Shown here piece by piece: positions 1-31,374 of a DNA stretch of 31,374 bases (positions are counted from its first letter, which is position 1; each line of letters begins with the position of its first letter). A program made the translations under genes and the position numbers. The notes beneath the pieces were generated by a model. The model worked only from the letters and a program-made list of their open reading frames with translations. It had not been told where the DNA came from and made no database searches. This DNA is from an uncultured cyanobacterium (GTDB lineage: Bacteria > Cyanobacteriota > Cyanobacteriia > CACIAM-69d): assembly GCA_937894105.1 (NCBI GenBank), contig CALCTI010000371.1:1-31374 (forward strand). The letters are read 5' to 3'.

Positions 1-537
1 AAAAATTTGATTCAGTCGCAAATTCAAGAGAAGGGGCCGTATTTCGTAGTGGAGGTGCCGGAAACCCATGAAGAAATGTTGCTGTATGGGGACTACCAAC
101 GGCTGCTTCAAGTCATTCTGAATTTGACGGGCAATGCCATTAAATTTACCGACGAAGGCGGCGTCACCGTTAGCGTGGACTTAATCACGTCGTCGGTGGT
201 GGTGTATGAGGAGGGCGACGAGGACGCCCCGTTAGGGAAGCCCGATGCGGGGATGGCCCTATTCCAAATTATCGATACGGGAATTGGGGTCGCCCTGGAT
301 GATCAGGACAAGCTCTTCCAGGCATTTAGCCAGGCTGATGGTCGCCGCACCCGTAAGTTTGGGGGCACCGGTTTAGGGTTGGTCCTGTCCCAGCAGTTGG
401 TGCAGGCGATGGGAGGGGAGATGAATTTTTACAGCTTAGGTGAAGGGCTCGGTTCAACGGTGACCTTTACGATGCCCCTTTACCAGCAGCCTTTGGTGGC
501 GGCCACGGAGGAGCTCTTAAACGCGGACCCAGAGTAG
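1..537 (+). CDS. Sensor histidine kinase, C-terminal HATPase_c domain (5' partial; gene begins upstream of the window)
   Basis: N box (QVILNLTGNAIKFT), G1 (IIDTGIGV), F box (KLFQAFSQAD) and G2 (FGGTGLGL); frame is open from base 1. Confidence 0.93.
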   Translation, partial: KNLIQSQIQEKGPYFVVEVPETHEEMLLYGDYQRLLQVILNLTGNAIKFTDEGGVTVSVDLITSSVVVYEEGDEDAPLGKPDAGMALFQIIDTGIGVALDDQDKLFQAFSQADGRRTRKFGGTGLGLVLSQQLVQAMGGEMNFYSLGEGLGSTVTFTMPLYQQPLVAATEELLNADPE

Positions 538-598
538 GGCAAGTCATCGGTAGGCGTAATAATTAGCGCAATAATCAGTCATCACCATCGAACTCGGA

Positions 599-1366
599 TC
601 ATGGCAGCTGTTGGATGATTGCGTAGAACAAGGGTCCCAAAATCAGGGCTGGCAGCAGGGATGCCACGCGAATCGCGCCAATTTCTAGCAGGTTAATGCC
701 GATGCCAATGATGGTGAGCCCACCGACGCCGGTCATCATTAAGACGTGGGGATCGGTGCTGGGGTCGGGAAATCCTTGGGCAAGACCGTTGGCGGCGAGG
801 GAAATTGCGCCTTGATAAACCAGGATTACAACGGTGGAAAAGCCGACGCCAATGCCGAAGCTGCCGGTTAGGGCGATCGCTGCCATCCCGTCCATGGTGG
901 ATTTTAAAATCAGCAGGCGATCGTCTCCAGCAATGCCGTTATTGATACTCCCCAGAATCGCCATGGGACCCACGCAAAACAGCAAACTTGCCGCCACAAA
1001 ACCCTCGGTAAATCGCCCGCCACCGCGCACCTTTTTTTTTAGCCAGTCGCCCACCCGGTGCAGACGCCCTTCCAAATTCCACCATTCTCCCAACAGTCCG
1101 CCCGCCACCAGCGCCATTAGCCCAATTACAACGCCGTCTACCAGGGTTCCGGGCACCTGGGTTAGCTGGCGAGCCATTTCCAACCCCACCAGCACCGTAA
1201 TCAGTCCCACGCCCTGGGGGATAATCGCCAGCATTTGCTTAGGCAGGCGCGATCGCATCGCCAAACCCAACCCCGTACCGACCCACACCGTTGCCACATT
1301 AATCAGGGTTCCACTCAGCTGAGTGCCCAAATTTAGGCTAACTGGCAAGTTTAAGATTGGGCTCAT
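599..1366 (-). CDS. DUF554 family membrane protein (YdfK/YqgA-like)
   Basis: GTLINVATVWVGTGLG N-terminus, FVAASLLFCVGPMAILGS and KSTMDG motifs, multiple TM segments; ATG at 1366 preferred over the ORF-track start at 1438. Confidence 0.85.
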   Translation of the reverse strand: MSPILNLPVSLNLGTQLSGTLINVATVWVGTGLGLAMRSRLPKQMLAIIPQGVGLITVLVGLEMARQLTQVPGTLVDGVVIGLMALVAGGLLGEWWNLEGRLHRVGDWLKKKVRGGGRFTEGFVAASLLFCVGPMAILGSINNGIAGDDRLLILKSTMDGMAAIALTGSFGIGVGFSTVVILVYQGAISLAANGLAQGFPDPSTDPHVLMMTGVGGLTIIGIGINLLEIGAIRVASLLPALILGPLFYAIIQQLP

Positions 1367-1794
1367 TTGGAAAATTGAGGCAGAGAAAATTGGAACGAAA
1401 AAGCTGGCCGAGCGTAACGTAAATAACGTAAAAATCAAAAGTCAAAGCTGAAAATGCAATGGGGGGCGCTGAGGCTCCAGATATTTCAAGGAAAAATTAT
1501 TGCCTTTAGAGCCATTCGTCTTTAGATCGCCCTGGCAAGTGGGGATCAACCCCAAAGGATACGCACGAGCTGTTTTAAAATCCTACAAGGAACAAAAACT
1601 GGCATCGCCTTAGGATGTCATCCATTAAATTCCAGAAGCCTTACCCAGCGGGAAGTGCACGCCCTTTTGAATACAAAGCATTAGGCGCTGAAACCCTTGC
1701 AGTTATTGAGCTTGAGAATTAATTGATAACAGCCCATAGGTTCTAGTCAGAGATTGTCCCATCCTATTTACCCCGTTTCACTAGCGTTTCTCTT

Positions 1795-2547
1795 ATGTCT
1801 TCTTCTATTTCGCCCATCAATGGCGTCTTAAGTGTCCTGCGCGAAACTTTAGCAAAATGGCGGCGGCTGGCTTTGGTTACTGGGTTAGTCATTGGGCTAA
1901 CGAGCTTTGCCGTACTGGGCTCGGGCGTTGAACCGGCGATCGCCACAGGCGTTTACAATATGCCCCCCGTGGACTCCAGCGTTCACGTTTACGACGAGGC
2001 AAAGCTGTTTAGCCGCCTAACGAAGGGACAGCTAGAAAAAAAATTGACGGCGATCGCCACCAGCCCAACCAGCAACGGCACCAACATTAACTACGTCACC
2101 TTCCGCCGCTTAGATTACGGGGAAACCATTGAAACGTTTACGGAAAAGCTCTTTTCCACCTGGTTTCCCAGCGAGGATGCCCAGAAGAATCAAATTTTAA
2201 TCGCCCTTGACGCCGTTACCAGCTCCTCCGCCATTCAGGTGGGCTCGGCGATTCCAGGCGCCCTGACCCCGGAAATTGCCGACAGCGTTGCCCAGAAAAG
2301 CCTCTTAACGCCCATTCGAGCAGGTAACTACAACGAAGCATTTTTGAGCACGAGCGATCGCCTGGGAGCCGTTCTAGCTGGGAACCCGGATCCTGGAGCC
2401 CCCACCTTAGCCTCAGCAGTCGCCATCGAAAGCACCTTCACGAGCGCCGAAGACACGGACCAAGGCAGCGCCACCCTTATCGTGGTTGTACTTTTGGTCC
2501 TGGCAATAGCCATTCCAATGATCACCTACTTCGCCTATGCCCGGTAG
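1795..2547 (+). CDS. psb32: TPM-domain thylakoid protein, photosystem II repair protein Psb32 (TLP18.3-like)
   Basis: Signal-like N-terminus ending A-I-A-TGVY, VYDEAKLFSRLT, VTFRRLDYGETIETF, C-terminal TM helix ending ITYFAY. Confidence 0.85.
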   Translation: MSSSISPINGVLSVLRETLAKWRRLALVTGLVIGLTSFAVLGSGVEPAIATGVYNMPPVDSSVHVYDEAKLFSRLTKGQLEKKLTAIATSPTSNGTNINYVTFRRLDYGETIETFTEKLFSTWFPSEDAQKNQILIALDAVTSSSAIQVGSAIPGALTPEIADSVAQKSLLTPIRAGNYNEAFLSTSDRLGAVLAGNPDPGAPTLASAVAIESTFTSAEDTDQGSATLIVVVLLVLAIAIPMITYFAYAR

Positions 2548-2927
2548 GCACTGACTGGGGTTTGTCATGAATAAACAAGCGCCAAACTCCAGACGCCTTA
2601 TAAAATAGGGAAAACAGGCCCTTCACAATAAAGGAAATAAAGAATGCTAGGGACTGTAACCCTGACGACGACCGAGTCTGAGATTTAATTAACGACACGC
2701 CCCGTTAGGTCAGCAGTCAAGGCAAAGCAGCAACACTCAAGGGAAATCACGATAAGATATGAAGTCGGCAGAGCAGTAGCGCTTCATTGGGCCACAGCAC
2801 TCCTGAATGGGCAACTTAGGAATCCAGTGTGAATGTCGGTTATTTGGCTATTTACTTGTCATTGACTTTTGCCGTTTAATTGACAAGTACTGGCCACCCT
2901 TAAAGCACCCATAGGAACCATCAAACG

Positions 2928-2953
2928 AAAAAAACCCCGGCAAAAAGCCAGGG
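2928..2953 (-). terminator. Intrinsic terminator on the minus strand with no evident upstream CDS
   Basis: Minus strand reads CCCTGGC-TTTTT-GCCGGGG-TTTTTTT: 7-bp stem with one G.U pair (it would be a C-A mismatch on the plus strand) followed by U7. Confidence 0.6.
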
Positions 2954-3137
2954 ATTGGGGTGCATCTACCTACTGTTTATTTCTTGAATTGGCTATGGTG
3001 ATCCGGACACTTGCCTGGATCGCTTATATTAATGTCTTCTAACTTTCTAAAATCCGCTTAGGTGGGAAAGCTAGGTTTATATCCTAAAGAAATGCAAACA
3101 GCGTAAATGCCTGTCCACGACATTGGAGTGTCCGACC

Positions 3138-4034
3138 ATGGCTAACCGGGAGCATCTATCCCTACTGCTGGACGGGGCAGATGTTTGGAACCGTTGGCGG
3201 CAACACAATCCAAAAATTCAGCCAAATCTGCGAGAAGCAGATCTGCGCAAAGCAAGGCTTAGCACCATGGATCTAAGCCATGTGGATTTGTGCATGGCAT
3301 GTTTGGAAGAGGCGGATTTATCCAAGGCGGATATTCGTCACGCGAATTTATACACTGCTGATTTAACTGGGGTTAATTTACGAGAAGCAACCCTCAGTCA
3401 GGTAGATCTACGGGAGGCTTCTTTAAAAGGGGCAGACCTGTGTATGGTGACGGTGCGAGAGTCAGATCTGAGTCGGGCGGACTGTCGTGAGGCGAATTTT
3501 TACACGGCGGCGCTGAAGGGGGCGAAGTTTCGGGAAACGGATTTTTCTCGGGCGGATTTGCGAGAAGCAAATTTATGTATGACGGACTTACGGGAGGCGA
3601 ATTTGCGATCGGCAAATTTAAGTCTTTCAATTTTATGTATGGCGTCGATGGTAGGGGCGAATCTGTACCAGGCTAATTTGAATTTGGCTAATTTAAGCTT
3701 GGCTAACCTGTGCGTCGCTAGTTTGATGGGGGCAAATTTGGACGCGGCAACGTTGATTGGTGCCAATTTAATCGGAGCCAATCTTTACACGGCAAGTTTG
3801 GTGGACGCCATTTTAAAGGAGGCGGACCTGCGAGAGGTAACCCTAAGCAACGCTGACCTATCGCGCTCCAATTTAAGTATGGCGAATTTAAGCATGGCCA
3901 ACTTGCGTGAAGCGAAGTTTGTCGAGACCAACTTAGAAGGGGCAAATTTACATAAGGCCAATCTGTGGGAAGTGACCTTAAATAATGCGCTGCTGCGAGA
4001 GACGATTATGCCCAACGGTCAGCGCCACGGCTAA
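3138..4034 (+). CDS. Pentapeptide repeat protein
   Basis: About 50 consecutive A(D/N)LXX repeats after the typical MANREHL...WNRWR cap; GGAG upstream of ATG 3138. Confidence 0.95.
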   Translation: MANREHLSLLLDGADVWNRWRQHNPKIQPNLREADLRKARLSTMDLSHVDLCMACLEEADLSKADIRHANLYTADLTGVNLREATLSQVDLREASLKGADLCMVTVRESDLSRADCREANFYTAALKGAKFRETDFSRADLREANLCMTDLREANLRSANLSLSILCMASMVGANLYQANLNLANLSLANLCVASLMGANLDAATLIGANLIGANLYTASLVDAILKEADLREVTLSNADLSRSNLSMANLSMANLREAKFVETNLEGANLHKANLWEVTLNNALLRETIMPNGQRHG

Positions 4035-4200
4035 ACTTTGACCACTGAGTCTGGGGCGTGCCGTCAATATAAACGTTAAAAGGGTTATGCAGTGGCAAGA
4101 ACACCCATCCTTGCAAACCAAATCCGATCTTTTTACTCTGACTAGGGGTTGGGAGTGATTGAAAGCGGACTTGGCCGTAGAGGAGGCTTTGCCAAAGGGG

Positions 4201-6516
4201 CTATTCCTCTTCGTCACTACCGGTTTCGTCATCAGAGCCCTCAGCTGCCTCCGTGTCGTCGGAGAGGGCTGCCAAGTCGATTTGCTGCCGGTAGTAGTCT
4301 ACGCCTCGCACTTCCACGTTGACTGGGTTGCCCAGGGCGTAGCGCCGTCGGTTCTTGCGCCCCACTAGGGTTTGCTGGCGTGATCGGTATTCGTACCAGT
4401 CGTCTTTTAAGGACGAAACATGCACCAGCCCCTCCACCTGTAGCTCTTCAATTTCCACAAAGAACCCGTAAGACTGGACGCCTACAATCAGCCCTGTAAA
4501 GCTTTCTTCAATGCGGGACTGCATGGTAGCCGTGCGCTGGAGACCGATAATATCTGACTCGGCGTCTTGCACCGCTCGCTCGCGATCGCCCAGGTTGGTC
4601 AAGGTGTTTGCCAAGCGGGCTTCTAAATCTTGATGCATATCCGGTGGCAACACGTTCCAGTCAATTTCCCCGTGGCAGGTGTGGTCGCGCAGGTTAACGG
4701 ATTTTTTGGAGCGGGTGGTGCGGCGATCGCGCCCGTTTTCAAACACCGCATTTAAAACGTGCTGCACCAAGAAGTCGGCATAGTGGCGGGTGGGCGCATT
4801 GCCCGTGGCATACATGGGCAGCGCTAGACCGAAGTGGGGACGGGGCGTCACGCTGTAGTAGCTAGGCTTTAGGGTCGGCAACAGCAGGGTATTGATAATT
4901 TTTCTGCCGCTAGGGGACTCTGCCAACTCGTCTAAACACGCCTGGTAAGCTTTGGGGATCACTTCCGCGTCGTCATCTAGGGTGTAAGTCAAACCCACGT
5001 TGCTAGCAAGCTTAATGGCATCCTGCACTTCGCTTAGGGGGGGCACCGTTTGGCAGCGATATAGGGCGGGCACTCCCAAAGCGTGGAGATGCTCAGCAAT
5101 GCCCTGATTCGCGGCGATCATCACCTCATTCACCAGCCCCTCCGACGGCTGCTCGTTACGGGGCAACACCGGCACGCCCGGTACGCCCTCCCGCTGTAAG
5201 GTGGATTCTGCCTCCGGTCCCCGCCGCAGCTCAAAGCCACCGCGATCACGTCGCTGCTGTCTTAACCCATTAGCCACCCCCTGAAACTGGGACAACAGCT
5301 CCTTAACTCCCTTGGCGTCGGACACATCGAGGGCATCGTCGGTGTCATTAACCAGATCGCTAATTTGCTGGCTGGTTAATGACACATCGGCGCGCACCAC
5401 ACTGGGCTGAATTTCAAAGCCAACCCGCTGCCCCGCCTCATCCAAGGTCACTAGCACCGAAACGCCTAACCGGTCCTGTCCTGGCACAAAGGATCCATGG
5501 CTAGCGCTAATGGCCGGTGGAAATAGGGGCAAGACCGCGTCGCTTAAATAGGCCGCCAAGCCCCGCCGCTGGGCCTCCCGATCCAAGGGCGATCCTAACG
5601 ACACATAGTGGGCAATATCCGCCATATGGCTGCCCAGGCGCGTTTGCCCGTTGCCGTTGGTTTCCACCGTAATGGCGTGGTCGTAAATGGGCACGGTGGC
5701 GTCTCCTTCACCATTGGCGATCGCCACGGTGGGCAGTGATCGCACATCCAGCCGTCCTTTCACCTCCGCCGCCTTTAAGGTCTTCTTCAGGGTGGGCAAC
5801 TTCTCTGCCGCCGCGATCGCCGCCGGCGAAAATCGCTCCAGCAGCCCGTACTTGCAGGTAACAATATCCACATCCCGCGCCGCCTGGGCATCCACCCCCA
5901 GCACCTTATTAATCTTCCCCTTCGGCAACATGCGACCCAGGGGATACCGGTCAATATCCACACTTTCGAGATACTCCACAATATCGTCCAGGCTCACCCC
6001 TTCAGCCTCCCTCAGCGCCACTTCAAACAACAGGCGATCGTCCAAAGGAGTGGCGCGAAAATCCCCGCCATCGGTCTTTTTTACCCGCGCCAGCACCGAC
6101 TGGTTAGACCGTTCCAGCACCAAACACACTTCCCCTTCCGGGCTACGGCGACGATTTCGCCCAGCCCCTTCCTTGATGACCTTTACTAGGACGCGATCGC
6201 CATTCCACGCATTGGACAAATGATTCTCGTGGATATACACATCCTCCGTATCATCATCGTCCTGGATAGCAAAACAAAAACCCTTACTCGAACAGCGCAA
6301 CTTTGCCTCAAACAACTCCTCTTGGGGTTTCGGCGCTAAACGATACCGTCCCCGCTCCTTTTCCACAATGCCAATGGTTTCTAGCGCTTTTAGAGCAATA
6401 CCCAAATGTTCTTTCTCGGTGCCTTCTTCCAAATTCAGCTTTTGCTCCAGAATTTTGGAAGTTAGGGACTTATCGCCCGTAAAGCTAGACAAAAGGGCAG
6501 CAATTGAAAAATCCAA
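4201..6516 (-). CDS. RNase II/RNase R family protein (RNB plus S1 domains; cyanobacterial Zam-like paralog), catalytic motif degenerate
   Basis: LRCSSKGFCFAI cold-shock domain, RNB region, C-terminal S1 (GVQSYGFFVEI...GLVHVSSLKDDWYEY); TTG start at 6516 (LDFSIAALL) preceded by GGAGG. Confidence 0.88.
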   Translation of the reverse strand: MDFSIAALLSSFTGDKSLTSKILEQKLNLEEGTEKEHLGIALKALETIGIVEKERGRYRLAPKPQEELFEAKLRCSSKGFCFAIQDDDDTEDVYIHENHLSNAWNGDRVLVKVIKEGAGRNRRRSPEGEVCLVLERSNQSVLARVKKTDGGDFRATPLDDRLLFEVALREAEGVSLDDIVEYLESVDIDRYPLGRMLPKGKINKVLGVDAQAARDVDIVTCKYGLLERFSPAAIAAAEKLPTLKKTLKAAEVKGRLDVRSLPTVAIANGEGDATVPIYDHAITVETNGNGQTRLGSHMADIAHYVSLGSPLDREAQRRGLAAYLSDAVLPLFPPAISASHGSFVPGQDRLGVSVLVTLDEAGQRVGFEIQPSVVRADVSLTSQQISDLVNDTDDALDVSDAKGVKELLSQFQGVANGLRQQRRDRGGFELRRGPEAESTLQREGVPGVPVLPRNEQPSEGLVNEVMIAANQGIAEHLHALGVPALYRCQTVPPLSEVQDAIKLASNVGLTYTLDDDAEVIPKAYQACLDELAESPSGRKIINTLLLPTLKPSYYSVTPRPHFGLALPMYATGNAPTRHYADFLVQHVLNAVFENGRDRRTTRSKKSVNLRDHTCHGEIDWNVLPPDMHQDLEARLANTLTNLGDRERAVQDAESDIIGLQRTATMQSRIEESFTGLIVGVQSYGFFVEIEELQVEGLVHVSSLKDDWYEYRSRQQTLVGRKNRRRYALGNPVNVEVRGVDYYRQQIDLAALSDDTEAAEGSDDETGSDEEE

Positions 6517-7096
6517 AGCGCGTAAACCTCCAACGGTAAAACTGAACAGTGACAACTAAACCAGTGCCCGAAAAGTAGCGTTATTTAGTCACCCACCCTT
6601 TCAAAAATGACGATTCAAAGAAATTAGACGTCTAAAGTCAACTCTAAAGCCTTGAATCAACCAGAAACAAAATTCTCGACCTCAACAACAATTGGTGCCA
6701 CTAAAACGAAGAAAAGTCACGAAAAGCAGTGGGGCAATTAGAATAACGCAGTGAAACTTAAAGTCGGACAATGGGACAATAACGATGTCGTTTTGTATTG
6801 GTCCAACGTTATTTATCACGTCAATCTTGCCATAAAGCGTCCCATTAATGGCTGAATTGAATCGGGGTGGCTTTTCATTAACCAGTGCTTGCCACAATCG
6901 CCACCCGCCATTTCCATTGGTCATTCCTACACGCCACGACCCAGACCGAATGTTTAGCCAGTAGGTTACATTAACTTTGCTTGCGTTAGGACTTTGAGTG
7001 GGGCATCTCGATTTTTAACGGGACGAGCAACTGATCACTATTTGCTGAATTTGCTGATCAATACTATTAATAGCTGTTTGAGTGGTTTCACTGTCT

Positions 7097-7879
7097 ATGT
7101 TTGCGGAATTTCGATCGCGGTATCCCACCGGCTGCTTAGTATCGAAAATGCTGGAATTCACCCAGGGACAGTACGTGGTATCGGTAGCGGTGGAGCTGGA
7201 TGGGCAGGTATTAGCAACGGGGATGGCGGCGGCGGATACGCTGGAAGAGGCGGAGGGTCGCGCTCGGGTTCGTGCGTTGGAAGCTTTAGGATTGGTAGCC
7301 ATTGACTACGACGGCTCGGTAACGTTGCTGGGCGGCGACTCGTCCAGTGCGCTTCCATCCAATGCGCTCCCGTCCAATAATCGCCCCATTGCCCAACTGG
7401 CGGGCACTGCCTCAGCTGAGCCCCCACTGACAGAAACGATTCCCCGCGCTGAAGCAACGGAGGTGATAGCAGAAACGGCTGAAGTGAAAGAACCGCCAAA
7501 AACAGCCAGTCCTTCTCCTCAATCATCGGTTAATCCCCCAGCTCCTACTACTCCGTCCTCTAGCCCTCCAGCCTCGAAAAAATCAGCCCCGAAAAAAGCC
7601 GCCCCAGACATTCCCGGCTTAGATTTTGCGGATCCTCCTCCGGCACCATCTCCAGAACCGCCAGCGCCCTCCCCTAAGGCAGAGTTGCCGGTGGATTTAT
7701 CTGATGCGATCGCCCAAATTGGTTTGCTGATGGAGCAGGTGGGTTGGGACAAAAAACAAGGGGTGGCTTACCTGCAAGAGACTTATGGTAAGCGCACCCG
7801 AGCCGAATTAACGGACCAAGAACTGATGACGTTTTTAGGACATCTGCAAACGCTGGTGCAGAAGGACCTGGACTTTTAA
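7097..7879 (+). CDS. Conserved cyanobacterial hypothetical protein: N-terminal alpha/beta domain, Pro/Ser-rich linker, small C-terminal helical domain
   Basis: Long ORF; MFAEFRSRYPTGCLVS start and YGKRTRAELTDQEL end resemble a recalled cyanobacterial family. Confidence 0.8.
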   Translation: MFAEFRSRYPTGCLVSKMLEFTQGQYVVSVAVELDGQVLATGMAAADTLEEAEGRARVRALEALGLVAIDYDGSVTLLGGDSSSALPSNALPSNNRPIAQLAGTASAEPPLTETIPRAEATEVIAETAEVKEPPKTASPSPQSSVNPPAPTTPSSSPPASKKSAPKKAAPDIPGLDFADPPPAPSPEPPAPSPKAELPVDLSDAIAQIGLLMEQVGWDKKQGVAYLQETYGKRTRAELTDQELMTFLGHLQTLVQKDLDF

Positions 7880-7886
7880 GGACGTC

Positions 7887-9242
7887 TTAGCGACCGATGC
7901 CCACATAGCGGTAGCCGAGCGATCGCATCTCCTCAGGATCCAAGAAATTGCGCCCGTCAATCATCACCGGCATATTCATAAGCTTTGCCATTGCGCCGTA
8001 ATCCAAGGTCTTAAACTGGGACCAGTCCGTTACCAACACCAGGGCATCGCAGCTATCGGCCAACCGCTCCGGATCCGTTTCCACATACACATTGGACAAT
8101 CCGTGGCGCATGCCCGTTTGGGACACAATGGGATCGTAGGCTTTCACCTTAGCTCCCAGGCGGTTGAGCTGCTCAATCATGGTCAACGCAGGGGCGTCGC
8201 GCATATCGTCCGTGTCCGGCTTAAAGGTCAACCCCAACAGTCCCACGGTTTTACCCTTTAGGATTTTCAGCTCACTTTGGAGCTTTTCAATGGCGATCGT
8301 GCGCTGGTGTTGATTCACCGACACCGCCGACTTCATCAGCTGGGCGTCGTAACCATAATCATTCGCCGTGTGAATCAGCGCTGACACGTCCTTCGGAAAG
8401 CAGGAGCCCCCCCAGCCAATCCCAGCTTGGAGGAACTTGCCGCCGATACGGGAATCTAAACCAATTCCCTGAGCCACCTGCACCACATCAGCGCCCACGC
8501 GATCGCAAATATTCGCCACCTCATTCACAAAGCTAATTTTTGTCGCTAGGAACGCATTAGCCGCATACTTCACCATCTCCGCCGAGCTTAGGTCAGTTTT
8601 CACCACCGGCACCGGAGGCAGATCCTTATTTTCCGCAAACTCTCGGGTAATAATCGGCTGGTACAGCTTCTCCATCATGGCGAGCGCCTGGGCTTCGTTG
8701 CTACCCAATACAATGCGATCCGGATTAAAAGTGTCATGAACCGCCGACCCTTCCCGCAAAAACTCAGGGTTGCTCACCACCGCAAAGGAAGGCTCGCTAG
8801 CCCCCTCGTTAGCCTCGTTAAACCCGTCCATCACAATCATCCGCACCCAGTCACCGGAGCCAATGGGCACTGTTGATTTATTGACGATCACCTTAAACTC
8901 GCTGCCGCCTTTTAGGTTAGATCCTATACCGCGAGCTACGGCTTCCACGTAGCGAGTATCACTTTCCCCCGTGTGCTACGGCGGCGTTCCTTCCGCTATT
9001 ATCTTTTTTTCGCCGTTGTCAACGCCAGCGGCCAGGTCCGCTGTGAATTCAATGGATCCTTTTTGCATGGAGCTTTGCATCAGCTCGGACAGCCCCGGTT
9101 CGTAGATGGGGGACTGCCCCGATCGCATCAGCTTAACTTTCTCCTCGTTGTTATCAACGCATATGACCTGGTGCCCTGAGTGGGCCAAGCAAACCCCCGT
9201 TACTAAGCCAACATATCCGGTACCAATAACACATACGCGCAT
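7887..9242 (-). pseudogene. ugd: UDP-glucose 6-dehydrogenase, interrupted as written by an in-frame TAG at 8976-8978 (probably a sequence error)
   Basis: MRVCVIGTGYVG Rossmann start, GIGWGGSCFPKD catalytic motif, GLTFKPDTDDMR; both ORF pieces share one frame (1356 nt, 452 codons). Confidence 0.93.
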
Positions 9243-9920
9243 AGCTAAATCCTTGTTAAAACTAGTTTTCCTGTGACTGATTGTTCCCTCTGTCTACGTG
9301 ATCGCCTGCGTTGTTAATGCGCAAGCTACCGCACCGAGAAGTGGGCTCACTCTCTCGCCTCTGTCATAGCAAATCTGTTGAGCAACTGGCTCTTACGGCA
9401 AGATAATGACTACCACGCGACAGTGCTATGAAAGGAAAATTGCTGCGAAACAACGCCCCAACAAGCCCCCTTCATATGCATGGAAAGTGTGGCGATCGCC
9501 CTGCAATGCCATTCTTTAAATCCGAATGATTATTCACCGAAACGGGCATAAAACAGGAGAAATCGGTCAGCCTCCTAAGCTAGTTTGCCCGGAGACAGGA
9601 CCAGGACGATCATGGCTTGCCCTGGGGTATTGACCATTTGCCGACGATTTCCAACCGCCTGACAAACTCCTTGAATACTCCCTCTCATTTATCCCTTAGG
9701 CGATCCCAAAAGCCGCCGCAGAAACGTCCCAATCACCACAACACCGTGCCATAGGAGCAAATCGCAACAATCATAAAAGCAGTAACTACCTCTGTTTTGT
9801 CACTTTCCGCCAAAAAGCGCTGAAACCCTTATTCTTCCGTTGAAATTTTATATTGAACAATGGCTAGAACAGCGTAAATTCGTCGCCATTTCAGGAAGTG
9901 ACAAAACAGGGCTATCCTGC

Positions 9921-10830
9921 CTATGCCGATTTTTTGCTCAAATGTTCCCGAAAATAGCTAATTGTCTTGTCCAACCCATCCTTCAGGGGGATTGTCGGCG
10001 ACCAGTCTAGCCATTTTTCTGCGCGGGTAATATCCGGTTGACGTCGTCGGGGATCATCTTGGGGCAGCGGCTTGAAATTAATGTCAAGACTAGAGTTGGT
10101 TAAACTGCGCACCGTTTCCGCAAGCTGCAAGATCGTGTACTCATCAGGGTTACCCAAATTAACCGGTCCAATATGCTCCTCGTTATTCATCATGCGAATA
10201 AACCCTTCCACTAAGTCAGACACATAGCAGAAACTACGCGTTTGGGAACCGTCCCCATACACGGTCAAAGGTTTGCCCTGTAACGCTTGGACGATAAAGT
10301 TGCTCACCACCCGCCCGTCGTTTTCCAACATTCGGGTGCCGTAGGTATTAAAAATCCGCACCACCCTTACATCAACACCATTTTGGCGGTGGTAATCAAA
10401 GGTCAACGTCTCAGCAATGCGCTTTCCTTCGTCATAGCAGCTGCGGGGACCAATGTGATTAACGTTTCCGCGATAGTCCTCCGTTTGGGGGTGACGCCAG
10501 CTGATTACGAGCTTTGGTGCGCTTCGCCAGCCCCAGCATATTTAAGGTGACGATAACGTTAGTTTTGACAGTCTTAACGGGATTGTACTGATAGTGAACT
10601 GGCGATGCGGGACAGGCCAGGTGATAAATCTGATCAATTTCTAAGCGGATTGGCTCGGTGATATCGTGACGAATTAGCTCAAAGTTAGGGTTGCCTAGCC
10701 AGTGTTGAATATTACGCTTGTGTCCCGTATAGAAGTTATCGAGACAGATAACGTCATGATCGGCGTTCATTAGGCGATCAATGAGGTGCGAGCCAATAAA
10801 ACCAGCGCCGCCGGTGATCAGTATTCTCAT
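9921..10830 (-). pseudogene. UDP-glucuronate decarboxylase (UDP-xylose synthase-like SDR), frameshifted by an apparent ~32-nt deletion near 10494
   Basis: [33 protein letters not shown] (YxxxK), RIFNTYG; sequence jumps from ...LA to [11 protein letters not shown] in another frame, so STSEVYGDPxV is missing. Confidence 0.9.
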
Positions 10831-11390
10831 AACTACACAGGATTAGGAAGGGCGCGTCGGTGCAGCGTTTGATGATGTCGGATCTTTGAACATTGAACTG
10901 GCCCGGTTAAACCAATATTTTAGTTCGTTGGTTAGAGGGCAAAACTAATGTTTACGCTGAACCTCCAATACTTTATCACGGGCATTTTGGAGCCCTGTCC
11001 GAATTTTTAGGGGCTTTTTTAAGGGGGGTATTTTTGAGGTGGGTATTTTTTCAGGCAGATTTTTCAGGCGATTTTCTCAGGCTAGGCGGATTAACGTTAC
11101 AGCGATCGCCTTGAAGCGCCTCCAAACCGCCCAAGGGCGAATGCTTAGAATGCTAGGCGCGCCGTCAATATGATCAAAGCCCTTCGTCGGTTCAATAAAA
11201 AATAAGGCGCGTGGAGACAGTTTGCTAAAGCTAGAACCACACTATTGGCTTCGCCAACTCTTTGTGAGCGGCAAGAGGTGGCGGAGCTTAGCCCAATCCT
11301 CAGCGATCGCTGCCTGCCTAGCCATAAGGAGCTTACGCAAATTCTCGAGATTGCCTAGGTGCTGAGAAATGACGTGATATGGAAATTTAC

Positions 11391-11447
11391 AGGCTATTTG
11401 AAATTTAGGCTATTTGAAATTCAGGCTATTTGAAATTCAGGCTATTT
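11391..11447. repeat. 16-bp tandem repeat x3.5 (AGGCTATTTGAAATTY)
   Basis: Read directly: units start at 11391, 11407 and 11423, partial unit at 11439. Confidence 0.95.
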
Positions 11448-11469
11448 ACAATTGCACGGCAGTTCCTGC

Positions 11470-13194
11470 TTAGGTGTCGTCAGACCAACTGCTGCGCCAC
11501 TGTAAATCTGCCTGGGCAATGTTGAGCTTTTTCTGAGTATCTTGATGCTGCTGATTTAGGGTTTCAAGCTGACTAAAGAGCTTGCGGATTTTGAGCGATC
11601 GCCGTCGCAAATCAGGATTCACCAGCTCCAGGTCGCCTAAATTCAAATGCACTGCCACCATACGCATCGGCGCAGGTCGTCCGCCGAAGGCAGGAGCTTT
11701 GGTGGGTTCAATGGTTAGGGATAACAAGTTTGGGGTTTTTGAAGAGGACTCGCGACTCAGGGATAGGTCGCCGTCAATAAACGGGTTGGCGAGGGGTTCG
11801 GGGATAGCCTTGCTGGTCCTTAAAAGCTGGTTAGTGCGATAGGAGAATTTTTGCAGCTTCGATAAAACCAGACGCTCTCGCGATCGCTGCCACTGAATAA
11901 CATCCTGTGGACTGTCGCTTTTCGTAATGTCTATCGGCGCTGTCGAATTATCTGACAACGACGAAGTGGAGCCCGCTAATCCTAAAGTGCTTAAGCCTCC
12001 GGCAGTGTCTAATTTAGACTGAATCACCAAAGGTTGAGTCTCACCTTCTATGGAAGGGGTTTCACGCCCATCGGTGCCATTTTTGATGCCATTTTCACCC
12101 TCTCCAGCGCTTCTTCCTGCGCCGTTTGCGAAATACTCTCCTAAAAAGCTGCTGCTAGTGTCGCTGCCGGAGGAGGAATTTTCAAGTTGCTGATTATCAT
12201 CTTGCTGATTATTATCGCGATCGCGCCCCAGATCCCCATCATCAGCCCTCTCCCCATTCACCGGGTCAGCTTCCGCTAAATCCTTTAAATCTTCACCTGC
12301 ATCCTCGGAATTAGCTGCCGTTTCTTCGCGATCATCCCCATCGCCTTCTGAGGGCAAACCACCCAACGAAACGGTTGCATCATTCACCGTTTTACGATCT
12401 GCTGAATCAGTAATTTCTTCTAATTGATCCGCGTCATTCTCAACATTTTCATCCGCGATTTTTTCAATATTTTCAACAGCTTCATCTTCCCCTTGCCCTG
12501 TTTCCAGCTCCTTAATATCCCTATCATTTAAGTCGTCGTCATCACTGTCATCTTCATCTTCAGCCATCACTGACTCAAGGGCGTTAGCTAACGCCTCAGC
12601 CAGCCGATCAGGAGACAACCCCGTTTCAGACAATTCTTCCGAGGAAATCTCGTTGCTTAAAACCACTAAGGTTCTATTATTTTCCCCTAGGTCGTCATCA
12701 CTATCAAAGCCGCTATTGTCCAGGTCGGAGCCTTTTCCAGACTTACCTTTCCTATTTCTACGACGCTTCCGAGAAATTCTAGCATTTGAAAACAGGCTGC
12801 TAATTATAAACTCTTGGAAAGTATCAGGATCCCTCGGTTGCTTATCTAAAACTGAGTCTAAAACATCAACAATATTTTGTTGCAGCTTCAGCCCTAATGC
12901 TTTTACTTTGGTTTGCAGCGTTTGCTTTTGCTCGACCGTCAGCGTTAGAAATGCTTCAGGGTACTGGGTCGTGCACACTTGATAGCAAGCCAAGATCAAC
13001 TGCTGCCGGGCTGTCTTTCCCAATAGGGCTAAATAATCACGATCAGCACTGTGCAGCTTCTGAGCGATCGCCTGGGTTTCAACTGATAGCCCTCGCAACT
13101 TATTTTTCAAACCTAGAATGGAGTCAGCCATAGAAGAATTATTGTTGAATTGCCCCAGTTTTTCTTCCCGATTTTGTAATTTTAGTTTTGCCAA
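11470..13194 (-). CDS. Hypothetical protein: helical N- and C-terminal regions flanking a long acidic low-complexity insert
   Basis: 574-aa ORF directly downstream of tsf; RQQLILACYQVCTTQYPEAFL and QADLQWRSSWSDD resemble a recalled cyanobacterial family; start uncertain. Confidence 0.75.
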   Translation of the reverse strand: MAKLKLQNREEKLGQFNNNSSMADSILGLKNKLRGLSVETQAIAQKLHSADRDYLALLGKTARQQLILACYQVCTTQYPEAFLTLTVEQKQTLQTKVKALGLKLQQNIVDVLDSVLDKQPRDPDTFQEFIISSLFSNARISRKRRRNRKGKSGKGSDLDNSGFDSDDDLGENNRTLVVLSNEISSEELSETGLSPDRLAEALANALESVMAEDEDDSDDDDLNDRDIKELETGQGEDEAVENIEKIADENVENDADQLEEITDSADRKTVNDATVSLGGLPSEGDGDDREETAANSEDAGEDLKDLAEADPVNGERADDGDLGRDRDNNQQDDNQQLENSSSGSDTSSSFLGEYFANGAGRSAGEGENGIKNGTDGRETPSIEGETQPLVIQSKLDTAGGLSTLGLAGSTSSLSDNSTAPIDITKSDSPQDVIQWQRSRERLVLSKLQKFSYRTNQLLRTSKAIPEPLANPFIDGDLSLSRESSSKTPNLLSLTIEPTKAPAFGGRPAPMRMVAVHLNLGDLELVNPDLRRRSLKIRKLFSQLETLNQQHQDTQKKLNIAQADLQWRSSWSDDT

Positions 13195-13241
13195 TAACGT
13201 TCGAAAAAAAACAACTTAATGGAAGACTCATCTTTTACTTT

Positions 13242-13880
13242 TTATGGGGAAGGATAGGTTATCAGCTCGTTCCCAAGCTCTTCGCCCAAAATAAACCGAC
13301 TAAAACGGCGAACCCGAATCTCTTCACCAAACCGAGCAATCGCCTTTTGCACCAGCTCTTCTACGTTAATACTTTGATCGCGAATATAGGGTTGGGTCAG
13401 CAAACACATATCTTCCAGTCGCTTTTGCACCCGCTCTCCAGCAATTTTTGCTTTGGAATCCTTTGGCTTCCCCGCCAAATCATCTCGCCCCAGTTCCAAC
13501 GTTTGCTCTTTTAAAATCAACGCCTTGGGAATATCAGCGATTTTGATATATTGCACCTGGGAACAAGCGGCAATTTGCATAGCGATATTGTGGGCCAGGT
13601 CTTGAAAATCAGAGTGCTTTGCCACTGTGTCCGTTTGGCAATTTAGCTCCACCAATACACCGATGCGGTTGCCGGTATGGAGATAGCTAGCGATCGCCCC
13701 TTCCGCCGCCGTTTGCCCCACCGTCGGAGATTCCGCCGCAATCCCTCGCTGACGCAACCACTCCAGCGCCTTAACCAAATCACCATTGGTCGACACTAAA
13801 GCACGCTTGCAATCCATAATTCCCGCGCCAGTTTGAGCCCGATGGATCTTGACCTGGTTCGCCGTAACGATTTCCGCCAT
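13242..13880 (-). CDS. tsf: Elongation factor Ts, short cyanobacterial type, unusually divergent
   Basis: TGAGxMDCKRAL, AAEG, RIGVLVELNCQTD, AMQIAAC, IRVRRFSRFILGE; downstream of rpsB; ATG at 13880 (MAEI). Confidence 0.92.
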   Translation of the reverse strand: MAEIVTANQVKIHRAQTGAGIMDCKRALVSTNGDLVKALEWLRQRGIAAESPTVGQTAAEGAIASYLHTGNRIGVLVELNCQTDTVAKHSDFQDLAHNIAMQIAACSQVQYIKIADIPKALILKEQTLELGRDDLAGKPKDSKAKIAGERVQKRLEDMCLLTQPYIRDQSINVEELVQKAIARFGEEIRVRRFSRFILGEELGNELITYPSP

Positions 13881-13949
13881 GGTGGATTCATAAAGGTCCA
13901 ACCCTAATCCTATGGGGAATCGCGGGAAATATCACCCCAGCCGCATCAT

Positions 13950-13981
13950 TTGAATGTTGTGAACTTGAATGTTGTGAACTT
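13950..13981. repeat. 15-bp tandem duplication (TGAATGTTGTGAACT x2) in the rpsB-tsf spacer
   Basis: Read directly. Confidence 0.9.
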
Positions 13982-14053
13982 TAATCAAAGTCCCCCCAAT
14001 AAAAAGAATTGAGGGGAAGATAACAAACACCCAAACGACGCAGACCTTTACGG

Positions 14054-14857
14054 TTAACCGTCGCTAGCCTCAGTGGTTTCCGGTGCAGCCTCTTCGGGGG
14101 CCGCCTCTTCGTCCTCGTAAACCTCATCCTCAAAGGACTCAGCATCATACTGATCGTAATCATCGGTGCTCAGTTCACCGTGACGCCCTTCGTAAATGGC
14201 ATCCGCAAGGCGGCCGATAATTAGCTTGATGGAACGAATTGCGTCATCGTTGGACGGAATGGGCACATCCACCACGTCAGGATCGCAGTTGGTGTCCAAC
14301 AGGGACACGATGGGCACACCCAGCTTGATGCACTCTTGAACTGCGTTGTACTCACGACGCTGGTCAATGATTACAACAATGTCCGGCTGGCGGCGCATAT
14401 TTTTAATGCCGTCCAGGTACTTCTTCAGCTTTGCCAGCTCCCGGCGCAACACGGAGGCTTCTTTCTTGGGTAGCAGATCCAAAGCTCCGGTGGCTTCCCG
14501 GCGCTCTAGTTCCTTCAAGCGCTCAACTCGCCCCTTAATGGTGGACCAGTTGGTTAGCATGCCTCCCAACCAGCGCTGGTTAACGTAGTAGCCACCACAG
14601 CGGGCTGCTTCCTGGGCAATGATGCCAGCAGCTTGGCGCTTGGTGCCCACAAATAGGACGTTTTTACCTTGCTCAGAGGCGTTGCGTAGGTACTGGTACG
14701 CGGATTCCATGCACTGGGCAGTTTGCACCAGGTCGATGATGTGGACGCCATTGCGAGCGGTAAAGATGAATGGATCCATTTTTGGATTCCAACGACTGGC
14801 CTGGTGGCCAAAGTGAACTCCTGCTTCTAGGAGTTCTGCCAAAGAAACGACTGCCAT
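14054..14857 (-). CDS. rpsB: 30S ribosomal protein S2
   Basis: [39 protein letters not shown]; AAGGAG SD upstream. Confidence 0.99.
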
Positions 14858-14980
14858 TATTTTTCTCCTTTCGGGTTTTAGCCTCCACCCAGGTTGTTTT
14901 GTAACGCTGGCGGTGCGCTGATTTTGACGTTGAATGCCAAATCTGCCGCCAACGCATAAACCCGAAACCTTGGGTGTGCG
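14858..14980 (-). promoter_or_regulatory. rpsB 5' leader RNA (t44/S2 autoregulatory leader-like)
   Basis: Minus strand: CACCCAAGG pairs with CCTGGGTG, followed by GAGGC; TTTCGGGTTT pairs with AAACCCGAAA just before the SD, in crossed (pseudoknot) order as in known rpsB leaders. Confidence 0.75.
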
Positions 14981-15198
14981 ATGTTTTAATTTGCCGAGCT
15001 AGCTTAACACGATTGGTGATGGGGTTGGCTTTTGCCTGTTAAGTCTGGAGCGGCGGGCGGTGGGTGTTTGTGTGAGAGGATAAGGGGGCGGAGCGATCGC
15101 CCAAAGATTGCTAAACAAACGCCTTCATAACAAATACCAACCGCCCAAAAATCGCCATTTTTCCACAAATCTTGTGAGGATTGACAAAGGATCACGCT

Positions 15199-15609
15199 AT
15201 GAAATTCATTGTTGGTTTGGTGGCCCTAGTGGGAATTGGCGGAGGCTTGACGCTAACGAATCCGTCGCCAGAAACCTATGCGGAAGAGGCAAGCCATAAG
15301 CTAGTGGAAAAGTTGCAGACAGAAACGTGTTCGGAGCTGTCTAATACGTTTGGGATTAATCTCCAGGAACAGTGTCGCAATGTGGTGGCGGATTTAAGAC
15401 CTCAGCTGAAAGGGCTGATCGAAACAAGCACTGAACGGACAAATTTGGGCGTGGTGAGCCATTACAAGACAAAGTTGACGGCGGATTCTTTGTTGCCAGA
15501 TTTCTTGTCGGGACAGTTGCCGAGCTACGAAGTGGAAAGCATTGGCGTCGCGACTCAGTTTATGTTTTACCGCGCAGAAGAGGTGCCAGCGCCGGAAGAG
15601 AACAGTTAA
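15199..15609 (+). CDS. DUF4359 family secreted or membrane-anchored protein
   Basis: Hydrophobic N-terminus, LTNPSPETYAEEA, STERTNLGVVSHYKT and YEVESIGVATQF motifs. Confidence 0.75.
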   Translation: MKFIVGLVALVGIGGGLTLTNPSPETYAEEASHKLVEKLQTETCSELSNTFGINLQEQCRNVVADLRPQLKGLIETSTERTNLGVVSHYKTKLTADSLLPDFLSGQLPSYEVESIGVATQFMFYRAEEVPAPEENS

Positions 15610-15623
15610 AAAAATACCCTCGT

Positions 15624-15629
15624 TAGAAT
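15624..15629 (+). promoter_or_regulatory. Putative -10 element (TAGAAT) upstream of the tRNA-like cassette
   Basis: TAGAAT a few nt before the first structured element; no clear -35. Confidence 0.45.
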
Positions 15630-15631
15630 AA

Positions 15632-15693
15632 TTGGCGTGCAGCACTTTTGTGGCTCGGGTTCCGTATGCCCGGTCGGTGCGCGGCGCTAACCA
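15632..15693 (+). ncRNA. Possible highly degenerate tRNA-like element ending in CCA, no T arm
   Basis: TTGGCGT pairs with GCGCTAA followed by CCA; internal hairpin CGGGT-TCCGTAT-GCCCG with a 7-nt loop; no TTCRA loop. Confidence 0.25.
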
Positions 15694-15723
15694 TTGCCCC
15701 TGCGTATTCCAAGTGTTCACATC

Positions 15724-15797
15724 TCTCGATTCGCCAAGCGGTAAGGCACTGGTGCAGAATCCAGCATTCACGGGTTCGATTCCCGTATCGAGGTCCA
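15724..15797 (+). tRNA. tRNA-like gene on a tRNA-Gln scaffold with an aberrant anticodon arm; anticodon not assignable
   Basis: Acceptor TCTCGAT/ATCGAGG, D arm GCC-AAGCGGTAA-GGC, T arm ACGGG-TTCGATT-CCCGT, CATTC variable loop, encoded CCA; anticodon arm CTGG-TGCAGAAT-CCAG is 1 nt short. Confidence 0.75.
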
Positions 15798-15871
15798 AAA
15801 GCTAGCCAAGCGGTAAGGCAACAGATTGTGGTTCTGTCCATTCGCAGGTTCGATTCCTGCGCTTTTAACCA
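15796..15871 (+). tRNA. tRNA-His(GTG)-like gene lacking the His identity elements
   Basis: D arm GCC-AAGCGGTAA-GGC, anticodon arm ACAGA-TTGTGGT-TCTGT, T arm GCAGG-TTCGATT-CCTGC, acceptor (C)AAAAGC/GCTTTT(A), A73, encoded CCA. Confidence 0.8.
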
Positions 15872-15961
15872 ACCTAAACCCTGAAAAGGTTTAACCCTCG
15901 TCTTTTAAACGAGACCCTGGTAAACGCTATGCGTTGCGGTTCAACTCCGCGTTTTTTGGGA
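15869..15961 (+). tRNA. Degenerate tRNA-Lys(TTT)-like element with a long variable region
   Basis: Anticodon arm CTCGT-CTTTTAA-ACGAG, T arm GCGG-TTCAACT-CCGC, hairpin AAACC/GGTTT at the D position; weak acceptor stem, no CCA. Confidence 0.55.
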
Positions 15962-16272
15962 CTGGAGCGATCGCCACTAGCCCACCATCGCCGAACTCAT
16001 AAGGAATAGCCACGTTGGACCTACGGGAAAAACAGGGCTAAACCTGAGGGGACGGCGACGGCAGGCAGCGGAAAAGTAACCCGCGCGGTTTGCTCGTCAA
16101 CATTCACGGGTCGGTCTCTTTCAGCTTTGGTTCTTTATGGCTGGCTACGGCTGGTTGTGGATAATTCAAGCGAAACAGCCGTGCTCCTGAACTTTGACCG
16201 CGATCGCCCGTTACGGATCCGCTTGTGGCGATCCTCCATCCCTTCAATATTTGTTTGTTTACTTCAGTCTCC

Positions 16273-17823
16273 ATGCTCTTTTTCAAAACCTTTTATATCA
16301 AGCCCACCGAGCGCGGTTTGCTCTTCCGCCGCAGTGATTTCAAACAGATTTTGCTCCCCGGCACCTATCGCCACTTCGGTCGCCACTGGAACGTCAAAGT
16401 TTTTGATGTGCAGCAGGCGCGGCTAACGGTAAACAACCTAGAGTTTTTGCTGCAAGAGCATGGGGACGCCTTCGCTGAGCAGTGCGAAATTATACGCACC
16501 GGGTACAACGAAGCAGCATTGGTCAAGACGCCGTTGCAGTGGTACACCGTGGAGCGGGACGAAATCGCCGCATTCTGGCGCGGGTGGAATCAAGCCAACC
16601 CAGTCACAGTGCATCGGTTCAACCTGGACGACACCTTAGAAATTCCCGCCGACCTGGTATCTCAAATCCAGCACCGCCCAGAGCTAACCTCCGCCATCCG
16701 CTTTGTCAGCGTTACGGAAGATCAGGTAGCGCTGCTTTATCGCGACGGCGACTTCGTACGGCTCCTCACCCCAGGCATCTACGCATTTTGGAACGTGGAT
16801 CAAGACCTAACCGTGCAATTTAATCGCAGGCTGGGGGGCATTTTGACGGTCAAAGATCCTGAAAATCTCATCAATAACCATCCCGAATTTGTCGAAGAAT
16901 ATTGCGAAGTGGCCACTCTGTCGGAAACAGAAATTGCCATTGTGCGCGATCGGGGCAATGTGATCGACGTGCTGCCACCGGGAAGCCGCCGCCTGTTTTG
17001 GGAAGGGGTAACCATTGAGGTGATCGATACCCAAGCCCAGCCCCAGCTTACGGAGCGGCAAGTTAAAGAATTAATTCTCGGGCGCGACCCCGTAAAACGT
17101 ATGACCGCATCCCTGGCTCAAGCGATACAGGTGCCGCCCCAGCACGTAGGGTTGTCTTACGAATCGGGCACACTGGCGGAAACTCTAGCACCGGGCTGGC
17201 ATAGCTGGTGGTTAGTGGGGCGCTCCAGCACATCCGAAGTGGTTGACCTACGCCTGCAAGTGCGGGAAGTCTCGGGACAGGAAATTCTGACCAAGGACAA
17301 GGTGGCCCTACGACTCAACCTCACCACCGGCTACCGCATCACCGATCCCACATTGGCGTTGTCTTCCCTGAAGAATGTGCAGGAGTACCTGTATAAGGAG
17401 CTACAGTTTGCCCTGCGGGGGGCGATCGGCACCAAAACCTTGGACGAGCTGCTGGAGGATAAGGGGGCGATCGATGGGGAAGTGTTGCAGTATATTCAGC
17501 CCAAAGCATATGAGTATGGGGTGGCGATCGCCTCAGTGGGGGTCAAAGACATCATCCTGCCTGGGGAAATGAAAACCATCCTGGTCCAGGTAGTGGAAGC
17601 GGAAAAGTCTGCCCAAGCCAACGTGATTCGCCGCCGAGAAGAAACTGCCGCCACCCGCAGCATGTTAAACACGGCACGGGTAATGGAAAACAACCCCATG
17701 GCCATGCGCCTCAAGGAAATGGAAGTGCTGGAGCGCATCGCCGAAAAAGTGAACGGCATTGAAGTGCGAGGCAGTTTGAACAACCTGCTGTCAGACTTGG
17801 TTAGCCTAAATGACCGTGGCTAA
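16273..17823 (+). CDS. SPFH/Band 7 slipin family protein with an expanded N-terminal repeat region
   Basis: C-terminal VSGQEILTKDKVALRLN, GVKDIILPGEMK, AQANVIRRREETAATRSMLNTAR, LKEMEVLERIAEK; ATG at 16273. Confidence 0.9.
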   Translation: MLFFKTFYIKPTERGLLFRRSDFKQILLPGTYRHFGRHWNVKVFDVQQARLTVNNLEFLLQEHGDAFAEQCEIIRTGYNEAALVKTPLQWYTVERDEIAAFWRGWNQANPVTVHRFNLDDTLEIPADLVSQIQHRPELTSAIRFVSVTEDQVALLYRDGDFVRLLTPGIYAFWNVDQDLTVQFNRRLGGILTVKDPENLINNHPEFVEEYCEVATLSETEIAIVRDRGNVIDVLPPGSRRLFWEGVTIEVIDTQAQPQLTERQVKELILGRDPVKRMTASLAQAIQVPPQHVGLSYESGTLAETLAPGWHSWWLVGRSSTSEVVDLRLQVREVSGQEILTKDKVALRLNLTTGYRITDPTLALSSLKNVQEYLYKELQFALRGAIGTKTLDELLEDKGAIDGEVLQYIQPKAYEYGVAIASVGVKDIILPGEMKTILVQVVEAEKSAQANVIRRREETAATRSMLNTARVMENNPMAMRLKEMEVLERIAEKVNGIEVRGSLNNLLSDLVSLNDRG

Positions 17824-17917
17824 TGCATTTCGTCCCAACCAAGGGGCTGCGAAAAATGAGTTAAAGGCACAGAAGATATCTGGAGCGGAACTTTTTACGC
17901 TCACTGGGACCTCCAAA

Positions 17918-18273
17918 ATGCAAGATCCATTAGTGCGCGCAAGGTCATTGTTGAAACAATCAGCGGGTTACCTGATAACGCATTAACAGAACTGGCCGAC
18001 TTCGTAGATTACCTGCGATACAACGTGGATTGACGCACAGCTCAACGTTCTGCCCAACAGTTTTCCTCGCGCCACTTTTTATCGGCGATCGCCACCTCAG
18101 GAGACTCTCGAAAAAAAGAGGGTGATGCAGCTCCCGCAGGACAAGTTAAAGGCGTTCCAGGCGCAACACTATTGCGTTTCGCTGGAGCAATTTCCGTCGA
18201 TGACCTTCAAGCGATGGGCAAAGCTATTCAGCAATATTGTGGGCGGATCAACCTAGGGCGTGTCATCAATTAA
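17918..18273 (+). pseudogene. Mosaic of two antitoxin-like fragments (DUF2281-like piece fused to a VapB-like C-terminus)
   Basis: Frame 1 reads KVIVETISGLPDNALTELADFVDYLRY, TGA at 18031-18033, then FLSAIA...KGVPGATLLRFAGAISVDDLQAMGKAIQQYC; candidate ATG at 17918 is out of frame by 1. Confidence 0.6.
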
Positions 18274-18595
18274 GGGACAGAAGCCTTATACAGTGGGGAG
18301 TACACGCCCTAGCATCGCTGTGGGCAAATTGTTTTATGGGTCCGAAAAATCGGGTCGAGCTGGAGAAAACCTGGCACGGATCGACACTTTGGTGGGCAAC
18401 AGTGTGGTGTCGCATTATGACGCCGACACCGCGCTTCAGTACGGGCACATCAAAAATGGGCTAAAAATCAAAGGAAACTCCATCCCTGAAAACGATATTT
18501 GGATTGCAGCTTTGGCGATGCGGCATGATTTAATTTTGGTCACCCGCGATGCCCATTTTCAAAAGATTGACAGTTTACGGGTGACCACATGGTGA
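18260..18595 (+). pseudogene. VapC/PIN-domain toxin, N-terminally truncated
   Basis: PSIAVG(K)LFYG, IPENDIWIAALA and LVTRDAHF present; N-terminal LLDTN with the first catalytic Asp is absent and the GEL Glu reads Lys. Confidence 0.85.
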
Positions 18596-18705
18596 AAATG
18601 ACGATTTATAAAATCCGTTTATAAAAAATGACGGTGGGAAAAAGGGCAGGACGGAGTATTATGGTTGTCTGTCAATTTGTTTATACACCGTCCTTATACC
18701 TAGCA

Positions 18706-18972
18706 ATGGTCAAGATTCGCCTTAAGCGCTTTGGAAAGAAACGCGAAGTTAGCTACCGTATCGTTGCGGCCCAAAGCACTTCTCGCCGTGATGGTCGCCC
18801 CCTAGAGGAGTTGGGATATTACAATCCCCGTACCGATGAAACTCGCCTAGAGGTGCCGGCGATCGTGCGTCGTTTGGAGCAGGGAGCCCAACCCACTGAT
18901 ACGGTTCGTCGCCTTTTGGAAAAGGCTAATATTTTTGAACAGGTGAAGACCGCGAGCAAGGCTGAAGCATAG
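18706..18972 (+). CDS. rpsP: 30S ribosomal protein S16
   Basis: [12 protein letters not shown]...[15 protein letters not shown]; true ATG at 18706. Confidence 0.99.
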
Positions 18973-19083
18973 GCTTACTGCTATTGGGGGATTTTTTAAC
19001 GCCTCAGCAGTTTGTCTTAGCCGGCCTATTGCTATCTCGGGGCAATGTCCTGATTTATTGGCAGTTTAGTTAATGGTGGGTCC

Positions 19084-19458
19084 GTGTCTTCTTCTCTTGA
19101 AAATCCAGCCGTGCCCGACTATCCAGCCCTAGTGCGGTTTTTCCTGGAGCCGCTGTTAGAGGCTCCGGATTCTTTGACCGTAGATTGCGAATCGATGCCC
19201 AACCGCAATCGCGTATGGGTTCGGGTGGCGTTGGCGGAAGGCGATCGCGGTCGAGCCGTGGGACGAGACGGTCGTACCCTCCAGGCGCTGAGAGCGGTAG
19301 TGGGTCAAGCGGCAACCGTAGCTGGGCAGCGAGCAACGGTGGAGGTTTACGGGGAGCGTTCCCAAAGTCGAGGAGATGGCGGCGACCGGGCTGGGCGATC
19401 GCCTCGCCGGGGGCCCTCATCTCGATCAACCCCAAGACCTCGTCGCCGGGATCAGTAG
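19084..19458 (+). CDS. khpA: KH-domain RNA-binding protein (KhpA/YlqC family)
   Basis: DRGRAVGRDGRTLQALR KH-type motif; located directly after rpsP. Confidence 0.88.
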   Translation: MSSSLENPAVPDYPALVRFFLEPLLEAPDSLTVDCESMPNRNRVWVRVALAEGDRGRAVGRDGRTLQALRAVVGQAATVAGQRATVEVYGERSQSRGDGGDRAGRSPRRGPSSRSTPRPRRRDQ

Positions 19459-19555
19459 TTGTCGAGATTAATAGTGGCCGAGATTGGTAGTCACCGAAAT
19501 TAGTAGTCGCTAAGATTAATGGTCATCGAGAGTCGTCGAGATCAGTGACCAAAAT
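19453..19555. repeat. Degenerate ~16-bp tandem repeat (consensus ~TAGTAGTYRYCGAGAT), four full and about three eroded units
   Basis: cagtagttgtcgagat / taatagtggccgagat / tggtagtcaccgaaat / tagtagtcgctaagat / taatggtcatcgag / agtcgtcgagat. Confidence 0.8.
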
Positions 19556-19604
19556 ATTTATGGCTAGAAAATTTTAGATGATCTAGTCTGGAAGAAGCAC
19601 AAGC

Positions 19605-20693
19605 TTGCGTACGCTTGAATTTTTTCACAGTAGATATAGATATAAATTTCACTTGGCCAATTTTAATTTGGAGTTGCCAACCCCCGAAAGTGCCGTGGCG
19701 TTGGCGGGCTATCGCGAAGAGAATTTAAAGCAATTAGCGCATTTAACGGGCACAACAGTGGTCCTGCGCGGACAGCAGGTGTGTGTTGCGGGGCAGGATA
19801 AGCAGGTGGCCCAGTGCGAGGCATTGGTGCGATCGCTAGAGCCCTATTGGTCCAAGGGGCAGCGAGTGGACGGTGCCGATATTTTGACCGCTCGCCATGC
19901 GCTAGATACCCAGCGCCAGGCAGAGTTACAGTCCATTCAAACTGACGCGATCGCCACCACCCGTCGCGGCGAAGTGGTCCGAGCCAAAACCTTTCGCCAG
20001 CGGCAATATATTCAAGCCCTGCGGAAACAGGATTTGATTTTTTGCATAGGCCCAGCCGGTACGGGAAAAACATTTTTGGCGGCGATATTAGCCTTGAAGG
20101 CCCTACTCGCCGGTGAATTTGAGCGGTTGATTTTGACGCGTCCGGCGGTGGAAGCGGGGGAGCGGCTGGGATTTTTACCCGGAGATTTACAACAAAAGGT
20201 AGATCCTTACCTGCGCCCCCTGTACGATGCACTGCACGAAATGGTGGACCCGGAAAAGGTTAATAGCTTGATGGAGCGGGGGGTGATCGAAATTGCGCCG
20301 TTGGCCTATATGCGTGGGCGCACCTTGAATCGATCCTTTGTAATTTTGGATGAAGCGCAAAATACAACGCCGGCCCAAATGAAAATGGTGTTGACTCGCC
20401 TGGGCTGGCAGTCGCGCATGGTGGTGACCGGGGATATTACCCAAACGGACTTGCCCACCTATCAACAGTCGGGCATGGCGATCGCCCAGAAAATCCTAAG
20501 CGGCACCGACGGCATTGCCTTTTGCCAACTAACGAAAGCCGACGTGGTGCGCCATCCCCTGGTGCAAAAAATCGTGGCGGCTTACGAAAAATATGACGAA
20601 AAACGCCCCCCAGAGAAATCCAACAAAATTCCGGGCAAAACTCCGGGCAAAACCCAGAGAAACAACGGTCGCCCACCCTATGGCGGCAGATAG
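19605..20693 (+). CDS. phoH: PhoH family ATPase (PhoH-like/YbeZ); start uncertain
   Basis: Walker A GPAGTGKT, RPAVEAGERLGFLPGDL, YMRGRTL, ILDEAQN, VVRHPLVQKIV. Confidence 0.95.
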   Translation: MRTLEFFHSRYRYKFHLANFNLELPTPESAVALAGYREENLKQLAHLTGTTVVLRGQQVCVAGQDKQVAQCEALVRSLEPYWSKGQRVDGADILTARHALDTQRQAELQSIQTDAIATTRRGEVVRAKTFRQRQYIQALRKQDLIFCIGPAGTGKTFLAAILALKALLAGEFERLILTRPAVEAGERLGFLPGDLQQKVDPYLRPLYDALHEMVDPEKVNSLMERGVIEIAPLAYMRGRTLNRSFVILDEAQNTTPAQMKMVLTRLGWQSRMVVTGDITQTDLPTYQQSGMAIAQKILSGTDGIAFCQLTKADVVRHPLVQKIVAAYEKYDEKRPPEKSNKIPGKTPGKTQRNNGRPPYGGR

Positions 20694-20769
20694 GCAACAC
20701 ACAGGAGGCAGAGAGCGAAATTTGCCACGTCTGTGGGCAACGCGCCTAAAGTGCCTCCTAAAGACCCCT

Positions 20770-21303
20770 CTAAATTTCGTGGAAGTCGTAAAGCACAACG
20801 CCGCTGTTGGGATCGTTACCGATGCTCACGTAGCCAGACTTCAGCATTTGGGACAGAACCGCTTCCACCTTGTCAAAATCCAATCCCGTAGCCATCACCC
20901 CCTGGGTCACTGACAGCTTGCCGCCGTATTGACTCGCCGCCTGGACCAACTGCTTCATAATTTCCCCCTCCGTCAGCTCCGCTTTGGGCATGGCCGCCAC
21001 AGCCTGGGTTGTGCCGACGCCGGGATAATAACCGCTGAGGAGGGCACGACGTTTTAAATTGTGCTCGTCCACCATTTCCGGGATTAGAAACAGGTCAATG
21101 AATTGCCCGAAGCCAAACCAGCCCCAGGTGATGAGCCATAGGAAGCCGGTGCCCACTTTCCCGTTGTAAAACCGGTGGACCCCGGAAACGCCGAATAGAC
21201 AAACTAGCCACAACAAATAGCTGGTGGCAACACTGGTTTGCCCAGACCTTGGCTGAGAATTTTGCGGAGCGATCGCCCGTCCATTCTTCTTTCCCAAACT
21301 CAT
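20770..21303 (-). CDS. TM2 (NINE) domain membrane protein with a C-terminal winged-helix-like domain
   Basis: SYLLWLVCLFGVSGVHRFYNGK...GQFIDLFLIP; C-terminal GGKLSVTQGVMATG; ATG 21303 or 21315 more plausible than 21495. Confidence 0.85.
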   Translation of the reverse strand: MSLGKKNGRAIAPQNSQPRSGQTSVATSYLLWLVCLFGVSGVHRFYNGKVGTGFLWLITWGWFGFGQFIDLFLIPEMVDEHNLKRRALLSGYYPGVGTTQAVAAMPKAELTEGEIMKQLVQAASQYGGKLSVTQGVMATGLDFDKVEAVLSQMLKSGYVSIGNDPNSGVVLYDFHEI

Positions 21304-21712
21304 ACTTCCCACCATTTTCAGCCCACCATTGTTACTCGCGATACCAGCAGCCTTAACAAATCCACTTGTTTTAACTTTAGCGCGATCGCCCCTAAACCCT
21401 GATCCCCCCCAACCACCTTCAAAATAGTCCCCGAACCGACCGCCCCCGGTAATTTCGCCCCCTATAGACTTACTCCTTTTTAAAGGTTTATGCATGGCAA
21501 AGTTCTAGAAAATCGCAAGGAATATTACTGGAAAGAAAAAGTTTTAGTAACACTTAACGTCAAATCCACACCGCCTCAAAAAGGTCTTGGTAGACTATGG
21601 CCTAATGAGGAAAAGCTAGCTGGTTTGCCGTGACGGCTTCGCCAGCAAAGTAGGGTGAGAAACGCCCGGAAATAATACAGAGACTAGAGTCTAAATAGAG
21701 TTGTAAATATTC

Positions 21713-22792
21713 ATGGTTAACTCCCTCGAAAAGCAGGCAGCGTCGCCAAAAGTGGACTCGAAGAGGCCGTCCAAGGAAACCATCCTGACGCCTCGCTTCT
21801 ACACCACCGACTTTGAAGCCATGGCGGAGATGGATATTTCCGTCAATGTGGAAGAATTAGAAGCGATCATCGAAGAATTTCGCGTGGACTACAACCGCCA
21901 CCACTTTGTGCGCGACGCGGAATTTGAAAAATCCTGGGATTCGATTCAGGGAGAAACTCGCGAACTATTTATTGAGTTTCTAGAGCGCTCCTGCACCGCT
22001 GAATTTTCCGGATTCCTGCTTTACAAGGAGCTATCGCGCAAGCTCAAAGAGCGCAGCCCCATCTTGGCAGAAGGCTTCAAGCTCATGTCCCGCGACGAAG
22101 CGCGCCACGCCGGGTTCCTCAACAAAGCCATGTCCGACTTTAACTTGGCATTGGATCTAGGGTTCCTCACCAAGTCGAAGAAGTACACTTTCTTTGCGCC
22201 TAAGTTTATTTTCTACGCCACCTACCTGTCGGAGCGCATTGGTTACTGGCGTTATATCAAGATTTATCGTCACCTGGAGAAGCACCCCGAAGACCGGATT
22301 TATCCCCTTTTCCGCTTCTTCGAGAATTGGTGCCAGGATGAGAACCGTCACGGGGACTTCTTTGATGCCCTACTTCAGGCGAATCCTCAATTTTTGAAGG
22401 GTCTTAAGGCGCGCCTATGGTGCCGTTTCTTCCTGCTGTCGGTGTTCGCCACCATGTACCTGAATGACCTGATGCGTAGCGGTTTCTACAAGTCCATCGG
22501 GTTGGACGCTCGCACCTACGACAAAGGGGTGATTGAGAAGACCAACGAAACGGCAGGGCGTGTATTCCCCGTAATTTTGGATGTGGATCACCCTGATTTC
22601 TACGGTTTGTTGGAGAAGTGCGCGGCGAATAATGTCAAGCTGGGTGAAATTGCTGAGTCTAACGGACCTAAGGCGCTTCAGCTTATGCGCAAGCTGCCTC
22701 TGTATCTCAACACCGGCGTCAACTTGATTCGGATGTATTTCATCAAGCCCATCCGCACTGATTTGTCGAAGCAAGTTAGTCCCGTGCGTTAA
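21713..22792 (+). CDS. acsF: Mg-protoporphyrin IX monomethyl ester oxidative cyclase
   Basis: [52 protein letters not shown] di-iron motifs. Confidence 0.99.
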
Positions 22793-22835
22793 ATGGCGTC
22801 TCCAGTAATTACCGCCGTTGACTAATTTATGTTGT

Positions 22836-22872
22836 AAAGCCCTCAAGTGCCCAGTGCATTTTGGGGGCTTTT
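22836..22872 (+). terminator. Stem-loop or terminator after acsF
   Basis: AAAGCCCTCAAGTGC-CCAGT-GCATTTTGGGGGCTTT imperfect inverted repeat. Confidence 0.6.
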
Positions 22873-23113
22873 GAATTGTGCTGATTTTAATCGTTGGTGG
22901 TTACGGCTGTGGCGATCGCCTTTCTCCCTGTAAGCAGGGCATTGGGCGTAACTGGGGTATGGCTAGGACCGCCCTATTAACGACAAAAACATGGGGCGAT
23001 CACCCATCATCCTCGCTGGGTACCATGCTGATTTGTACTCTGTAGCCTTGCACAAATGGAATCAGGCTTTATTATTAGGACCAGTGTGGTGTGATTGAGT
23101 GTAGAGGATAGTT

Positions 23114-23815
23114 ATGCTAGCCAGACTTTCGTCCGAGAGCCGGGTTGGGCGATCGCAAGAACGGCGAAAGCTGTGGCATTACAGTGCCCGCCGTCTCGAT
23201 GCTAACGCCATTCAACGGGGATTTGATATTATTTTCTCCACGTTTGTGCTGGTGTTTTGTTCGCCAATTTATTTGATTTTGGCTGTGGCGATCGCCATCA
23301 GATCCCCCGGCCCCGTATTAAATTACAAAACACTCGTAGGTAGAAACTTTAAGCGATTTCGCTGCATCAAATTTCGCACCATGGTTACCAACGCCGACGA
23401 AATTTTGCAACACCTTCTAGAAACCGACTCCGCCGCCCGCCACGAATTTGAAACCACCTACAAACTCAAAAAAGACCCGCGCATCACCTGGATTGGTCAA
23501 TTCCTACGCATTACCAGCCTCGATGAATTTCCCCAATTTTGGAACGTTCTCAAGGGGGAGATGAGCGTCGTAGGTCCTCGTCCGCTAGTACCAGAAGAGC
23601 TGCCCATGTACGGTCGTCATATTCGGCGAGTGCTCACGGTACGCCCCGGCGTCACCGGGCTATGGCAAGTGTCTGGGCGCAATAACATTCCCTACGATCG
23701 CCGGGTGCTGATGGACGTGTACTACGCCTCCACCCGCCACCTGTTAATGGACCTGTGGATTATCCTCAAAACCTTTGGCGTCGTTTTTTCCGTTAAGGAC
23801 AACGGTGCCTATTAA
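23114..23815 (+). CDS. Priming polyprenyl-phosphate sugar transferase (Bac_transf; WcaJ/RfbP-like, short form)
   Basis: [64 protein letters not shown]. Confidence 0.95.
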
Positions 23816-23989
23816 CACTTCGACAGCCTTGGGCGTTGGCGGTCTATAAGGCTTTCTTAACCGTTCGGAATCATAGGCTATGTTGGTGAAGACTTGAGAG
23901 TCTACTGTGGCCTCGTGGGAATACTTGAAAATACCGAAGGATAAAGCCGTCGATTGTGAGGCGATTTCGCACTACGCCGCCCCACATAA

Positions 23990-25138
<1,149 letters not shown>

Positions 25139-25170
25139 GGCACGGTAGTGATTACGACAAAAGTCCCATG

Positions 25171-26279
<1,109 letters not shown>

Positions 26280-26307
26280 ACCACCAACCGATCCACTCCC
26301 CGTAAAC

Positions 26308-26349
26308 AATAAGCGCCCGAGATTGCAGTGTTGATCTCGGGCGCTTATT
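26308..26349. terminator. Bidirectional terminator between convergent fcl and ylmG
   Basis: Perfect 16-bp inverted repeat AATAAGCGCCCGAGAT / ATCTCGGGCGCTTATT. Confidence 0.85.
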
Positions 26350-26389
26350 CATGTGGCGCGTTTTATTTCAAATTCAATAACGGTGATCT

Positions 26390-26644
26390 TTAAATCAAAC
26401 CGGACACAAGCTGTAGCACTAAGATTGCCGCCATGGGAGATAAATCAAGCCCACCAAGGGGGGGAATAAACGAGCGAAACAGATTTAGATAAGGATCCGT
26501 TAGCTGGGTCAAGATGGAAAACGGCGGGTCAAACCAATTGATATTGGGAAACCAGCTCAGCAAGATTCGAATGATTAGGATAACCGTGTAAATCGATAGA
26601 AACTGGGCCAAAGTTCCAGTTAATAGGTCTAGGGACGCTTCCAT
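26390..26644 (-). CDS. ylmG: YggT family membrane protein (YlmG)
   Basis: RILLSWFP, LTDPYLNLFRSFIPPLGGLDLSP. Confidence 0.93.
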   Translation of the reverse strand: MEASLDLLTGTLAQFLSIYTVILIIRILLSWFPNINWFDPPFSILTQLTDPYLNLFRSFIPPLGGLDLSPMAAILVLQLVSGLI

Positions 26645-26792
26645 ACTTTTCCTTTTCTCCTCGAATTGCCTGGGACAATCCTCTGAAATTTGCCTAATCT
26701 CAACTTAGTTTAACAGAGTCGCCCTAGACCCATTGCCGGGAAAAGGCGACGAAATCTTGCGGAAAACCGCCCAGTCACCAGCCCAGAGACGA

Positions 26793-26877
26793 CAACAGGT
26801 CCCATCGTCGGAATTATTTTGGACCGTTCTACAGCAACAGGTCCCATCGTCGGGATTATTTTGGACCGTTCTACAGC
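26793..26877. repeat. 42-bp tandem duplication with one mismatch, abutting the htrA stop codon
   Basis: CAACAGGTCCCATCGTCGG(A/G)ATTATTTTGGACCGTTCTACAG at 26793-26834 and 26835-26876. Confidence 0.97.
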
Positions 26878-26878
26878 T

Positions 26879-28237
26879 CTACTCCTGACCTTCCACATTG
26901 CCTACGGTGCCCGTTACCACCTCAACGGTCAGATTCTCACCGTCGCGGTGAATATCCAGGGTCATCGGATTGCCAACCCCAGCCGCTTCAACAGCTTGTT
27001 GCACTTCAATAGCTTCTTTAATCTCTTTACCTTGAGCCTTAAAGATAACGTCTCCCGGACGCAGTCCAGCCTCGGCGGCAGGGGACTCAGGTACCACTTG
27101 AACCACTAGCACCCCTTCGTCAATATCCAAGCGAACGGTGCTGTTGGGAGAGGAATTAACTTCCTCCTTAACCTCTGGCGTCAGCGCCACCATACGAATC
27201 CCCAGGAAGGGGTGATCCACTTTGCCCTTGGTAATAATTTGCTCGGCAATTTGGCGGGCGCGGTTAATGGGGATGGCAAATCCTAAACCCTGGGCACCGC
27301 GAATAATGGCGGTATTGATGCCAATAACGCGTCCCTGTTCGTCAATCAAGGGTCCGCCGGAATTGCCGGGGTTAATGGCGGCATCGGTTTGGATAAAGTT
27401 CACCCGCTTATCGGGAATGCCCACTTCACTGCTGGAGCGACCAGTGGCGCTGACGATGCCGGTGGTGACGGTGTTGTCTAATCCTAAGGGGTTGCCGATC
27501 GCGATCGCCCACTGTCCCGGCTGAAGCTCTTCGGAGTTGGCAAAGGACACCGTTGGCAACCCCTCAGCCTCAACCTTAATAACAGCCACATCAGTGACCG
27601 AATCTGAGCCCAGCACTTTCCCCGGCAGTTCGCGCCCATCTTTTAAGGTCACTTTGACCGTGTCAGCCCCTTCAATCACGTGGGCATTGGTAAAAATTTG
27701 GCCGTCGGAGCTGACGATAAACCCGGAGCCAGAGCCGCTCTGCTGGCGTTCTCGGCTGCGGCGCGGCATATCCTCCCCCAAAAAGCGCCGGAAAAATGGG
27801 TTATCAAAGGGGTCATTAGAAGATTGGCGTACGGTGCGGGATGCGTCGATGCGCACCACCGACGGGCCCACTGACTGCACAACGCTGGTGACAAAATTAC
27901 CGCCAATTTTGCCGGGGATCGTATTGCCTTGGTTGTTGGGATCGCCAGCGCGGTCAGCTGCCTCCAGAGAGGCGGACGCCTCGGGAGCTGTTTCTGCGGC
28001 GTTGTCTCCGTCCGCCGCTGGCAATAGGTTGATGTCAAGTAGTTCGGTACAGCCTGCGCCTAAATCGACTAGGGAAAGAGACAGTAGGGCTTTTTTCCAC
28101 ATGGGTTCCTTGTTGGGATACTTTGCGTTTATGGGCGTATTTGCAGGGCGGGGCGCTGAATCGAGAGTAAGACTCGAGGGTGCTTTGGGGGACGACGCTT
28201 TAGGGTCGCGGACAGGGGAAGGCTGGTGGGTCAGCAT
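26879..28237 (-). CDS. HtrA/DegP family serine protease with one PDZ domain (HtrA/HhoA/HhoB group); start 28237 or 28102
   Basis: Catalytic triad TNAHV / TDVAV / GNSGGP, IQTDAAINPG, PDZ region HPFLGIRM...SPAAEAGLRPGDVI. Confidence 0.96.
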   Translation of the reverse strand: MLTHQPSPVRDPKASSPKAPSSLTLDSAPRPANTPINAKYPNKEPMWKKALLSLSLVDLGAGCTELLDINLLPAADGDNAAETAPEASASLEAADRAGDPNNQGNTIPGKIGGNFVTSVVQSVGPSVVRIDASRTVRQSSNDPFDNPFFRRFLGEDMPRRSRERQQSGSGSGFIVSSDGQIFTNAHVIEGADTVKVTLKDGRELPGKVLGSDSVTDVAVIKVEAEGLPTVSFANSEELQPGQWAIAIGNPLGLDNTVTTGIVSATGRSSSEVGIPDKRVNFIQTDAAINPGNSGGPLIDEQGRVIGINTAIIRGAQGLGFAIPINRARQIAEQIITKGKVDHPFLGIRMVALTPEVKEEVNSSPNSTVRLDIDEGVLVVQVVPESPAAEAGLRPGDVIFKAQGKEIKEAIEVQQAVEAAGVGNPMTLDIHRDGENLTVEVVTGTVGNVEGQE

Positions 28238-28435
28238 GACGGCTCCGTAGATCTTCAGTGTAACCCCGTTTCTCAGGCGTGTTTGGGGCGGTTTCCCTTA
28301 ACCTACGGAACCCGTTTGTCATTGGGATGACGACGGGACGTCAAGGGTGTGTCAGTTAAGCTGTGCCGTTAAAGGGGCGTTGTCCCAAAGTTACTAAGCG
28401 GCGCGTTTAGGCTACTGCTGAGCTGTGCCCTTAGG

Positions 28436-29761
28436 CTACGTTAAAGGGCGATCGCGATGGGTAAACCCTTTGGCATCGGCTCCGCTGTAGGTGGCAGCAA
28501 TATGACCGTTGCCCACCAGTTGGTATTTATAGGTGCCCACGCCTTCCAGTCCCCCCGGTCCCCGAGGGGCTAAGCGGCTGGTGCTAATGCCCACCTCTGC
28601 CCCAAAGCCGTAGCGGAACCCATCGGAAAAGCGAGTGGAGCAGTTGTGAACTACCCCGGCAGCGTCCACTTCTGCCAGGAATCGATCCGCAGTGGGTTGG
28701 TCTTGGGTGGCGATCGCCTCCGTATGTCCAGACCCGTACTCGGCAATATGGGCCAGGGCCTGATCCAAGTGGTCAACGATCCGAATGGACACCACTAAAT
28801 CGCTGTATTCTGTGGACCAATCTTCGGCGGTGGCAGCGATCGCCAAAGCTCCCGCCCCTTGCAAAATATCCAACGACATCCCATCACCGCGCATTTCAAC
28901 CCCTTTATCGGTCAATGCCTTGCCCATCGCCGGAAGAAAATCCGCGGCTACTCCCCGGTGTACCAACACCGTTTCCAGAGCGTTGCAAGCAGATGGATAT
29001 TGAGTTTTGGCGTCAACCACTAAGTTGACCGTTTGGGGAATATCCGCGGACCGATCCACATACAGATGACAAATGCCATCAGCGTGCCCCAACACTGGAA
29101 TCCGCGTATTGTCCTGGACGTAGCGCACAAATGAATTGGACCCGCGCGGAATAATCAAATCCACGTCCTGGTCCAGATGCAGCAGCTCCAGGGTTTCCTG
29201 ACGCGTGGTCAAAAGCTGCACGGCATTGGGATCAATGCCCACCTGATCCAATCCCTGATGAATTGCCGCCACCAAAGCCGTGCACGCTCGCACCGCCTCG
29301 CGACCGCCTTTTAAAATCACCCCATTACCCGACTTAATCGCCAACGTGGCAATTTGCACCACCGCATCCGGTCGCGCCTCAAAAATCACCCCCAACACGC
29401 CCAAGGGACAGGTCAGTCGCTTTAGCACCAGCCCGTCGTCCAATTCCCGATGGATTTGCATCGCCCCCAAGGGATCCGGGAGCTGGGCTAAATCTCGCAC
29501 CCCAGCAATCACCCCTTCGTATTTACTATCAGTCAGTTTCAGCCGCCCATACAGCGCCGATGAAATGCCATCCTCCTGAGCAACGCGGCAATCTTCAGCG
29601 TTTGCGCCCAGGATTGTGTCTTTTCGTGCGCCTAGGGCTTCCGCGATCGCCCCCAGCGCCCCATTGCGAGCTTCAAGGGGCTGAATGGCCAGGAGTCGTG
29701 CCGCTGTCCGTGTGCGCCGTGCCCGCGTTGCCAAAGAATCCGATGCCGTTGCTACTGTCAT
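28436..29761 (-). CDS. proA: Gamma-glutamyl phosphate reductase
   Basis: [60 protein letters not shown]. Confidence 0.98.
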
Positions 29762-29803
29762 CTCGATTTCGTCGTTACTACGTCCCTCAGTGAGTTAATA
29801 AAA

Positions 29804-30454
29804 CTAAGTGCCAAAGGTGCGATCACCCGCATCCCCCAACCCCGGCACAATCCAACCTTGCTCATTGACCTGCTCATCAATGGTGCCCGTGTAAATCACC
29901 AAACCGGGATAGGCGCCATTTAACTGTTGCAACGCTGGGGGAGCTGCCACCACCGACACAATGCGAATTTGATCCGGCGTCAAACCGCGATCGCTCAACT
30001 TTGCCATCGTTTTCATAATGGATCCCCCCGTAGCCAACATGGGCTCCGCCACCAACACCAGCACCCCCTCGGGAAACTTATCCGGCAACCGGTTGAGGTA
30101 GCAGGAACATTCCAACGTCTCCTCATTACGCTCCAGCCCCAGGTGATACACCGACGCTAGGGGCACAATAGGCTGCATCCCCTCCAGCAGGGACAGCCCT
30201 GCCCGCAACACCGGCACAATTGCCATGGGCACCTGGGGGTTAATAAACTGCGCCGTCCCCATACCCACCGGCGTTTCCACCCGGGTCTCCACCACCGGCA
30301 ACCACTCCCGCAGGGCCTCGTAGGTTAACCAGCGCCCCAGCTCTGACATTGCCGTCCGAAACAGGGGCGTCGGGGCTTGGGCGTCTCGCGCCACCCCCAG
30401 CCAGTGCTGAATCAAGGGATGGGGGGGAACGTAAACACGCAGTTGCAGGGGCAT
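29804..30454 (-). CDS. upp: Uracil phosphoribosyltransferase
   Basis: PPHPLI, VPVLRAGL, EPMLATGGS, IVPGLGDAGDRTFGT. Confidence 0.98.
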   Translation of the reverse strand: MPLQLRVYVPPHPLIQHWLGVARDAQAPTPLFRTAMSELGRWLTYEALREWLPVVETRVETPVGMGTAQFINPQVPMAIVPVLRAGLSLLEGMQPIVPLASVYHLGLERNEETLECSCYLNRLPDKFPEGVLVLVAEPMLATGGSIMKTMAKLSDRGLTPDQIRIVSVVAAPPALQQLNGAYPGLVIYTGTIDEQVNEQGWIVPGLGDAGDRTFGT

Positions 30455-30716
30455 GGGTCGCTGGAAAGTTGCTAAATGGCTGTATTAAAGGGAATCGAAA
30501 GTATTGGCAATCTTACCGTTTGGGCGATCGCTCCGATTGTCGTAGCAAGTTATCGTCAAAAAATTATCAGCCGGCGCCATCGCAACACACCGCCGCAACA
30601 AAGCGCAACCTTTTCGCGAATCATCTCAAACCACCCATTGGCGAGGACTCCACCACCCTTGCTTAACGCCCTTTTGGTAGCCTCAGGCTAGGAAGTTGGA
30701 AAAGATTCGCAATAGT

Positions 30717-30747
30717 ATTGACATTCAATTTCAATTAGAGATATATT
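30717..30747 (+). promoter_or_regulatory. Sigma70-type promoter overlapped by a Fur-box-like 9-1-9 palindrome (copy 1)
   Basis: TTGACA-N18-TATATT; ATTGACATT-C-AATTTCAAT with 8/9 symmetric arms. Confidence 0.75.
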
Positions 30748-30755
30748 AATTCTCG

Positions 30756-30834
30756 AGAAAAGGCAGAAATGAAATGTTCTCCTCTCTAGTAAACGGGTAA
30801 TGGGGCTGACCAGTTTGGCTGGCCCGCTTTTTTT
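30756..30834 (+). ncRNA. isaR1: IsaR1-like iron-stress sRNA, copy 1
   Basis: TGTTCTCCTCTCT core matches the recalled IsaR1 5' seed; Fur-type promoter, GC hairpin plus T7 terminator, adjacent to upp; no substantial ORF. Confidence 0.65.
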
Positions 30835-31262
30835 GCCTATTTTTTGATTGGCTTTCATGATTCCTCCCCCGCCTCTCCCCTCTTGCGCCCTACACTGTCC
30901 CTATAAATCAGTGTTTACACTGTCGCTGCCCATGCCCATCAGTCCACCCTGGGGCGATCGCCACAATGCAGCCTCCCCAAGGAAAATCTTTTTCAGATTA
31001 CTTTTTCAGATTATCTATAATTATTTTCATTAGGACGAACCCCAACTAAGCTTTAAACCCAAAAATAAGATCTGGGAGCTGAACCTCACCACCCAAGCCA
31101 TCGAGTTAGAGTTCTCCACACGGCTTTAGCGCATAAAGGGGGCTGCATCTATATCGACGATTCGTAGGATCGGGAGGGCGATCTTGGGGCCACTTCAGCG
31201 TCACTTCAGGGGTCAAAACAGCTCAAGACAATCGCCATCGAAAAGCTCCTAGAAAAAGATTC

Positions 31263-31300
31263 ATATCCCTATTGCAATAAAGTTTCAATAGGGATATATT
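31263..31300 (+). promoter_or_regulatory. Sigma70-type promoter with a Fur-box-like palindrome (copy 2)
   Basis: TTGCAA-N17-TATATT; ATTGCAATA-A-AGTTTCAAT inside a perfect 12-bp inverted repeat ATATCCCTATTG/CAATAGGGATAT. Confidence 0.72.
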
Positions 31301-31307
31301 AAATTCA

Positions 31308-31374
31308 AGAAAAGGCAGAAATGAAATGTTCTCCTCTCTAGTAAACGGGTAAAGTGTAGAGCACACGTCTGAAC
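31308..31374 (+). ncRNA. isaR1: IsaR1-like sRNA, copy 2 (3' end probably beyond the window)
   Basis: 31308-31352 is identical to 30756-30800 (45 nt), then diverges. Confidence 0.6.

Follow-up and report, generated by a model that had tools for sequence, protein, structure and literature searches.

The window, the whole stretch of 31,374 nucleotides from an uncultured cyanobacterium that was analysed here, holds a gene for an SPFH/Band-7 protein and, ahead of it on the same strand, a series of structured RNA modules behind a TAGAAT box (Table 1). In order, there are a two-hairpin 5' motif, two end-to-end tRNA-shaped modules each with its CCA, a remodelled module with a T arm and lastly a 3' domain, and the tRNA-like units end 312 nt upstream of the protein-coding gene. 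Positions 15624-15961 probably make up the first two-thirds, counted from the 5' end, of a single non-coding RNA gene of about 0.64 kb (approximately 15631-16240), which would represent the SPFH/Band-7-associated tRNA-like RNA in cyanobacteria. A first-pass annotation had described the region as a compact cassette of a TAGAAT box, three tRNA-derived units and a doubtful fourth one. The box and the three units were confirmed, but the cassette does not stand alone: it belongs to an RNA gene that runs on into a 3' domain and strictly accompanies the SPFH gene downstream of it, and the supposed fourth cloverleaf is instead the conserved two-hairpin motif.

Table 1. Features of the RNA gene and its partner gene, in coordinates of the window.
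Feature	Position	Strand	Basis
RNA gene, -10 box TAGAAT	15624-15629	+	sequence and alignment of copies; transcription start inferred
5' motif, two hairpins	15646-15715	+	covariance model R1
tRNA-like unit 1	15724-15797	+	ARAGORN; Rfam tRNA 40.7 bits
tRNA-like unit 2, most constant tRNA module	15796-15871	+	Rfam RF00005 52.9 bits
Unit 3, remodelled tRNA-like module	15872-15961	+	ARAGORN -ps80; terminator scan
3' domain of the RNA gene	15976-16240, boundaries approximate	+	alignment with 12 other loci
SPFH/Band-7 ('slipin family') gene, 516 aa	16273-17823	+	Pfam Band_7, residues 302-473

A consensus scanner found no full sigma-70 promoter at the RNA gene. Within the 5' motif, hairpin P1 (15652-15675) carries the loop UUCYGURUG, while P2 (15677-15707) pairs GUGCGC with GCGUAU beneath a variable tip. 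The covariance model R1 scores 93 bits in the window and 28-47 bits in other families, its matches are confined to the region upstream of the SPFH gene, and compensatory changes are present in 7 of the 18 pairs. For the 5' motif and the 3' domain, no Rfam family matched, either in the window or in Nostoc. The possibility that the 5' motif is a small open reading frame was discarded, as the alignment shows the frame of G001A, from a sister genome, to be broken by a 2-nt indel and an early stop.

Unit 1, labelled 'Phe GAA' by ARAGORN, retains its acceptor, D and T arms together with a paired 1:72 (U1.G72), U73 and an encoded CCA. Its anticodon arm measures 16 nt, which Rfam divides into a 4-bp stem (CUGG/CCAG) and an 8-nt loop, UGCAGAAU, where a decoding tRNA would have a 5-bp stem and a 7-nt loop with U33 and a purine at 37. 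In the 14 copies compared, pairing reaches 92.4% over the acceptor, D and T helices and 9 of 16 pairs show compensatory changes, and the length and loop of the anticodon arm are free to vary, from short tetraloop-capped hairpins up to long extensions. The earlier description of U1.G72, U73 and a shortened anticodon arm therefore stands, while the Gln identity that accompanied it is incidental. A role of the 8-nt loop in frameshift suppression was also considered, and rejected because the arm behaves across lineages as a length-variable hairpin, often with a tetraloop cap.

Unit 2 overlaps the CCA of unit 1 by 2 nt, and its acceptor stem (CAAAAGC/GCUUUUA) has a C1xA72 mismatch and is followed by an encoded A73-CCA. 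The body is tRNA-Gln-like, with 83% identity to the genome's own tRNA-Gln, and it bears the anticodon GUG, which differs by one base from the UUG in the sister genome G001. When 17 copies were compared, 93.8% of the cells were paired, as against 25-50% with the partners slid, and 11 of the 21 pairs showed compensatory changes; position 1:72, which is paired in decoding elongators, was unpaired in 17 of 17. The anticodon loop has the canonical 7 nt in the window and mostly elsewhere, and the anticodon itself differs between orthologues (GUG, UUG, CUU, CAG, CAU, UAU, UUU and GUU). The Gln, His and Lys identities originally assigned to the units are thus incidental, since the orthologous units bear CAU, UAU, UUU, GUU, CUU, CAG or UUG. 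The G-1:C73 pair is the HisRS determinant, and the real tRNA-His of the window's genome has both G-1 and C73. Unit 2 has C at position -1, A at 73 and C.A at 1:72, in agreement with the initial reading of a His (GUG) unit with a C1/A72 mismatch, A73 and no G-1.

With Rfam RF00005 scores of 55-68.5 bits in most relatives, unit 2 falls there within the range of real tRNAs, and most of its anticodon loops are canonical. In addition, the units resemble array tRNAs in having an encoded CCA. These features would suit spare decoding tRNAs in a miniature stress-induced trn array that is syntenic with the SPFH gene by chance, a reading that is nevertheless very improbable given the 1:72 mismatch in every copy of unit 2, the lack of anticodon conservation among orthologues, the 8-nt loop of unit 1 in the window and the combination in unit 2 of a Gln-type body with GUG and without G-1:C73. 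Furthermore, the cognate tRNAs are already in the genome, where ordinary tRNA-His, Gln, Phe and Lys lie elsewhere without encoded CCA, and such an array would give no reason why the units are so strictly tied to a 5' motif, a 3' domain and an SPFH gene. Because the helices covary, the anticodons drift, the arm of unit 1 is variable and 1:72 of unit 2 is mismatched throughout, we infer from the sequences that the units are tRNA mimics and not decoders. Charging of units 1 and 2 may still be possible, considering their tRNA-like scores, the kept CCA and the mostly canonical loop of unit 2.

Unit 3 was detected by ARAGORN only once the threshold was relaxed, and was then labelled Lys UUU with an extended variable arm, which is the same call as the one made earlier from the sequence. 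In sequence order, its elements are hairpin A (15876-15892), hairpin B (15897-15913), which resembles an anticodon arm and has the loop CUUUUAA, the stretch UGGUAAA (15918-15924), a short hairpin (15923-15935) and the T arm (15935-15951) followed by six U residues (15952-15957), and the T arm with these residues also scans as an intrinsic terminator. The T arm and the neighbouring hairpin, the only two elements counted across lineages, are 99% paired in 15 copies, in all of which the T-loop UUCRANU is invariant. In hairpin B the stem covaries (CUCGU/ACGAG versus CUUGC/GCAAG) and the loop varies.

The 3' domain, which is shortened and diverged in the window's genus, contains four conserved blocks, namely GCAGGCAGCGGAAAAG..CGCGCGG at about 16062-16088, GCUUUGGUUC at 16124-16133 (with GCUUGAGUnUGUCC in other loci), CAAGCGAAACAGCCG at 16168-16182 and CUGAACUUUGACC at about 16188-16200, and a closing stem in which GAUCGCC (16202-16208) pairs with GGCGAUC (16227-16233). 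In every tandem repeat of the sister genomes G001, G002 and G003 this domain is duplicated along with the cassette. The window has a single copy of the RNA gene and G001 has three complete ones in tandem, each preceded in the alignment of copies by its own (C/G)TTAGAAT. The tandem genes of the sister genomes carry differing tRNA bodies of Gln-, Leu- and Lys-type on constant acceptor stems.

The partner protein is the orthologue of Alr0740 of Nostoc PCC 7120, with 52% identity to P0096 (encoded on BA000019.2), and is built of four beta-repeat modules followed by an SPFH core and, at the C terminus, a long helix. No hydrophobic segment was found in it, the maximum 19-residue hydropathy being 1.03. 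In Foldseek searches with its AlphaFold model (pLDDT 83), stomatin matched the C-terminal half, and the only full-length structural match was the major vault protein (MVP), with about 590 aligned columns, E of about 1e-13, 12-14% identity and TM of about 0.3, values that speak for likeness at the level of architecture only. The protein is thus predicted to be soluble and shaped like a short major vault protein, and might form a cage. The likeness to the eukaryotic vault extends to an MVP-like order of parts (beta-repeats, SPFH-like shoulder, cap helix), solubility and the pairing with a small structured RNA, whereas the cyanobacterial protein has only four repeats in 516 aa and little sequence identity to MVP. 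Vault RNAs are not known to be cloverleaf-like. Among the best 120 SPFH homologues listed, all names, where given, are cyanobacterial, and one longer variant is cyanobacterial by its gene context.

The coupling of RNA and protein was surveyed in 151 cyanobacterial genomes of one class, counting full-length SPFH orthologues of about 510 aa. The 5' motif lies upstream of the SPFH orthologue in all 13 genomes that have the gene (11 matches from the genome search and 2 with filters off), at a distance of 0.6-0.9 kb in each, and in none of the 138 genomes that lack it. The same layout was found in two Microcoleus genomes, in Nostoc PCC 7120 and on one metagenomic contig. Since the arrangement recurs in at least six cyanobacterial families with covarying helices, it is far beyond chance. 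The first-pass annotation had proposed a covariation check upstream of cyanobacterial slipin genes, and compensatory pairs were indeed found there in units 1 and 2 and in the 5' motif. Its own main alternative, a decaying tRNA-array remnant under no selection, could draw on several non-canonical identity positions and on the low Rfam score of unit 1, but it is refuted by the conservation across families, the compensatory changes in each tested helix and the conserved mismatch, and relatives of the locus are moreover present in RNA libraries; we consider it extremely improbable. Its preferred view of non-decoding mimics kept by selection was borne out in that the elbow, acceptor and T helices covary and the anticodons and identity positions do not.

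The RNA ligase RtcB (PF01139) was not found in the window's genome (G000, 93% complete) or in G001-G003, which together are all four genomes of the genus. Among the 13 genomes with the module it is present in 7, compared with 62 of the 138 others, and it lies near the module only in G117, at a distance of 3.6 kb. RtcB was therefore rejected as an obligate partner, and a role of the module tied to this repair ligase is not general. Similarly, searches for Ro60 (TROVE) gave no match in G000 and none near the module in relatives, the matches in G001 and G028 lying elsewhere in the genome.

The available RNA data come from relatives of the locus, as public runs contain at most 0.05 of the sampled words from the window's own organism. 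RNA-library contigs from four studies cover a locus of the G118 type from about 1510 to about 2081; these contigs are assembled, carry neither strand nor ends, and derive from libraries that can contain DNA. Coverage by RNA contigs at this locus type was zero for the upstream flank and nearly zero for the SPFH coding region, and one 542-nt metatranscriptome contig spans everything from the 5' motif through the tRNA-like units into the 3' domain. For Nostoc PCC 7120, alr0740 is reported to belong to the TrcR translational-stress regulon together with rtcB and the trn array, with alr0739-alr0740 up 71- and 42-fold in a trcR deletion mutant and TrcR binding to the alr0739 promoter (PMC10272220). 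Additionally, alr0739-alr0740 shift together with rtcB and the L-array in erythromycin-containing culture (PMC9938897), and the Alr0740 protein is up 3.1-fold under BMAA (PMC8147232). A search of a small-RNA catalogue of heterocystous cyanobacteria (PMC4734099) gave no mention of alr0739 or alr0738 and no coordinates near the locus, which is likewise unmentioned in the paper on the trn operon (PMC8421152). The alignment includes 11 loci from outside the window's genus, and 10 of them, all but G020, have paired boxes of the TGTAGTAT type (TrcR) in the interval that separates the RNA gene from the SPFH operon. In the window, TGTAGTAT-like matches are not above chance and none is at the RNA/SPFH locus.

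These observations bear on whether the RNA could be a cis-acting leader (5' UTR) of the SPFH mRNA, with the modules serving as RNase P/Z processing sites or read-through sensors. Such a leader would be in keeping with the shared orientation and the invariable position directly upstream of the SPFH gene, with a consensus scan in the window's genus that detected no promoter from the 3' domain up to the SPFH start codon, and with the T arm of unit 3, which doubles as a terminator and could gate read-through. However, outside the genus a separate promoter with TrcR boxes stands between the RNA and the operon in all but one of the aligned loci, in Nostoc the RNA gene is separated from alr0740 by another complete gene, alr0739, and the RNA-library contigs end before the SPFH gene. 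As G001 has three complete tandem RNA genes, each with its own TAGAAT, a trans-acting product fits better, and we regard the leader as unlikely.

A pairing of a Band-7 gene with a tRNA-like RNA was predicted computationally in 2016 by Burroughs and Aravind, on genomic grounds and among RNA-repair and translation-stress systems, as outlined in bioRxiv 10.1101/312249, where the passage on the pair (Wang et al. 2018) still describes it as experimentally unvalidated; we found no later experimental test in the literature. The locus has the traits by which this b7a-tRNA class is outlined there, that is, a gene for an RNA strongly resembling tRNA directly beside a Band-7/SPFH gene and conserved with it as a pair, together with a tie to RNA repair and translation stress, here through the Nostoc partner gene in the rtcB regulon. 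It differs from the class, as sketched in that source, in being a composite of about 0.64 kb in place of a single tRNA look-alike, in having no adjacent RtcB (nor any found in the genus), and in the tandem copies with differing bodies of the sister genomes. A neighbouring RtcB gene is treated here as common in the class without defining it. What is new is the cyanobacterial architecture, a genus without RtcB, the tandem amplification and the swapped tRNA bodies. The class now also extends to a genetically tractable model, Nostoc PCC 7120, in which alr0739-alr0740 are immediately preceded by the RNA gene (BA000019.2, about 860,570-861,140) and for which regulation data for alr0740 with respect to TrcR, erythromycin and BMAA are already published, and the natural variants (tandem copies, swapped bodies, genomes without RtcB) can guide experiments.

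The earlier placement of the locus among RNA-repair and translation-stress systems, by way of YrlA-like mimics, slipin and the Nostoc stress arrays, is supported overall, with qualifications for the individual systems. With YrlA/Y RNA and Ro60 it shares a tRNA-mimicking module, a neighbouring gene for a scaffold protein and a tie to the rtcB stress response, but the partner is an SPFH protein instead of Ro60 and no 5'/3' Ro-binding stem was identified. An identity with YrlA was rejected, as only tRNA matches were obtained in Rfam at E<=10 and TROVE is absent from the window's genome and from the surroundings of the module in relatives. The Nostoc trn L-array shares tightly packed tRNA-type genes with encoded CCA, and in Nostoc the array and the slipin operon beside the RNA gene are both repressed by TrcR. 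An L-array can have as many as 43 tRNA genes (the one of Anabaena, on a megaplasmid, has 26), and such arrays reportedly aid survival under translational stress (PMC8421152, PMC10272220). In place of many tRNA genes behind a TrcR-box promoter, the present locus has one to three mimic units at a chromosomal SPFH site, with non-tRNA domains and its own promoter without a TrcR box, and its synteny is with the SPFH gene and not with an array. The suggested link to these arrays is thus one of regulation, which the partner gene has in common with the array in Nostoc, and not one of homology.

With regard to function, the RNA is probably the partner of the oligomeric SPFH protein in a ribonucleoprotein resembling Ro/Y-RNA or the vault, the link between the two being genomic. 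Its tRNA-shaped modules would offer acceptor and T-elbow surfaces to tRNA-acting enzymes or toxins during translational stress or RNA damage, and in the window's genus the module would operate without RtcB and without TrcR boxes. Should such a particle exist, bacteria would have their own equivalent of the Ro/Y-RNA or vault ribonucleoproteins.

The differences between tandem copies and close strains in loops and whole tRNA bodies, on fixed acceptor stems, and the co-regulation of the partner gene with RtcB in Nostoc could also be taken to mean that the units are ribotoxin decoys, bait for anticodon nucleases or other tRNA-targeting toxins, with swapped bodies and loops that track the toxins met. 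Yet the arm of unit 1 is frequently not anticodon-like, the window has a single copy and no nuclease or toxin gene linked at the locus, and a decoy role would account neither for the 5' motif and 3' domain nor for the SPFH coupling, so that decoys as such appear distinctly improbable. In unit 1 of the closest pair (G000 versus G001A), 2 of 8 loop positions changed compared with 3 of 66 elsewhere, and in this alignment the differences are too few to show an excess of changes in the loops or to support the idea that anticodon loops hypermutate. A further, quite unlikely extension of the proposed ribonucleoprotein is that the vault-like SPFH protein and the multi-mimic RNA form a cage that displays interchangeable tRNA bodies as bait, with the RNA genes amplified and the bodies swapped in the window's genus to match the tRNA-targeting toxins or phage factors that the population meets, as an RtcB-independent form of sensing or decoy immunity.

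For unit 2, the ribonucleoprotein reading draws on the initiator tRNA, in which a 1:72 mismatch excludes EF-Tu. By this analogy, the mismatch at 1:72 would keep unit 2 out of elongation. Unit 2 shares with the bacterial initiator tRNA the unpaired 1:72 and, in most copies, A73-CCA, which is an analogy of features only, whereas it differs in that the three G:C pairs of the anticodon stem are missing, CAU is not fixed, and 2:71 and 3:70 are mostly A:U.

The tRNA-like cassette of the window (15624-15961) is the 5' part of a real and functional RNA gene of ~0.64 kb, a cyanobacterial version of a class predicted in 2016. The first-pass annotation, which had read the cassette as candidate decoy or sensor RNAs, took the right general direction, but the cassette is not the complete object: the RNA gene extends beyond it and is strictly coupled to the gene for a vault-like SPFH protein. 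The description of the TAGAAT box and units 1-3 agrees with the sequence, ARAGORN and the Rfam tRNA model, while the "doubtful fourth unit" is not a tRNA unit but a two-hairpin fold, in which compensatory changes affect 7 of the 18 pairs. In unit 1, which has U1.G72 and U73, the anticodon stem has just 4 bp in the Rfam alignment and encloses 8 unaligned bases. Unit 2 features C1xA72 and A73, is without G-1, and its body is 83% identical to the tRNA-Gln of the same genome. Both units encode CCA, with a two-base overlap of the unit 1 CCA with unit 2. Unit 3 is a Lys(UUU) form with a long variable arm, called by ARAGORN at a relaxed threshold only, and its T arm and U6 were also scored as an intrinsic terminator.

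Features of the RNA locus and neighbouring genes in the window
Feature	Position	Strand	Basis or remark
574-aa ORF	11470-13194	-	downstream of tsf
tsf (EF-Ts) ORF	13242-13901	-	219 aa
TAGAAT box	15624-15629		sequence
RNA gene	~15631-16240		
5' two-hairpin motif	15646-15715		region of covariance model R1
tRNA-like unit 1	15724-15797		ARAGORN; Rfam tRNA model, 40.7 bits
tRNA-like unit 2	15796-15871		ARAGORN; Rfam tRNA model, 52.9 bits; anticodon GUG
SPFH/Band-7 gene	16273-17823	+	516 aa

The locus lies in a chromosomal housekeeping gene order (rpsB-tsf, DUF4359 gene, cassette, SPFH/Band-7 gene, rpsP, phoH) of a draft genome (730 contigs, 93% complete), in which ordinary tRNA-His, Gln, Phe and Lys are present elsewhere and none encodes CCA. 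The tsf ORF is short, and its Pfam EF_TS match is confined to profile positions 78-204 of 204, the second half of that model; the first-pass annotation had likewise flagged the ORF as degenerate. The 574-aa ORF next to it is without a Pfam family.

A decaying tRNA array remnant, the main alternative in the first-pass annotation, is excluded by paired helices with compensatory changes in units 1 and 2 and by a conserved mismatch. Across 17 copies of unit 2, 93.8% of cells are paired, compared with 25-50% when partners are slid, 11 of 21 pairs have compensatory changes, and pair 1:72 is non-standard in all 17, though both bases vary. In the 14 copies of unit 1, pairing reaches 92.4% in the acceptor, D and T helices, where 9 of 16 pairs have compensatory changes, and the "anticodon arm" varies from a short hairpin capped by a tetraloop to a long extended one. 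Unit 3 (15 copies) has an invariant T loop, and pairing in its T arm and the adjacent hairpin is 99%. Orthologous unit 2 anticodons include CAU, UAU, UUU, GUU, CUU, CAG, UUG and GUG. As in initiator tRNA, a conserved 1:72 mismatch disfavours EF-Tu. Together, the mismatch and the free anticodons argue that the modules would be kept for tRNA shape and the acceptor end, not for codon reading.

The cassette was found at the same site, after the DUF4359 gene, in all three same-genus genomes, as one to three diverged tandem copies with 73-92% identity. Common to the copies are the acceptor stems of unit 1 (UCUCGAU/AUCGAGR) and unit 2 (CAAAAGY/RCUUUUA), the T arms and a ~70-nt upstream element, while tRNA bodies and anticodon loops vary. 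The unit 2 anticodon GUG of the window differs by a single base from UUG in one tandem copy (G001A), and other copies have a type-II Leu(CAG) or a Lys(CUU) body. The loop of unit 1 is 8 nt long (UGCAGAAU, UGAAGGAU) or a 7-nt AAG loop, except where the unit is truncated, and five distinct loops occur on the covarying stem of the anticodon-like hairpin of unit 3. Each tandem repeat takes in ~280 nt 3' of the cassette, so what is repeated is a gene of ~650-715 nt that has a TAGAAT box of its own. In one 72%-complete assembly (G003), two versions of the DUF4359-cassette junction on contigs C19 and C44 (L034, L035) suggest a mixture of strains, and unit 3 is disrupted in one copy (G003aA). Microcoleus sp. 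CAWBG506 (L039) has two complete tandem RNA genes before its SPFH gene (6241-6306 and 4463-4528, minus strand), and amplification therefore also occurs outside the genus; units 1 and 2 are both present in the upstream copy, and the other has only a degenerate unit 2 with the non-canonical loop UGUAUCG.

A pattern scan placed the 5' motif in two Microcoleus genomes as well, and the R1 covariance model had matches in 11 members of a 151-genome sample of the class, spread over at least five families. Every match was followed 3' by the same series of unit 1 (reduced or absent at some loci), unit 2 (55-68 bits with Rfam at most loci), hairpins ending in a T arm, a conserved non-coding domain and a ~510-aa SPFH gene. 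Full-length orthologues of the SPFH protein occur in 13 of the 151 genomes, including all 11 with R1 matches; in the other two, a search without filters placed the motif 660-930 nt upstream, and the motif was missing from all 138 genomes that lack the orthologue. This co-occurrence, without exception, is a count over related genomes and not a formal test. The motif also accompanies a longer (660-aa) SPFH variant with one extra repeat on a metagenomic contig (L080). There the sole tRNA-like unit (4542-4614) scores 21.5 bits, with the 5' motif (38 bits), 3' domain blocks and TrcR-type boxes all intact. Conservation can be better in the non-tRNA parts than in the tRNA mimic.

The 3' domain, aligned from unit 2 to the SPFH start for 13 loci, has conserved blocks GCAGCAG..AAGG.GCUUGCGCGAUCG, GCUUGAGUnUGUCC, GAACGACAnAUUUG, CUUAAUCCAG and GAUCGCCCGC..CUGUGAAC..UUGCGGGG, the last with a U-tract after it. 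Paired TGTAGTAT/TGTATTAC boxes lie 3' of the domain in 10 of 11 loci outside the genus, the exception being G020. The reduced domain of the window retains GCUUUGGUUC, CAAGCGAAACAGCCG, CUGAACUUUGACC and a GAUCGCC/GGCGAUC closing stem; alignment and box scan found neither CUUAAUCCAG nor the paired boxes there.

The partner SPFH protein has no hydrophobic segment by hydropathy, and its AlphaFold model (pLDDT 83) features four ~70-residue beta modules, an SPFH core and a long helix. Foldseek related the C-terminal half to stomatin, HflK/C and prohibitin, and the only whole-length match was the major vault protein (~590 columns, E ~1e-13), with a low TM, as expected of an elongated chain. In this predicted model the likeness is one of architecture and does not prove that a cage forms.

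The SPFH protein of the window is 52% identical to P0096 of Nostoc PCC 7120, encoded on BA000019.2 and annotated alr0740. In the region 5' of alr0739, which is an OmdA/YdeI-like gene, an extended -10 box is followed by the R1 motif (47 bits), a reduced unit 1, unit 2, hairpins and the 3' domain, and then by two tandem GTGTAGTAT boxes. Unit 2 here (64.5 bits; L078 2906-2977 = BA000019.2 ~860,747-860,818) has a GUU (Asn) anticodon, a C1xU72 mismatch and CCA, and may be listed in genome annotations as an ordinary or pseudo tRNA-Asn. The TrcR repressor site consists of TGTAGTAT-like boxes, TrcR binds the alr0739 promoter, and in a trcR deletion mutant alr0739 and alr0740 were de-repressed 71-fold and 42-fold, alongside rtcB, rsgA, rimK and the trn tRNA array (PMC10272220). 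The same genes shifted together in erythromycin-containing culture (PMC9938897), and Alr0740 protein increased with BMAA (PMC8147232). The RNA gene goes unmentioned in these three papers.

The window's own sequence is hardly represented in public runs. For a relative (G118), 9-33% of sampled words occurred in 15 RNA runs from 11 studies. In four RNA runs, each of a different study, contigs with a match of 88% or more covered ~1510-2081 of its locus, from inside the 5' motif to the 3' domain end, and a single 542-nt contig spans 1520-2058. The 90 nt upstream and the gap before the SPFH gene had no contig coverage in these runs, and the SPFH coding region had one low-depth contig only. Assembled contigs carry no strand or end information and RNA libraries can contain DNA; the sharp restriction of coverage to the non-coding locus nevertheless argues that it yields a long RNA.

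According to Wang et al. (bioRxiv 10.1101/312249), Burroughs and Aravind (2016) predicted that some bacteria encode RtcB beside a Band-7 protein and a strongly tRNA-like "band 7-associated tRNA", sometimes interchangeable with Ro60/YrlA, a pairing described there as lacking experimental validation. The window locus shares the defining RNA-Band-7 gene pairing but not the RtcB neighbourhood; a genome search recovered no RtcB from the four genomes of the genus, and Ro60 was not found in the window's genome. New relative to the published description are the composite build, with its lineage-specific 5' motif and 3' domain, the 1:72 mismatch shared by all unit 2 copies, and, in the window's genus, independence of RtcB and TrcR boxes, tandem amplification and swapped tRNA bodies. 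Candidate roles are partner RNA, leader and bait, among which we lean towards an RNA acting in trans as a partner of the SPFH protein during the translation-stress response. RtcB occurs in 7 of the 13 module genomes versus 62 of the 138 others, and near the module in G117 only. On contig C256 of that genome, RtcB (14364-15455), the RNA motif (19101) and the SPFH gene (19973-21490) lie on the same strand, with ~3.6 kb between RtcB and the motif; no other cyanobacterium examined comes as close to the operon layout of 2016.
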